From: a virus | Taxonomy: Duplodnaviria > Caudoviricetes | Strand: one strand, 5' to 3' | Virus record (IMG/VR): IMGVR_UViG_3300011008_000999 | Length of the DNA: 64,000 nt | Part shown: one piece after another, positions 1 to 64,000 of the stretch | Numbering within the stretch: position 1 is the first letter of the stretch | Layout of the letters: each line of letters opens with the position of its first letter | Notes under the pieces: model-generated | Told to the model about the DNA's origin: nothing | The model's database searches: none | What the model saw: only the letters and a program-made list of their open reading frames with translations | Position numbers and translations under genes: made by a program

Positions 1-25
1 ATTACTCATTCGAATCGATATTGTT

Positions 26-159
26 ATCTTATCACAGTGTTTTTTGTTTGTAAATAGTTTTTTGAAAATTTTTTAATTTTTTCGAAGTTCTATATCAAAC
101 ATGTTGTGTAGATATCCAACTATTATATAGTATCACAGATTTTAGAATCTGTAAATAGT
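26..159 (-). promoter_or_regulatory. Two tandem sigma70-type promoters (ACTATTTACA-N17-TAAGAT/TACTAT) in a ~101-bp imperfect direct repeat
   Basis: tgtaaatagt at 49-58 and 150-159, each 17 nt from a -10-like hexamer; flanks (atcacag...tgtaaatagttttttgaaaattttttaa) are repeated. Confidence 0.75.
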
Positions 160-224
160 TTTTTGAAAATTTTTTAAGTTTTTGCAAAAACTATTTTGAA
201 TATTAAAAATAAATAGCTCTTCGT

Positions 225-1418
225 TTAATCTGTACGAACTGCCTTCATTTGTTTCTTATTCTCGTACATTATGGCATCAGCTCTGACAAATACATCATGG
301 AATGAAGTATCTTTATCAGCTGAATATACTGCATGACCTGTAGCAGCTGATATATTTTCCCATTCATTATCTTTGCCAGTTTTAATTATAGAAGATCCTA
401 TATCATTTAGTAAGAAACTTAAAGTATCTACATTCTTGCCTGAAATAATTACAGCAAATTCGTCTCCACCTATTCTAAAACACTTACAACTAGTAAACAT
501 TGCTCTTATGTCATCTGCCAAGATTTTAAGCGCAATATCGCCTTTATCATGACCGTAAGTGTCATTCATCTTCTTAAGAAAGTTAAGATCAATTATAATA
601 AGTGAAAATTTAGCTATTCCATCTTTAATATCTCGATCTAATTGTTCTTCATACTTTTCAAATGCTGTTCTATTAGCTAATCCAGTCAAACCATCTATAT
701 ACATAATTTGTTCAGCACTTAAAGCCTTAGATGTCCAATATACAGATGATGATAGCATCATATATTCAGAAATATAAATAAAGCATATTATACCAAATAA
801 TGGAATAAATAACTTATTTGTTGGTAATACACCTAATGAATTTGCTATATAAGTTAGGACTGAAAAACTAATTAAAGACGAAATAGGTATAAGTAAATAG
901 TTCTTAATCTGTCCGTTAGCTGTTTCAAGCATTTTTGAAAAAGGTGTCTTTATAAATATAATATAGCATATAGTAAGTATACTTAATATTACTACTTTAA
1001 TTGACATAAAGAAAGTAATATTTTCATTTGTATATGGTCCATTAACAGCATCAAAATATTCTAATCGTCCACCAATTAGCTGATCTATAGTTCCGCAAAA
1101 TAAAAACGTAGCTACTACTATAATAAGAAGTGATGTAAAACAAATAAATATTGAATGTGATCTAGATTCTTTATATAACCAATGACTCACTACACATAAT
1201 CCTATACCATATATTATTATTGGAATTGCGTCATTCATTATAAAGAAACTATACCATAACATTGTTAGTGCTGCTACTATAAAACTAGAAGCGGCCCATA
1301 AAAGTACCGTAGACGATTTCTTATACTTAGGTGTCAGAGTAACTGCAGCTAATACTGACGCAAATATGAAATTTAGAGTACCACTAAGAGACCATAGTAC
1401 TATAATTGAAGTTTCCAT
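225..1418 (-). CDS. Membrane-anchored diguanylate cyclase (GGDEF)
   Basis: Multiple N-terminal TM helices; DGLTGLANR, DLNFLKKMNDTYGHDKGD, intact RIGGDEF. Confidence 0.93.
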   Translation of the reverse strand: METSIIVLWSLSGTLNFIFASVLAAVTLTPKYKKSSTVLLWAASSFIVAALTMLWYSFFIMNDAIPIIIYGIGLCVVSHWLYKESRSHSIFICFTSLLIIVVATFLFCGTIDQLIGGRLEYFDAVNGPYTNENITFFMSIKVVILSILTICYIIFIKTPFSKMLETANGQIKNYLLIPISSLISFSVLTYIANSLGVLPTNKLFIPLFGIICFIYISEYMMLSSSVYWTSKALSAEQIMYIDGLTGLANRTAFEKYEEQLDRDIKDGIAKFSLIIIDLNFLKKMNDTYGHDKGDIALKILADDIRAMFTSCKCFRIGGDEFAVIISGKNVDTLSFLLNDIGSSIIKTGKDNEWENISAATGHAVYSADKDTSFHDVFVRADAIMYENKKQMKAVRTD

Positions 1419-1433
1419 TTACGTTCCTCCGTG

Positions 1434-3299
1434 TTAAACTGCATTATGAGACGACAAGAACTCTAAGAAATTTTCCTTTGGTAAAGGCTTAGAGAAATAG
1501 AATCCTTGAATATACTCAATATCAAGTTCTGACATGGCATCTAACTGTTCTTTTGTTTCAATACCTTCAGATACAATATGAAGATTCATATTATGCATGA
1601 TTTGAGTCATTCCTTCTAATACATGCTTAACTTTCTTGTTGTTAAAATAACCTTGAGTAAAGGTATAATCAAACTTAATATTCTGTACAGGAAAATCTAC
1701 TAGATAATCTAAGTTAGATCGTCCGGTTCCAAAATCATCAAGTGAAAATGTTATACCTCTTTTAAGTAGTGCATTTATGTTACTAATAAGGTTATTTCTA
1801 TTACGATTTTGTACTGTTTCAGTAATCTCTAAATTTATCATTGATGGATCAATTTGGTACCTTTCAATAGTATCAATAATAAACTTAGCTGGATTCTCAA
1901 AATCAAACTGTGCAGCAGATAAATTAACTTCAATGCTATCAAGACCTAATTCTTTAGGATTATATTCAGCAATAAACTGACATACTTTTTCAAATATTTT
2001 CATACCTAAAGGAATAATCTGACCAGTTTCTTCTGAAATAGGAATAAATACTCCAGGTGAGATTATACTACCATCAGTATGTCTAATTCTAACTAGTGCT
2101 TCTGCTGCAGAGAACTTTCCAGTTTTTACATTATAAAAAGGCTGATAGAATACTTCTACTCTATCCTCATTAAGTGCGTCCTCAATAAGATCATGAATCT
2201 TATCATATTTACGCATCTTATTTATAAGTTCATCATTAACTTCTATAATTTCTTTAGAAGCATTTTCATAAGAATGAATAAAGTTAAAGAACTCTTCAGG
2301 ATTTAAGAAATCACTACTATTAGGAATAACTAAATATGAGCCTAATGCAGGAACATCTTTAACTGTAGCTGCCATTTCTCGAATCTTATCTAATTGAGAT
2401 CGCATTTTATTAGCATCTTCATAGATAATACAAAACATATCATCGTCTAATTTGAAGACTGGTTCAGATCCAAATGTGAGTAGTGCTTTTGCTGTTCTAA
2501 ATCTAACATTAGTCTTAAGGTCTATATCAACCATCTGTGAAATATAGTTAATTTTAATTGTAAATGCTGAGAACGACTTTTTGAATTTATATCGATCTTT
2601 TACAAAATTAACTAAACCAATATAGTTAAATACGTTAGTATCACTATCAAGATATACATTAGGATTTTCAAGTTGTGTATAAAGAATAATTACACTAAAT
2701 GCTGAAGCAAATCCTATTAATAAAAGTTCAGGAACTATAAACTGAATTATACCACAGATAAGCCAAATACTCTGCCACGTCATAATAATTCTATACTTCT
2801 TCTGCGTCATTTCTTTCTTTTTAAGAAGTCCTAAAAAAATGACAGTCAAAATAAAAATGACAGCCAATACATAAGCGACCAAAGTAGACGGTCCATACGA
2901 GTATGCTTGTCTGCCATCCATGGCAAATGATATTGGAAGTATTAATATCATCAGTTCTCCGAACGTAAAAATAAAATGCAATATACCTTTTATTGGTTTA
3001 TATCTTTTATCTACAAGTAATTCAGTCATTACATACACATATCCGAGATAACCTTGTAGTACAAGTGAAAAGATATACAGTTTACATATAATCTTTGTTA
3101 CAATTGGACTTAATCCACTATATGTTGAATGATATATACACGCAATAGATAATATATCAAGTACTAGCATTATCATACAACTATATAATGATCGCATGAA
3201 CAATATTCTATTTGTTAGATTCAGTTTCTTTTCTCTCATGAATAGCATATATATAATTAACACTACAAATAGAGAACCGCACTGTAATTCAATATTCAT
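1434..3299 (-). CDS. Membrane c-di-GMP phosphodiesterase (degenerate GGDEF + EAL)
   Basis: TM region; FYQP..AEALVR, EITE, DDFGTG, EGIET, QGFYFSKP; GGDEF motif degenerate (KLDDDMF). Confidence 0.93.
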   Translation of the reverse strand: MNIELQCGSLFVVLIIYMLFMREKKLNLTNRILFMRSLYSCMIMLVLDILSIACIYHSTYSGLSPIVTKIICKLYIFSLVLQGYLGYVYVMTELLVDKRYKPIKGILHFIFTFGELMILILPISFAMDGRQAYSYGPSTLVAYVLAVIFILTVIFLGLLKKKEMTQKKYRIIMTWQSIWLICGIIQFIVPELLLIGFASAFSVIILYTQLENPNVYLDSDTNVFNYIGLVNFVKDRYKFKKSFSAFTIKINYISQMVDIDLKTNVRFRTAKALLTFGSEPVFKLDDDMFCIIYEDANKMRSQLDKIREMAATVKDVPALGSYLVIPNSSDFLNPEEFFNFIHSYENASKEIIEVNDELINKMRKYDKIHDLIEDALNEDRVEVFYQPFYNVKTGKFSAAEALVRIRHTDGSIISPGVFIPISEETGQIIPLGMKIFEKVCQFIAEYNPKELGLDSIEVNLSAAQFDFENPAKFIIDTIERYQIDPSMINLEITETVQNRNRNNLISNINALLKRGITFSLDDFGTGRSNLDYLVDFPVQNIKFDYTFTQGYFNNKKVKHVLEGMTQIMHNMNLHIVSEGIETKEQLDAMSELDIEYIQGFYFSKPLPKENFLEFLSSHNAV

Positions 3300-3333
3300 A
3301 ATTATTTCTCCTACTGAGAATCCTCATCCATTT

Positions 3334-3366
3334 AAAAAAATGCGGTAGAATTAGGCTGCTACCGCT
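3334..3366 (-). terminator. Intrinsic terminator GCGGTAG-loop-CTACCGC + U-tract
   Basis: 7-bp GC-rich stem followed by A and a T-run on the minus strand; overlaps an alternative GGCTG/CAGCC hairpin. Confidence 0.75.
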
Positions 3367-3506
3367 CAGCCAGGGGGAGGATTACCAGATGACAAATTAT
3401 ACCTGATGGGTCTTGAACCCACACCTCTACGAATAGTGTACTACTTTATACGACAAGTATAACGACTTTCGTCGATTTGGAGGTATTTGTCGATGACATT
3501 CATCTT
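3334..3506 (-). ncRNA. Putative structured ncRNA/leader containing a tRNA-like domain with no anticodon loop (core 3397-3462)
   Basis: Bounded by conserved promoter (3513-3545) and terminator; acceptor ATACTTG/CAGGTAT, D arm GTAT-AAAGTA-GTAC, mini arm CTA-TTCG-TAG, variable AGGT, T arm GTGGG-TTCAAGA-CCCAT; adjacent CGAC-GAAA-GTCG hairpin. Confidence 0.7.
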
Positions 3507-3512
3507 ATTATC

Positions 3513-3545
3513 ATAATATCAAATAAGTTTGACCTTGTAAATAGT
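3513..3545 (-). promoter_or_regulatory. Conserved element promoter ACTATTTACA-N17-TATTAT
   Basis: Exact motif shared with 12 other intergenic sites. Confidence 0.8.
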
Positions 3546-3547
3546 TT

Positions 3548-4306
3548 TTAACGATATTTCTCTCTAACTTTTTCAAGATCTGATTTTACATAATATCTAT
3601 AAAACATTTCTGTTGAATAGTATTTATAAATATCATCTGTATAATTCTCGTCCTGATGAATACAATCTGGACAATCTATCCAGTGGTACTCAATAATATA
3701 TGTGCCTTCACCAAATATTTCATTTACAGGCGCACGTTCACCTTTAAGATTAGTAATCTCAAAGTCAGGTAAATCCATATATGGTGTATCTAGTGATAAT
3801 GTAGTTCCTAAAATCATATCGAAATAAGACTTTTCTATATCTCCGTTAAATGCACCAATAACTGTACCATCTTTAACTACAATATAAGAAGGAACCCAAT
3901 CAACTCCCAAATCATCTTTAATCCAATTTTCGAAATCTGATCGATGTTCAGGATTATCACACACATATACATGATCTTTTGGCATTATAGTTCTTGCATG
4001 CATATATATCATAAGACCAAAATATGCTACTACAAAAACCATAAAGAATGCAATAATTGGACCAAGTATTTTTAATACTTTATTCTTTTTCTTTGGCGGT
4101 TTTGTAGGTTCATCTACAACTTCTACTTCTGCGTCTAATAGTTCTGATTCTTCTTCAATTGAATTATTATCATCAATTGGTTCACTTGTAATTTCAGCAA
4201 CAGCTTCTTCTCTTGCTCTAGCTAGCATAGCATCAAGTTCATCTTTTGTAAGAGTAACTGTTTCATCATCAGTAGTAGAAGTAGCTAACTTTTCTTCATC
4301 AACCAT
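3548..4306 (-). CDS. Membrane-anchored thioredoxin-fold protein
   Basis: Acidic N-terminus, one TM helix, GVDWVPSYIVVKDG (cis-Pro loop) and CPDC motif. Confidence 0.55.
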   Translation of the reverse strand: MVDEEKLATSTTDDETVTLTKDELDAMLARAREEAVAEITSEPIDDNNSIEEESELLDAEVEVVDEPTKPPKKKNKVLKILGPIIAFFMVFVVAYFGLMIYMHARTIMPKDHVYVCDNPEHRSDFENWIKDDLGVDWVPSYIVVKDGTVIGAFNGDIEKSYFDMILGTTLSLDTPYMDLPDFEITNLKGERAPVNEIFGEGTYIIEYHWIDCPDCIHQDENYTDDIYKYYSTEMFYRYYVKSDLEKVREKYR

Positions 4307-5345
4307 TAGCTACGACCTCCTTTATACTAATTATTTCTTTCTTACCATCAGTCTCACATTTCATAAGATCCTGATTTGTATAGTAGATAGTAAGTTCTTT
4401 ACCTAACGCTGTAAGTTTCTTAACTGCATCATTAGTAAGTTCAAATGTATGATCTTCGCAAGTGTCATCACTAATCTTATATATAAACTCTACACTGTCA
4501 ATTCTTAAGAAAATACCTTTAGGATTAAATACAAGATTAGGCACAGTCTTAAACATTGCTGCTGCGCTCATAGCTTTAGATAGAATAGTAGTATCTAATT
4601 TAACACTACCACCATCGATATCTGTAAATAATTCCATAAAATCGTTATATTGGAAATCATCATTTGAATTTTCAGTGATAACCATAGTAGCATAAAGCTC
4701 ATCAGATTTAACAGCTAATTTGTTAAGTTTGCCTTCTTTAATAATATCATATTCTACATTTGAGATACTATTAAGAATTTCTACACTACTAAGATCAAGA
4801 AGAATATCTTCATCAAAAATTCGTTTTTCTATAATAAGAACATTATCTGTATCTGAAACCATGATATTATCTCCAAAATAGATCTTCTCATAAGTCTCAA
4901 CTACATGTGTAGGATCAAGTACTGATTTTAATGTTCCTAGTTCAATAGTATCATTAATCTTTCTGGAATATTTATAATCACCAGTAGGATCGTTGATACC
5001 AGTTTTTCCTCGCTCTGCTTCATGATTATATGTAGGCAGTTTACACTTTACATTACTTGACTTAATCTGAATAAACTTACCCTTTGTTTCCAAAGTAATA
5101 TCACCATCACAAGACTTAATAAAGTTTGAGAAAGTGTTATAGTCTACAATAGCGTAGAAATCATCAGTTGACTTACCGATTTCTACTCTAATATTATTTA
5201 CTCCGTCTATAGAATATCCATAAACTGTATCACCATCAGTTTCAAAACGAAGCATTCTTTCATACTGTTTACTTGCTACGTTTTTAGATACTGCCATGCC
5301 GAGTAAATTAACTTTCTTTCTTAATTCATCACCATTGACAATCAT
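4299..5345 (-). CDS. Divergent DNA polymerase III beta sliding clamp-like protein
   Basis: 348 aa, DnaN-like N-terminal pattern (ELRKKVNLLGMAV...FSNFIKSCDGDITLE...IQIKS), located in the replication cluster with clamp-loader subunits. Confidence 0.6.
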   Translation of the reverse strand: MIVNGDELRKKVNLLGMAVSKNVASKQYERMLRFETDGDTVYGYSIDGVNNIRVEIGKSTDDFYAIVDYNTFSNFIKSCDGDITLETKGKFIQIKSSNVKCKLPTYNHEAERGKTGINDPTGDYKYSRKINDTIELGTLKSVLDPTHVVETYEKIYFGDNIMVSDTDNVLIIEKRIFDEDILLDLSSVEILNSISNVEYDIIKEGKLNKLAVKSDELYATMVITENSNDDFQYNDFMELFTDIDGGSVKLDTTILSKAMSAAAMFKTVPNLVFNPKGIFLRIDSVEFIYKISDDTCEDHTFELTNDAVKKLTALGKELTIYYTNQDLMKCETDGKKEIISIKEVVANG

Positions 5346-5824
5346 TCGTTACTCTCCTTTTCAAATGTGTCATAGTCAATAACTTCTACCCCACACTTAT
5401 TTAAGATATACTCTGCAGCAGTAGTTTCTTCTGATCTATGGTATTTTTCTTTATAAATAACTCTCTTAATTCCAACTTGTGCAATCATACATGCGCATCT
5501 ACTACAAGGCGAAACAGTAACATATAAATCTGATCCTTTAATATCAGAAATCTGACCGTCATAATTAAGAATAGCATTCAATTCTGCATGACACATAAAA
5601 GTATTTTTCTTTTCAATAAGAGTTTCACCATCGTTATTTTCTGGTACTAACTCATCAGGAAAAGACTGTGGTGCACCATTATATCCAGTAGACTTAATTC
5701 GTCTATTATTTACAATTACTGCACCAACCTGTGTATGTGGATCTTTACTTAATTTAGCAGATTCTTTCGCTACTGCCATAAAATATCCTGGCCATTTATT
5801 CATACGATTACCTACCTTATACAA
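5342..5824 (-). CDS. dCMP deaminase
   Basis: SKDPHTQVGAVIV, GYNG, HAELNAI, SPCSRC zinc motifs. Confidence 0.93.
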   Translation of the reverse strand: MYKVGNRMNKWPGYFMAVAKESAKLSKDPHTQVGAVIVNNRRIKSTGYNGAPQSFPDELVPENNDGETLIEKKNTFMCHAELNAILNYDGQISDIKGSDLYVTVSPCSRCACMIAQVGIKRVIYKEKYHRSEETTAAEYILNKCGVEVIDYDTFEKESNE

Positions 5825-6284
5825 GATTATTTATTACATCACAGTAGAGATCTACTGCTTTAGAATTATCAGTGTTAAAAAATGAATTATCAACATATAC
5901 GTCAATAGGAGTTTCTTCTACTCTTCTTCTAAGATGTCGAGGAAGTTCACTAAAACGCTTACCATTATATTCAGTAATCATTTCTAATCCCTGAATAACA
6001 CGATCTTCGACAATAAAGGTTTCTAATGTTTCAAGAAGACCATGACCTCTACAAACGGACCAACCAGTTTCACAGGACCCATCGCCGTCAAGATTATCTT
6101 TATCTAATTTAGGATTAGATCTTACAATTAGACGCTCAGGTCTAAGATTACTCCAACAAAGTTCAAAAAATCTAGGATCTACTTTTCCAAAAGTAAAATA
6201 TTCAATAGATCCGCTCTTGATTTTATTAACTAAAGTATTTATACAAATTTGTGATTGTCTAAAATCTATATCTACTGGAACCAT
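5817..6284 (-). CDS. Degenerate DUF262 (ParB-like) domain protein
   Basis: YNGKRFSELPRHLRRRVEETPI resembles the DUF262 C-terminal signature; DGQQR motif not retained. Confidence 0.4.
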   Translation of the reverse strand: MVPVDIDFRQSQICINTLVNKIKSGSIEYFTFGKVDPRFFELCWSNLRPERLIVRSNPKLDKDNLDGDGSCETGWSVCRGHGLLETLETFIVEDRVIQGLEMITEYNGKRFSELPRHLRRRVEETPIDVYVDNSFFNTDNSKAVDLYCDVINNLV

Positions 6285-6307
6285 AACATTACCTCCATTC
6301 TATTTTT

Positions 6308-6340
6308 ATTATAACATGATTGGAAGTAAATGTAAATAGT
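6308..6340 (-). promoter_or_regulatory. Conserved promoter ACTATTTACA-N17-TATAAT
   Basis: Consensus -35/-10, 17-nt spacer, TG extension. Confidence 0.85.
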
Positions 6341-6350
6341 TTTACATTAT

Positions 6351-6386
6351 AAAAAACTAGACAGACTTAAAAAATCTGCCTAGTTC
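6351..6386 (-). terminator. Intrinsic terminator after dUTPase
   Basis: CTAGGCAGA/TCTGTCTAG stem followed by T-run. Confidence 0.7.
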
Positions 6387-6392
6387 TTAATA

Positions 6393-6884
6393 TTAAACTC
6401 CAGTTGATCCGAATCCACCTTCACCGCGCTTAGTCTTCTCTGAGAAGAACTCTTCTTCAGGTAAATCAGATACTACTACTTCATCAGTAGCAATAACTGT
6501 AGGAATGAATTGAATGATCTTCTGTCCAAACTCAATCTCCTGAAAATGCTTAGAAGTATTGATAAGATGGAAATGCCATTCTCCCTGATAAGAGCAATCA
6601 ATAACGCTTGCGCCAACGATTAACTTCTTCTTAGTACAAATACCGCTCTTATTATTAGCAATAAGTGCAAGATTGTTAGGAAATTTGCTCTTGATACCTG
6701 AAGGAATACATACATCACAATGAGGTTCAATAACAATCTTGTTATCACGAACAATACCAAGCTTATCTAATTCTTCCTCAGTGAAAGCTGACTTTTCTGG
6801 CACAAAGAAGTCAATTCCTGCATTTTCACTTGCATCTCTAATAGGAGACTTAACATTACGAACCTTAATAAATTCTAAACTCAT
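6393..6884 (-). CDS. dut: dUTPase (trimeric)
   Basis: AGIDF, KSG, VIDCSYQGE, RGEGGFGSTG; start at MSLEF after RBS. Confidence 0.93.
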   Translation of the reverse strand: MSLEFIKVRNVKSPIRDASENAGIDFFVPEKSAFTEEELDKLGIVRDNKIVIEPHCDVCIPSGIKSKFPNNLALIANNKSGICTKKKLIVGASVIDCSYQGEWHFHLINTSKHFQEIEFGQKIIQFIPTVIATDEVVVSDLPEEEFFSEKTKRGEGGFGSTGV

Positions 6885-6900
6885 TTTGTAATTTCCTTTC

Positions 6901-7203
6901 TTATTTTGCTTTAACTGCACAATTCATATAGTATATAATTTGTGGAATATCATCTTTAGTTGTCATAATATTACGAGCTTTAATAATATAGTCTCTAGTA
7001 AATTCAGCTTTCTCATTTTCTTTCAATGTTTCATTATATTTATTTAATGCTTTCATGAGAATTTCTACTGTAAAATCAATCGCTCGTTCTTTCTTATTTT
7101 CATCTGTAAGATAACTTATATTATTCAGCGCCTCTAAATATGGAATTAACTCCATATAAACAGCAGTTGCTGCTAGAGGCTGCTGAGATACTTCCCTTGG
7201 CAT
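6901..7203 (-). CDS. Hypothetical protein
   Basis: RBS GAGG before MPREVS; longer ORF-track start overlaps polA. Confidence 0.55.
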   Translation of the reverse strand: MPREVSQQPLAATAVYMELIPYLEALNNISYLTDENKKERAIDFTVEILMKALNKYNETLKENEKAEFTRDYIIKARNIMTTKDDIPQIIYYMNCAVKAK

Positions 7204-7243
7204 AATTATTTCCTCTTTCAACATATTTATTATTAAATAGCAT

Positions 7244-8353
7244 TTAGCCTTCAAGGCCTTCGAGAATGGCATCAATATCAAGCTCGTCACCATACCATCT
7301 TTCAGATGAAACAACGTCACATGAAATAGGAATAGTAAGTCTTGGTCTTGCTGCAGTTTCCATATCATTTGCGAAACGACCTTTTACATATCTAGCATAT
7401 CTTAAAGGTGTTTCAATAAGAATTTCATCATGAACAGGAATAATTGCATAAGTCTTTCTCTTCTGAAGTTCTTCGTCATTTCTAATTTTAATAAGTGCTA
7501 ACTTACTCATATCAGCAGCAGATCCCTGAACTCGAGAGTTAATAATCTGTCTACTAGCGTTGGCAATCTTATTTCCATTATCAATTACTAAGATTCTTTC
7601 TTTTGTCTTTAACTCGTTCACATAGTTAAATCTAGACTTCCACCACATATTTGTAAGCTTTTCCGTATACTTCTTAACATCAGATTCAGGTACTTTCATA
7701 GAATCGTCAATATTACCATCCTCATCAAGATAGTGGAATTCAAATGTAGGAAGGTTGTATTCAGGAAGTCTTCTCTTTCTACCCCAAAGAGTAGTAACAT
7801 ATCCATGTTCTCTAACCATCTGAGAAGACTCGCGTTCAAATATTTTGATTCTAGGAAATGCATCATATACAGAATTCTTAATCTCTTTTGCTTCTTCAGG
7901 TGTACAACCTAACTGTTCTGCAATAGAGTTTTCACCTCTACCATACATAATACCTAACAGAATCTTTTTAGCCTGACCTCGGTATTCTTTACCTTCCTTA
8001 AATACATCAGTCTCACCATCAGATAATTTATCATAATCATAATCTTCAGGATTTATGTCTGAGTAATCGAGATCTTCAAACTTTTCTTTTCCATCATCCT
8101 GACCATTCTTAAGTAATGCATAAACCCATTTACCATCAGAATTTTGTTTTATAGGACAATTCTTAGGAAAATGTTCAAGACATTTCTTATAAGGTCGTCC
8201 AAAAGAAATAGCAGCGATCTCAACATAAAGGTCTTTACCATCCATATATGCCTGAAGCATACCAGGATCCTCACATAACTGAGTAAGTACACGAGGTTCC
8301 TGAGCAGAATAGTCTGCACCTTGAATGATTCGTCTTGTTCTTGCTTTAATCAT
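7244..8353 (-). CDS. polA: Family A DNA polymerase, C-terminal fragment (motifs A, B, C)
   Basis: ADYSAQEPR, RGQAKKILLGIMYG (Leu at the E. coli F762 position), NSRVQGSAAD, VHDE; own RBS AGGAG. Confidence 0.92.
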   Translation of the reverse strand: MIKARTRRIIQGADYSAQEPRVLTQLCEDPGMLQAYMDGKDLYVEIAAISFGRPYKKCLEHFPKNCPIKQNSDGKWVYALLKNGQDDGKEKFEDLDYSDINPEDYDYDKLSDGETDVFKEGKEYRGQAKKILLGIMYGRGENSIAEQLGCTPEEAKEIKNSVYDAFPRIKIFERESSQMVREHGYVTTLWGRKRRLPEYNLPTFEFHYLDEDGNIDDSMKVPESDVKKYTEKLTNMWWKSRFNYVNELKTKERILVIDNGNKIANASRQIINSRVQGSAADMSKLALIKIRNDEELQKRKTYAIIPVHDEILIETPLRYARYVKGRFANDMETAARPRLTIPISCDVVSSERWYGDELDIDAILEGLEG

Positions 8354-8357
8354 ATCA

Positions 8358-9860
8358 CTATACTCCTATAAGTACTTTGAGTTCTTTAACTTTTACTGCT
8401 TTAACAACTGATCCATCAGCAAGAGTATCACCAACTTTAACAAGTTCAACCCACTGCCAAGATCCATCAGCCATTTCTACTTCTTCACAACGATCGAAGA
8501 TATATGCTCCATCATCTCTCTTATCTACATCTCTATATGTAGTCTGACCAATGAACATCTTACGAATATCTTCATTATGTGAAGGAATGTTTTGTAAGTT
8601 AAGAGGATCAGATGAACTCATACGACCAGTCTTAGCACCCATAGAATTAAAATGAGTATGTACACGACCATCAGTATGAGTAATTCCAGGAATATTATCT
8701 ACATAAGTAGAAGTAATCTTCTGAGCAGCTCTATAGTCTAAGATATGTTTAGCTATAGGATATTCTTTTGCCCAAATATCCATTACATCTGCATCAGTAC
8801 AACGATCTTTCTTACCTGGAATAGGTTTACATTTAAGAATATCATAAAATAGAATTGCAAGCTGAGTTGAAGATCCAATATTAGGTGGCATATTAAATAA
8901 CTTATCTGAATGAGTGGCATTATATTTACCAATTTCAGTTTCATGTGTCATAATCTCTTTTATACACTCATCTAATGCATTCTGAAGATTATTGTGGTAT
9001 TTCTCATGAAGAGTTGCAAGGTATTCAGTATCAACTGCAACACCTGCATCTTCAAGATCAACAATAACGTCAACCATTGGAATTTCAATATTTCTAAATA
9101 ACCAGTTAAGGTCTTTCATATCAGGTCTTTCAGACTCAATATAATTACGCTGAAACTCATAAAGCTCATAAGTATCAATAGCATCATGAGCTGCATAAAG
9201 ATACGCAAATTCAATAGGAATATAGTTAAATGATACCTGACCAAACAAATCTGAGAATGTCTGCTCATCACTATGGCTAATATATTTTCCATGTAAGTAC
9301 TTCAAACCGTGAGGTTCATTCTCATTAAGTAAGTGTCCACCTAAAAGTGTGTCCCAATAACAACCAAGTCTAATACCAACCTGATTTTTAATTACTCGAA
9401 TATCGAATTGAGCATTATGATAAATAACATCTGCAGTTAATTCTGCTAATACTTCTCTTGATTCTTCCTCTGTTAACTGCTCATCAATTCTAATATCTGA
9501 GAAATAATTTACATGATTAATTGGTACATACGTTGCAGGTTCACCTGGAAAGTATAAACACAAACCAACAATCTTATCTACTAAAGGATTAAGACCCATA
9601 GTCTCAGTATCGATTGCAATCTTACCATGTTTATTTGCTTTCTGTATATACTGTCTAAAAACATCCTTATCTGTAATAACCTGATACTGATCCCTAAACT
9701 GACCAAGATGATTATCTACATCTTGTCGAATTTTCTCAATAGTATCAATGATGTTATTACCTTTAGGAGCAGTTTTCTTAGCCGATTTAATTTTCGCAGC
9801 TAACTCTTTGTCTTGCAATGCACTTAGAGTTTCTGACTTAAATTTAATTGGTAATGGCAT
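8358..9860 (-). CDS. polA: Family A DNA polymerase, N-terminal fragment (3'-5' exonuclease + thumb) with Hint-like C-terminal tail
   Basis: AIDTET, HNAQFD, YAAHD, TGRMSS..PLNLQNIP, IRKMF; no 5'-3' exonuclease; ends TAG TGA. Confidence 0.92.
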   Translation of the reverse strand: MPLPIKFKSETLSALQDKELAAKIKSAKKTAPKGNNIIDTIEKIRQDVDNHLGQFRDQYQVITDKDVFRQYIQKANKHGKIAIDTETMGLNPLVDKIVGLCLYFPGEPATYVPINHVNYFSDIRIDEQLTEEESREVLAELTADVIYHNAQFDIRVIKNQVGIRLGCYWDTLLGGHLLNENEPHGLKYLHGKYISHSDEQTFSDLFGQVSFNYIPIEFAYLYAAHDAIDTYELYEFQRNYIESERPDMKDLNWLFRNIEIPMVDVIVDLEDAGVAVDTEYLATLHEKYHNNLQNALDECIKEIMTHETEIGKYNATHSDKLFNMPPNIGSSTQLAILFYDILKCKPIPGKKDRCTDADVMDIWAKEYPIAKHILDYRAAQKITSTYVDNIPGITHTDGRVHTHFNSMGAKTGRMSSSDPLNLQNIPSHNEDIRKMFIGQTTYRDVDKRDDGAYIFDRCEEVEMADGSWQWVELVKVGDTLADGSVVKAVKVKELKVLIGV

Positions 9861-10635
9861 TGTATCTCCTCACTTTCAAATAACTAATTGCATCATCAGG
9901 ATCAAGTAAACCTTTCTTGATCTGACTATCTAAATAAAAACAATCATTTATAATTTGTACTAATTCTTCTACAGAAAGATCTTTAGCCAACTGACTGTTG
10001 ACAGATATAATATATGGATTCATTCCTGCAGTATCTTTCTGTTTGATCTTTAGAATATTTTGACTATTAGTTGATAATAATGCCATTATACTAATAGGCG
10101 ATTCATTAACTTGCGGTAGTTTTTGTTTCTTAAAGAATGCATCAACCCAACCATATATATCACTACTATAGTCTATAAATCTATTATAAGTCATTTCAGA
10201 ATCATTGTAAACAGTTAATCCATTCTTAATTCTACCAAAATCATTATTATTTGCTTTAGCAAATTTGATAGCTTCAGCTTCAGACAAGTTACTATTCTTC
10301 ATTATATAAGGAATAAAGTTATTATCTAATTCAATAATTTGATCTTTATGCTGTTTATATGCAGCAGTTCTTTTATCTATTTCATCTGTATAGACAAAGA
10401 TAAATTCTTTACGTTCAAATATTGATTCATCAAGCTTAGGCATATAAATAACACTTAAAGTCTTTTTCTTAAAAAGCTTACCATAAGGCTTAATCTGTCC
10501 ATAAGAAACTAAGTCAGCATGAATAGCTTCCTTGAATCGACTTACATATAAATCAATCATCTCGCTGTCTATAGATACTAAACAGTATACGTTTTTAGGA
10601 TTCTTCATTGCCTCCTTAAATTCTTCTTTGTTCAT
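9844..10635 (-). CDS. Clamp loader delta (HolA)-like subunit
   Basis: Size, KNVYCL start, C-terminal LDSQIKKGLLD pattern, context. Confidence 0.55.
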   Translation of the reverse strand: MNKEEFKEAMKNPKNVYCLVSIDSEMIDLYVSRFKEAIHADLVSYGQIKPYGKLFKKKTLSVIYMPKLDESIFERKEFIFVYTDEIDKRTAAYKQHKDQIIELDNNFIPYIMKNSNLSEAEAIKFAKANNNDFGRIKNGLTVYNDSEMTYNRFIDYSSDIYGWVDAFFKKQKLPQVNESPISIMALLSTNSQNILKIKQKDTAGMNPYIISVNSQLAKDLSVEELVQIINDCFYLDSQIKKGLLDPDDAISYLKVRRYNAITN

Positions 10636-10886
10636 GTCTTACCTTTCTCAATAGCCCATTCTAAGGACTTTAATTGTTCACATTGTCTTGATTTGCACTT
10701 ATGCATTTTAGTCTGATTTCTAGTCATATATCCTTTATAATGACAACAGTATGCATAAGGTTGATTTGAATAATTACCATCTATAAGATGAAAGTCATGA
10801 TCCTGTTCAGGAACATCTTTATTATTCTGTCGTCTTCTCTTTTGTTGAGCATGACGATCTCCTCTACTGGATTTGTATTCATACAT
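10632..10886 (-). CDS. Small Cys/His-rich hypothetical protein
   Basis: ORF with RBS; YCCHYKGY...HKCKSRQC. Confidence 0.55.
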   Translation of the reverse strand: MYEYKSSRGDRHAQQKRRRQNNKDVPEQDHDFHLIDGNYSNQPYAYCCHYKGYMTRNQTKMHKCKSRQCEQLKSLEWAIEKGKT

Positions 10887-10898
10887 ATTATGTTTACC

Positions 10899-11528
10899 TC
10901 ATAATCTTTTCCATTCCTCCGATAAACCTTTCATGTCCAACTGCCAGTTAACAATAAATTGCTTTTTATTTAAAGACTTAAGATTCTTAGCAGCATTATA
11001 TTTACTACTAATAAGAAATTGTTTCTTTACATCTTCGCCATTCTTAATTCTTTCAAGTAACTTATTGCATACAACTGACATATATACATTAAGATCATAA
11101 TCATCTTTATACTCAAGTTTATCTACAGACTTAACTAATTCATCTGTAGCAAATTCAATCTGACCAATACAATCGCAGTAATGACCAATATCTACATAAG
11201 GTTCCATTCTTTCAATAATACATCTTGACTGAATAGAAGTAGGAAGATTCATTATGTTCTTACATGTGATGATAATATGATCTTCTTCATTCTCTTCAAG
11301 CATTTTAAGCATTGCACTAAAACAGGCAGGAGACCATTCATCTACATCAGCAAATACAAAGTCACCCTTGCCTATTTTTCGTATATTTTCAACTTTTCCT
11401 TCAACCCAATAAAAGTTAGGTGCCACTTCTTGTACAAGTGTCTTTTTACCACTATACTTTTGACCAACTAATATTAGATTATTAGGTAGAACTTTCAACC
11501 GTTCTAATAACTTTTCCTGTTGTATCAT
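10899..11528 (-). CDS. Clamp loader delta' (HolB)-like AAA+ subunit
   Basis: GQKYSGKKT, AMLKMLEE, LPTSIQSRC (SRC motif). Confidence 0.75.
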   Translation of the reverse strand: MIQQEKLLERLKVLPNNLILVGQKYSGKKTLVQEVAPNFYWVEGKVENIRKIGKGDFVFADVDEWSPACFSAMLKMLEENEEDHIIITCKNIMNLPTSIQSRCIIERMEPYVDIGHYCDCIGQIEFATDELVKSVDKLEYKDDYDLNVYMSVVCNKLLERIKNGEDVKKQFLISSKYNAAKNLKSLNKKQFIVNWQLDMKGLSEEWKRL

Positions 11529-11531
11529 ATT

Positions 11532-12099
11532 CTACCTCACAATATTTCTATTTTGATATTTAGTAATCTCACCAGTAACTGTGTCAATAGACATAAATGT
11601 CTGATCTCCAAATATAGAACCATCTTCATTTGTACTAAATGTATCAGTTACCCATACATTATCAAACTGCTGAATAGTTCTTACTGGTGAATGACCTACT
11701 ACTTGAATTAGCTTCATAACTTTTAGCTAGTCCAGCATGACTAAATACTACATTATCAATTTTAACTGCAAGTACAAGTTCTACAGCTCTTTCATAATTA
11801 TTGAGCATAGTTCTAATCATAGGACGATATAATTCACTATTACCAGAACACCAATCTCCAAGCATATAAGCCACTTCATGATTTCCATAACAAAATACAC
11901 TATCTCTATTCATGCATTTGAATAACATTGCACGATCGATAGTTTCTTTATATAGATCAATATAGTTTTCTTTATGCCATTCATCTACTAAATCTCCGAC
12001 AAATACTGCATTATCAAGATTAAAATGTTTTAAGATAAATTCAGCATCATCAAAGATCCAAGGTTTAAGATGAACATCTGGTATTGTAAGCACTTTCAT
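11532..12099 (-). pseudogene. Calcineurin-like metallophosphoesterase, frameshifted and probably internally deleted
   Basis: DVH, GDLVD, GNHE, SHAG in one frame; QVVGHS..DTFS in another frame right after. Confidence 0.7.
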
Positions 12100-12402
12100 G
12101 TTATACGTCCTTTTTCACCAGTGACTTCCAGAGGACTCATATATGGATATATATATAAAATATAATCCAGTTAATTAAAGTGTCCCAGAAGTCAAATCTG
12201 GATTATCCAGAGATCTCTTATTTGTGACCATTTTTCTCTTTTTCAATAATAGCTTTCTTAGACATTTCAAATAACTGGTCAAAACACATACCAGCATTTG
12301 TCTTTCCATATATTATTGACTGATCTTGTGACTGTTTAGGTTGATTAGTAAAATCACCAGTTCTACCACTTATAGGTACACCTTCTACTCTTGAATGTTC
12401 GC

Positions 12403-13308
12403 TCATACTATTAACCTCGCTATGATGATATTCTTAGGTGAATCATCATATCTAATATCCTGAAGTGTAGCCAGTAGTCTCTCAACTAAATTAAGATCTG
12501 CTCTCTTAGCAATACAATAATCAAGTAACTGACGAGTAAACTGATGAAGTTCATATCCAGAATTATACACATTCTCAATAAGTTCAATGATCTTATTAGT
12601 GTCTGAATTATTATAAGCTTCACATATATCTGCAAATATGTCAATAGATACCATATTAAGCACTTTACGTACACTATCTACAGATAAATCATCATACAAC
12701 AGACACTTATCAAGATTAGTTAAAGCCTGTCTAAGACTTCCTCTTGCAGATTTGACTAAATACTTAAGTGCTTCATCATCCATTTCAATAGATTCAAGTT
12801 TCATAATAGCCTTAAGTCTTTCAGCAATTCCTTTATTAGAAATAGGTAAGAAGTCAAGTCTTTGCACTCTACTCATAATAGTATCAGGAATCTTCTGTGT
12901 ATCAGTTGTACAAAAAACAAATATTGTACTTGGAAGATGCTCTTCAAGCACAATAAGTAAAGATGACCATCCGTCTTTAGTAATACAATGGCACTCGTCT
13001 AAAATAACTACTTTATAGTCATGAAGTAATGGTTTAATTCTCGCCTTCTCAACAATCTCTTTGATCTCGGCTACACCGCCATGAGTGGCACAGTCAAGTT
13101 CAATAATTTCACCATTTATCTTCTTAGCAAATATTTTTGCACAAGTAGTCTTTCCACAACCAGCATGTCCAGCAAATAACTGAGCATGACTGAACTTATT
13201 CTTTTTAATCTGATTTGTCAATACTCTAGTACACACTTCTTGATCGCATACATCTTCAAATTCAGTAGGACGATACTTATTTGCTAGAGTCATAAGATCT
13301 TCTGGCAT
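12403..13308 (-). CDS. dnaX: DNA polymerase III gamma/tau clamp loader ATPase
   Basis: LANKYRP..FEDV, GHAGCGKTT, ILDECH, TTDTQKIPDTIMSR, GSLRQAL; start MPEDL after RBS. Confidence 0.92.
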   Translation of the reverse strand: MPEDLMTLANKYRPTEFEDVCDQEVCTRVLTNQIKKNKFSHAQLFAGHAGCGKTTCAKIFAKKINGEIIELDCATHGGVAEIKEIVEKARIKPLLHDYKVVILDECHCITKDGWSSLLIVLEEHLPSTIFVFCTTDTQKIPDTIMSRVQRLDFLPISNKGIAERLKAIMKLESIEMDDEALKYLVKSARGSLRQALTNLDKCLLYDDLSVDSVRKVLNMVSIDIFADICEAYNNSDTNKIIELIENVYNSGYELHQFTRQLLDYCIAKRADLNLVERLLATLQDIRYDDSPKNIIIARLIV

Positions 13309-13378
13309 AGTTTCTCCTTTCAGTTTACAGTTAAAAATATGCAGATATAAAAATATACCTGCATATTCTTTGTTATAA

Positions 13379-13618
13379 TTAAATAGTCTTTCGCTCGAAA
13401 TATTCCTTGATAGATAAGTTAGCATTAGTCTTTAATTCTGCTAAATATCCATCAACGAATGACTGAAGTTCTGCTGTCTGAGTAGGAGATACTACCAAAG
13501 AGTTAGAATCACCTTCACCTAAGTGTGAACTCACATAATCAATATCACCATGAAACTTAATTGTTCCATCTACAACTAAATCATACATGATGTGATCATA
13601 AATATAGTTTAGATCCAT
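13379..13618 (-). CDS. Hypothetical protein
   Basis: ORF with RBS. Confidence 0.5.
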   Translation of the reverse strand: MDLNYIYDHIMYDLVVDGTIKFHGDIDYVSSHLGEGDSNSLVVSPTQTAELQSFVDGYLAELKTNANLSIKEYFERKTI

Positions 13619-13650
13619 AGTACTTTCCTTTCTTTTAGATTAAATAGTTC

Positions 13651-15462
13651 TTACATTACTCTTTCAAGAAGATCACATACCGTGTCGATAAATATACGGC
13701 AGTAATCATCTTCAATGATAATAACTTTTGCCTGTCTAACAGACTTTTCAATGTATCTCTGATTATCCTTATCAGATACAATAATAGTATTAGGACCATC
13801 AAAGTACTTAAATGCGGTAGTTCCATCACTATATCTATCAGGATCAGCATCACCATCAAAAAGAATGATATTATAGTTATTAGCCTGTCTCTGAGTATGT
13901 CTTCTAACTACCTGACCGATTGACGCATGGAGGCTATTACCACCAGAGCTCTGGAACTTCTTCTTAGTATTAGGCCATTCAACAACTCTAGTATTTACAG
14001 TAATTACATCGAAGTCAAAGTCCTTAGAACGAAGCTTATTAAGTGCAGAAATAAAGGTATTCATATTACCATCATTAGGGCAGAAAGAACCAGAATTATC
14101 AATGAAGAGGTTGAAGTGTACCTTAGAGAATCTACGAATGTCACCATTCACATTCTGCTGAGACCACCACTTATAATCATCTCTTCTTACAACTGCTCTA
14201 GGATTGAATACTCCAGAGTATGCAGAAATTGCTGCACCATTCTTATCATCTTCCTTAAGTTTTTCATCGATGATCTTCTTAAGTCTTCCCATAAGAGCTT
14301 CATCAGAATATACATCAAATACTGCCTCAAAAGCTTTTCTAATGAGATCATTAATCTGATCTTCAGTAAGATTAGTCTTAATGTCGTCGATCATATCTTC
14401 TACATCTTTATCAGTAAGAGTATTTGATCTCTCTGTAGGATTAGATTCATCTTCTGAATCACCGCCACTCTTATTAGCAGTATCAGAAGGATCACAATCA
14501 TCTTCAGAATCGCCGTCATCACTGTCTTCTGAATCGTCATTACTACTATCATTGCTATCGTTGTTATCAGAACCATCATTAGAAGAATCGTTATTTTCAC
14601 CATCTTCTTCATCGTCTTCAGATTCATCATCTTCACCAGAACCAGAAAACTGCTGATTTTCATCACCATCTTCATCATCATCTTCATCTTCATTCTGATT
14701 GTTATTACCGGACTGATTCTGCTGATCGTTATTCTGCTGATCATTCTGATCATTTGACTGACCATTCTGATTCTGCTGATTCTGCTGGTTTTCTTTATTC
14801 TCTTCGAAGTCTTTAACAATATCGTTATAAAGCTTTAAGATGGCTTCTACGTATTCTCTAACAATACGTTTTTCTTTATCAACAGCATCACTGTGATGCC
14901 AGTAAGTATTATCTTTATGAAACTCTTCATCACCAAAAGATCTGTTAATCTGTGCATACTTTCTAATGATCTGACCTACACGATCAACAAACTGCTTCTT
15001 ACCTTTATGGTAACGAACTACATTATAGAATGCAGAATCTGCATCTTTAGGTTCAGTAGTTCCATCATAGTTATTGAGGAAAATGATATTCTTCTTAAAG
15101 TTAGTATTCATGTATCTGTGAGCGAAAATAGTCTCAATTCTCTCATCTTCAAATACATTGATTGTTGTATGGTTACGAGAACCACTTGCATCCCACAGAC
15201 AATTAGGAGTAAGAACTACGTGTGAAATCTCATGGTAAAGAAGACCACGAACAACTTCCTCAGTGTCAACATCATATTTTCCATCAGTCACTTTTACAAA
15301 AGCTTCAGCAATAAGACCGTAACCAATAGTGATCTTATCTTCAAGAGGTGAATAATATGACATCATTCCTTTAGAAAGTTCTACAGGAATACTTCTCTTA
15401 ATATAATATCCGATAGGAAGTGTATCAAGAATATGTTTTACTGTATCGAAAGAAACGTTCAT
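13651..15462 (-). CDS. Metallopeptidase-like (HExxH) / acidic linker / VWA protein, probable MoxR partner
   Basis: LLYHEISH, NVFEDERIE, Q/N- and D/E/S-rich linker, MIDAS-like FIDNSGS and ILFDGD. Confidence 0.8.
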   Translation of the reverse strand: MNVSFDTVKHILDTLPIGYYIKRSIPVELSKGMMSYYSPLEDKITIGYGLIAEAFVKVTDGKYDVDTEEVVRGLLYHEISHVVLTPNCLWDASGSRNHTTINVFEDERIETIFAHRYMNTNFKKNIIFLNNYDGTTEPKDADSAFYNVVRYHKGKKQFVDRVGQIIRKYAQINRSFGDEEFHKDNTYWHHSDAVDKEKRIVREYVEAILKLYNDIVKDFEENKENQQNQQNQNGQSNDQNDQQNNDQQNQSGNNNQNEDEDDDEDGDENQQFSGSGEDDESEDDEEDGENNDSSNDGSDNNDSNDSSNDDSEDSDDGDSEDDCDPSDTANKSGGDSEDESNPTERSNTLTDKDVEDMIDDIKTNLTEDQINDLIRKAFEAVFDVYSDEALMGRLKKIIDEKLKEDDKNGAAISAYSGVFNPRAVVRRDDYKWWSQQNVNGDIRRFSKVHFNLFIDNSGSFCPNDGNMNTFISALNKLRSKDFDFDVITVNTRVVEWPNTKKKFQSSGGNSLHASIGQVVRRHTQRQANNYNIILFDGDADPDRYSDGTTAFKYFDGPNTIIVSDKDNQRYIEKSVRQAKVIIIEDDYCRIFIDTVCDLLERVM

Positions 15463-15507
15463 GTTAATACCTCCATAAATAAATCATGTATCATTTATTA
15501 TGGTTTT

Positions 15508-15540
15508 ATTATAACACGAACGTTTCACAATGTAAATAGT
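15508..15540 (-). promoter_or_regulatory. Conserved promoter ACTATTTACA-N17-TATAAT
   Basis: Consensus motif. Confidence 0.85.
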
Positions 15541-15555
15541 TTTTATTCAATTTTG

Positions 15556-16086
15556 TTAAATAAAATATTTAGTTGGAACTTCTTTTGTAAGCCATACACC
15601 ATTTACAGATAAATAAAACTTATATCCATCTTTATACATCTGTTCTGAGTTGATAGTATAAATAAAAGGTGATCCGTGTCTTTTACCAACCTTTGTAGCT
15701 GTAGTCTTATCTTTTGATAAATGTACGTAAAGTCTAGACTTAGGTCTAAGACCTTGTCTATTGATAGAATTTACATACTTCATACCAGTTCCATGATAAA
15801 GAACCTTTGGTGGCTCTTTCTCTTCAAGTTCTACATCTACAGGAATAGAATGTCCTTGATTAGCTCGAATAAGAGTCTTATCTTCGTTAAAAGAATATCT
15901 CTGCTTGTTATCAGTTTGAACTATCTTTTCCAGTTCAGACATTCCAAATCCTTTATATTGTTTTGCTATACCAGCAATAAGCTCATCGACATTTGCCCAA
16001 CCATGTTCATCAAGAGTGATTCCGATTTCTTCTGGCTTATGTCGAAGAATCATACTAATAAACTTTGAAATTGTATCTAAATTCAT
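15556..16086 (-). CDS. kptA: RNA 2'-phosphotransferase (Tpt1/KptA)
   Basis: [40 protein letters not shown]. Confidence 0.95.
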
Positions 16087-16100
16087 TTTATGTTACCTCG

Positions 16101-16880
16101 TTATTCTATAGCTGATGCATCTACATTAAATGCATATTCCTTAATAACTTCATCTATAGAACAAAGTTGTATGTAGTCCTTATTCTCTTCATAGTCATTT
16201 TTATCAATATACACAAGTACTCCATTAGAATAAAGTAAAGTTACATGCTCAGTGTTAGGTGATTTTATTACTTTATCAAGAGTGACTTTAGACACATCAA
16301 TTTTACCACTAGTTAAAGAAGGAGATACCTTCTTTTGTGCATCTCTATATTCATTTTCAGTCAAGCCATCATGAGATGCCTTATATAGCTCATCTACAAA
16401 TGGATTTTTATTTTCAGGTACTGATCCTAACTTTATTCTAGTTTTATTAGTTTCACTATTGTGCATAAATCCCTCTATAGCTATTTTAGGTTTTCCAGTA
16501 GAATAATCTAATTTTACTTTAGCACTATAATTTTGACCAGTCTTAAGAGACTTAAAATCATTTCTGGTTATAATTCCACCTGACTCGAGAATATTCTTTT
16601 CTTCGTCAGTAAAAGTCACACCACTAAACCCTGGAGGACATTCATACTTCCAAGCAGGCGCAAATCCTAAGAATGTATGTCCTTCATGTGTCTGCATTAT
16701 AAGTTTACCACGTAGTTCTGAAAATTCTCTACCAGATGAAGATTTATAAGGAAATGATATAGTCTCACCATTAGCAAGACGCTCGCATTCGTTAATTGAA
16801 AATTCTTTCTGTCCCCACTTACGACAAAATGATACAGGTTCACCAGTATTCTTATTTTTTCCAACATACATTGACGACAT
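16101..16880 (-). CDS. Protein with topoisomerase-C-terminal-type repeats
   Basis: Two repeats: F(S/T)..E...L..G..I....(K)S..G..(F/Y)S. Confidence 0.55.
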   Translation of the reverse strand: MSSMYVGKNKNTGEPVSFCRKWGQKEFSINECERLANGETISFPYKSSSGREFSELRGKLIMQTHEGHTFLGFAPAWKYECPPGFSGVTFTDEEKNILESGGIITRNDFKSLKTGQNYSAKVKLDYSTGKPKIAIEGFMHNSETNKTRIKLGSVPENKNPFVDELYKASHDGLTENEYRDAQKKVSPSLTSGKIDVSKVTLDKVIKSPNTEHVTLLYSNGVLVYIDKNDYEENKDYIQLCSIDEVIKEYAFNVDASAIE

Positions 16881-16909
16881 AATATAATACCTCTAAATAT
16901 ATTTATATC

Positions 16910-16942
16910 ATTATAACATAGTGAGAACAATCTGTAAATAGT
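16910..16942 (-). promoter_or_regulatory. Conserved promoter ACTATTTACA-N17-TATAAT
   Basis: Consensus motif overlapping the upstream stop codon. Confidence 0.85.
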
Positions 16943-17472
16943 TATTGATCACCATATCTAAACTTTTTTGCAGGTTTTTCTACTAACGCACAAATAGGTA
17001 AACTAATTACTATTACAAACGCATCAGATATAAATGAAGTCATATTCTTAGCAAATCTTACTACAAATGGTTGACTTACTACAAAACTATCAATAAGGGA
17101 TTTAATAAGTTCTATTCCTATAAAAGATGCTATAATAGCAACTAATGCAGTTAAGATCACTTGTACAGTTTTATTTTTGATCTTTTGAATAAATTTAAGA
17201 GTCATTCCAATTATAAGACCTATTACTATATTACCAGCTGCCCAACCTGGCATACCATTAAAACCAAGTCCACCGATAATACAGTATAGAATTACTCCAA
17301 GACATCCTATAATTGCTCCTTCATACCATTTGAAACACCAGATATATACAGTCATAACTATATATCCTAAACATAAATAATAGTTCTCAAATACTGGTAC
17401 TCTGAGACACATAGATAAAGCCACAAATAATGCCAAACCAATTGCTATAAATGTAATATCTTTTGTTTTCAT
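16942..17472 (-). CDS. ECF transporter S component
   Basis: MKTKDITFIAIGLALFVAL start; ~6 TM helices; 176 aa. Confidence 0.75.
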   Translation of the reverse strand: MKTKDITFIAIGLALFVALSMCLRVPVFENYYLCLGYIVMTVYIWCFKWYEGAIIGCLGVILYCIIGGLGFNGMPGWAAGNIVIGLIIGMTLKFIQKIKNKTVQVILTALVAIIASFIGIELIKSLIDSFVVSQPFVVRFAKNMTSFISDAFVIVISLPICALVEKPAKKFRYGDQ

Positions 17473-17476
17473 TATA

Positions 17477-17905
17477 TTATCCTCTTACTTTTAGTTTAAT
17501 TTCGTCACGAACTTCCATAAGTATTTTGCCAAGAAGATTTTGTCCTTCACCATTTACTTGTCCCCAAACCTTATCGCCCCAGTTATTACCTTCAACTAAT
17601 TCTTCATCTTTAGTATTAAGTAACTCAACGGTGAGATTTGGATGCTGTGTAAATTTAGCAAATACAATCTTTCGCATAAGACCGACCTTAACATCTTCCC
17701 AGTCAGATCTAAGCTTAATTTTTCTACCCATCTTTTTAGCTGTAGTCGGATCTAACTCACTGAATTTCTTTCGATCCTCTGGATCAATACACTTTTGAGC
17801 CTGAAAAGCAGCTTCATTATTTCTGTATCTTACATTATCAAAAATAATTGGCGCTTCATAAAAATTAGATAAGAAAAAGTACTTGTTTCTGAAACTAGTA
17901 ATCAT
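17477..17905 (-). CDS. NADAR (YbiA-like) hydrolase
   Basis: FLSNFY, EAAFQAQK, KFTQH, LVEGNNWGDKVWG, GQNLLGKILM. Confidence 0.92.
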   Translation of the reverse strand: MITSFRNKYFFLSNFYEAPIIFDNVRYRNNEAAFQAQKCIDPEDRKKFSELDPTTAKKMGRKIKLRSDWEDVKVGLMRKIVFAKFTQHPNLTVELLNTKDEELVEGNNWGDKVWGQVNGEGQNLLGKILMEVRDEIKLKVRG

Positions 17906-17916
17906 AAGATCACCTC

Positions 17917-18693
17917 CTATTCTGCTAAATTTTTAATATATTCCTCGTATGGATCTCCATACGGAAGTTCATAATTAACTTCTGCTACTCTACGTTTAGT
18001 CATAACAGTTTCTTTAGTTTTAGGATTATAACCTTCACGATCTACTTCAGTAAATACAATACCAACTCCTCTTTTTTGCCAAGCAGGAAGATCGTTAAAA
18101 TTGATTCCATTCTGGAAAAGTAGTTCATTCTTAAAGGCATTACCTTGACCAGAAAGAATTGAAGTAGCCTTACGTTTAGATTCGTTATTTTTTCTAAGAG
18201 TCCAATAACACCAACCATTAAGTGAGTTTCTACATGCATCTTCCTGTCTCCATCTAAAATATTGACCTACAATATCAAGATTAGGAAGTGGACATACTCT
18301 ACTATCAAAAGAAGCAATTACATCAATTCCAAGTCTCTTATAAAGTTCTTTAGTAAAGTATGCACTTGCTTCACCAGCAAGAGTGGTATTGATCTTTCTG
18401 ATCTTACGACCAAAAGTGTTATCATCTAATCTGAGAAGAATTGACATCTCATCACTCTCAGTAAAACCATATACAGTCTGGAAACCACTATTTTCCATAA
18501 GATATTTAAGAGTATCTACCATAAGATCTCTAAATCTCTCATCAAAAGGCGCCTCAAACTTACAAGTTTCTTTAGTAAGTTTAGTAAAACTTCTGCCATC
18601 AAGTCTTACTACAATATACATATTCGGTGCAACCCACATATCGAGTGATTGCTCGTATGCTCTCATTGCTCCATCTAAATCATCAAATTTCAT
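17917..18693 (-). CDS. tRNA(His) guanylyltransferase Thg1-like protein
   Basis: VRLDGRSF, ESDEMS, FDSR, YFRWRQEDA.RNSLN, GINFNDLPAWQKRG. Confidence 0.93.
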   Translation of the reverse strand: MKFDDLDGAMRAYEQSLDMWVAPNMYIVVRLDGRSFTKLTKETCKFEAPFDERFRDLMVDTLKYLMENSGFQTVYGFTESDEMSILLRLDDNTFGRKIRKINTTLAGEASAYFTKELYKRLGIDVIASFDSRVCPLPNLDIVGQYFRWRQEDACRNSLNGWCYWTLRKNNESKRKATSILSGQGNAFKNELLFQNGINFNDLPAWQKRGVGIVFTEVDREGYNPKTKETVMTKRRVAEVNYELPYGDPYEEYIKNLAE

Positions 18694-18704
18694 AATAATT
18701 CTCC

Positions 18705-19400
18705 TTAATCTCGTTTTGATGACTTACTATTGCCAAGAATCTGAAGGATCTTTAAGAAGAGATTGATAATGTCAAGATAAATATCTACTGCACTATCAAC
18801 TGCATTGTCTAAAGTCTTCGGATATTCCTGAGCTTTCCAGTAGTCATAACCAATATATAAAGTAAAGATCACTGCACCAATCCATGCAAAGGCAGTCTGT
18901 GCCCAAGGGAATAAGAACAACGAAAGAATTTCTGCTATAATTAAACCTATAAGTGCTCCAAGTAACAATCCGCCTAACTTCGAGAAGAACTCAGGGAAAG
19001 CAATTGATAGAGCAATCATTGCAGCAGTAATTACCGCTGTAAGTACTATTGCCTGGAATACAAGATCAGCATCGCCATTCTTAACATAAGACTTAACTAC
19101 AACTCCAACTACTAGTCCAACCGGTACAACTACTAAGTTATATCCAATGAAACTAATCAATGGATTTGTAGACTTAGCTGACATTATAATACCAGTAATA
19201 GCACACGCAAAATATCCAATAAAGAATATAATTGGATTGATCTGCTGTGCAGCATCACCAAAGATAAAATACATCAATACGTTCATTAGTAGTCCATAAA
19301 GTACTGAACCACCGAGTGCAAAGTTATAAGTTCTATCACTTAAAATAGTACCTTCCATTGCATGTAATCTTGCTTCTTTTCTATCACTTGACCAACTCAT
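18705..19400 (-). CDS. Bax inhibitor-1/YccA family membrane protein
   Basis: 7 TM; YIGYD...AVDIYLDIINLFLKILQI. Confidence 0.88.
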   Translation of the reverse strand: MSWSSDRKEARLHAMEGTILSDRTYNFALGGSVLYGLLMNVLMYFIFGDAAQQINPIIFFIGYFACAITGIIMSAKSTNPLISFIGYNLVVVPVGLVVGVVVKSYVKNGDADLVFQAIVLTAVITAAMIALSIAFPEFFSKLGGLLLGALIGLIIAEILSLFLFPWAQTAFAWIGAVIFTLYIGYDYWKAQEYPKTLDNAVDSAVDIYLDIINLFLKILQILGNSKSSKRD

Positions 19401-19412
19401 ATTTATTCTCCT

Positions 19413-20348
19413 TTATACTATAGTACGTCTAAACTTAGAATTTAAGAAGAAATCCTGTCGTTCAGACCAATTATCATCAGTTGTATCTGCAAGAAGATCA
19501 GAAAATCTTCTAAGTTTTGCATCAGTATCATCAGCAAAGCTAAGTGCTGTTGCTTCAATAAGTGCAGGAACCTTAGGTGAACCATATTCAAGACCACCGT
19601 GATGTGCTAAGATACAGTGCTTAACTTCATTTGCAAGAACTTTAGGAAATCCGTCAATCTTACGAACCTGAATATCAACCATCTCAGCACCCATATAGAT
19701 ATGACCGAGAAGATTACCTTCATCTGTGTAGTCATTCTCAGGGAATGCTGCAATTTCCTTGATCTTACCAATATCATGAAGTACTGCTACAGTAATAAGT
19801 AGATCTCTATTAATTGTAGGATAGTTATTAGCAAGAGTATCGCAAATCTTAGCAACTGAAAGTGAATGATCTAATAGACCACCAACATACGCATGATGTA
19901 CCGTCTTTGCTGCAGAATTTGCCTTAAATCTTGATGCAATCTTTTCATTATCAAAGAATGCATGAAGTAGTTTACTAAGATACTCATTCTGAACTGAGTT
20001 AACAAGATCCATAAACTCTATCCACATTTCTTCTACAGGTCTAGGTGCCTTAGGACAAAAATCATCAATATTTACTGTTGAAGGATCTACTTTATCAAGG
20101 TTTGTAATATTGATCTGAAGTGCACCTTTATAAGAAGCGACTGTGCCAGAAACCTTAATAAAATCCTTTGCTTCAAACTGATCTATATATTCATTGATCT
20201 CCCACACTCTACCAGGAAGAGATCCGCTTCCATCTTGCAAAGTAAGAGCATAATACTCACCTTTTACTGATGTAGCAGATGATTTACTTGTACAATATAG
20301 AATCATATTCTGAATTGAATTACCTTCAGCTAATTCTTTAATCTTCAT
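19413..20348 (-). CDS. yhaM: YhaM/Cbf1-like 3'-5' exoribonuclease (OB + HD)
   Basis: LTLQDGSG OB fold; AAKTVHHAYVGGLLDHS, LHDIGK, LLGHI, HCILAHHG. Confidence 0.88.
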   Translation of the reverse strand: MKIKELAEGNSIQNMILYCTSKSSATSVKGEYYALTLQDGSGSLPGRVWEINEYIDQFEAKDFIKVSGTVASYKGALQINITNLDKVDPSTVNIDDFCPKAPRPVEEMWIEFMDLVNSVQNEYLSKLLHAFFDNEKIASRFKANSAAKTVHHAYVGGLLDHSLSVAKICDTLANNYPTINRDLLITVAVLHDIGKIKEIAAFPENDYTDEGNLLGHIYMGAEMVDIQVRKIDGFPKVLANEVKHCILAHHGGLEYGSPKVPALIEATALSFADDTDAKLRRFSDLLADTTDDNWSERQDFFLNSKFRRTIV

Positions 20349-20360
20349 CTTCTTCTCTCC

Positions 20361-20687
20361 TTATCTATTCATATGAACGGATCCGACAGCGTCTACATGA
20401 CCGCCTACATTTCCGCATCTTACTGAACCAACTGCGTCTACACTTCCACGTACATCTCCACAGGTTACTGACCCTTTAGAAACTACATTACCGTCTACGT
20501 TACCAGAAATTGTAGCATTACCACCACAGTTAAGTGATCCAACATTTCCAGTAATTTCGATCTTAGGCGTGTTAGAATCATACGATGCTACTGAATTACC
20601 ATTTACGATTACAGAGTTATTGTTTATGTTGATGCTCGCTCCGTCAGGTATTTCAATAGTATTCCCGTTGATATTTACAGTTATCAT
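20361..20687 (-). CDS. Small beta-helix (bactofilin-like) repeat protein
   Basis: Repeats of GNV.G.V...GSV.CG. Confidence 0.5.
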   Translation of the reverse strand: MITVNINGNTIEIPDGASININNNSVIVNGNSVASYDSNTPKIEITGNVGSLNCGGNATISGNVDGNVVSKGSVTCGDVRGSVDAVGSVRCGNVGGHVDAVGSVHMNR

Positions 20688-20688
20688 A

Positions 20689-21126
20689 TTACTTCTCCCT
20701 TTTCTTATATGTTCTTACAACTGTTGCATGATAACCAGCATTCAGTACGTCTTCATACTTAAATACATCATCTCTTGTTACTGGAGATTCAATAATTTCA
20801 AAGTAATCTGCTTCTTTAATAGATTTCTCAGGAAGCTGCGCAAGTACTTCATGAATAGAAGGCTTAAATAATCCATAATAACCATATCCATGAAGACATA
20901 TAAAATCTTCAACTACTTCCAGATCTTCCTTATGCACAATGTTTCTCTTATCAGTATCTCTATCCCAAATATATGACTGATCTGACAAAGCCGAAAAACT
21001 GAACTCCTTCATATCATAAGTGATTCCATCGATCATAATGATTGGCTTAGTTTTTGCATATCTTTTCTTAAGTTCGTCATCTTTAAGAAAATGAATATCC
21101 AATTCCCTATCAATATTTACATACAT
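20689..21126 (-). CDS. Hypothetical protein
   Basis: ORF in operon; H.YGYYGLFKPS..EV motif. Confidence 0.6.
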   Translation of the reverse strand: MYVNIDRELDIHFLKDDELKKRYAKTKPIIMIDGITYDMKEFSFSALSDQSYIWDRDTDKRNIVHKEDLEVVEDFICLHGYGYYGLFKPSIHEVLAQLPEKSIKEADYFEIIESPVTRDDVFKYEDVLNAGYHATVVRTYKKREK

Positions 21127-21162
21127 AGGTCCATAAAGTTTAAGTTCTATATCTTCTCCTTT

Positions 21163-21684
21163 TTACTTATCTTTATTAGTATCTATTTCATAAAGCCAAT
21201 CATATAAGTGAACACCTATATTATTAGCTACGTACAACTTACGTTCAAATCTATCAGTAATATGGTCAGGAATAGTTAAACTATATGTTTGATTATTGTC
21301 ACCAAAACTAATAGAAAAATATATATTCTTTTTATCTGTTACGTTATTAGGATCAATTCGATCAAGAACTCCAGTAACGCCTATTCCAATATATGTATCA
21401 TAAGCTAATCTACATTCCCATGCCATACTAATAGCAGTTTCAGTAGAATATACTCCGTATGTGTCTATAACATCTGCAGATACACCTTGTTTGATCTTAG
21501 CTTCATTACTATATGTAACAAATGCTCCTTTCATAATAGCAGAAGCTCCAGGTTCATTAGTAATCATTGTGGCAACTAAACCAGATGTGCAGCTTTCCAT
21601 TGTAGAAATACTATAATTATGTTTAATAAGTAGTTTAGTTATATTTGACCAAATCTTTTTGGTGGAGTCATATAAGTTATTCAT
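21163..21684 (-). CDS. CinA/PncC-like NMN amidohydrolase
   Basis: STMESCTSGL, PGAS, VTYSNEAK, GVYS.ETA..MA, IGVTG. Confidence 0.88.
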   Translation of the reverse strand: MNNLYDSTKKIWSNITKLLIKHNYSISTMESCTSGLVATMITNEPGASAIMKGAFVTYSNEAKIKQGVSADVIDTYGVYSTETAISMAWECRLAYDTYIGIGVTGVLDRIDPNNVTDKKNIYFSISFGDNNQTYSLTIPDHITDRFERKLYVANNIGVHLYDWLYEIDTNKDK

Positions 21685-21695
21685 AAAATATCTCC

Positions 21696-22322
21696 TTAAT
21701 TACTACTATCTGCTTGATAATCTGATACATAAGAGGCAATTATCATAAGTATAGCTTCATCAGAACACATAGAATTTTCGTATATAGTTACAGTGTAGTC
21801 ATTAACTGCAAAATTTTTACTATATTCTGCTACCATAACACCTTTAGTATCTACAATAGATCCGCTAGTACAAAACGAGTTAAATGATGCAGAACCAACT
21901 TTTATTCCATCTACATTATATAATTCATAACTATTACCAAATACTTCAAAGTTACCAACTACATCAATTTCAGCTTTTCCATTGATAACTATTGCATGGT
22001 CGTCTTGGTTAACAATATGATATGTATCATCTGCTTTACCGATAACATCACCATTCTTTGAAAGAGTAAGTGGATCAGTTACAAGTCTCCAGAAATTACC
22101 TTCAACAGTATATTCAGCATCGTCTTTATTAAAAGTAATCTTAGTCTTAAATGACATAGTGTGGTAATCACATTCGTATTTTCTACTAGGACTACTAGGA
22201 CGAGAACTACTTACACGACTACTGTGTGAAATACTTGTAACTACAGATATAATAAAAATAATAATTACAATTACACATACAGTAATCTGAAACTTATCTG
22301 CAAAATTATCTTTAATCTTCAT
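21696..22322 (-). CDS. Membrane-anchored LURP-one/scramblase-like beta protein
   Basis: N-terminal TM, repeated beta pattern, C-terminal DYTVTI...ILMIIASY helix. Confidence 0.45.
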   Translation of the reverse strand: MKIKDNFADKFQITVCVIVIIIFIISVVTSISHSSRVSSSRPSSPSRKYECDYHTMSFKTKITFNKDDAEYTVEGNFWRLVTDPLTLSKNGDVIGKADDTYHIVNQDDHAIVINGKAEIDVVGNFEVFGNSYELYNVDGIKVGSASFNSFCTSGSIVDTKGVMVAEYSKNFAVNDYTVTIYENSMCSDEAILMIIASYVSDYQADSSN

Positions 22323-22349
22323 TATAATATACCTCCATATTATGGATAT

Positions 22350-22382
22350 ATTATAACAAGATTTTATAAAGATGTAAATAGT
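22350..22382 (-). promoter_or_regulatory. Conserved promoter ACTATTTACA-N17-TATAAT
   Basis: Consensus motif. Confidence 0.85.
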
Positions 22383-22384
22383 TT

Positions 22385-22711
22385 TTATCTAAGCTTTTTA
22401 ATTGGTTTCCATTTCTCTCCAACTTCGCCTTTAATACAACCACAATAGATAGGTAGTTCTTTATTGATAAGATCTGCATATCTTAAAGCTGTAGTTTCGA
22501 CTTTATCATTTGTCTCAAAGTCACCTTGATAAAAATAGATTCCAGACTCATCTACATAGCCTCGAATCGTTTCATTAAATGTATTAACACTCATATCTAA
22601 CTGACCTATTAACCAATCAGCATGACTAAATCCTAATGGACCATACCTTAATGAATCATTTATAATTGCAAAAATAGTTCTACTATTATGGTAAATTTGT
22701 TCCTTAGTCAT
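22385..22711 (-). CDS. Hypothetical protein
   Basis: ORF coupled to upstream gene. Confidence 0.6.
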   Translation of the reverse strand: MTKEQIYHNSRTIFAIINDSLRYGPLGFSHADWLIGQLDMSVNTFNETIRGYVDESGIYFYQGDFETNDKVETTALRYADLINKELPIYCGCIKGEVGEKWKPIKKLR

Positions 22712-23165
22712 GCTTCTTTTCCTCTTTAAGTCTTTCTCGAATCTTAGTTAGTCGTGATGTAAATTCTTTTGTAGTGAGAACTGTTTCAGACATTTTCTTT
22801 TTACCTTTACTATGTGTAAGAGTAGCATCTCCAGTAGCAAGTAAAGCTTTTTTAAAACCTTCATTCTTAGCTAGCTGATTATATGCTTTATCAAGAAGTT
22901 TCTGATATTCCTCACTATCTCGTTTATACGCTTTGCCTTTCCAATATAAAGTTTGTTTTTGTCGCCAATTTTTACTAGCGCCTTTAGATTTAGCTGCTTT
23001 ACCAACCAACTTACAGACTTCCACTTGCATTTCAGGACTATTAAATTTTAGTGATTGTAAGAATCCTTCCATTGAAGCACATTCTATACCATCTACAACA
23101 AATCCATGTGGTGCAAAGTTTGAAAGTGTTCCAGCTGGATAGCCGTTTCCACTTCCTATATCCAT
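22704..23165 (-). CDS. Phage-type NADAR protein (T4 gp30.3-like)
   Basis: YPAGTLSNFAPH.FVVDG..CASMEGFLQSLK, QTLYWKG, ALLATG...LTHS. Confidence 0.82.
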   Translation of the reverse strand: MDIGSGNGYPAGTLSNFAPHGFVVDGIECASMEGFLQSLKFNSPEMQVEVCKLVGKAAKSKGASKNWRQKQTLYWKGKAYKRDSEEYQKLLDKAYNQLAKNEGFKKALLATGDATLTHSKGKKKMSETVLTTKEFTSRLTKIRERLKEEKKHD

Positions 23166-23340
23166 TAGTCATTCTCCTTTATTTCTGTAGTACATTCAAA
23201 GGTATATTCAAAATCTTTAGGATATGTTCCTTCTTTCTTCATTATCTGAATCTGATTATAACAAATAACAAGATCATGAAGAGAAACTTGTTCACCATTT
23301 TTAAGTTCAATCACATCATCTGAATGTGTATCATAATCAA

Positions 23341-24114
23341 TTAACATGAAATCTCCTTTGGCCATATAATGTAACAACCATGTTCTGTAGCATTCATAAG
23401 ATAAGTATTGTCTGAATCATATACTTGAACAGTTAAATTCATCATATTGATAAATTTCTGGAATGTTTCATCATCCACTTCATTTAAGTCTCTAAAACCA
23501 AATCTTAGATCCATATCCACAGGATAGAGATATACAGTATTAAATACATTAAGCATAAACTCTAAATCCCATTCAGTTTCAAATACAAATGGTGAGTCTG
23601 GTCTAGGCTTAGCATAATCTTCAGGTAAAGCTTTATCCTGGAGAAGTCTCTGCATAGTATCATGCCAAGCAGATAGCCAATCTATAATGACACATTTAGG
23701 ATTAATCTTCTTAATGTTATTGATAATCTTACCACGATCATTATGTTCAGTATGATACCAAGCACCTTCAATTATAACAAGATCTGCACCACTCCAATAT
23801 TCTTCAGGAAGTTTATCTGTACAATCCCAAACTCTTTTATGTAAGTTAGGATAATCATTCAACTGTTCTACATGCTTAGGAATAATGTCAGATGCGTAGA
23901 TCTCTATATCAGGATAATTTTCGCATAACCAATTAGTATGAACGCCTGTACCGCATGCAATCTGGATTATTTTCTTAGGTTTAACATGTGAAATAGTATA
24001 TTTGTATAGAAATCTCTTTCTGTACAATTCTACTTTATGCCTATTATCATTTCCAGATAAACGCGCACTCTCATCAAAATTGTTATTGTAAAATTCATTT
24101 ACGTTCATCTTCAT
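23341..24114 (-). CDS. Class I SAM-dependent methyltransferase
   Basis: IIQIACGTG, YASDI, VWDC. Confidence 0.8.
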   Translation of the reverse strand: MKMNVNEFYNNNFDESARLSGNDNRHKVELYRKRFLYKYTISHVKPKKIIQIACGTGVHTNWLCENYPDIEIYASDIIPKHVEQLNDYPNLHKRVWDCTDKLPEEYWSGADLVIIEGAWYHTEHNDRGKIINNIKKINPKCVIIDWLSAWHDTMQRLLQDKALPEDYAKPRPDSPFVFETEWDLEFMLNVFNTVYLYPVDMDLRFGFRDLNEVDDETFQKFINMMNLTVQVYDSDNTYLMNATEHGCYIIWPKEISC

Positions 24115-24883
24115 ATCCTTCTACCAATAAGTTATTGTCTGTAATAACGCCATTTGTCCAGTAATTAGAAGAACTAATACTTTCTTTCTTAAATACTGTT
24201 TCCCATACAGATACTGGAAGTCCATCTACATCATAGATAATAGACTCATTGAAGTTACCTTTTACAGGAAATGATTTAAGCTTACTTACTACGTCATTGA
24301 AAGCATCTATATCTAACTGAATATCAGCGTCATCATAATACTTATAACACTGTCTTAGCTGTACATATCTAAGATTAAAAGATTTAAGTTGATGAAGCAT
24401 GTCAAATATTTCAGTCTTATTGTATCTATTAACTACTATACTAACTCGTACATTTGGATTAGTAAGCTGATTTAGGTTTTTAAGAAAATCAAAAGTAAGA
24501 GGAACTCCAGTTATTTTTTCAAAAGTATTAGGATTAAGTGACTGTAGAGATAAAGAAATCTCTTCCTTACATTTATCGTAAACTAAAAGATCCTTAGACG
24601 CATTTGTTCTAATACCTACCTTAAAACCTACATCTTGTAGAAAATCAATTAGTTCAGACAAATATTTATATAGAAGAGGTTCACTGTTTGTAGAAGATAA
24701 GTAGATAGTCTGTACACTATTATTTCTTAATTTATACAGCCATTTACCAAAATTAGGCCACTCCTGAAAATGTATATCTAATGTATTACACTTAGTAGAC
24801 TCATGCATCTCATGACCTAAACAGTAAAAACATTTGAAGTTGCACGGTCCTACAAATAATATCTCGCCATAATCTATTCTCAT
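24095..24883 (-). CDS. Radical SAM protein
   Basis: CNFKCFYC, EPLLY, GIRTN. Confidence 0.88.
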   Translation of the reverse strand: MRIDYGEILFVGPCNFKCFYCLGHEMHESTKCNTLDIHFQEWPNFGKWLYKLRNNSVQTIYLSSTNSEPLLYKYLSELIDFLQDVGFKVGIRTNASKDLLVYDKCKEEISLSLQSLNPNTFEKITGVPLTFDFLKNLNQLTNPNVRVSIVVNRYNKTEIFDMLHQLKSFNLRYVQLRQCYKYYDDADIQLDIDAFNDVVSKLKSFPVKGNFNESIIYDVDGLPVSVWETVFKKESISSSNYWTNGVITDNNLLVEGYEDERK

Positions 24884-25347
24884 ACATCTATACCCTCAAC
24901 TCTTTTATACTGATGTCTTTTTCTAGGTTGATTGCTAGTCCAACTTTTTTCTTTACGTAATTGTTTTACTGTATTTCCCCAATTAGTTCTAATTTCTTTT
25001 TTAGCACATCCACAAGATACAATATTTCCATTTAATAAATTATGCATTGGTGCACCTACAAATTTTCCGCAATCACATCTGCATAGCCATACAACATATC
25101 CATAGTATCGTTGTTTAGTAGGTTCTAAGACAGTTAATCGTCCAAATTTTTTATTAGACAAATCTACCATTTTATTATGTTTATTACATCCACAAGATTT
25201 AGATATTCCATGTTTCAGATTACCTGTAGATACAATAGAGATTTTACCGCATTCACATTGACAAACCCATTTACCTACGTCAGGTGCTGGAGCTAATACT
25301 GTCCATTTTCCAAATTTTTTATTAGTTAAATCTTCTTTTTTATTCAT
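24880..25347 (-). CDS. Zinc-binding repeat protein of the HNH/AP2 endonuclease-associated type, no nuclease domain visible
   Basis: Two DL..KKFG.(W/L)TVL...W.C.C.CG...SCGC repeats. Confidence 0.7.
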   Translation of the reverse strand: MNKKEDLTNKKFGKWTVLAPAPDVGKWVCQCECGKISIVSTGNLKHGISKSCGCNKHNKMVDLSNKKFGRLTVLEPTKQRYYGYVVWLCRCDCGKFVGAPMHNLLNGNIVSCGCAKKEIRTNWGNTVKQLRKEKSWTSNQPRKRHQYKRVEGIDV

Positions 25348-26264
25348 TAACTTGCCCTCATCGATCTAAGAATACGATCACAAATAACTTTGTCTTTTTC
25401 AAACTGTTCCATAATAATATTAGCATGTTTATCACTAAGTTCATGATATTTGTCTTCAAACTGTTTATAGACACCAGTAAACTTAACACCTTCATCATAA
25501 GCTTCCTGGCTAATTGTTTCTAAGATTCCAAAAAATCTAGAAAATTCCATCATGAAAGTTGAGCTGTATACATTAAGTTTTTCAAGTTCTGCGAGTTTCT
25601 TTGAAATAAAAGCTTCACTTACCATAATACTCTCCTAACTGATCTTCAAATTCATCAACCTGACGCTGTTCCTTTGGTGCATAATCTACTGCTGGACCGT
25701 ATGCACCATTATGTCTATATGATGCATGACCATGTTTAGCTTTAGTCTTTTTAGCCGTACCTGCATTAGTGTATTTATTCATTTCATTGTTATTTCTAAG
25801 CTGACCTTCACAAATATCACCACGTTCAATAGGTGATAATGCACAGTCTGAAATACTTTTTGGTTTAAACACACATGTATTTATATTATATTGTTCTTAC
25901 AAAATGGACAAGGTTTTATCTGCATACTTTATACTCTCACATACTGATGTTTATTAGCAACATACTTAGCGTCGATCTTAGAAGTAGAAAGCATAATACT
26001 AGTAAGTCCAGATCTTTCAGAATTCTCAGAAGATCTCTGCCAGAAAATATACTTCCAACCAGCATCGAAATACTTTCCTAAAAGAGCATCCATTATTTCA
26101 TTCTGATACTCACCGTCCAGCATTGCATACTCCCAAGGACAATCTCCGTGAAAGTCCTTAATAGACTGATCCGTCTCTTTAACAAGATCATCAATCTTTG
26201 CCTTATCAATACTGATCTGTTTTGCTTCACTAGGTGTAATCATAATTGTTATTCTCCCTTCTTT

Positions 26265-26735
26265 TTATGACCAATCACAAACAAGAATATCAATATTCGT
26301 ATCTGCAAATAGTCTCATTATAATTGTATGTACTTTATTCCAATCAAGACCATCGAGTCCACATCCAATCTTAGGAATAGCAAGTCTCATAAGTGCACGA
26401 CTTACCATATATTCTTTAAGCTCTATAAGACTCTGCTCAAGAGTTTCATAAGTCGGCTTATCATGTACATCATTTTTTGTAACAAGATTTACTACAGTCC
26501 ACTGACTACAACCAGAAGTAGATTCATCTTGCATAGGACATACTCGAATATATCCTTTACCTTCCCATACTCTATCAGGGTACAAGGTTTGAAGTGTACG
26601 TTTAACACCTCTAATTGTGAACTGCTTAGCAATTCCTGCACCCATCACAAAATCTGAAGATATACAATGTGCTAAAATATAACCGGTTCCAACAGTAAAT
26701 AAATCACGATGTTCTTCTTTATACTGCATATTCAA
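26265..26735 (-). CDS. Macrodomain ADP-ribose hydrolase (TARG1/Poa1-like)
   Basis: DLF...LAHCISSDFVMGAGIAKQF, NLVTK, LAIPKIGCGLDGLDW. Confidence 0.9.
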   Translation of the reverse strand: MNMQYKEEHRDLFTVGTGYILAHCISSDFVMGAGIAKQFTIRGVKRTLQTLYPDRVWEGKGYIRVCPMQDESTSGCSQWTVVNLVTKNDVHDKPTYETLEQSLIELKEYMVSRALMRLAIPKIGCGLDGLDWNKVHTIIMRLFADTNIDILVCDWS

Positions 26736-27135
26736 TTTCCTCTACTTTAATCCGATCTTTTACAATTACTACATAAGGAACTCCACCAGCAAGAGCAGTC
26801 CAAAGTTTTCTAGGAAGCTGGTATTTTAACCAACCTGCAGCTAAACCTAAAAGCATAAGTTGTTCCATAGTTTTATGATCTGCCTACTGATTACCAGACT
26901 TATCAACAGCCATCATAAGGAATGACCAGCCACCACCAATATCTTCCTTGAACTTATCATCAAGCTCATTAAGCATCATCTTGATAGTAAGTGAATAGTC
27001 GTTGATCTTTTTAGGTACGAATCCAACATTTGTCACGATTCCTCTAACTGGAATAAACTTAGTACCAGGTTCTGGTTCAGATTTGAATAGGCAATCTGTA
27101 AATACTTCATTTACCTTACTAGTAGTAAGTTCCAT
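26719..27135 (-). pseudogene. Hypothetical protein interrupted by in-frame TAG at 26884-26886
   Basis: Frame continues past TAG (…GGGWSFL…DKSGNQ*ADHKTMEQLMLLG…LPRKLWTALAGGVPY…) to TAA at 26719. Confidence 0.7.
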
Positions 27136-27137
27136 GA

Positions 27138-28412
27138 TTATTTCTCCTTCTTAGCAATTTCGATCATTCTATCAATAATATTTGACCAATCAGTAAATTC
27201 CTCAGTGGTACCATTATAAGAAAGTTTAATAGGTTTTGCACTGCGATCATAAAATTTTTCTCTTAAAATTTTATCTTTCTTTTCTTTTCTAAGTTCAGCT
27301 TCAGATCTTATTGTTCCCCAAGCACGATTACGCTTAAGGCTGTCTGTGATATCTTGTTCATACCAATCTGCACTTTGTACCCACTTAGGAAATTTATCTG
27401 AAGCATAAAGTTCTTCTACACATTTATTATAAGAAACTTTAGTTTTCTCAAGTATCTTTATAGTAGCCTCTTTATCATGTCTAAAGATAGCAAATGCAGT
27501 ATGAATGAAATGTTCTATAGAATAGTATCTATCAGTAGCATCATTCTTTTCTGCTATCATATAATCTACTAGATCTTTATAATATGTAGGAGTTTCTTCA
27601 AAGATCTGTTCGCCTTCCTGTCTAGATGGACATTTAGGTTTAAGGTAGTCATATGAAATATCTTCAACAATGTCTTTATAAACATCTGATATTTTTGGAT
27701 TCTTGCTTTTGTACAGACCTCCATATAATACATAGTCTGGACGAGTAAAGTCAAGGCTAATCGCCAATTGACTATCACATCCATAATAAGAATTATAACT
27801 ATGATTAAATGATACAATCTTAGAAAACATACCAAACATTATATCATTAGTAGTAAGAGTCTGATATTTATATCCAATCTTCCATTTAGTAGTTTTCTTT
27901 TTAGCTACATCTTTCTTTAGCTGCTCGTCTTTAAGAAGTTCCTGATAAGACGGCATATTCTCGTGCATTACGCCAAGCTGACCATTCTTACGAGCGAAGA
28001 ATACTTTCTCATCAGTTTTACCTTTATTCATAACGGTCTCAAGAATAAGATCGCAGAGAATATCTGCATTGATACCTACTGCAAAAGGTTTAATTCCTTT
28101 CTTTTCCATGAGACACATCCAGAAAGAAAGCTTTCCACCCTGCCAAGAATTTCCAGCAGCAGAAATAATCTGGAATGAAAAGTCCTTGTTGTCAGTTTCT
28201 ACAACTTCAGGTTTTCTATAAGACTTGGTCTTGTAGTCTTTACTCCATTCATAGCTTTCAGCCCATCTTACACCAGACTCAATTGCCTTCTTATTTTTTG
28301 TCTCAGCAACATAAGCCTTAGGATATTTCTTTCCGTTATGTGTCATATAGTCATTAGTTGAATATATGATAGAAATACCGCCAATCTGTTTCCATCCAGA
28401 ATATTTTTCCAT
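27138..28412 (-). CDS. Hypothetical protein
   Basis: 424-aa ORF with RBS. Confidence 0.75.
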   Translation of the reverse strand: MEKYSGWKQIGGISIIYSTNDYMTHNGKKYPKAYVAETKNKKAIESGVRWAESYEWSKDYKTKSYRKPEVVETDNKDFSFQIISAAGNSWQGGKLSFWMCLMEKKGIKPFAVGINADILCDLILETVMNKGKTDEKVFFARKNGQLGVMHENMPSYQELLKDEQLKKDVAKKKTTKWKIGYKYQTLTTNDIMFGMFSKIVSFNHSYNSYYGCDSQLAISLDFTRPDYVLYGGLYKSKNPKISDVYKDIVEDISYDYLKPKCPSRQEGEQIFEETPTYYKDLVDYMIAEKNDATDRYYSIEHFIHTAFAIFRHDKEATIKILEKTKVSYNKCVEELYASDKFPKWVQSADWYEQDITDSLKRNRAWGTIRSEAELRKEKKDKILREKFYDRSAKPIKLSYNGTTEEFTDWSNIIDRMIEIAKKEK

Positions 28413-28423
28413 GTCATGTCTCC

Positions 28424-29380
28424 TTAGATAAATTTCTCGATATCAGTCTTAAGTGACTTCCAATTAGGATGAGTGCTCTTCTGATGATCAAGTGTTTTGA
28501 TAATCTCCTGAATGCTTGATTTACCAAGATTCTTGATATAAGCAAGATCTACAGCATTTGCATTATAGAGATCATTAAGTGTCTTATATCCTGCTGCCTT
28601 AAGTGCGTTAGTAGTTCTAGCTGAGAAATTAAGATCATCAATAGGTTTATTAAATACTTGATTAACTGCAGCATTTACTGTAGCAGTAGTAAGATTAGGA
28701 TATTTAGATTCAATGTACTTATTGATCTCCTTAACATCAGGTACCATAGAAAGATATGTCTGAAGTTTAGCAAACTCAGTATAAGCAGCATCACATTCAG
28801 CTTTCTTATCTACTTTATACTGTTCAAACTCAGCAATCTTATCAATAAAATCTGAGTAAAAGATTTCAACTATAACTGACTGATCATGAAGCTTAGCAAT
28901 TGCAGCATTATCGATCTGCATTACTCTTACACGAGTAAGACCAAGACCTTTACCGATTGCTTCATAGCTCATAGGTTCAGAATCATATCCGATATGCTTA
29001 GTAACTACATCGTAGTACTTTTCAGTAAGAGTCTTTTTAACTGCTGACCAAAGCTTCTTCTCGTCATATTCAGGAAAGACAACTTTCTGTCCAGGCTGAA
29101 TATCGAAGATTCTCTTGAGTAGACGATCTGCAGGTGTGTCAAGTGCATCGATCAATCCAGTAAGATCTTCAGGATCGATATAACGAATACGACTCTTAAA
29201 ATACATTGCAAATGAAGACTGAAGTTCAGTATTGAGCGCCTGAGGTCTAAGTCCACATTCCTTTCCAATCTGTGCGAGAGTTATCTCATCATTTTCTGCT
29301 TTCTTTAAAAGGACAAGCAGCTTTTCAAGATTCTCTCTTGTTTCTGTAATTCTGTTCTTATTCTGAATACTTCTTGCCAT
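28424..29380 (-). CDS. Transcription factor fusing sigma70 region 4 and RNA polymerase alpha-CTD
   Basis: MSYEAIGKGLGLTRVRVMQIDNAAIAKL (sigma r4.2); PIDDLNFSARTTNALKAAGYKTLNDL..IKNLGKSSIQEI (alpha-CTD); extra N-terminal HTH. Confidence 0.85.
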   Translation of the reverse strand: MARSIQNKNRITETRENLEKLLVLLKKAENDEITLAQIGKECGLRPQALNTELQSSFAMYFKSRIRYIDPEDLTGLIDALDTPADRLLKRIFDIQPGQKVVFPEYDEKKLWSAVKKTLTEKYYDVVTKHIGYDSEPMSYEAIGKGLGLTRVRVMQIDNAAIAKLHDQSVIVEIFYSDFIDKIAEFEQYKVDKKAECDAAYTEFAKLQTYLSMVPDVKEINKYIESKYPNLTTATVNAAVNQVFNKPIDDLNFSARTTNALKAAGYKTLNDLYNANAVDLAYIKNLGKSSIQEIIKTLDHQKSTHPNWKSLKTDIEKFI

Positions 29381-29395
29381 AATAACTCTCCTTTG

Positions 29396-29680
29396 TTATC
29401 CTTCGTACAATTCAAATCTGTACGTTTGTTTAATGTTTGGGTACTTGTTATGATCTACTTCCGACATAAACATATCGAAAGGTCGTGCATACGTAAGTTT
29501 CTCACCATACAATGCTTTGTATATGATTAACTTTTCCTTTGTTTCTGTATGGTTTGCTATATCAAGAATTTCGTATAAGTACTGAGTACCTTTTTCTCCT
29601 TCAATCATTTCTCTTTTGAAATGTTGAACAATATCACCTGGTCTAAAATCATGGACCTTAATGTCAGTAATCTGCAACAT
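29396..29680 (-). CDS. DUF1653 protein
   Basis: QHFK..Y....IANHTET.E.LIIYKALY....YARPFDMFMSEVD..KYP...Q.YRFE. Confidence 0.9.
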   Translation of the reverse strand: MLQITDIKVHDFRPGDIVQHFKREMIEGEKGTQYLYEILDIANHTETKEKLIIYKALYGEKLTYARPFDMFMSEVDHNKYPNIKQTYRFELYEG

Positions 29681-29960
29681 AATAATCTCCTTTATTAACG
29701 TACATTTCTATCTATATAAAAACTACAAACTGTAGTGTTATTTTTAATTATTAGACCAAAATTCCCATGCAGAATCTGACATATTAGATAATACTGCAAT
29801 ATCATCAGTTCTGATAATACCTGCTTTATTTTTCCATATAACAGTACATTCAGAAACCATATCAACTAGTTCACATCCATGTGCGTTTAGTATTCTAACT
29901 GCCTGGTCTTTCATATTGACTACCTCATTATAACTAGAGCCACTTTTATTGTTTATATTC

Positions 29961-29993
29961 ATTATAAACAGCTTTCAAAAATATGTAAATAGT
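29961..29993 (-). promoter_or_regulatory. Conserved promoter ACTATTTACA-N17-TATAAT
   Basis: Consensus motif. Confidence 0.85.
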
Positions 29994-30302
29994 TTTTTGA
30001 AAAAAGTTACAACTTTTTACAAAATAAAAGAGTAATGCAGAAATTATCTGCACCACTCGTTAAAATCATTCATCATTTGTTCTTCTTTTATCTCTTTATC
30101 CATAGCATCAAAGAGTACACATGGAACGTAAAGTAGTCCTACACAAAGTAGTATTAGTAACCAAAAAGCTTTCATTACAACCCACAAAATACTATATATG
30201 ATTTTTATTATAGTGTCCTTTCTTAAATGAAGAAAGACCTGTCATAATAGTTTTACAACAGGTCCTTCAATATATGGAGGTATTTTTTGAAAAATGTCTT
30301 AT

Positions 30303-31313
30303 TTACTCAAGAGCTCTGAGGAGATCTTCAGCAGTGAGCTTGAACTCAATGATTTCAGCAGCTCTATCTGCAAGAGGCTGAGGAATAGGCTGAGGATGTC
30401 CATCAACATTAAGGTTCATAGTTCCATAGATCTTGAAGTTAGGGTGAATCTTAATGTTACGACCCTTATAATCGATAGATTCCTTATTATCAGTAATAGT
30501 CTGAAGGAATCTAAGTGTAGGATAAGGAAGAAGATTGATCTCATCAAGAAGAATCTGCTCTCCGTTTTCCATTGCCTTGCAAATATCAGATGCATCAAAG
30601 TTAGGCTTACCATCAGTAAACGCAAAATTCTGAACGATATCTGCAGGAAGCATATCAGATGCGCAAGGAATCTGCTTAGAAGTAAGTTCAGTTGCTCTGT
30701 ATGTTTTACCGGCACCAGGAGCGCCGTAGTAAATTACAAGTCTTGTATTGATTGGCTTAGGTGTAGGTCCACTAGACTTAAGCAGTGCAACCATCTTTGC
30801 AAACTCAGGAGATTTAACCTTTTCAGCAATTGACTGTGCATCAGGATGATCCTGCACGTAGAAGTAATTTCTTGTATATGCCTGAGGATCAGCACTAAGT
30901 ACAAGGCAGTTAACAAATCTGAGAGAAATATCAACTTTCCATTCATCAAAGAAATTGATAAGAGTCTGAAGTGCCTGTTTAGCTTTAGTCTTATCAAGAA
31001 CTTTCTTCACCTCACCAGTAACAGGATCAACTTCAACTGCTGTTGTAGCGTAAATTCTATTAGGAATCTCTTCTGCAGGAATACCGAGCATAGTAAGGAT
31101 CTGAGTGAGCGCGATATTCTTCTCTTCAAGAGTTTTATTAGTAAGTCTATGAATAGCAAGAATTTTTTCTCCTGCCTTGTACTCATCAGGATTGTCCTTC
31201 TCAGTGTAAAGACGCTCAGTATGATCACCAGGCTCCTTATTAAACATATCAGTAGCGATCTGATTTGTCTGCCTATAAATGAATGTCTTGGTCTGTCTAT
31301 TAATTGTTGCCAT
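30303..31313 (-). CDS. MoxR/AAA_5-type AAA+ ATPase
   Basis: YGAPGAGKT, ILLDEINLL, IHPNFKIYGTMN, PLADR; start MATINR after GGAGG. Confidence 0.88.
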   Translation of the reverse strand: MATINRQTKTFIYRQTNQIATDMFNKEPGDHTERLYTEKDNPDEYKAGEKILAIHRLTNKTLEEKNIALTQILTMLGIPAEEIPNRIYATTAVEVDPVTGEVKKVLDKTKAKQALQTLINFFDEWKVDISLRFVNCLVLSADPQAYTRNYFYVQDHPDAQSIAEKVKSPEFAKMVALLKSSGPTPKPINTRLVIYYGAPGAGKTYRATELTSKQIPCASDMLPADIVQNFAFTDGKPNFDASDICKAMENGEQILLDEINLLPYPTLRFLQTITDNKESIDYKGRNIKIHPNFKIYGTMNLNVDGHPQPIPQPLADRAAEIIEFKLTAEDLLRALE

Positions 31314-31366
31314 AGTACTTACCTCCATAATGCTTGTACTAAATCAATCATTTATTTTATGATTTT

Positions 31367-31399
31367 ATTATAACAAGAAAACATACTAATGTAAATAGT
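31367..31399 (-). promoter_or_regulatory. Conserved promoter ACTATTTACA-N17-TATAAT
   Basis: Consensus motif; another copy at 31750-31782 (TATTAT). Confidence 0.85.
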
Positions 31400-31810
31400 T
31401 TTTATTCAACTTTTTCAAAAATATTTTAATTTTTATTCTCACAAAATATTTCTTCAAAAGTTTTTGCAGGAACTTCAATCATAGACAAAATTACATTAAT
31501 TGCACGTAACTTTTGTTCTTTAGTATGTTTAGTATCGTGCATAATCTTCAGTATCTTATCTGCTACGATAAACTTTTGAGATTCTTCTGGAACATTATAA
31601 TTATATGAATATACTGTATTATCTCCAGATTTATTGAATATATCAGTACTAATAGTAACTTTAGTATGTTCTTTATTAGATTCCTTATAAATAAACATTG
31701 ACATCCAATCTCCTCTATGATGTAAGTTAATAGTTTATTTTATAGGAATATAATAACATGTTTAGAGGTAAATGTAAATAGTATTTTTATATATTTTATA
31801 AAATTGTTCT

Positions 31811-32245
31811 TTAAAAATCCTCCTTGTCTAATTTATGAGAATATATAATAGGAACTATTGATAATCCCATCAAAATCCAAGCAATAGTTATTGGAATATT
31901 TATACTAAAGAAACACCATAAACCTGCAAATAATAATGCTACACCTATTCCAAATATGAGTTTATACTTAGGTTTAATTATAACAAATCTAATACCATTA
32001 ACTAATAACCACAATATTAGTAAAATATTACCTATAGTGCATAATGCATTCATTAGAGGTATATTATATTTAGAAGCTATTTCTGTATACTTATCACCAA
32101 TCCACGGTCCAGTAAATTCATTAAAAGTTAATTCAAACATATAGTTGAACGTAACAATTGTAGTACCTACTATAATTACAAAAAGAACTATTTCAGTAAT
32201 TGTAAGTATAATTAGTTTTTTCTTATTATAAGATAATAACTTCAT
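31811..32245 (-). CDS. Hypothetical membrane protein
   Basis: About 4 hydrophobic segments. Confidence 0.6.
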   Translation of the reverse strand: MKLLSYNKKKLIILTITEIVLFVIIVGTTIVTFNYMFELTFNEFTGPWIGDKYTEIASKYNIPLMNALCTIGNILLILWLLVNGIRFVIIKPKYKLIFGIGVALLFAGLWCFFSINIPITIAWILMGLSIVPIIYSHKLDKEDF

Positions 32246-32267
32246 ATTTTATTCCTCTCTTTGTCGG

Positions 32268-32780
32268 TCATCGAATTGAAATAGACTTCATTTCCGCTTC
32301 TGTTAATACTTCAAATGGACTAACATACCACTTAAATGCTTTGTAATCTGCATACGTGACGTCTCTCATTTGATGATATAGCTTAATATTTGCACTATCT
32401 ATAGTCATCCAATAGTATTTTACATTATTAGTATATTGTTCACTCATTCTATATTCTTGACCAGGTTTTACTATAACATGCTTCATACACATGTCTTCAG
32501 GATTTATTTCTATAAAAGCACCATAATGTCCAATAACTATTCTATTATATCTATTAGCTATTTTGATCTTATTATCCGTAAATAGTTCTAAATTCTTTCC
32601 TTCTATATAAAAACCTGGTTTATTTTCTACTTCAAAAACTTGCCCAGAAAAATAAATAGGAAGAGTACTAATGTACTTTTTCATATTGATCTTAGCTATA
32701 AGATTAGGTAGTAATTTATACTTATACTGTTTAGCAAGTCTATCTTGTAAAACAAGCATTTCGCTACCAATTTCAGTCAT
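32268..32780 (-). CDS. Hypothetical protein
   Basis: RIVIGHYGAFIE...Q...V.YADYK..KWYVSP; RBS present. Confidence 0.7.
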   Translation of the reverse strand: MTEIGSEMLVLQDRLAKQYKYKLLPNLIAKINMKKYISTLPIYFSGQVFEVENKPGFYIEGKNLELFTDNKIKIANRYNRIVIGHYGAFIEINPEDMCMKHVIVKPGQEYRMSEQYTNNVKYYWMTIDSANIKLYHQMRDVTYADYKAFKWYVSPFEVLTEAEMKSISIR

Positions 32781-33399
32781 TTATTAAATTCCCTCCAATA
32801 ATAGTTAGTCTCTATTTATCACTTTAACTGATATTAGCGACTTTAGATAATCAGCAAACTCACAATCATTATCATTCATATAAAAGCCAGGACAAAAGTT
32901 ACCTTCATACCACTGCTGAGCGTTATTAGTTAATTCTTTATCTTCTATCTCTTGTCCGTTGAAATAGTTTTCTAACTGCTGGAGTAATGCTTTACCTTTC
33001 TCATCTTGATATACTCCATTATTCATACATATCTATTCAACATGTCAAATCCAAACATTCCAAGTTTTGGGTATCGACTGGCTAACTCTTTTTGTTTATC
33101 TGAATAAGCCGGTACCATTTTATCTCCTATCTGCCTAGTAAGACTCATTACTATATTCGGTATGTTCTTACTACGCTGTAAATTGTCTAATTCTTTTGGT
33201 GTTAAATCTACACTCATTTAGAGCCTCCATTTATGCCAATATACAAATTTCTTCAAAAGTTCAAATTTAATAATTTTGAATATTGAATATATCTATATAT
33301 TAGCATATTAGGGTATCATTTTTTGCAATATATCAATACACAAAGCAATATCATACATGATATATGCAATCATCTTATTTCCTTTATGTTTGACGGGAA

Positions 33400-34512
33400 C
33401 TATAAATCTCTTTTTCGTTCTTGAAAATCAGTCTCGTTATAAGAATAATAATCTGCAAATGTTAAATATTCACTCTGATATTCATTTTGATGTGTAACTA
33501 CTATCTTATAATCATAACCTTCAGCATCTACTTTAATTCTATTAAGAAGCTGATCAGCTAGATTCTTATCAAATAGACCATATCTGAGGGTTCCCTGATA
33601 ATCATTAGGATGATTCGTTTTATCAACCATAGAACTATTTATATTATCTATAGAAGTTTCACCAGGAAACACACCATTACCATGTTTAGTGAGATATGAT
33701 CGTGTTACATAATATGGAATAACTTCTTCAGATGTAAGTTCTTTAATATAAGTCATTCCAGTTCTTGTAGGTGTTCCCCATGTATCAGTATATCTATCTA
33801 ACAGTAATCCTTGAGCATTTTCAAAAACTACTACATCATATTCTTTTTCAATTGACTTATAACTGCGTACATTTACAATCATTGTCATATTAACTGTATC
33901 TGCAGCATAATTTTCAAGAAGATTATCTGAATAGAATATGTCATACTCATCCGCGGTAAGTATGATTCCATATTCTATAAGAACATTCTTAAAATAAGTA
34001 TCTCTAAGTGTTTTAAACTTTTCTACAACTTCTGCAGTACTAATACCAAGTATATCTTTCCAATATATAGGTTGTCCAGCTTCATTTCTACGAACTGTTT
34101 CCCATATACCATAACCACAACTACCATGACGCTTATCGCGTCGCTGCTCAACCATACGATTGATTAACATATCAAATGGAGTTGTTATTGTGCAATCTTC
34201 ATCAATATAGATTCTGTTCATTGGCTCCATGGTTTTCTTAAGTTCATAATACTCATCCATAAAGAGCATTGGATTAACCATATAGAACTTAGAAAAATAG
34301 ATGTCTGCGTATGAAAATCCTGCACCAAAATGTGAATATACATGACGATTTCCATCTTTGTCATAAGCAGTATGACCACGCTGACATCCACCATTTGTAA
34401 GAACATTTATAACTGACTTATTATGAAGTTTAGCCTCGCGGCAAAGTTTATTTGCCACGAGACCTTTACCTTCATCGCCGTAATTTGCACCGATTACCGC
34501 GTATCTTACCAT
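33400..34512 (-). CDS. Adenylosuccinate synthetase-like protein (short, divergent PurA family)
   Basis: GANYGDEGKG, NGGCQRGHT, HGSCGYG, VFENAQGLLLD, TRSYLTKHGNG. Confidence 0.85.
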   Translation of the reverse strand: MVRYAVIGANYGDEGKGLVANKLCREAKLHNKSVINVLTNGGCQRGHTAYDKDGNRHVYSHFGAGFSYADIYFSKFYMVNPMLFMDEYYELKKTMEPMNRIYIDEDCTITTPFDMLINRMVEQRRDKRHGSCGYGIWETVRRNEAGQPIYWKDILGISTAEVVEKFKTLRDTYFKNVLIEYGIILTADEYDIFYSDNLLENYAADTVNMTMIVNVRSYKSIEKEYDVVVFENAQGLLLDRYTDTWGTPTRTGMTYIKELTSEEVIPYYVTRSYLTKHGNGVFPGETSIDNINSSMVDKTNHPNDYQGTLRYGLFDKNLADQLLNRIKVDAEGYDYKIVVTHQNEYQSEYLTFADYYSYNETDFQERKRDL

Positions 34513-35399
34513 GTGATTACTCCGTTTTCTTTCTTAAGACCTGTGCTAGTAGTACCAGATGCTTTACCGGCATTATTATTGATAACTTCCGTAATCTTAT
34601 CTGCTACATCATCAAGAGTTGCACAGATTACTCGATCTTCTCCCATAACCTTAGCAAATGTAGGACCACAGTTTTCAAAGCTATAAAAGCTTCTAGAAGA
34701 GTTGTGATTTACGTGGATGTGGAAGCATTCAAATTTCTTGCTAACTTCCTGATAAAGAGCATTTGTATCAATATCTTCCTCGATAATATCACCGAATACA
34801 GACTCGAAACTAGCTCTTCCACCACGCTTAGGAAGATAAGGATTGATAGGCTCATCACCCATAGTAATGATAATACCTTTCTTATTTCTCTTATCAATAG
34901 CGTCGATCTTAGTGTGGTTGAGTGCGAAGTACCAAGCAAGTGTGTAAGATTCAAATCCGTTACCACCGCCACCAAACTCGAAGTAGATCTTTTCAAGCTG
35001 ATCTGCGATACGAATATCAGATTCGAACTGAGATGCCTGAGCAGGAACTGAATCACAAGCCATATCACCAATTCCCATAATAAGGAACTGCACGTCCGGC
35101 ATTGTCTTATAAAGTTCAGTCATAACTACATTGATCTTCTTAGCAACTTCAACAGCGGCCTGTCCCATAGAACCGGTAACGTCAAGTGCAAGGATTACTG
35201 GAACAACATTAGGATGTTCATCAGAATCACAACACTCGCGAGTTACATTTTTAGGATCAAGCATAGGATTGAGATCATAGGACTTAAAAATCTCCTGATT
35301 GCTGTAATTACCATCTACAACACCACTGGCACTTACACTACGTCCTTTAGAACTAGAATAACTTCTGAAAGCAGAATCAGACCAACTACCGTAACCCAT
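34506..35399 (-). CDS. VWA domain protein
   Basis: RECCDSDEHP...ILALDVTGSMG, QFESD, GGGGNGFESY, ITMGDE. Confidence 0.85.
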   Translation of the reverse strand: MGYGSWSDSAFRSYSSSKGRSVSASGVVDGNYSNQEIFKSYDLNPMLDPKNVTRECCDSDEHPNVVPVILALDVTGSMGQAAVEVAKKINVVMTELYKTMPDVQFLIMGIGDMACDSVPAQASQFESDIRIADQLEKIYFEFGGGGNGFESYTLAWYFALNHTKIDAIDKRNKKGIIITMGDEPINPYLPKRGGRASFESVFGDIIEEDIDTNALYQEVSKKFECFHIHVNHNSSRSFYSFENCGPTFAKVMGEDRVICATLDDVADKITEVINNNAGKASGTTSTGLKKENGVITW

Positions 35400-35402
35400 A
35401 GA

Positions 35403-36032
35403 TTAGTCCTCCTTCTCTTCATCGTCGTCTTCGTCTTCGTCAACTGCCTCAGCAGTATCTGCATCACCGTCATTCATGATATTGAAAATGTCACCGAAGA
35501 AATCATCTCCGCCATTTCCATTCATGAGCATCATCATCGGAAACATGCCGGACATGTTATTACCCATGCCATTGTTTCCGTTCATCATCTGAGACATCAT
35601 CATGTACTTGAAGATTCTGTTTGTTCCCTTACCTCTGAAGTCAGTACCGAAAAGAGATACGATCTTACCGTAGAAGTAAGTATTACCCATGAAGACGTGT
35701 CTCTCAGGAATAATATCCTCAAGACGAGAATCTTCATAATCAAGAACCTTGATGCTCTTGTCTTCATTGACCTTTATTACACACTTAGGCTTGCCATTTG
35801 CGATGATAATATCACCGGTAGCAACCTTATTTGTAGGGATCATGAAGAAACAATCCATGTTAGCACCAATGTTGAAGACGAAGTTGTTACAGTTAACAAG
35901 CTTGTTCTTCTTTACATTGTACGTCTTGTAGCCATTAGATGTCTTAATGGCAATGTCGCCGTTCATAGACAGCCTACACATATCAGATCCAATCTTACCG
36001 AACATGTTGTCAAGAAAATTACCATTTCCCAT
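35403..36032 (-). CDS. Hypothetical protein with Met/Gly/Asn-rich and acidic tail
   Basis: First gene after promoter 36085-36117, strong codon bias. Confidence 0.75.
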   Translation of the reverse strand: MGNGNFLDNMFGKIGSDMCRLSMNGDIAIKTSNGYKTYNVKKNKLVNCNNFVFNIGANMDCFFMIPTNKVATGDIIIANGKPKCVIKVNEDKSIKVLDYEDSRLEDIIPERHVFMGNTYFYGKIVSLFGTDFRGKGTNRIFKYMMMSQMMNGNNGMGNNMSGMFPMMMLMNGNGGDDFFGDIFNIMNDGDADTAEAVDEDEDDDEEKED

Positions 36033-36084
36033 AATTTGTTTTCCTTTCTGTTTATAAATATGGATTTTTTGGTTTAACAGTTAT

Positions 36085-36117
36085 ATTATAATCTGTTTCT
36101 AGACAATTGTAAATAGT
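36085..36117 (-). promoter_or_regulatory. Conserved promoter ACTATTTACA-N17-TATAAT
   Basis: Consensus motif. Confidence 0.85.
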
Positions 36118-36119
36118 TT

Positions 36120-37929
36120 TTATGAACCAAATGTAGAATCTTCATCATCGTCTTCCATGTCTTCTTCACGCTTCTTAGCAAATGGGTTAGAAGTAAGAAG
36201 GTTTACATCATAAATAGACTTGATACGAATAATACCATTACGATTCAATCTATCAATCATGAAGCAAGTACCTGTAGGAAAGTTAGTTGCTGATGATACA
36301 ATTGAATCTACATCAATAGCTGAAGATGGATTGATCTTAGACGTATCAAATGCATCTAAGAACAGCTGTGCTTCTTCCATAGATGACTTGAACATAAACT
36401 TAGTTGTAATGTAGTTTGCAATACCCTTAGGGAAGTGAGAAATACCCTGAGACGCAAGTACAGTAGCAACATTAAGTGAACGACCAAGAACAAGGAATCT
36501 ATCTATAATAGCACCCATCTCCTTGTTACCAAATAATAAGTGCGCCTCATCACAAATAAGTGTTGTAGGAATCTTATTATCACCAGAAAGAATATCAAGT
36601 AACTTTGTAGTTATAATATAAAGAATAGCTGATGTAAATCTTTCATTTGCATCATAGTCTTCAGGTTTCTTAGAATAATCAGGAAGACTAAGACCATGTA
36701 ATGAAATAACCATAGAATCTGTAGATGAAAGTACAAGTGGCTTTACATTTGTTTCACGAGTAAAGAGTAACTTACCATACTTGTTATCTTCAAACATCTT
36801 AAGCAATGTACCAACAGTCTGAGCATATTCATTCTGGTTAGCATAAAGATAGTCTGCAACATCCTGCATATCATAATAATCGCCAGTAGTTTTAGCTCTA
36901 GTAACAAAGTCTGTTACAATAGGTGTAATACCAATAATAGTATTTCTTTCAAGCTTACCACACATGATTTCAATAACAGTCATAAGTGTAGCAGTATCAA
37001 TATACTTAATATTACCTTTCTCGTCGATTTTCTTTAAGAATTCGAACGGATTTAAAGCACCTGGACGAATCTTATTGATGTCAATAATACTGATGTTAGG
37101 ATTTACATTATACAACTTATCAAAGTCGTTTTTAGGGTCAATAGCAATAACTCTTTGACCCATACCTAAACAATTTGCTGCAATATTTAATAGTGCAAAT
37201 GTCTTACCTGAACCAGGAGAACCTACTACAATAGTAATATCGATAGGTAAGCCTTTGAAGTTATCTCCAGCTTTTCCCCCGATCCACACCGTGCATGCGA
37301 TTTTCATCGCACACGGCGTTCCATCAAGATTTAATTATTCTCGAGTTACAATTAAACCATTGACTTGTGGCCATTACTACTATTCTCATTACAAGAATTA
37401 TCGACGCTTCGACCACTACTTTTCAGCATTAGTTAAGTAGCTTATTATTCTTCGTCTACAATCTAAATCGACTAATACCTTTCCTCGTTCCAATATATTC
37501 TATCTGTACATATACTTTTAGGTGCCTACTTTAGACTAATTTAGCTTGGATGTACCCGCCTGATAAATCATTCGTACAACATAGTATTTCATAGCCAAGC
37601 ATTTTACTTTACTACACTAAATTATCTGTATACTTCGTAGGTTCGTCAGATTTCGTTATCATTCTCACCATGAGTATTTTATAGACTTCCGGCATATTCT
37701 GCCGACTTTACCGAGCTTCTAACAATTAAAGTTTCCTTATATATTGCTAGTCGAAGATTAAAGAATGTGTTTCAAGTCGTTACTCTATCATTCCACATTT
37801 CGAATATATTAGTTCTCCATACATAACTGTATGTGTTTAGCCTTTGTGTATTTAAGCTAAAAACGAGTCGCACCCTGGCGCATTATTTACCATCTGAGCA
37901 GTTGTAGGACTCCATTTGATAGTACTCAT
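36120..37929 (-). CDS. VirB4/ConE-like conjugation ATPase, two exons (37874-37929 + 36120-37236), 390 aa spliced
   Basis: Spliced start MSTIKWSPTTAQMVNNAPG|TIVVGSPGSGKT; IDPKND, LNPF, ICDEAH, GRSLN...ASQ. Confidence 0.82.
37237..37873 (-). mobile_element. ORF-less group II intron (637 nt, class B-like)
   Basis: 5' GTGCGACTCG; domain V GAACGCCGTGTGCGATGAAAATCGCATGCACGGTGTG; domain VI ending CCTATCGATAT; EBS1 CTTGGC (37594-37599) complements IBS1 GCCAGG; excision restores the frame. Confidence 0.92.
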
Positions 37930-37932
37930 TTT

Positions 37933-38967
37933 CTAATTTTCCTCCTTTACTATAGGTCCAACTGAATAAACAGTTCCTTTATTAGTTTTGTTTCTATATA
38001 ATTTTGGAATAGGCATAATAAAATTATTCTTATTAAAGTCTAATTTAGAATATATGTCTTTTCCTAAAATTAACGATTTTAATAATAGCTTTTGTTGTTC
38101 AAAATCTTCAAATTCATATATATGTATTAGACGTATTCCTTTATCTTTGCATAATAATGATTTTTTGAGATGATAATCTTTACTACATCCATTTTCTGTA
38201 GAATGCCAATAGTTTCCATTAAATTCTATAGCTAGCTTTAAATCTGGTAAAAATATATCTAATTCATTTGGATATATAATCTTACGTCTATTTTCTAATA
38301 CTGGTCCAGTATAAAATGACTTAATATAATTTACTAAATCTTTTTCTTTATACGACATTCCAGCATTAGGTGTTATAGAACTTTTGTATTTTACTATTTT
38401 ATCTATATCTGAGTTTTTAACAAATGCATGTGCTTTATATATAGTAATATCCACAATATGTCTCCAACTATCACCATATTCTGGTATTAAATCTGTAACT
38501 AATGTACAATCATTTTCTTTTGCATACTGATCTAATAATTGTTGTTTAGTTAACTTCATTTTAGCCGAATTTACATATATCTCTGAACCATAACGTTCTT
38601 TACAAGTTTGTCTAGTTCTTTGCTGACATTCTTGAGATTTAACTGTATTAGATATTTTTCTTTTTCTTTCAGTAGTATCACCATTCCAAACATTACTTAA
38701 TTTTTGTCTAGTTTCTTTAGAAAATGTATGACCGTAAAAACTATTTAACTTACCTACTTTAGTTTTTCCTATTTCACTGAGTTTTTTATTTCTATTAAGT
38801 CTAACACATTCTGGACATTTACTACTTTTATAAAGAATTTGATGTACAGTTTTAACATAACTGCCATGTGTATCACATACTAACGTTATTGGTGTATCAT
38901 ATGTTACATCATTATATGTAAGATTTGGAAATACTGAATTGAGTCTATTTGCTAAATATGTACTCAT
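37933..38967 (-). CDS. Free-standing Vsr-like (PD-(D/E)xK) homing endonuclease
   Basis: C..HG and CPEC zinc motifs, NUMOD3-like NSFYGHTFSKETRQKLS, ELDIFLPDLKLAIEFNGNYWHS, IRLIHIYE. Confidence 0.82.
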   Translation of the reverse strand: MSTYLANRLNSVFPNLTYNDVTYDTPITLVCDTHGSYVKTVHQILYKSSKCPECVRLNRNKKLSEIGKTKVGKLNSFYGHTFSKETRQKLSNVWNGDTTERKRKISNTVKSQECQQRTRQTCKERYGSEIYVNSAKMKLTKQQLLDQYAKENDCTLVTDLIPEYGDSWRHIVDITIYKAHAFVKNSDIDKIVKYKSSITPNAGMSYKEKDLVNYIKSFYTGPVLENRRKIIYPNELDIFLPDLKLAIEFNGNYWHSTENGCSKDYHLKKSLLCKDKGIRLIHIYEFEDFEQQKLLLKSLILGKDIYSKLDFNKNNFIMPIPKLYRNKTNKGTVYSVGPIVKEEN

Positions 38968-39125
38968 TCATCTTCCTCCACCTTATCTTCTACTTTATTT
39001 TCTACTGTATTACTATTTTCATCTAAATATAATTTCTGTCCTTTTCCAGGACGTCCTACTATAAAAGTATTTTGTGAATTATTTTCTATTTTAGCTGTTG
39101 CTGGATTCCATGTAATTGATGACAT
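38964..39125 (-). pseudogene. Orphan duplicate of the ATPase N-terminus (53 aa)
   Basis: MSSITWNPATAKIENNSQNTFIVGRPGKGQ aligns with MSTIKWSPTTAQMVNNAPGTIVVGSPGSGK; RBS GGAGG; stop overlaps the endonuclease ATG. Confidence 0.8.
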
Positions 39126-39977
39126 TTTTCACCTCCATATGAAAAATAAAGAGCTCCAGAAAACTCTGAAGCTCATTGATAACTTATTGAAATTTTGTTA
39201 GTGGTAAAAAGTTATTATAACATACTGAACATTCTCGATAACTTCGTCCATGTTCATCCTTATACCGTTTAGATTCAAAGCTTTCCTTAAAAGAGATTTG
39301 TTGTCCACAATGAATGCAATTGATAGTAGTATCATCTTCAGCATTAGTAACAACATTCCAACCATTAGGAATTGTAGCTTCACTATACTTGCCATTAACG
39401 ATATTATACCGATGTACGATCATTGTCAATCCTCCTTAGTAAAAACGAGTAATAACTTCAGGTTTAGTTACATTCAATTCATCATCAGAATATCTAAATT
39501 TCTTCTTAAGATAAATTGCAATTCTATACGCATCATTATTATTTGATCGATAACCATGTCTGTCTTTATTTGAAGCAATGTCAAAAAACTGCTCAATAAA
39601 GTCTGAAAGTTCTTCAGTTGACTTTGTAGTCATAATTGTGATACTCGCACATACATCTCCATATGCATCTGATCTAAGGGTTAAGGTTAGTGTTCTCATT
39701 TTATAATTTCCTTTCTTATTTAGTTATCTTCCTTCATTCGCATAAATCCATGCTTCATGACCTTTGTATTCCCAGAGCTTAATCTTTTCAATTCCGCTCT
39801 CAATCTCAATATCATACTTAGTGAATTCCTTTGCTTCCTCACCAGTATCTTCTGCAATCCACTGTTCTTTCATTGTTACTTGTCTGTCAGTTCGTTCTAC
39901 AACTGTGTAATGAACATCACCACCATATAACATAGTTCCTCTATAAGTCTTACCTACTTCAAACTTATTATCCATAG

Positions 39978-41117
39978 TTATTCTCCTCCATTATCAAATG
40001 AAATGTATTTACTAAGTTTAGATTCCTTAATGGCTTTTACTGATAGTATACTGTTAATCATCCAACTAACAGATTCACGATCTTCATACTTTTCAAAATA
40101 TCTTAACATTTTATCAGTAACGTCATTAAATTTGTTGAAGAAGTCATGTGTTTTCTTTTCTGATTCATTCATATCTTCATATTCTATATGTACATTATCA
40201 TAAGATTCATTTTCACCTACTAGTACATGAAAAACTATGAAACCTTCAACGTTATCTTCTTTTGGACTAGTCTTATACATATATGAAAGTACATTTTTCA
40301 TTTTTTCATCTTCAAGCATAACAATGTTCAATGGCATGAAGCTTAAATTATTTTCATCACATATAAGCTTAGGTATATCATAAATCAAATCAAGAACAAT
40401 TTGCTCAGATATTTCTGTCTGATAATAAGGAAACAGATACATCATAGGCTGATTATAAATACCTCTATAATCTTGATTCTCACCAAGTTGTTTAATAGTC
40501 ATAGCGATCATAGTAGTTACTTCACCATTACGCTCCACATAATAGATACAACCAAATTGCATCCAAAATATGATATTCTCTCGAGCAGCTTCTTCAGAAT
40601 CAAGCACGTCATTCTTTTTGAGATATCTAATTAAGTAATCAGTAATTTTATCTAAATCATCCCAAGTGGCATATTTCAAAACATACTTACTTTTAACTCC
40701 AACTGATTTATTTTTACGTCTAACATTTCTAGGAGTTATGAGAATTGATCTGTTGTATTCATCATACGCAAGAAGTCTATGTCGCTGACAATAGTCTATA
40801 ACTTGCACATATGAATCCAAATAGTCTTTAATCTGTTGCTTATACTTAGGTTTAAGATATTTGATATATTCCATGCTATATAGTTTGTTGTCCTTAGATT
40901 CATTACAATCTTTACATAATGGAATTAAGTTAATCATTTGATTAGATCCACCTTTATCAAGTGGAATAAAATGATCCACTGTCATCTGATAACCTGCAAA
41001 AATAGGTGTTCCACAATGTGCACACTTATTACCTGATTTTGCACAAATATCTTCTTTTTCATCAAGAGTAAAATGTTCTCTATCGTAATATTTCTTTTGT
41101 ATTAAATTCCCTTCCAA
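39978..41117 (-). CDS. HNH endonuclease domain protein with C-terminal extension
   Basis: CAHCG...TVDHFIPLDKGGSN...NL.PLCKDCN..K. Confidence 0.85.
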   Translation of the reverse strand: MEGNLIQKKYYDREHFTLDEKEDICAKSGNKCAHCGTPIFAGYQMTVDHFIPLDKGGSNQMINLIPLCKDCNESKDNKLYSMEYIKYLKPKYKQQIKDYLDSYVQVIDYCQRHRLLAYDEYNRSILITPRNVRRKNKSVGVKSKYVLKYATWDDLDKITDYLIRYLKKNDVLDSEEAARENIIFWMQFGCIYYVERNGEVTTMIAMTIKQLGENQDYRGIYNQPMMYLFPYYQTEISEQIVLDLIYDIPKLICDENNLSFMPLNIVMLEDEKMKNVLSYMYKTSPKEDNVEGFIVFHVLVGENESYDNVHIEYEDMNESEKKTHDFFNKFNDVTDKMLRYFEKYEDRESVSWMINSILSVKAIKESKLSKYISFDNGGE

Positions 41118-41496
41118 TTTATCTACCTCCTTATAAGTCTAATTCTTTTGCTAAGAAAAGTAGATGCTCAAGCATTTCTGGTGATTCTAATGCTGGACGT
41201 AATGTTTTCCAAAGTTCAGCTGCACCAACTTGCTCTTCCATATAATCTGCAATACTATCGAGCTTCCAACGTTCATAATCATGCTCTTCGCTCATTCGTT
41301 TCAGATCATTATAACAATAAACTTTACCACTCATGGAACCAATCCTCCTTATCATACTTACCAGCTAAAAAGTCATAGGCAGAATCTGGTGTGTTATCAG
41401 TTACAATCATGATAGCTACAATAATACAAGCAACAAACATTCCAATAAACAATGGCAACATAATTTGAAACATATTCGTATTCTCCTTTTTATTTT

Positions 41497-41529
41497 ATTA
41501 TATCAAGAGCAAATACAAATGTAAATAGT
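41497..41529 (-). promoter_or_regulatory. Conserved promoter ACTATTTACA-N17-TATAAT
   Basis: Consensus motif. Confidence 0.85.
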
Positions 41530-41562
41530 TGTTCTGTATTATTATTAAATAGCTTTACATTT

Positions 41563-43955
41563 TTAGACTGAACTTGCCCAGAAACAGCTTGCAGTATTGT
41601 TATATCTAATGTTGATGTTCTTTTTCTTAAAGAACTCTCTAATATTGTTTCTAGTATCATCTTCAAGATTCAGAATATACGAGTCAATGTATTTTTGACA
41701 ATTAGGCTTCATTTTAATATCAACTACACCTTCCATTCCATTCTGAAATTTGAACTCAAAGATTGCATCATTATACTCATTATTAAGCTCGTCTAAAATA
41801 TCTTGTGTAATCATAGGTATTCCTCCTTATTTTCTAAGTACGAAGTATCTATCTTCATTACAAGCTTGAATAAGATCTTCTTTTGTATATTTCACATCTC
41901 TAATACCTAATTCATTGAGTATCTTTACTAAAGTAGAAAAGTCTTTAACTCTCTTTCCTTTACCTGCTACATAATTGTAGAAGTTCTTTTCACCAAGTCT
42001 CTTAGCAATTCTAGTTAAATTGAACTCATAATCACCTACAGTATCAGCACCAATTGCAAAAACTGTAGTATAAGTATCATAAGCACTAGTGATCCAGAAG
42101 CTATAAGAAAGCTTAGACTCAATGGTTCCGTCTAAAAACTGCTGATACATGAATGTATCTTTCATTTTTTCGTATACGTCTCTATATTGACCTTCACCTG
42201 CTTCATCACATTTAGCAAGAAATCTTCTTCTTTCATCTGCAGTCATTGGAATACAACCTCTAAAAGAACTATCATGCTCTACACAATCTGCAGCTTCTTC
42301 AATAGTAAATCCTGGTAAAGTACCAATGCTATTCCATGGATCGTCTAAATATGTAACATAGAAAGTCATACTTATACCTCCTTATTTTTTAATCTTAAAT
42401 GAACCATCTTGTTCATTAAATTTAGCTCTGTACATATGACCAACTTCGTATATAGTAGAACATTCATCATACTCATAAAGTATCTTAGAATTTTCTGGTT
42501 CTACAAAACTAAATTGGTATTCACAAGTAGATTTGTTTCTACCATCATCATCTATACCATAAATCATATTTTTCGCAATACAAGTTATGGTACAATCAAT
42601 TATGTGCTTTTTCTTAAAAAACATAATTTATACCTCATAATTTCCTTACAGATTATTGTTAATCAGCAATAATTTTAGAGCCAAAGATCTTTTCAATAAG
42701 CAGTAATTGGTCATATGCAGCCATTACAGTTGTATAAGAAGCTTTAGCATAATCATATAACTTCTGTCCAAATTCAGTAAATTCTACATTGACTACCTCA
42801 GTATCTTCTACATATTCTGGATAATATGTTACACCATTACGACTAATTTTCATAACTGCATAAGGCGCATTAGTCTTACGAATAGCAAATGGTAAACCAG
42901 CTGGAATCCATACATCATCGCCATTGTTATCTATTCTGCAGCCAAATCTTTCTGCGTCATCTTTAGCAGCTACACTATCTGCACCATCATATAAGCTAAT
43001 CTGATCTATCATAATAGGTTCATTATAACTAAACTGACCATTTACAAACATTTTATCAAACAGATCTTTATCTTCTGCATACAAAATAGGTTTTAATTCT
43101 CTAAATAGCATATTTCAGCCTCCTTAATCATATACTAAAGTAGTTTTGTCAAACATTAGATTATTCCAATTATCTACATAAACTGTTACAGTAGTGACAT
43201 TTATACTAGCCTGACTTCCAATTCCTATATGTTGAGATCCACCTTTTTTAGTAGATACTAAATTGATAAATCTTTCTTTAGAAATTTTAGTAGCATAACC
43301 ATATCTATCATTTTCATAAAATTCTTTTGCAGATTCTATATCAGATCCATTAATCTTAGCTTCATGCCAACCATATTGTGGATGTTTCTTATAGAAATAT
43401 CTAAAACCACTTACAATACCTCCAGCATTGCCTGATAACTTAATGTCATACTTTTCTGAATAGTCTGAATCATAAGATAAGTCTAAGCCTTTAGATCTGA
43501 GAGCTCTTTCCATATCTTTTTCGATATCTTTCCAAGTATCATAATTGATTAAATGAACATCTTCTATCTTATAACCAAATTGTTCTAATGTGCCAACTAA
43601 TACGTCCATAATTTCATCTGCTTTAGACATGATAAAATCTACCTCCTTATTAATCTTCTAATTCACCAATAAATATTATATCTTTAAAATTAAACATAGT
43701 ACCATTATCATCTACAATATTATCATCTTCAACTCTATCAAATACTATTTCATATACATGTCCACTTCGTGCAATCATAAATAAATTTTGGCCTTTTTCA
43801 AATACTAATAAGAAACTATTACCATTATCATCTTTACAACTTGCGCCTTTAGCGTCTTGCCATACTAATGATGTTCTTGGATTTTGTCCTGTAAACAATT
43901 TATCTTCTGTTATTACTTTAATATTATTACCATAAACCATATTATCAAAATACAT
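41563..43955 (-). other. Run of six small hypothetical genes
   Basis: ORFs 41563-41814, 41827-42369, 42382-42624, 42659-43111, 43124-43630, 43650-43955, each with a (G)GAGG RBS. Confidence 0.7.
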
Positions 43956-43993
43956 ATTAAAATCCTCCTTATAAACAAATTCTTCTTATAAAC

Positions 43994-44054
43994 AAAATGA
44001 CCAGCTTCATTTCTGAAACCAGTCATTTTTCTCATCCTTATATAATTAAATAGC
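43994..44054 (-). repeat. Repeated CTATTTA-T(T/A)ATA + AAAATGAC-hairpin-GTCATTTT element, copy 1
   Basis: Same architecture at 50724-50790 and 62460-62526; variant at 59787-59847. Confidence 0.7.
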
Positions 44055-44057
44055 CTT

Positions 44058-45623
44058 TTATTTCTTCCATTCAAATTTTAATGAACCACTACCCCAAATT
44101 ACTGGATAATTCTTAAGCTTACTATATAACTTAGGGTTTCTTGCAACTACATTATCTCTAGATATTACATACCATTTATTTGGACCAGTATCTCCAATTA
44201 GCTCCATACCTAAAGCTAAATAAGACTTACCATCAAACTTATTAAAGTCACAATAACTGAATACTTTTGATGGAGTATAATCAGTGACAAAATGTTTAAA
44301 TAACTTACTTACACCACCTATGACTATATTATTAGAACCTGGACAACCACGAATGATTTCCCATTCATTATCGTTTTTAAGGTTTCTATTATATCTAGTT
44401 TTACTAAATGACATAAGTTGAACTAATTCATTTTTGTAGAATAATCCATACGTAACTTGAGCATTTCTATGACCTTGTAAATGCGTAGCTTCATTAAATG
44501 GTTTAGCATCTTGATTAGATATTAGCCTAACTTCACACTGACGAGCATATATCTTAGATACTGAACCTAATGATATATTCAGTAACTGCTTAATCTTATC
44601 AGGATAATTAGACCATTCCCATTCATAAATATGAATCAATCTTATTCCTCTATCTCTACAAGCTTTAGACTTATCTATATGATAAGTTTTATTCTTATGT
44701 TCTGCATCATGCCAGAATGTTCCATTACACTCTATAGCAATATGTTTATCTGGAATATATACGTCTAATTCATAAGGCTTTAGAATATCTCTAGTATTAG
44801 TAATAATCTTACCAGAATAGATAGATTTAATGTAGTCAATAACTTCAGTTTCAAATAAAGAACTTTGATAATGATTAATCTCACTATATTTTTGGATATT
44901 GATAAGCTCTGAATTCTTTATAAAGGCATTATTTCCACAATAAATAGGATGTACGTTAATCTTATCAATAACAAAAGTCCAACCAAAACCATATTTCTGA
45001 ATAACTTCATCTCTACTAATACAATCATTTTGTATCATAAATTCTTGTAATCTAGACTGTTTTAATTGTTTTGTATGTTGTTTTACTATATCAGACTGCT
45101 GAGGACGTTCTGTACCATATTTAGCTAAACTAGTAGCTTTACTTTTGTCCTTAACATCATCACTTTGCCAAGAATACTCTACTCCATAACGTTCTAGATT
45201 AGTTTGTCTAATCTTTTCTTTTATTTGTTCCGATGCATATACATTTTCAACACCATACTTCTCGACGTTTGTTTTAGCTCTTTTAGTCTTAGCTTCTTTT
45301 GATTGACTATTTACTTTTGCTTTTTCTTTAGTCTCCTCAAGATTAAGATTGCATTTTACTCCATATTTTTCAATAGAAGTTTGTTTAATCTTTTCTCGGA
45401 CCACTGGATCTAAGTTAGCACACTTAGAAGAACAATATAATCTATAACCAGTTAGTATAGTATCAAATGCAGTTTCTTTTCCACAAATCTTACACTTACC
45501 TTCAGAATCAGTTTTAAGATACTTATCATAATAATCTTTACTTGCTAACTGATGTTTTCTCTTAAGATGACTACTTATTCCTTTAGGTCCGCATTCTTGA
45601 CCACATATTTTACACTTAAACAT
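44058..45623 (-). CDS. Homing endonuclease: zinc fingers + Vsr-like nuclease + Hef-like C-terminal domain
   Basis: CKICG..SHL...H, KYGVE repeats, ELDVYIPDKHIAIECNGTFWH, IYARQCEV..HLQG..GGVSKL..FSYCD. Confidence 0.82.
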   Translation of the reverse strand: MFKCKICGQECGPKGISSHLKRKHQLASKDYYDKYLKTDSEGKCKICGKETAFDTILTGYRLYCSSKCANLDPVVREKIKQTSIEKYGVKCNLNLEETKEKAKVNSQSKEAKTKRAKTNVEKYGVENVYASEQIKEKIRQTNLERYGVEYSWQSDDVKDKSKATSLAKYGTERPQQSDIVKQHTKQLKQSRLQEFMIQNDCISRDEVIQKYGFGWTFVIDKINVHPIYCGNNAFIKNSELINIQKYSEINHYQSSLFETEVIDYIKSIYSGKIITNTRDILKPYELDVYIPDKHIAIECNGTFWHDAEHKNKTYHIDKSKACRDRGIRLIHIYEWEWSNYPDKIKQLLNISLGSVSKIYARQCEVRLISNQDAKPFNEATHLQGHRNAQVTYGLFYKNELVQLMSFSKTRYNRNLKNDNEWEIIRGCPGSNNIVIGGVSKLFKHFVTDYTPSKVFSYCDFNKFDGKSYLALGMELIGDTGPNKWYVISRDNVVARNPKLYSKLKNYPVIWGSGSLKFEWKK

Positions 45624-45664
45624 ATTTATCTCCAATTCTACTTAGAGATAAATATCTCTAAGCT

Positions 45665-46060
45665 TTAATCTTTTACTTCGACTAAAGTGTCGATTGACAA
45701 TGGGTTATTTTGAATAATACCAGGCAAAACGGAAGCATCATTACGCTGAGTACAAAGTATACAATGTATTCCAGCAGATCTTCCAAGCTGAGTAATACTT
45801 TGTATGTTACTAATAATCTCGTCTTTTAAAGCGTCTTCAGCTTTACCTTCAGTAGTTTTAATACCAGACTTACCAGTTAACTCTGCAATCTCATCTACTA
45901 CAATCAATAGACGAGGCATTTCATCTGTATAACATTTATCTACACAGTTCTTATTGACTGGAATCCAATGTTCTCCATCAAGTTGAATTTCAAGTTCTGG
46001 CAATTGAACTTCTACTTTTGCTTTAGCATTTTTACCAGTATCATTTAACATCCATCCCAT
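45665..46060 (-). CDS. FtsK/SpoIIIE (coupling protein-like) ATPase internal fragment ending in an intein-N remnant
   Basis: PRLLIVVDEIAEL (Walker B), LGRSAGIHCILCTQR, PGIIQNN then PLSIDTLVEVKD-stop; no Walker A. Confidence 0.85.
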   Translation of the reverse strand: MGWMLNDTGKNAKAKVEVQLPELEIQLDGEHWIPVNKNCVDKCYTDEMPRLLIVVDEIAELTGKSGIKTTEGKAEDALKDEIISNIQSITQLGRSAGIHCILCTQRNDASVLPGIIQNNPLSIDTLVEVKD

Positions 46061-46063
46061 TGT

Positions 46064-46957
46064 TTAATTCACCTCCAATTTACCTGCACCATATATAGTA
46101 TATCCATTATCATATATCTTAGTTGGTTCAGGAATAACATCTAATAAACTATTTTTATTAAAGTCATTTTTAGGATATTTGTCTATACCTAAAATCAATT
46201 CTTTTAATAAATGTTTTTGTTTATCAATATCTTCAAATTCATAAATATGTATTAGACGTATACCTTTATCTCGACATAATAATGACTTATGTAAATGATA
46301 ATCTTTAGGCGTTCCAGCATTTACAGAATGATACCATTTACCATTATACTCTATGGCTAATTTCAAATCTGGCAAATATATGTCTAATTCGAATGGATAA
46401 ATAATCTTACGTCTATTTTCTAGTATTATTCCTTTATAGAACGTTTTTATATATTCTACAAGTTCTTTTTCTGCATGTGAAGTGCTACAATTAGGCCTTT
46501 TTACTGATACATAGTCTATAATTTTTTGTATTTCATTGATAGGCACAAATTTAGTTTGACTATCCATATAAATAAAATTAACTATATTACTTGAATACCA
46601 ACCATGTCCATATTGTACTCTTAAATCATTCGCAAATATACAATTATGGTCAAGCTCAAATTGTTTTATTTTACTATTTCTAGTATCTTTCCATGCATTA
46701 GGATTAAAATGATCCTTGTCTGAATACATACATTCTGGCGAGCAATATTTTCCAATATATCCTATAGAGATAGTTTTGAACTTGGTATCTTTTCCACATA
46801 CTGTACATTTTCCTTCATTAGGTTTTCTTAAATATTTATCATAATACTCTTTAGCTGAAAGTTTATGTTCAATAAGATGATTACCTAATACTTTACATGT
46901 TTTACTACATATTATACAAGTTTGTGATTGATCTCCATTACGATCGAACCATCCCAT
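46064..46957 (-). CDS. Free-standing Vsr-like homing endonuclease
   Basis: Zinc fingers, EYYDKYL...EGKC, ELDIYLPDLKLAIEYNGKWYHS, IRLIHIYEFED. Confidence 0.82.
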   Translation of the reverse strand: MGWFDRNGDQSQTCIICSKTCKVLGNHLIEHKLSAKEYYDKYLRKPNEGKCTVCGKDTKFKTISIGYIGKYCSPECMYSDKDHFNPNAWKDTRNSKIKQFELDHNCIFANDLRVQYGHGWYSSNIVNFIYMDSQTKFVPINEIQKIIDYVSVKRPNCSTSHAEKELVEYIKTFYKGIILENRRKIIYPFELDIYLPDLKLAIEYNGKWYHSVNAGTPKDYHLHKSLLCRDKGIRLIHIYEFEDIDKQKHLLKELILGIDKYPKNDFNKNSLLDVIPEPTKIYDNGYTIYGAGKLEVN

Positions 46958-46969
46958 ACTAACACCTCC

Positions 46970-47242
46970 TTAGATAGTAATCCAGTGATCACCTTCGTAC
47001 TGAATCAGTCCAAGTATTTCATCTTCTATGAATCTTACACCGTCAGATGTGCCTATAATAACTGTACCAATATTACCTGAAATCTTAACTACGATGAAAT
47101 ATGCTTCAGGGTCATTTACATCGTATACAAATGAGTCCTTTGAGATAAATTTCTTTTTAGTATCATCGTAGTCAAATTCAATTGGATCAATACCAAGCTG
47201 ATCAAAATAAGGTTTCATTGCCTCGTTAATATTAGTGTTCAT
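46970..47242 (-). CDS. Hypothetical protein
   Basis: ORF in operon. Confidence 0.6.
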   Translation of the reverse strand: MNTNINEAMKPYFDQLGIDPIEFDYDDTKKKFISKDSFVYDVNDPEAYFIVVKISGNIGTVIIGTSDGVRFIEDEILGLIQYEGDHWITI

Positions 47243-47246
47243 TCTT

Positions 47247-48083
47247 TTAATTTCCTTTCTTGAATAGGTTAAATTTTATTTTTTGTTGTGTATCTTTTTC
47301 TTTTATAAAACGATCTAAAATAAACAATAGATCTTCTGGAAGTCTATTACGAACTTCCTGTTTCATATCTTCAGGAACTCCATAAAAAGCTTCTGCCATA
47401 CTTCCTGCAATACAAGTTAATGTATCGCAATCACCACCAAGAGAAACTGCTGTACGTATAACATCTTCAAAGTCATTACTTTCTAAGAATGCTGTAATAG
47501 CTTGTGGTACAGTTTCTTGACATGTTTCTACATGATGATATGTAGGTCTAATTTCATCACAAGTTTTAGATAAATCATATCCAAATTCATCAATTACATA
47601 CTGTTTGATGTAGTCTTTATCTTTACCTGTTCTAGCTAAGAAAATAACTGAAGCAGTTGCTTCTGCACCTTTAATTCCTTCAGGATGATTATGTGTTACT
47701 TCTGCTGTAAGTCTAGCTACTTCTCTTGTTTTCTCTATAGTATTAAATAGCCATCCAACTGATGAAACTCTCATAGCAGATCCATTACCACAGCTATTAT
47801 ATGGTTCTGTATGATTTGTTTTAAGCCACCAAGAGAATCTTGTTCCATAACCTTCATCTGGATATAATGCTCCATAATGTTTCATAGACTTAACTATTGC
47901 TTTTTTAATCTTTTCATTAGACTTAAATCTAGTATCAAGTAGAGCTTCTGCTACTGCTAGAGTCATAACTGTATCATCTGTTTTTCTACTAGATTCGATC
48001 CATAATGGAAAATCTTTTCGTTTTTCACTTCTATCATATTCATAAGGTGCTCCAACCATATCACCTAAAATTGCTCCATACAT
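47247..48083 (-). CDS. ADP-ribosylglycohydrolase (DraG/ARH family)
   Basis: GAILGD.VGAPYE, TDDT, GNGSAMR, THNHPEG, GGDCDT. Confidence 0.93.
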   Translation of the reverse strand: MYGAILGDMVGAPYEYDRSEKRKDFPLWIESSRKTDDTVMTLAVAEALLDTRFKSNEKIKKAIVKSMKHYGALYPDEGYGTRFSWWLKTNHTEPYNSCGNGSAMRVSSVGWLFNTIEKTREVARLTAEVTHNHPEGIKGAEATASVIFLARTGKDKDYIKQYVIDEFGYDLSKTCDEIRPTYHHVETCQETVPQAITAFLESNDFEDVIRTAVSLGGDCDTLTCIAGSMAEAFYGVPEDMKQEVRNRLPEDLLFILDRFIKEKDTQQKIKFNLFKKGN

Positions 48084-48149
48084 AGGTAATTTCCTTTCTG
48101 TGAATAAAAATCGAACCTAGTATATAAAATACCAGGTTCGAAATTTATT

Positions 48150-49874
48150 TTAATTATCATCTTCTAAATCTTCCTCAGATTCATTATCGAAGTAGAAACC
48201 GATCTTATGTTCTTTGTCTTTACCTCTATTGAAAATACGAGTAAGATTTAACATTCTTCGGCCATCAAAGCCTTTTTCATCACCTTCAGCATCTGCAAAT
48301 GTATAGAACTGAAATATAAAGCTTTCATTTACATCAAGTTCAATATTAGTAAGAATCGCTACACCTGAAGAAGCATTGAATTCTTTAATATGTGTTCTAA
48401 GCTCATCTAATAATTCAATTGGTTTATAGACAATAATATTATTTCTAAGTCTACCGCGCTTCTCAAAGTAATATGTTTTATTTTTAAGAACATTTGCTCT
48501 AGCTGTACCAGCGACACTTTCAAGTAATGGTTTAGTGAGTCTAGGATCTCTTGAATTATCGATAAGAGTTTCAAAGACTTCTTCCCAACCTCTTACCCTG
48601 TCATAATAGTCAGCTAATCTATGTTTAGCTACATATTTAGCAACTGCTTTACGATCTTTTTCTGGTGTATCATAGAAGTCATAGAAAATTTTAAGCATAT
48701 TAAGTATATGCTCTTCGAGTACATTGAGATCAATAATATCTCTATACATATTATAGATAATATATCTAGGTGCGTCAGACTTATACTTAGTTAATGCTCT
48801 CTGAACTGCACTAAAATATCCTAAACTTAACGCTGTATCAATATCTACACAGATAGTCATAGCTTCCAGACCAGATGACTGATATTCTTTAAACATCTTA
48901 TGTCTAAACTCAATTACTCTAGAATATTCTACATACGTCTTAATATTATTAAGAAGTTTGTTTTTAATATTTTCACCTATTGAAGAATCAGTATAGTTAG
49001 ACATAGTTATGTTTCGTTTAACTTCAGTCTTAGCAGTTTCAAAATAATCTGACAGTTTTAACTTATATGATGCATTAGAGTTTAACATACCTGCAACTCT
49101 ATTTTCTAAGTTAGGTACATTTACAGTTAAGAATTTATCGACATTTTCAATAAGCTGAGTAGTACTAACAGTGCTTCCAGATGTCCAAATCTTAGATTCT
49201 ATGTCTCTAATCCACTTTAAGATCTCGTCTCTAACTGCATCTAATTCCTTAGACTTTCTTTCAAATTCAGCTTGTTCCTGAGCTCTTTGCGCTTTGAAAT
49301 CAGCTTGTATTTTATTAAACTGTCCTTCATCAATTTCAACTACTCGACCTTTATCTAACTTACCGTAGAATACATAACCAGCATCATTTCTTACATAAGG
49401 TCTATAACACTTAACACGAAATACCCATTCAGTTCCACAAGGGAAATTTTCTGAATAAGTTTTCCATTCAGTAGATAAATCAAATGTACTTATGAGATTT
49501 TGAGGTCTAGTATAGCTAAATCTTGATCCATCATAATAACTTTCAAGTAAAGCTTTACCTTTAGCTTTTATAGTTACGTCATCATCAGCAAGATCAGTTT
49601 GAATATCAATAATTTTAGTTTCTTTTCCATCTTTACGCGTATATGGAATAAGTTTAGCTGTTACAGTAATAACACCACTTTCGGACTTTTTAGGTACAGT
49701 AAATGTAACAGTTTTTCCAGCCACAATCTGTTCAAGATGGTCTTCAGTCATATATCCTGGTTCAAAATAGTTATCATATACTTCTTTAAATATAGATAAG
49801 TTCTTTTTCTTACCAGCAGCATCAGTATATGAGTAATACCAACCATATGGACCATTTATTACTTTATTAGCCAT
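48150..49874 (-). CDS. Hypothetical protein with an N-terminal topoisomerase-C-type repeat
   Basis: MTEDHLEQIVAGKTVTFTVPKKS....TVTAKL resembles the repeats in 16101-16880 and 54583-55095. Confidence 0.6.
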   Translation of the reverse strand: MANKVINGPYGWYYSYTDAAGKKKNLSIFKEVYDNYFEPGYMTEDHLEQIVAGKTVTFTVPKKSESGVITVTAKLIPYTRKDGKETKIIDIQTDLADDDVTIKAKGKALLESYYDGSRFSYTRPQNLISTFDLSTEWKTYSENFPCGTEWVFRVKCYRPYVRNDAGYVFYGKLDKGRVVEIDEGQFNKIQADFKAQRAQEQAEFERKSKELDAVRDEILKWIRDIESKIWTSGSTVSTTQLIENVDKFLTVNVPNLENRVAGMLNSNASYKLKLSDYFETAKTEVKRNITMSNYTDSSIGENIKNKLLNNIKTYVEYSRVIEFRHKMFKEYQSSGLEAMTICVDIDTALSLGYFSAVQRALTKYKSDAPRYIIYNMYRDIIDLNVLEEHILNMLKIFYDFYDTPEKDRKAVAKYVAKHRLADYYDRVRGWEEVFETLIDNSRDPRLTKPLLESVAGTARANVLKNKTYYFEKRGRLRNNIIVYKPIELLDELRTHIKEFNASSGVAILTNIELDVNESFIFQFYTFADAEGDEKGFDGRRMLNLTRIFNRGKDKEHKIGFYFDNESEEDLEDDN

Positions 49875-49888
49875 GATCGATACCTCCT

Positions 49889-50698
49889 TTAGTTCGAATT
49901 AAAATGGTTATAAATAACTTGAATCATCTTAGGTCTAATTGTTATGAAATAAACTGCCTTGAAACAATCATCTGCTGCCATAGATAGTCCAACTTTCTGT
50001 GTAACTTCTTTTAAGTAGTCTGAATTATTATAAAATACTGACTGTAACATCTTAGAAGCAGCTGTATAATTTGGCCAAGCAAGTTCGTATTTTTCGTCAT
50101 TAAAGTTTGAATTAAGTGTATTTAAGTATGTTTCATCAATTCCATGTTCAGAAATATACTCAAATTCATCTTCATAATAAACTAAAATACTTTCAACCCA
50201 ATCATTATACTCATTTACATCAGTATCAATATTTAAACTAAGTGATTCATCTATAATTACTTTACTAATAGCTGATTTAAACTCCTTCATTCCAGGAGCA
50301 TTAGCCAGTTTCTGGAATGCATAGTTATGCCCAGTTCTTTCTAATAGATAATCATAACATTCATAGCAGTGAGATACAGTCATATCATGATTATAACTAA
50401 TATACTCAGAGATCTCCATATTATCTCTACTCCAGCCCTGTTTATTATTACCTACTTCATCCTGGACAACCGCTTTAAGTTTACCTGCAAACCAATGTTT
50501 AATCCAAGCTTCAGCTCTACCTCTGAAACCGCTATCCCATTTATCATTATCAATAATAAGACCAGTTCCTTCAGTATGACAATATTGCCAATACTTATTC
50601 ATTCCAGGACTATTTTCCCATTTACCATCAGATAACTGACCAATAACACCATCAATTATTCTAGCTCTAGTTGTGTTTCCTAAACTAATTGTCATCAT
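49889..50698 (-). CDS. Hypothetical protein
   Basis: VIGQLSDG.WEN motif; RBS present. Confidence 0.7.
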   Translation of the reverse strand: MMTISLGNTTRARIIDGVIGQLSDGKWENSPGMNKYWQYCHTEGTGLIIDNDKWDSGFRGRAEAWIKHWFAGKLKAVVQDEVGNNKQGWSRDNMEISEYISYNHDMTVSHCYECYDYLLERTGHNYAFQKLANAPGMKEFKSAISKVIIDESLSLNIDTDVNEYNDWVESILVYYEDEFEYISEHGIDETYLNTLNSNFNDEKYELAWPNYTAASKMLQSVFYNNSDYLKEVTQKVGLSMAADDCFKAVYFITIRPKMIQVIYNHFNSN

Positions 50699-50723
50699 GG
50701 TTATCTACCTCCGTAATCCAAAT

Positions 50724-50790
50724 AAAATGACTAATCTCTATATGAGACTAGTCATTTTTCACATTCTTACTCTATTATAATTAAATAGTT
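50724..50790 (-). repeat. Repeated promoter-like + hairpin element, copy 2
   Basis: CTATTTAATTATAAT...AAAATGACTAGTCTC-ATATA-GAGATTAGTCATTTT. Confidence 0.7.
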
Positions 50791-50792
50791 CT

Positions 50793-51176
50793 TTATAATA
50801 CAAAAGTAGATATAATACGTCCAATTTCAGCTATATCTACACGACCCTTAAATTCAAAGGTAGCAGTAAAATTATTTGAAAATACAATATAAAGTTCTGA
50901 GTCTGGAAATATCTCCATAAATCCAGTAGTCTGAATAGTAAAGTACTGAACCTTAGAATAAGGCATAGTACAAAATGATTTTCTCTTACCTGTTACACCT
51001 TGTACATCAATAGCTATAATTCGCTTATTAGTAAATACTAACTGATCTCTAATTGTTTGAAAAGCCATAATTATCTCTTCATCAGGTACAAATAATGCCT
51101 GTACTTCACTTCTTACTGAATCATTTGATATCTGTTTAAGATTAAATACATTGTCTTTGTTAAAATTTACTGCCAT
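50793..51176 (-). CDS. Bacterial PH domain protein
   Basis: F.TIRDQLVFTNKRIIAIDVQGVTGKRK....PYSKVQ.F.IQT.G...DSEL. Confidence 0.88.
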   Translation of the reverse strand: MAVNFNKDNVFNLKQISNDSVRSEVQALFVPDEEIIMAFQTIRDQLVFTNKRIIAIDVQGVTGKRKSFCTMPYSKVQYFTIQTTGFMEIFPDSELYIVFSNNFTATFEFKGRVDIAEIGRIISTFVL

Positions 51177-51187
51177 GATACCTCTCC

Positions 51188-51733
51188 TTATGTATAGTTC
51201 ACTAATTTTTCATCAAGTTTCTTTTTATCCGCAATTGATCCATATAGACCTATGCAAATCGCATCAGCTGTATCATTATCCTTGATGATCTCATCACCTT
51301 TCTTTGGATGATGTACTACAATATCTAAATTTACTTGAGGATATTTTGATTCTATAAATGCAACTGCATCTTCTTTCTTTGCTGATCTATTACCTAGTAC
51401 TTTACTTTTCCAAGATTGTACATGTACAGCACTTATAGAAATCTTATCTGAGAATTCATTTATTATAGTCGCTTGTAAGAATGCCATACTTACAATATTA
51501 TACATTCTAGATACACCTTTATAGAATGCAATTTCCTCAAATAATAAATAGTCGTTTTTAGTCAGTTTGTACTTTTTAATGTACTCATTAATTTGTTTAA
51601 TGATTTTCTTTCTATGATGCCAGGCGGATTCAGAATCTGCATAATTCAATCTACTCCAGTCAAGTAGTTCTTCACCTCGCATGACACAGATAGAATTACG
51701 AGTTTTATTGCCTAAATCTATGCCTATAATCAT
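51188..51733 (-). CDS. RuvC-like Holliday junction resolvase
   Basis: IIGIDLG, LFEE, SWKSKVLG...AKKED, DTADAICIG. Confidence 0.8.
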   Translation of the reverse strand: MIIGIDLGNKTRNSICVMRGEELLDWSRLNYADSESAWHHRKKIIKQINEYIKKYKLTKNDYLLFEEIAFYKGVSRMYNIVSMAFLQATIINEFSDKISISAVHVQSWKSKVLGNRSAKKEDAVAFIESKYPQVNLDIVVHHPKKGDEIIKDNDTADAICIGLYGSIADKKKLDEKLVNYT

Positions 51734-51947
51734 AATTAACCTCTTTCAATCTTTATAATATGTCCATCTTTATCAATATAAGGACTAATTTTGTTCATAA
51801 TAATTTCCCTATAAAAAGTTAGTTTTAGAAATATTAAATACTTTACAATATTCATTTACAAGTTTTTCAAGTTCAGGATCGTTTTGTATCATAATTTTAC
51901 CTCATATAGAAAGAGGGTACTCATTTCTGAATACCCTCTTAATTTAA

Positions 51948-53351
51948 TTACTTCATACGTTTAATGGCTTCCTCAGCAAGAGGACTTCTTACACACTGAT
52001 CAGGCTCAAAGCGAATGATCGCACATAACGGACTACCTTTCATACAGTCTTTTGCATAAACCAAACCATTATTTCTCTTATCAAGCTTAGTATTATCAAC
52101 CTGTGAAGGATCTCCAGCAATAATTACTTTTGTATTCTGACAAGGTCTTGTAACTACATCTTTAATAAGATTCTTAGAAGCATTCTGCGCTTCATCACAG
52201 ATAAGATATGCATTGTTAATTGAACGACCTCTAATAGAATAAAGAGGACATAATTCAATATATCTATCATACATCATATCTTCAATGACTCTTCTTGTAT
52301 CTGCAATAGGTGTGTCTTTATCTCCAAGAATAACTTCGAGGTTATCCATATAAGATGCAACCATAGGACCCATCTTTTCCTCAAGTGTACCAGGTAAGTA
52401 ACCAAAGTCCGCATCAGACGTATTAGCATTAGGTCTAGAAATTAGAATTCTATTATAGATTTCCTGTGTATCATTATCTGACTTCTTTTTGCTAATACCT
52501 AACTGATGTAATCCACACGCCAATGATGCAAATGTTTTAGATGTACCTGCAGGTCCTTCTAGAATAACTAAAGGAATATCAGGATTAGTTAATGCCCACA
52601 TTGCGTATGTTTGCATCTTATTAAGTGGATGAATATTTCCATGTACAATAATATCATTGATCTGTTTAATAAGACCTTTCTGATATACTGTAAGTACACA
52701 TTTATCACCACATGTAATAGTTACAAACTGATTTTCATATAATGGATATTCTAATTTTCCAATTTCATCAATCAATTCTGCTTCTATTTGATGCTTCTTA
52801 TAAATTTCATCTATAATAGTCCAATCTGCAATTTCAAGATTTAAGTGACCTGAATATCCAATATACTCAATCTCTTCACTTTTTATAGTATCAGCATTAA
52901 CATCACATATAAGTGAATTAATAAAACATCCAGTATCATTTGTGAGAAGAGTAACTGGACTATCTTTAAGATAGTTCTTATTCATATGTACGCAAGAAGA
53001 AATTATTCTATTGTCTGGAACCGATATATCGTATCCTTTAGGAAGATTAGAAACATCAACTCCGTCTGGTTCAAAGAATAATTTTCCACCATTAGGAAGA
53101 TCAATTCCTTGATCTCTTACAATTTTAATTCTTTCTTCTTTAGGTACATTGTCAATTGCATCTTTAATTAAATTAGCAATGATACGAAGAGCTTCTCTAG
53201 CATTATAACCAGGCTCTCCTTTATCTCTCTTATGTGCATCTAATTCCTGAATAACTGTACCACAAAGACGAACATTATTATCCTCGAAATTAAAAATAGC
53301 ATTAGGATTGGACATCAAAATATTGGTGTCAAGTAAATAATTCTTTACCAA
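51948..53351 (-). CDS. phoH: PIN-PhoH protein (PhoH2)
   Basis: LLDTNIL..ELD..PDNRI..LLTND; GPAGTSKT, GYLPG.LEEKM, IRGRS, DEAQN, GDPSQVD. Confidence 0.93.
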   Translation of the reverse strand: MVKNYLLDTNILMSNPNAIFNFEDNNVRLCGTVIQELDAHKRDKGEPGYNAREALRIIANLIKDAIDNVPKEERIKIVRDQGIDLPNGGKLFFEPDGVDVSNLPKGYDISVPDNRIISSCVHMNKNYLKDSPVTLLTNDTGCFINSLICDVNADTIKSEEIEYIGYSGHLNLEIADWTIIDEIYKKHQIEAELIDEIGKLEYPLYENQFVTITCGDKCVLTVYQKGLIKQINDIIVHGNIHPLNKMQTYAMWALTNPDIPLVILEGPAGTSKTFASLACGLHQLGISKKKSDNDTQEIYNRILISRPNANTSDADFGYLPGTLEEKMGPMVASYMDNLEVILGDKDTPIADTRRVIEDMMYDRYIELCPLYSIRGRSINNAYLICDEAQNASKNLIKDVVTRPCQNTKVIIAGDPSQVDNTKLDKRNNGLVYAKDCMKGSPLCAIIRFEPDQCVRSPLAEEAIKRMK

Positions 53352-53365
53352 TGTTATTATCTCCT

Positions 53366-54031
53366 TTAGATTATCTCATCTATATCGCAATCTTCACCGA
53401 CTATACAATCTACTACTCCAACTTCCTTAGCCTTTTTAGGGAGGAAATACCATTCAACTCTATATTTTTCATCATAGAGCTCAGGAGTAATTTTTGTATG
53501 GTTTATAATATGGTCTTTAGTAATTGCTTCAAGTTCGCCTAATTCAAAATCCATTCGATCTTTCATTTTTGCGGTTGAACCGTATGCACCATTTGAACCA
53601 TCATGCATTAAAAACTCTGCATGTGGCATAGCGAATCTTTTCTGACCTGCAATAAAAATGAGAAATCCCATACTATAACACATTGCCTGATTTATTGTAT
53701 AAACAGGTGTCTTGCTAGTAAGAATTGCATCGATTAAACCATAACCTGGACAAACTTCACCACCTGGGCTATTAATGTAAAGTTTAATCGGTACTCGGTC
53801 TTCAATAGGTTTGCCTTTATCTTGTCTGTTATATCTTAAGATATGCCAAACTATAGACTCGATAACCTCGTCATCGATACCAAAGTTAATATATAGTCGT
53901 CTACCTTCAAGTTCTTCAATATCAAAGGTATCTTCTATACAAAGATTAACTACGCTTTTTGCCTCCTCGTTTTTATTAGTTTTAGGTGTCGGCGTCTTAG
54001 CGCTGGCCTTGGTTGTTGTGTTTTCTGCCAT
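53366..54031 (-). CDS. clpP: ClpP-like protease subunit
   Basis: IKLYINSPGG, CYSMG, RFAMPHAEFLMH, A.EVGVVD. Confidence 0.88.
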   Translation of the reverse strand: MAENTTTKASAKTPTPKTNKNEEAKSVVNLCIEDTFDIEELEGRRLYINFGIDDEVIESIVWHILRYNRQDKGKPIEDRVPIKLYINSPGGEVCPGYGLIDAILTSKTPVYTINQAMCYSMGFLIFIAGQKRFAMPHAEFLMHDGSNGAYGSTAKMKDRMDFELGELEAITKDHIINHTKITPELYDEKYRVEWYFLPKKAKEVGVVDCIVGEDCDIDEII

Positions 54032-54582
54032 AACATGTTTCCTTTCATGATTTTTTATTAGATAGTCTTTCGACTTAATCTACATCTTTTACGTCAAATT
54101 CATCAAAGAAATGAACCATAAACCACTCATGCGAGTCACTTATAATATCTTCATACTCTTTTTTAGTAAGCGTTGTTTCTATATTCTTTTTTGCCAATAC
54201 GTTAAAGCATACATCACTTACAGCATTATAATATTTTGATCTGAACTCACTCTTAATTTCTTGTTTTTGCTCGTCTGTCATGATAATACCTCCTATAAGT
54301 CTAAATGAAAATACTTAATAAGTACATTAGTAATTCTATTCCAAGAGTCTACAGTAAGTTTAGCACCTTTAATAGTCTCACCGGTAACACCATCACAGAT
54401 AGCATCGTCATCAAAATAAAATGGATTATCAGCATCTATTTTATCACCAAACTTTTGCAGAAATTTCTCTTTATACTCCAACTGATTTTCATAATTCGAA
54501 ATTTCATCTGAGAAAATATTTAATACGACTTTCATATAGTTCCTCCTTTAGTAATAATTTACTGATAATCCATTTATGTAGT

Positions 54583-55095
54583 TTACTTAAAATCAGGCTT
54601 AAATCCAACAAACTTGTTACCACTGTATTCCTGTTCAGCGAGCTTACCTGTAGCAGTGTAATAATTTCCAGTTTTCTGAGATACAGCTTGAAACTTAATA
54701 GTCTGTCCTGCAAGAAGAGCTGCTACTTCTTCATCTGTGAATCGGTGTTCACTCCAAACTCTCTTAGGATTAACCTCTTTTCCATTCCATGTACCAGAAA
54801 ATCTTTCTACATCATCCTTAGGTTTCTCGTCAAATACTAACTGGAATCCAAGATACTCATGCTCATTACCTTCATCATCAGTAAACTTTTGAATATCAAG
54901 CTTACCTTTTGCCTTGTAAGGCTTACCTGCTTTAGATATTGCATCAAACTCTATAGTTTCTTCATTAAAGAGCTTGGCACATTCTTCAGCGGTAAACTCA
55001 TGACCTTCCCAATTAGGATTCTTACCCCATAACTTTTTAATACTATAAGGATTACCTTTCCAGGTACCATTTACTTTTTCTACTGCTTCGCTCAT
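54583..55095 (-). CDS. Stand-alone protein of two topoisomerase-C-terminal-type repeats
   Basis: 2x GTW.G....K..W..H.FT.EE.A.L....TI.F.A.S.K.G..Y.A.GKL..Q.(F/Y).G....GF. Confidence 0.7.
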   Translation of the reverse strand: MSEAVEKVNGTWKGNPYSIKKLWGKNPNWEGHEFTAEECAKLFNEETIEFDAISKAGKPYKAKGKLDIQKFTDDEGNEHEYLGFQLVFDEKPKDDVERFSGTWNGKEVNPKRVWSEHRFTDEEVAALLAGQTIKFQAVSQKTGNYYTATGKLAEQEYSGNKFVGFKPDFK

Positions 55096-55311
55096 AATCT
55101 AAATTCCTTTCTAGAACAATTACATTGTTATAATTAAATAGTCTTTATTTTTCACGTTCCTTAAAGTGTTTACAAGCAGTCTGACCAAAGAAAGAAATAT
55201 GTTTTCCAACTAGATCAGACTTTAGACATACACAAGTGAATTTACAATTATACTGACAATCTCTACAATTCTTCCGTTTTATCGTTTTTGCCTTCATGAT
55301 TATTTACCTTT

Positions 55312-57003
55312 TTACATAGATGCAATGATTTTCTTATACTCATCGTCATCTGGAATTAGACTAGGCTGATTATTCCAATCAGTGATCCATATAATAGATC
55401 TATCTAAACACTCTTCTTTAGTTCTATTTGGATTATACTTATAGATAAGTTTAGCGTACATCTTAATATCTGAACGTCTATTTCTACAATCAGCTAATCT
55501 TTCCCATGCGGCATAATCATCAGATTTAAGCTCGTCTCGCCAATCGTCATTCCACTTTTCATCCATAGTATTACCTCTCTTATCTATCCTTAATATTTAC
55601 TTCTAATTTGTTCTTTACATTCTTCGCATATATGACCAGTTACATTAGCGTACATTTTATTAAGTTCATATGTCTTTTTGCATCCAGTACAAACACAAGC
55701 GTCTTTAAGAGCTTCATCAATAATTGTACTTAACTGTAAATGATGTTTATTATCTATAGTTGTTAAATAACCTTGAGCACCATATTCAGGTCCATCAAAA
55801 CAAATATATACACCAATATCAGTTCTTCCAGGTCTACATACTAAAGCAATTCCATACCATTCTTCATTAGTCTTTTTCTGAAACTGTGGTATAGGAATTA
55901 CAATTTGATCATCTTTTACAAAATCACATTTATAATTGTTTAGTTCAGCCAACAGATACCTCATATCTGGGCGACTATCGATATCTACCATAAGATTATC
56001 CTCCATTTCTACATATAACTCTGTCAAAATACTTAGGCACGTTTTGTAAGTCTTTATTCCTAATAGTGATTTCCAATAAAATATCAGCTTCAAGATTATG
56101 CACTTTAGCTAAATATTCATAATATCTTGTTATTTCATTTACTAATGAAAATACATCTTGATCCCACTCTTCTGCAACCCATAGAATAGCAATAGTGGCA
56201 TCGTCATAATATACAGACTCTACATAATAATCTCTTAATCCATAAGGTATATTACAGATGTTAACTGCATCTTTTTGTTCAGGTGGCATTTTATTACTAT
56301 ATTTTGGTCCATTGATCTTAATATCACAGAACTCTCTTATAAAACTACTTGCTTTCATCATGGACCTCCTTTAGCTTTTCTTTGAAATTTATATATTCAT
56401 ACATTGTTATTCCTAAACTATCTATTGTATGTGAATAAAATGTACTATCTGCATATTTAATAAAGTCATCAGTAAATCGACGACCATCACAACATATTTG
56501 TCTGACATATTGTCTATTTTCTTTTGTGTTTGATTTTCTTAATAATTTTAACGTATTTTTAGTCGCTATATACATTGGTAGACTACGTGTATCAAAAAAC
56601 ATTAGTGAAAGTGGTCGGCTAAAAAACAATACAACACATATAATTAAAACTGTTATGCATGCTAATACCGACTGCACATTGTTCACTTCCTCTCTATATA
56701 TTTTCTAGTAGTAAAGTCTATACAATCACGAACTATTCTATTATAGAGTAATTCATCATAAGATTTAAAAGTACTCCATTTATATGGATGCTCATTAAAC
56801 TTAGCTTTACCTGTGATATCATAGTAGTCTTTATCTATTTTGCAGATAAAATGATTTTCAATTGGCAAGTAATATATCTCACCATTAAAGTGTTCTTTTA
56901 AAATCACTGCGAAATAATAACAATTACCATGCAGAAATAGGTCTTCAACCTCACTTGCATGGCAAAACTTAAACTTCTTTATGAATTTTTCAACATTATC
57001 CAT
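55312..57003 (-). other. Run of small hypothetical genes
   Basis: ORFs 55312-55566, 55590-~56000, 55996-56361, 56345-56686, 56683-57003. Confidence 0.6.
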
Positions 57004-57011
57004 ACTATCCT

Positions 57012-57452
57012 CTACTGTACACTATCTAACAGTTGAGTAGGAGATAAGAACATTAAACAAGGAAAATTTCGTACAATACCAAATATGATTAAGGTGGATA
57101 AGAATATTCCAATAAACCATATAGTGAATTTTGACCATTTACCTCTGAATACATAGAATATATTTTGATATAAGTAAACCAATATAACAATTGGCCACAT
57201 AATAAATACATAAGGATTCCATCTAAATGCTTGATATAAGTCATGATCGTAAAGTACACTTTCTATAAGTCGAGTTGTACCACAGCCAGGACAATTAACT
57301 TCAAAATGCTGATGGATAGGACACTGGATCCTATAACCTATATGCCATTCTATAATTACAAAAGCAATACATATACAAACTATAAAGATATTTATAAGTA
57401 AGACCAGCTGGATTCTATCCACACTGGTCTTCTTGGAGGAGGGTCTATTCAT
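57012..57452 (-). CDS. DUF2752 membrane protein
   Basis: CP......CPGCGTTR........YQAFRWNP...FGIVRN. Confidence 0.85.
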   Translation of the reverse strand: MNRPSSKKTSVDRIQLVLLINIFIVCICIAFVIIEWHIGYRIQCPIHQHFEVNCPGCGTTRLIESVLYDHDLYQAFRWNPYVFIMWPIVILVYLYQNIFYVFRGKWSKFTIWFIGIFLSTLIIFGIVRNFPCLMFLSPTQLLDSVQ

Positions 57453-57800
57453 TTGATAATTCCTTAATTATTTGCGTACATTCCAGCACCTGCAAGAATA
57501 ATGTTGTACATATACTGCAGAAGTGCGATGCTGTCACCTCTGAAATTCTGGATCTTAGCGATTATCTTCTTCTGATAAGCAGTTGCCTCAACATAAGTAT
57601 TCACAAAGACAATCAGCTGAGTTTTCTTTTCTGCCATTGAAATAGTTTCATCAAGGCAAATCTGATCGAAATTCTTATGATATTCCTCAAGAGTAAAGGC
57701 AATTGAACCTTCAACCTTAGTAAAATCCACTGCGTTGTTCTTTTTCTCGTTAATTTTCTTTGCCATGTAAAATACCTCCACGTATTTTTATTATGATATA

Positions 57801-57833
57801 ATTATAACATGACAAAGTCAACTTGTAAATAGT
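57801..57833 (-). promoter_or_regulatory. Conserved promoter ACTATTTACA-N17-TATAAT driving 57464-57781
   Basis: Consensus motif. Confidence 0.85.
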
Positions 57834-57891
57834 TTTTAGAAAATTTTTTCAAAAATTTTAGTTACTTTGATATAATAAATATACACATTTA

Positions 57892-58353
57892 TTATACCTC
57901 CTCAAATTTCTGCTCTTTACGATTATCGATCTCAGCATGCTCACCACTAAAGTCAATAACTGTAGTAGAGTTCATGTTATCGAGATCAATTTCTCCTTCA
58001 AGTTTTACGTCATCAGCAACCTGTGACGTCATTCCACTATAACCTAAATCATCAAGACCACGTTGTTTGAAATATGTCTCTGTAATCCATTTCTGTTGTT
58101 CAAAATAATATTGAACACGAGAAATCTGACCTTGCATCTTAGTTATACCTGCACCTTTATGAGTACCATCTACAGTAGTACCAAGTGTCGAACCAAGAGC
58201 CATCATTGATGCAGTCTGTTCCAAACGTCCAGCAACGATCTAAATACGAGCAGCACAATTATGGGTAAAGATCATTTTCTTATCCATTGTTGTTCCACTC
58301 TTATTTAGATCACCTCCTTTACGTTTAAAAACTTTTTCTAAAATATTTAACAT
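57892..58353 (-). CDS. FtsK-like ATPase C-terminal fragment preceded by an intein-C remnant; in-frame TAG at 58240-58242
   Basis: RBS GGAGG + MLNILEKVFKRKGGDLNKSGTTMDKKMIFTHN|CAARI*IVAGRLEQTASMMALG...KGAG...RVQYYF; continues the FtsK fold where 45665-46060 stops. Confidence 0.75.
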
Positions 58354-58363
58354 AATTTTCCTC

Positions 58364-59227
58364 CTATAATAATTTTCCTGCTCCATATACATGATAATTT
58401 CTTTCACTAGTATGTATTAAAACAGGCTTTGGAATCTTTCCAAAATTGTTTTTATTGAAATCCTTTTCATTATATAAGTCAATTCCATTTAATAAAGAAT
58501 TTAACTTATAAATCTGTATATTAAAATCTTCAAATTCATATATGTGTATAAGTCGTATATCTTTATTTCTGCACATAATTGATTTTCGTAAATGATAATC
58601 TTTAGCTATTCCAGCTTCTAATGAATGATACCAGGTTCCATTATACTCTACTGCAAGCGTTAATTCTGGAAAATATAAATCTAATTCTAATGGTGATATT
58701 ACTGTTTTTGTATTTTCAAATACCTTTCCATTATAATTGATATATTTTAGAATATTCTTTTCCTTATGACTTCTTCCACTTATAGGTGTATATTTGAATG
58801 ACTTAATAATATCGAGATATTTATTATCTACATATTGGTACATCTTTGATACACGTATAATTGGAATATCAAGTCTTTGCCAATCACGTCCATATAAATC
58901 AATTAACTTTACAATATGCGTACAATTATTTGATTTTTCAAATTCATCTATTATTTGATGCTTAGTTTTCCATTGATTTAAATGATCCACTTTACTAAAA
59001 TTGCTTTGGGCAATAACTTGACACCTTTTACAACAATACGTATTATATCCTCTATCCATTCCATAGAAGTTAGTTGGTCTATTACATACGAGACATATTC
59101 CTTCATTTGATTGTTTCATGTATTTATCATAATACGAATGTTTATCTAAATTATGATAACTAGTAATATGTTTACTTAATGGTTGAATATTTTTATATTC
59201 TTTACCACATATATTACATTTTACCAT
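58364..59227 (-). CDS. Free-standing Vsr-like homing endonuclease
   Basis: CNICG..LSKHI..H, YYDKY...EGIC, ELDLYFPELTLAVEYNGTWYHS, IRLIHIYEFED. Confidence 0.82.
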   Translation of the reverse strand: MVKCNICGKEYKNIQPLSKHITSYHNLDKHSYYDKYMKQSNEGICLVCNRPTNFYGMDRGYNTYCCKRCQVIAQSNFSKVDHLNQWKTKHQIIDEFEKSNNCTHIVKLIDLYGRDWQRLDIPIIRVSKMYQYVDNKYLDIIKSFKYTPISGRSHKEKNILKYINYNGKVFENTKTVISPLELDLYFPELTLAVEYNGTWYHSLEAGIAKDYHLRKSIMCRNKDIRLIHIYEFEDFNIQIYKLNSLLNGIDLYNEKDFNKNNFGKIPKPVLIHTSERNYHVYGAGKLL

Positions 59228-59326
59228 ACAATCGCTTCCTTAGTGTAAAAACCATATTTTTAGACGTGGTCTGCTTAGGTTTTATTCTTTTTAATAGTCT
59301 CATAATAATTTCCTCACAATTTCTTT

Positions 59327-59758
59327 TTACTCCTTATTGGTAGGATATTTAACTGCACTATTTCTCTGAAGTCTATCACAGAAATCAAGAAATGCTTCCT
59401 TATCTTCTGGATTAGAGAAAGGAACGGTAAATGTAAGTGTGCCATGTCCTTCAATAGTTCTATCCGGCTCAATCTTAAGTAAGAGCTTACCTGTGTTATC
59501 ATATACACTAAAGTTCTTTGCTTCGGTCTTGTAATTCGGATTGTTAGCATAAACTTCATTATCTTCTAACATGTCAGGTAAGTAATCAGGTAAATTACGA
59601 TTAACTTCTTCCTGAGCCTCTTTCTGAGTCATGCCATCAATTTCTACATTCACAGGAATCTGCTGAAGCTCACCCATAAGTTCAACAACCATTCCATTTG
59701 CAGCATCAGCATTTAATGCAATGTCAATATATTTTGCTAATACTTCTCTTGAATACAT
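59327..59758 (-). CDS. Hypothetical protein
   Basis: RBS AGGAGG before MYSREV. Confidence 0.65.
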   Translation of the reverse strand: MYSREVLAKYIDIALNADAANGMVVELMGELQQIPVNVEIDGMTQKEAQEEVNRNLPDYLPDMLEDNEVYANNPNYKTEAKNFSVYDNTGKLLLKIEPDRTIEGHGTLTFTVPFSNPEDKEAFLDFCDRLQRNSAVKYPTNKE

Positions 59759-59868
59759 ACTAAATCCTCCTTTGTGTAATAAAAACAAAGGTAAGTCAAG
59801 CTGACCTACCTTTTATTTTTCGCATCCACTATTATTATTAAATAGCTTTTTATGCGATTTAGTTATCT

Positions 59869-60120
59869 TTAATCATCATCTCTACCAATAAAGGTGAGTC
59901 CTTTTACTTCAAATAAACCTACATTTTCAAAGTGAATAGCTTTGTTTTCTGGATCTATTTTAACAATCTTGTCATGAAACATTCTACCTTGAGTGGTAAC
60001 TACATAGCATTTATCTCCAGTAATAAGATCACATCTGCCAACTGTACCAGTAACTACTATTCAAGAAGAGGTAGATAATGACAAATTACCTGATGCATAT
60101 CCACAAAAATATTTGTTCAT
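59869..60120 (-). pseudogene. Small ORF with in-frame TGA at 60061-60063; possible paralog of 43650-43955
   Basis: RBS GGAGG; frame continues to ...FEVKGLTFIGRDDD (cf. FNFKDIIFIGELED). Confidence 0.6.
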
Positions 60121-60129
60121 AATACCTCC

Positions 60130-60656
60130 TTAGTTATACCATCCAGGCTGTTCATACTTTTCTCTCATTTTTGGAAGACATTCTGGACAACATCTACCTG
60201 CAAATGAATATCTTTGCTGCTCTTTATATGGAACTGACTTTCCACATACTGGACAAGTGTCCATAGCTGCTTTAGCTTTACTTACAATATCAGATAAGCT
60301 AGATCCTTCAGGACCAATAAAGTCAGTAAGTTTTTCTGCTATAATTTTTAATTCAGCCTTTAGCTCTCTAGCAGAATATACACGCTTATCTACGCCTAAT
60401 TTCTTTGAACTAATTCTAACGCACAAATTACTATAATCTGCATAATCTGGATAGTCAACAGTAATTTCAATTGATGTTTTGAATATACTATATGTTATTG
60501 TACCACTAAAACATCCCAAGCACCTGGATCATTGTCATAATCTAAATGTCTTAAACTACCTTTACCATCTATATCAACATTAAATGGACCATCTGCACGA
60601 TTTGTAAAATCTACAACATATTTAGCTAGTCTAACTGTAGTATCAAAATTTCCCAT
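60130..60656 (-). pseudogene. Zn-ribbon protein with a 1-nt frameshift near 60515
   Basis: RBS + MGNFDTT...DNDPGAW joins GCFSGT...CPVCG...CCPEC if one G is added to TGGGA. Confidence 0.65.
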
Positions 60657-60672
60657 AGGTATTCTCCTTTTA

Positions 60673-61719
60673 TTATTTCTTAGGCTTTACTAAAACCCTA
60701 AAATGATAACATTGTCCATGTCGTCCTGAATCAAGAATGACATGTTCGTTATAACCACCTGCTCCAATAGTTTCAACTTCAGCTTTACCATCTTTACCGA
60801 TAATATAGCCATTGAGATTACCATCATCTGCAATATAAAGATATGTTGCATCAAGAATTTCACCAGTAATCTTAGATACTCTAGTCATAAGATCGATAAG
60901 TTTATTGTTCTTTTCCTGTTCAATCTGTTTATCTAGCCAATCAGGATCAAACTTACGACTTAACCAAGCTTGGAAGAATCCATCTCCGAATTTAGCTTTC
61001 CATTGCTCTTCATTTCTAACATACTTAGGATGCTCATCTGGATCATTCTTATCTCTATAACCAAAATGGACTAAATTGATGTATTCATAATTATTGTTAG
61101 GTTTGAATCCTTCATTAAGAGTGTCCATAATTCTATTGAATCTATCTTCACTCTTCCAGCAGTATTTTTGAATGAATTCTTCTTTATTTTCTTCAACTAG
61201 TCTATTGACTACTTCTACAAGACATTCATAATATAACTTATCACGTGTCTCCTTGTATTCCTGTAAAGCTTCTGGGTATTCTTCTGCTTTTTTAGTATAA
61301 TAACCTATTACTCTAGATTTCCATTCATTCAGGAACTCCTTGATAACTCCAGGGACTGAATCTTGGATATATTGCAACTTAACTTCTTCAAGTCTGAGTT
61401 TTTCTTTCCAATTCTGTACTACCTGTTGTGCATCTTTAAGTTTTCTAAGGTTATCATTTATAGCAGATTCCTTATCTCTAATATCACAAACTGTCCAATA
61501 AATGTCATGATAAAAGTCTTTACCTTGATATTCACGATACCAATCAGGTTTATCACATACATCATCATAAGTTATTCCAAGGTTGTTTTGTTCCATGATC
61601 TTATTGAGAGCCACGACTTTCTTTTCACCTTGAGTCTTATGACGTTCAATAGTCTTTTCGATCTTTGCACATTTTTCTTCAGCAAGTCGAACTTTTTCTT
61701 TTAGCTCATCAATAGTCAT
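60673..61719 (-). CDS. Hypothetical coiled-coil protein
   Basis: Heptad-rich N-terminus; C-terminal LNGYIIG..GKAEVETIGAGGYN...QCYHFRVLV. Confidence 0.75.
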   Translation of the reverse strand: MTIDELKEKVRLAEEKCAKIEKTIERHKTQGEKKVVALNKIMEQNNLGITYDDVCDKPDWYREYQGKDFYHDIYWTVCDIRDKESAINDNLRKLKDAQQVVQNWKEKLRLEEVKLQYIQDSVPGVIKEFLNEWKSRVIGYYTKKAEEYPEALQEYKETRDKLYYECLVEVVNRLVEENKEEFIQKYCWKSEDRFNRIMDTLNEGFKPNNNYEYINLVHFGYRDKNDPDEHPKYVRNEEQWKAKFGDGFFQAWLSRKFDPDWLDKQIEQEKNNKLIDLMTRVSKITGEILDATYLYIADDGNLNGYIIGKDGKAEVETIGAGGYNEHVILDSGRHGQCYHFRVLVKPKK

Positions 61720-61730
61720 AAGAAAACCTC

Positions 61731-62441
61731 CTATTTATAATACTCAAAATTAGTTACTATAAAAGTATAATCTTTAGTCATTCCAAGTTTATTAGTGTGT
61801 GTGTATTGTGCTAACATAGGAAATTGTTCACTAGGTCTACTATATTCATTTACTTTAAATACTGACTTTTCATTATACACATTACTAACTGCTTGTTTAA
61901 TAGTATTCATGTCAGGATTATATGCGATATGCTCTTCATCAATTCTACCAATCTCTTGCATACTTCTTTGTATAGGTGCAAACATATCACGTACTTGTTC
62001 TTTTACCTTATTTATAGTAGCACTAGTAAGTTCAATTTCTCCACTTTTCTTATCTAAACAAATAAAGCTTGCATTAGACAATTTAATCTGAACAAATATT
62101 TCTACAGTTGCTGTATCAGGTTCAGCTATTACATCAATAATCTCAGGAACTAAACCTTTAGTATGTGACATAATAAAATCTTCTACTGCGTCTTGTCTCC
62201 ATTCTTGTCTTACATGACATGATCCAGTGTGTATTGAAATAGGTGTAGTAATAGAAAGATCTCCAGTATAGGTATGTTTTTCTTTCTTTTCTTGAAGAGC
62301 CTTTTCTTCAGCTTTTTTCTGCGCTTCTACATTCATTCTATATGCCGCATCTCTACCTGCTTCAGTTATTTCAGTACGTCCTCCACCACCAGGACTACCA
62401 CCCATTCGGCTCATAGACCATATAGTAAAATAAGCTCCCAT
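61731..62441 (-). CDS. Hypothetical protein
   Basis: ORF with GGAGG RBS. Confidence 0.65.
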   Translation of the reverse strand: MGAYFTIWSMSRMGGSPGGGGRTEITEAGRDAAYRMNVEAQKKAEEKALQEKKEKHTYTGDLSITTPISIHTGSCHVRQEWRQDAVEDFIMSHTKGLVPEIIDVIAEPDTATVEIFVQIKLSNASFICLDKKSGEIELTSATINKVKEQVRDMFAPIQRSMQEIGRIDEEHIAYNPDMNTIKQAVSNVYNEKSVFKVNEYSRPSEQFPMLAQYTHTNKLGMTKDYTFIVTNFEYYK

Positions 62442-62459
62442 AGTAACCTCCTTAAAAAG

Positions 62460-62526
62460 AAAATGACCTACCTCTTTCGAGATAAGTCATTTTTCGCCAT
62501 CCATTCTTTATTATAAATAAATAGCT
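62460..62526 (-). repeat. Repeated promoter-like + hairpin element, copy 3
   Basis: CTATTTATTTATAAT...GGATGGCGAAAAATGACTTATCTC-GAAA-GAGGTAGGTCATTTT. Confidence 0.7.
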
Positions 62527-62527
62527 C

Positions 62528-63064
62528 TTAATAACTAATATTATCATATAAGTCGTTGTCATCAAGTTCGTCACCATAGACATGTTCAATTCCAGTGATT
62601 TCTGTCCAACCTTGATTATGAAAAAGTTTTAACAACTCCTCTTTTGTTTTATTTCTAGCTGGACACTCTTCATTCTTAAATGGGAATCCATTATAGTCAA
62701 ATTCAAGTTCAGGACCTTCAGGTGGACAATATCTATCACCAGCATAACCAGGACTAATTACTCTAATATTAGCTCTAACATCTGCTGTAACTGTAATATC
62801 AGTATAATCTATACTTGAAATCTCAAAATCATCAGCATCTTCCATAAGAGAACTAAGAATATCAAATATATCCTCTTCAATGTGATCAATGGAATCGATA
62901 ATCTCATCTATACGCACATCTGGAACATTTTCGGCCCACTTAAGAATAATTCTAATAGTCTGACGACCATGTGAATGATCTGGACCTCTATCGTAATCAT
63001 CATATCTATCCATAGATGAACTATTTGTTTCAAAACAACTGTTTCTAATTTTAAACATGGTCAT
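62528..63064 (-). CDS. Hypothetical protein with an N-terminal IR..FETNSSS motif
   Basis: KIRNSCFETNSSS; acidic body. Confidence 0.7.
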   Translation of the reverse strand: MTMFKIRNSCFETNSSSMDRYDDYDRGPDHSHGRQTIRIILKWAENVPDVRIDEIIDSIDHIEEDIFDILSSLMEDADDFEISSIDYTDITVTADVRANIRVISPGYAGDRYCPPEGPELEFDYNGFPFKNEECPARNKTKEELLKLFHNQGWTEITGIEHVYGDELDDNDLYDNISY

Positions 63065-63448
63065 TCCTCCTTATTTATATTTTTATATCTCCAATATCTT
63101 ATTCATGTCAATATCTTTTTCATGTTCAATAAATTTTGGATTAATATCATTAAACTGTTTCATAAAGTCAGTTATGTCTTTAGCGTTAATATCTACTAAA
63201 TCCATATTAGTATGATATCCAGTCGTGTTTACTTTCCAAATAATATCTGACATATCTAACTTAAATCTCTCTAAAAAATCTTCTATAGCAAAATCAATAC
63301 CAGGACAAATCATAAATGGACAACGATTACTATGCATAATTAATGATTTTTGCTTCAAATATACAATCAAACACTGGAAATAAATATACAGTTTGCATAT
63401 AATACTACTCCTTATATATAGGTTTTCCTAAAAATCCTCCAAATTTAG

Positions 63449-63784
63449 TTAATACAGTAAATTCATCTGTAGTCCAAAATCTAAATTTTTTGTATTAACT
63501 GCTTTTCCTTCTGGTGATACAGATAAAGTAATATGCGGAATTGGAATAGCTTCATAAAGCTCTCTAAGTTCATCAGATTCACATGAGACTAATTTAACTT
63601 TATATCCTTCATTTACTTCGTCATTTCCGTATCCAGTAACTACAAAAGTAGCCTGCTGACCATATAAATGTTCATGACTTTTAGCAGGCTTAAATTCTGT
63701 TGTTATGTGTTTGAATTCTATATCTTTAGAAAGTTTGCTATCTAATGGACCTTGTACAAAGAATGCTTCATATACTACGCCCAT
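63449..63784 (-). CDS. 2H phosphoesterase (cyclic phosphodiesterase-like)
   Basis: Two HxT motifs: KHITTEF and PHITLS...GKAVNT. Confidence 0.75.
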   Translation of the reverse strand: MGVVYEAFFVQGPLDSKLSKDIEFKHITTEFKPAKSHEHLYGQQATFVVTGYGNDEVNEGYKVKLVSCESDELRELYEAIPIPHITLSVSPEGKAVNTKNLDFGLQMNLLY

Positions 63785-64000
63785 AATACCTCCACTCTAC
63801 TATCTTGAATATCTAAAATAATTTTATCCCAACCTTCATCAGGCATAGGTAAGTTGAATCTATTATTCATTATTTCAATACTTTCATCTGGAACTCTAGC
63901 ATATTCAGTACGTTGAGAATTGAATTCCATACAAGTATACATATCTACTAATTTTACATAACAGATTTTTTCGTAGTTAAATTTTTCAATTAAATTAAGA
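63775..64000 (-). CDS. Polynucleotide kinase-like P-loop protein, C-terminal part (cut by window edge)
   Basis: ...TCMEFNSQRTEYARVPDESIEIMNNRFNLPMPDEGWDKII matches the PNK/AAA_33 lid and C-terminal pattern. Confidence 0.65.
   Translation of the reverse strand, partial: LNLIEKFNYEKICYVKLVDMYTCMEFNSQRTEYARVPDESIEIMNNRFNLPMPDEGWDKIILDIQDSRVEVLWA

Follow-up and report, generated by a model that had tools for sequence, protein, structure and literature searches.

A six-base coding gap that ribosomes may hop, next to a homing endonuclease gene in a large uncultured phage

A small conserved gene in the 332 kb genome of an uncultured phage is interrupted close to its start by six bases, TAG-ATC, which the consensus of its family (47 contiguous homologues) does not contain. 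Comparison with relatives leads us to read these six bases, with fair confidence, as a minimal coding gap that ribosomes would hop from an ATT to an ATC codon; the in-frame allele present in the window (the whole stretch of 64,000 nucleotides analysed here) also fits readthrough of TAG. Programmed bypassing is among the rarest departures from triplet decoding, and the phage literature that we searched describes it for T4 gene 60 and its homologues only. The gene family studied here provides a graded natural series in which the gap at one and the same codon ranges between 4 and 38 nt; the window carries the minimal 6-nt form.

The interrupted gene and the gap series in its relatives

The interrupted gene consists of the following parts:

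58243..58353, minus strand: coding segment 1, with the start codon, a 26-residue variable leader, the conserved ..MIFTHN motif and C-A-A-R-I
58237..58242, minus strand: six-base coding gap, TAG and ATC, missing from the family consensus
57892..58236, minus strand: coding segment 2, V-A-G-R-L-E..., 114 codons and a stop, the conserved protein body

Translation of segment 1 starts at an ATG (58353-58351), and an AGGAGG ribosome-binding site is located 7 nt upstream. The segment ends with the codons ACC CAT AAT TGT GCT GCT CGT (58248-58246) and ATT (58245-58243), which are followed by TAG (58242-58240), ATC (58239-58237) and GTT (58236-58234). Beyond TAG the frame remains open for 115 sense codons, until a stop at 57894-57892. 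An earlier note on this DNA had reported the run CGT ATT TAG ATC GTT followed by about 115 open codons, and these features do lie on the minus strand where it had placed them. It had also remarked that skipping TAG and ATC yields a natural-looking CAARIVAGRL, and this matches the family consensus, ..CAAR-I-VAGRLE.., exactly. We propose that ATT, the last codon of segment 1, is the take-off codon and that ATC is the landing codon. Both are read by tRNA-Ile(GAU), and the phage encodes a tRNA-Ile(GAT).

When searching for relatives, 149 homologues were found. The family includes 22 distinct gap alleles of 4-38 nt, the one of the window and 21 others in related phages, from independent assemblies and all at one of two fixed sites: site A after an Arg-Ile/Met/Val codon, and site B between the Asn and Cys codons. 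The same gap was recovered from up to four independent samples. The 6-nt insert, which the earlier note had suggested looking for in related elements, has variant forms in the relatives' independent assemblies; it is therefore not an assembly error, and it goes far beyond chance. The first triplet of the gap is TAG, TGA or TAA in 21 of the 22 alleles, the exception being L034, which opens with a GNRA hairpin. Thirteen of the 22 gaps are not a multiple of three, and their lengths modulo 3 (9/9/4) indicate that keeping the frame is not preferred. Two gaps are closed in all three frames (L017, 38 nt, and L030, 25 nt), and two others contain two in-frame stops each (L015 and L042). A +1 or +2 shift, with the addition of a few residues, could also carry ribosomes across most of the gaps whose length is not a multiple of three.

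The ends of the gaps are matched. Compared with the take-off codon, the landing codon is identical in 11 alleles, synonymous in three, pairable through G-U in six and mismatched in two, so that the final codon of the gap is identical or synonymous with the sense codon just ahead of the gap in 14 of 22. In the site-A gaps of at least 10 nt the landing codon is always matched (8 identical, 2 synonymous). One of the synonymous cases, L044, would need another tRNA for its landing codon, and the landing triplets of the short alleles L007 and L010 have a mismatch at the middle position. The matched codons could partly reflect the origin of the inserts, by duplication at a staggered cut, and not selection for re-pairing.

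Both flanks of the gap are conserved as coding sequence. Across the 22 gapped alleles, dN/dS was below 0.15 for the 10 codons ahead of the gap and 0.10 for the 10 codons behind it, a stretch that extends up to the first in-frame Met and has no start codon of its own; it was 0.08 for the 45 codons that come next, and the pooled value was about 0.1 or less on both flanks. The alleles L002 and L006 share one 6-nt gap and differ downstream of it by 29 synonymous and 4 non-synonymous changes (dN/dS 0.04). None of the gapped alleles carries a second lesion. What is found here is thus a non-coding gap between two conserved parts of one coding sequence, and the substitution pattern indicates that the gapped genes are functional, with both flanks under strong purifying selection.

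RNA pairing at the gap and alternatives to a hop

Two further features of the mRNA overlap the interrupted gene:

58237..58311, minus strand: long-range hairpin of 75 nt, RNA folding energy -34.4 kcal/mol, z -5.5
58308..58319, minus strand: internal, perfect 12-nt Shine-Dalgarno-like sequence AAGGAGGTGATC, encoding K-G-G-D

The outer arms of the hairpin (58311-58302 and 58246-58237) form 10 perfect base pairs. The 5′ arm is located in leader codons (G-D-L-N-K), and the 3′ arm takes in the stop and the landing codon together with the Ala-Ala-Arg-Ile codons. The helices listed in the earlier note, the 10-bp arms as well as the inner ones, are all present, and two of the inner helices contain G-U pairs. 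Folding of 58325-58225 gave -34.4 kcal/mol as compared to a mean of -16.9 in 200 dinucleotide shuffles (z = -5.5), and 0/200 shuffles folded as well as the native sequence. AAGGAGGTGATC is located directly 5′ of the 5′ arm and overlaps it; the same motif is present ahead of the 5′ arm in all gapped site-A alleles, and in the short-leader alleles L012 and L015 this motif is the real ribosome-binding site of the gene. In addition, K-R-K is encoded 25-27 residues ahead of the take-off Ile, where a bypass of the gene 60 type would have a nascent-peptide signal at about 25-30 residues, but basic leaders are found in ungapped alleles too.

The pairing is specific for gapped genes. A duplex between leader and take-off region was found in 15 of 15 gapped site-A alleles but in 0 of the 7 without a gap, with energies of -20.0 and -7.9 kcal/mol, respectively, and no overlap between the groups (p 6e-6). 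The mean structure z-score was -2.8 for the 22 gapped alleles and +0.2 for the 7 ungapped alleles (Mann-Whitney p 1e-5). Where the 3′ arm has diverged, an allele pairs best with the leader that it carries itself, and we take this as covariation. This was assessed by folding each allele separately and by duplex tests of own versus foreign leaders; an alignment with MAFFT/RNAalifold was dropped because the 5′ arms lie at differing positions of the leader and were misaligned. Each allele has its own covarying leader helix, with the ungapped alleles as controls. A compact hairpin of the GNRA type, located at or just past the stop, is found only among the longer gaps (L017, L030 and L034 in relatives), which have an A-rich 3′ part behind it, as in gene 60.

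A hop would account for these observations as follows. Translation from 58353 would bring ATT into the P site, and TAG, which is decoded slowly, would occupy the A site. The peptidyl-tRNA-Ile(GAU) would release ATT, the mRNA would slide by six bases and the tRNA would re-pair with ATC. Decoding would restart at GTT and give one polypeptide with the consensus junction of the family. In every gapped site-A allele the take-off region is predicted to pair with a leader segment that would already be outside the ribosome, and by analogy with T4 gene 60, which has a 5′ stem-loop, this helix would re-zip in the wake of the ribosome and probably draw the mRNA forward. The earlier note had put forward a stop-hop among other options; this part is favoured by comparison of the alleles, namely by the 13 lengths that are not multiples of three, the two gaps closed in all frames, the leading stops, the matched ends and the selection on the flanks.

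It is unlikely, in our opinion, that TAG is instead read through by a near-cognate tRNA, for instance the phage tRNA-Gln(CUG), or by an unrecognised suppressor, which would give ..CAARI-Q-IVAGR... As the gap of the window is in frame and 6 nt long, readthrough would also produce a full-length protein, two residues longer. It would be consistent with the tRNA-Gln(CTG) that the phage encodes along with 39 other tRNAs, with several alleles that public gene callers translate with TAG=Q, and with a sigma-70-like gene of the same genome, in which an in-frame TAG at genome position 30348 takes the place of the conserved Gln codon of DL(I/V)Q.GN; its closest relative has CAG there. However, the 13 of 22 gaps that are not multiples of three, together with the second in-frame stops in two alleles, mean that readthrough cannot be the mechanism of the family, and it leaves both the matched flanking codons and the gap-specific RNA pairing unexplained. 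Moreover, TAG is an ordinary terminator of 26 long open reading frames in this genome and a tRNA with a CUA anticodon was not found; no suppressor tRNA was detected by ARAGORN, and candidates obtained at relaxed thresholds matched no Rfam model. Recoding is therefore unlikely. Genome-wide recoding of TAG was rejected: the 285 long open reading frames stop at TAA (220), TGA (39) or TAG (26), and most TAGs in the same frame are ordinary gene ends. The TAG in the sigma factor gene hints either at some suppression of TAG or at nonsense variants in the assembly.

The other explanations do without decoding across the stop. Removal of the gap before translation, by RNA-level excision via the hairpin and the repeated codon, or its presence in only a subpopulation of genomes, seems quite improbable. 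Excision could make use of features such as a strong hairpin and a directly repeated flanking codon, but the gap is part of the stem and is not looped out, and identical gaps recur in independent samples. We know of no bacterial or phage mechanism that excises 4-38 nt, and no Rfam family, be it a group I intron or another known RNA, matched 57000-60500, the region around the endonuclease gene described below. The stop as first triplet in 21 of 22 gaps also points to the ribosome as the reader. Slightly less credible again are two separate polypeptides, a 37-residue leader peptide that ends at TAG and a body made by re-initiation at TTG 58224, with a split ribosome-binding site joined by the hairpin as in T4 gene 38. 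The perfect 12-nt Shine-Dalgarno-like sequence does adjoin the 5′ arm of the hairpin, and this TTG is 13 nt beyond the hairpin base. On the other hand, the Leu codon is TTG in some alleles only and TTA, CTT, CTG or CTA in others, and purifying selection acts, in the joined frame, on the codons that separate the gap from any start (dN/dS 0.10). Leader and body must moreover be one chain if HN|C is a splice junction, as discussed below. The least credible alternative is that a quasi-palindrome-templated or repair-generated 6-nt insertion has killed a dispensable gene, an option that the earlier note had listed. Template switching would give an exact complement of the upstream arm (GATCTA), which is what the six bases are, and a metagenomic genome could include defective variants. 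Such a loss of function is contradicted by the 29 synonymous against 4 non-synonymous downstream differences between phages sharing the same gap and by the dN/dS of about 0.1 over 22 alleles; in addition, there is no second lesion in any gapped allele, and more than half of the clusters of the family are interrupted. The complementarity is compatible with a templated origin of the six bases, which may thus have been copied from the upstream arm.

The homing endonuclease cassette and a putative partner piece

Three further features of the genome bear on how the gap arose and on what the gapped gene encodes:

58364..59227, minus strand: free-standing homing endonuclease gene, 287 aa, phrog_3339 'homing endonuclease', E 2e-29
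59244..59303, minus strand: stub of the displaced original 5′ end, with a ribosome-binding site, ATG and 20 codons
45665..46060, minus strand: putative partner piece, FtsK-like ATPase, Walker B-to-TQR part, PF01580

The endonuclease gene is located immediately upstream of the gapped gene. Its product has a C2H2 zinc finger at the N-terminus, its orthologues in relatives match PF24308 (DUF7487), and about 10 paralogues are present in the genome. The stub encodes a short K-rich leader up to ..MVFT, is cut just ahead of the HN codons and runs into the start of the endonuclease gene. It is similar to the N-termini of the ungapped homologues P0008 and P0010, and L006 has an equivalent stub that is identical to residues 1-18 of P0010. 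Between the window and L006 the identity is 90-98% from the start of the endonuclease gene to about 140 nt past the gap, and 50-80% outside this region; pS was 0.05 for leader and gap compared to 0.39 for the gene body. This pattern indicates that the gap was transferred with the endonuclease gene and a replacement leader as one mobile cassette, which would have overwritten the 5′ end of the gene. An endonuclease gene is present upstream at 9 gapped loci (9:11) and at 1 of 9 ungapped loci (1:8), a difference that is not significant alone; the lone ungapped locus with an endonuclease gene has an altered target sequence. Most likely the gap breaks the endonuclease's own target site, comparable to the 50-nt gap of T4 gene 60 and MobA, and by this analogy it may protect the gene against cleavage by the adjacent endonuclease. 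That the insert belongs to a cassette had been overlooked in the earlier note.

Segment 2 probably represents the C-terminal part of an FtsK-like ATPase whose gene has been fractured. A search of the GenBank phage collection gave no similar DNA or protein. The gapped protein has no sequence match in Pfam, PHROG or PDB; neither a longer fused homologue nor a fused FtsK that covers its body was found. An AlphaFold model of the isolated piece was poor (pLDDT 54), as expected for a fragment, and too poor for a structure search. Its putative partner, judging from the sequence, is encoded at 45665-46060. This piece matches positions 167-218 of 221 of PF01580 (FtsK_SpoIIIE) with an E of 2.5e-4 and ends in a 12-residue tail that resembles intein block A; the same tail is present in all relatives. 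In one relative, P0158, the partner is extended by a long N-intein in which blocks A, B and F are present and block G is missing. At the gapped gene, the N and C of ..HN|C are invariant in 47 homologues and T and H are nearly invariant, which makes it plausible that HN|C is a splice junction, as the earlier note had taken it to be. A classic intein with an in-frame endonuclease was rejected because the endonuclease is encoded by a separate open reading frame in another frame with its own start. If this arrangement holds, one motor ATPase would need both a ribosome hop and trans-splicing, and the efficiency of the hop could set its dosage.

Comparison with known systems

T4 gene 60 and MobA form a mobile cassette in which a 50-nt gap protects against MobA (Manning & Atkins, bioRxiv 10.1101/2022.08.31.505936). 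As in gene 60 (bioRxiv 10.1101/2022.08.31.505936), the coding gap of the window interrupts a gene piece close to its 5′ end, a stop is present right past the take-off codon and the gap is closed by a matched codon. In both cases mRNA stem-loops are present, and the hairpin of the window may, like one of those in gene 60, use sequence already outside the ribosome. Immediately upstream is a free-standing homing endonuclease gene whose transfer also brings in the gap and a new N-terminal extension; lineages in which the endonuclease was lost retain the gap, and the host gene was already in pieces. The two systems differ in several respects. Here the host gene is a small FtsK-like piece and no topoisomerase, and the endonuclease combines a C2H2 zinc finger with DUF7487 / phrog_3339, whereas MobA is an HNH enzyme. 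In contrast to the conserved 50 nt of gene 60, the gaps are 4-38 nt long, very diverse and found at two insertion sites, the one in the window being 6 nt and in frame. A take-off stem-loop of the gene 60 type, which would hold the take-off codon on its 5′ side, is not present in the window; the proposed take-off codon is instead located in the 3′ arm of the long-range hairpin. The putative hop of the window and the T4 MobA/gene 60 cassette are thus best read as analogous and not homologous.

Synthetic 'stop-hops' were described in E. coli, where matched codons around a stop allow 9 nt to be read as a single amino acid (Weiss et al. 1987, reviewed in PMC5009743). The window shows the same order of a sense codon, a stop and a codon for the same tRNA, after which decoding would resume at the next codon. 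The synthetic hops, however, were artificial and of low efficiency, whereas the site in the window is natural, conserved and provided with a dedicated RNA structure. The review knows of no natural in-frame stop hop (PMC5009743). The 'byp' elements in the mitochondria of Magnusiomyces capitatus, 27-55 nt long and present at 81 sites genome-wide (bioRxiv 10.1101/2022.08.31.505936; PMC5009743), are also short, apparently mobile inserts of variable length that occur in large numbers in conserved genes. Their take-off and landing codons are likewise matched, sometimes at 2/3 positions, with a slow or unreadable codon in the A site. Unlike the gap of the window, the byp elements are mitochondrial, occur under relaxed decoding, resemble GC clusters and have no endonuclease gene, and their 81 sites across a genome compare with two hot spots in one gene here.

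Dassa et al. (2009) reportedly described fractured genes that combine split inteins with a homing endonuclease gene standing free between the two halves. The window resembles them in that an endonuclease gene directly precedes a gene that opens with a short intein-C-like tag, ..HN, and then Cys. It differs in that the tag consists of the last strand (block G) only and in that the partner piece is 12 kb away. To our knowledge, a coding gap in the C-terminal gene has not been described for fractured genes. Large phages can also reassign stop codons, with TAG read as Gln in genetic code 15. The gene studied here, from a huge gut/rumen phage, resembles this situation in its in-frame TAG and in the alleles called with TAG=Q, but TAG is a normal terminator here and most of the homologous gaps are out of frame or start with TGA/TAA.

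Beyond this gene, we consider it possible, a little short of probable, that short natural hops are routine in large phages, that homing endonucleases spread a replacement leader with a 4-38 nt gap initiated by a stop, that this leader is made to pair with the take-off region after leaving the ribosome, and that the re-forming helix drives the hop, here five codons past the putative splice junction. The family offers material for asking how far and by what signals a bacterial ribosome slides, if pairing of the exiting mRNA drives the slide, and if homing endonucleases generally protect themselves by such gaps. The gaps also affect annotation. Gene callers gave a TAG=Q reading or an N-terminal truncation in 67 of 120 homologue clusters, and each one of these 67 for which DNA was retrieved carries a gap; more than half of the database entries of the family are therefore truncated or translated with the wrong genetic code.

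The interrupted gene and its gapped relatives

The virus record is 331,944 bp long, carries direct terminal repeats and has a GC content of 32%; the window corresponds to its positions 79126-143125 on the reverse strand. Nearly all genes lie on the minus strand of the window, and the open reading frames are long and densely packed when read with the standard code. The genome holds 40 tRNA genes, among them tRNA-Ile(GAT) and tRNA-Gln(CTG), as well as a tmRNA, while a tRNA gene search revealed no recognisable suppressor tRNA. When all features of the interrupted gene were re-read on the minus strand, the codons, stop and hairpin were found to be as the earlier note had described them.

Features of the interrupted gene, read from the sequence
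Before 58353, minus strand: ribosome-binding site AGGAGG preceding the ATG
From 58353, minus strand: start ATG, then a 26-residue leader, then the motif ..MIFTHN
58319-58308, minus strand: perfect 12-nt Shine-Dalgarno-like sequence abutting the 5' arm of the hairpin
58311-58237, minus strand: hairpin with the TAG in its 3' arm
58245-58243, minus strand: ATT, the Ile codon of C-A-A-R-I, which follows ..MIFTHN
58242-58240, minus strand: stop codon TAG
58239-58237, minus strand: ATC, with GTT next
57894-57892, minus strand: stop ending the open frame of about 114 sense codons past the gap

The predicted free energy of the hairpin is -34.4 kcal/mol (z = -5.5), and none of 200 dinucleotide shuffles folded as well. 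Elsewhere on the minus strand, a small ORF (60120-59869) has a strong AGGAGG site and 19 codons before an in-frame TGA (60063-60061), followed by 63 more open codons (..IVVTGTVGRCDLITGDK..). A matched codon flanking this TGA is not evident. The TGA may be a further site of recoding, or the ORF may be short and regulatory.

Searching with the read-through product yielded 149 homologues, all of them small proteins encoded by large contigs (up to 533 kb) of uncultured phages. The family consensus, ..(I/V)FTHN-C-A-A-R-(I/M/V)-V-(A/C)-G-R-L-E.., does not contain the two extra codons of the window. Among 120 homologue clusters, 53 are contiguous, eight were translated with TAG as Gln by public pipelines, and 59 either begin only at the first Met past the site or have N-termini that are out of frame. 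Gene callers either adopted TAG=Gln, on short contigs, or cut the gene back to the first Met past the gap (proteins P0002-P0006, P0011, P0019 and P0110, and the 59 truncated clusters), and as a result more than half of the family is mis-annotated in public protein databases.

Reading the junctions in the DNA of 46 loci (L numbers below) revealed 22 distinct interrupted alleles, each with its gap at one of two fixed sites. In 16 alleles the gap follows the Arg-Ile/Met/Val codon (site A), though in one of these it sits one codon earlier; in the other six it separates the Asn codon from the Cys codon (site B). The gaps measure 4, 4, 4, 5, 6, 6, 6, 7, 8, 9, 10, 10, 12, 12, 13, 14, 15, 16, 18, 24, 25 and 38 nt. 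Their lengths modulo 3 split 9/9/4, which indicates that keeping the frame is not favoured. The first triplet is TAG, TGA or TAA in all gaps except that of L034, where a GCCC-GTAA-GGGC hairpin occupies the A-site position. Two in-frame stops are present in L015 and L042, and stops in all three frames in L017 (38 nt) and L030 (25 nt). The last gap triplet is identical to the sense codon preceding the gap in 11 of the 22 alleles and synonymous in three, including ATT/ATC of the window; in six it can pair with the take-off anticodon via one G-U pair, and in two (L007 and L010) it is mismatched. In site-A gaps of at least 10 nt the landing codon always matches (eight identical, two synonymous). 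The same gap was found in up to four independent samples, and the gaps are thus real DNA.

Selection and RNA structure at the gaps

In a comparison of all 22 gapped alleles, pS was 0.65-0.75, close to saturation, and pN 0.08-0.16. The dN/dS ratio is 0.10 for the ten codons from the gap to the first in-frame Met, a stretch without its own start codon, 0.08 for the 45 codons following this Met, and lower still for the ten codons preceding the gap. L002 and L006, which share one 6-nt gap, differ downstream by 29 synonymous and four non-synonymous changes (ratio 0.04), and no gapped allele carries a second lesion. Judged from these substitution patterns, the gapped genes are functional. The suggestion in the earlier note that an insertion inactivated the gene is therefore rejected. 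A product limited to the part past the first Met was rejected on the same data, which include the codons between gap and Met.

Structure was compared in a region of 102 nt ending 12 nt beyond the gap start. The mean z was -2.8 in the 22 gapped and +0.2 in seven ungapped alleles (Mann-Whitney p 1e-5, not a strict probability as the alleles are related), and a long-range stem has the take-off codon in its 3' arm in nearly all alleles of site A. Duplexes formed by each leader with the 21-nt take-off arm of the same allele averaged -20.0 kcal/mol for 15 site-A gapped alleles compared to -7.9 kcal/mol for ungapped ones, without overlap (p 6e-6). For the alleles with diverged 3' arms (L017, L030, L044, L004, L020, L007 and L038), the own leader was the best partner among all 22 leaders. 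The Arg codon AGA of L017 is answered by TCT in its leader and CGT in the clade of the window by ACG, which indicates, at the level of predicted pairing, that take-off arm and leader covary. The longer gaps have compact tetraloop hairpins at their start and A-rich 3' parts, as has also been described for T4 gene 60 (bioRxiv 10.1101/2022.08.31.505936).

In the short-leader alleles L013, L018, L022, L027 and L003, the region of the start codon and the ..IFTH codons, which lie some 45 nt further downstream, are perfectly complementary (ATGCGTAAAAA and TTTTTACGCAT). The pairing is present in ungapped alleles as well, suggesting a gap-independent control of translation initiation.

The proposed hop across the gap

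The hop would begin once the ribosome has ATT in its P site and TAG in its A site: peptidyl-tRNA-Ile(GAU) would dissociate, the mRNA would slide by six bases, and the tRNA would re-pair on ATC. Decoding would then restart at GTT and produce the family-consensus junction. When ATT occupies the P site, the hairpin 5' arm and the inner helices would already be outside the ribosome, and zipping up of the remaining pairs could pull the take-off region through the exit channel; pairing of exiting mRNA has been proposed as the driver in gene 60 (bioRxiv 10.1101/2022.08.31.505936). Synthetic stop-hops have the identical layout of a sense codon, a stop and a codon for the same tRNA, and according to the review that describes them no natural case is known (PMC5009743).

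The stop-hop, one of the readings offered in the earlier note, gains comparative support from the gap series of the relatives, the selection data and the gap-linked structure, and we consider it the probable reading for the window, though with modest confidence. For the in-frame allele of the window, readthrough of the TAG remains a live rival, though a minor one. At genome position 30348 (L047:849-851, outside the window), a sigma-70-like gene has an in-frame TAG exactly where the region 2 motif DL(I/V)Q.GN has its conserved Gln, a position at which the closest relative (L049) has CAG. This TAG may reflect some TAG suppression in the system or a nonsense variant in the assembly. However, the out-of-frame alleles are beyond the reach of readthrough, which also leaves the matched flanking codons and the helix unexplained. 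Simple +1 or +2 shifts, adding residues, could pass most short out-of-frame gaps, but not those of L017 and L030. Removal of the gap at the RNA or DNA level is considered improbable, and the region around the gap (57000-60500) matched no known RNA family. Re-initiation at TTG through a hairpin-bridged ribosome-binding site fails on two counts: conservation of the Leu codon does not extend to TTG, and the codons before it are under selection.

ARAGORN detected two Arg-like tRNA-like genes with abnormal six-base anticodon loops (genome 150356-150445 and 150545-150618), and the phage tmRNA (genome 157842-158201) has the tag ANYGYAAA. Both could have a bearing on ribosomes that stall at gaps containing a stop.

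The endonuclease cassette and the putative splice junction

The gapped gene is preceded by two further features.

58364-59227, minus strand: 287-residue endonuclease ORF directly upstream of the gapped gene (phrog_3339 'homing endonuclease', E 2e-29)
59303-59244, minus strand: stub upstream of the endonuclease, with ribosome-binding site, ATG and 20 codons of a short K-rich leader ending ..MVFT

The endonuclease has an N-terminal C2H2 zinc finger, and its orthologues among the relatives contain PF24308. P0008 and P0010, two ungapped homologues, have N-termini similar to the stub, which ends just before the HN codons; the equivalent stub of L006 matches the first 18 residues of P0010 identically. 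From the start of the endonuclease to a point about 140 nt beyond the gap, the window and L006 are 90-98% identical, against 50-80% on both sides, and L002 and L006 are almost identical in leader and gap (pS 0.05) compared to the gene body (pS 0.39). These sequence comparisons indicate that endonuclease gene, replacement leader and gap travel as a unit and overwrite the 5' end of the resident gene. A family endonuclease lies upstream of nine gapped loci (11 are without) and of one of nine ungapped loci, a difference not significant alone; this one ungapped locus, L014, has an altered target sequence (..ARI-CC-GR..). The distribution matches that of the T4 MobA element, where a gap is found wherever the endonuclease occurs and persists in endonuclease-less lineages (bioRxiv 10.1101/2022.08.31.505936). 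The gene 60/MobA cassette works alike, but the window element is outside that family: host gene and endonuclease are unrelated, the present gaps differ widely from one another and are short, and the helix has the take-off codon on its opposite side. In the literature searched, such families were described only as gene 60 homologues, yeast mitochondrial byps and one Streptomyces phage candidate.

The genome has about ten paralogues of the endonuclease, several of which adjoin pieces of ATPase genes. Zinc-finger copies in the window are located at 46064-46957, 44058-45635 and 37933-38967 (minus strand); downstream of the last, a 625-nt stretch (37308-37932) contains fragmentary ORFs only.

The gapped-gene protein had no sequence matches in Pfam, PHROG or PDB, no longer fused homologue was found, and the isolated piece is predicted to fold poorly (pLDDT 54). 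It is plausibly the C-terminal piece of a fractured FtsK-like ATPase, with a split-intein C-part consisting of just ..IFTHN. H, N and the next C are invariant or nearly so in the family. The putative partner (45665-46060) aligns with positions 167-218 of 221, the end of the FtsK_SpoIIIE model, and ends, like all its relatives, in a common 12-residue intein block A-like tail, except for P0158, which instead runs on into a long N-intein that has motifs resembling blocks A, B and F but lacks block G. Together these observations make the putative splice junction HN|C named in the earlier note plausible. If real, it would require leader and body in one chain, which would make it all the more necessary that the ribosome crosses the gap. 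A mini-intein of about 150 residues, beginning with Ala and ending ..ISHN|S, lies between TQRNDA and SVLPG in relatives of the FtsK-like piece (P0122-P0154); the window copy at 45665-46060 lacks it.
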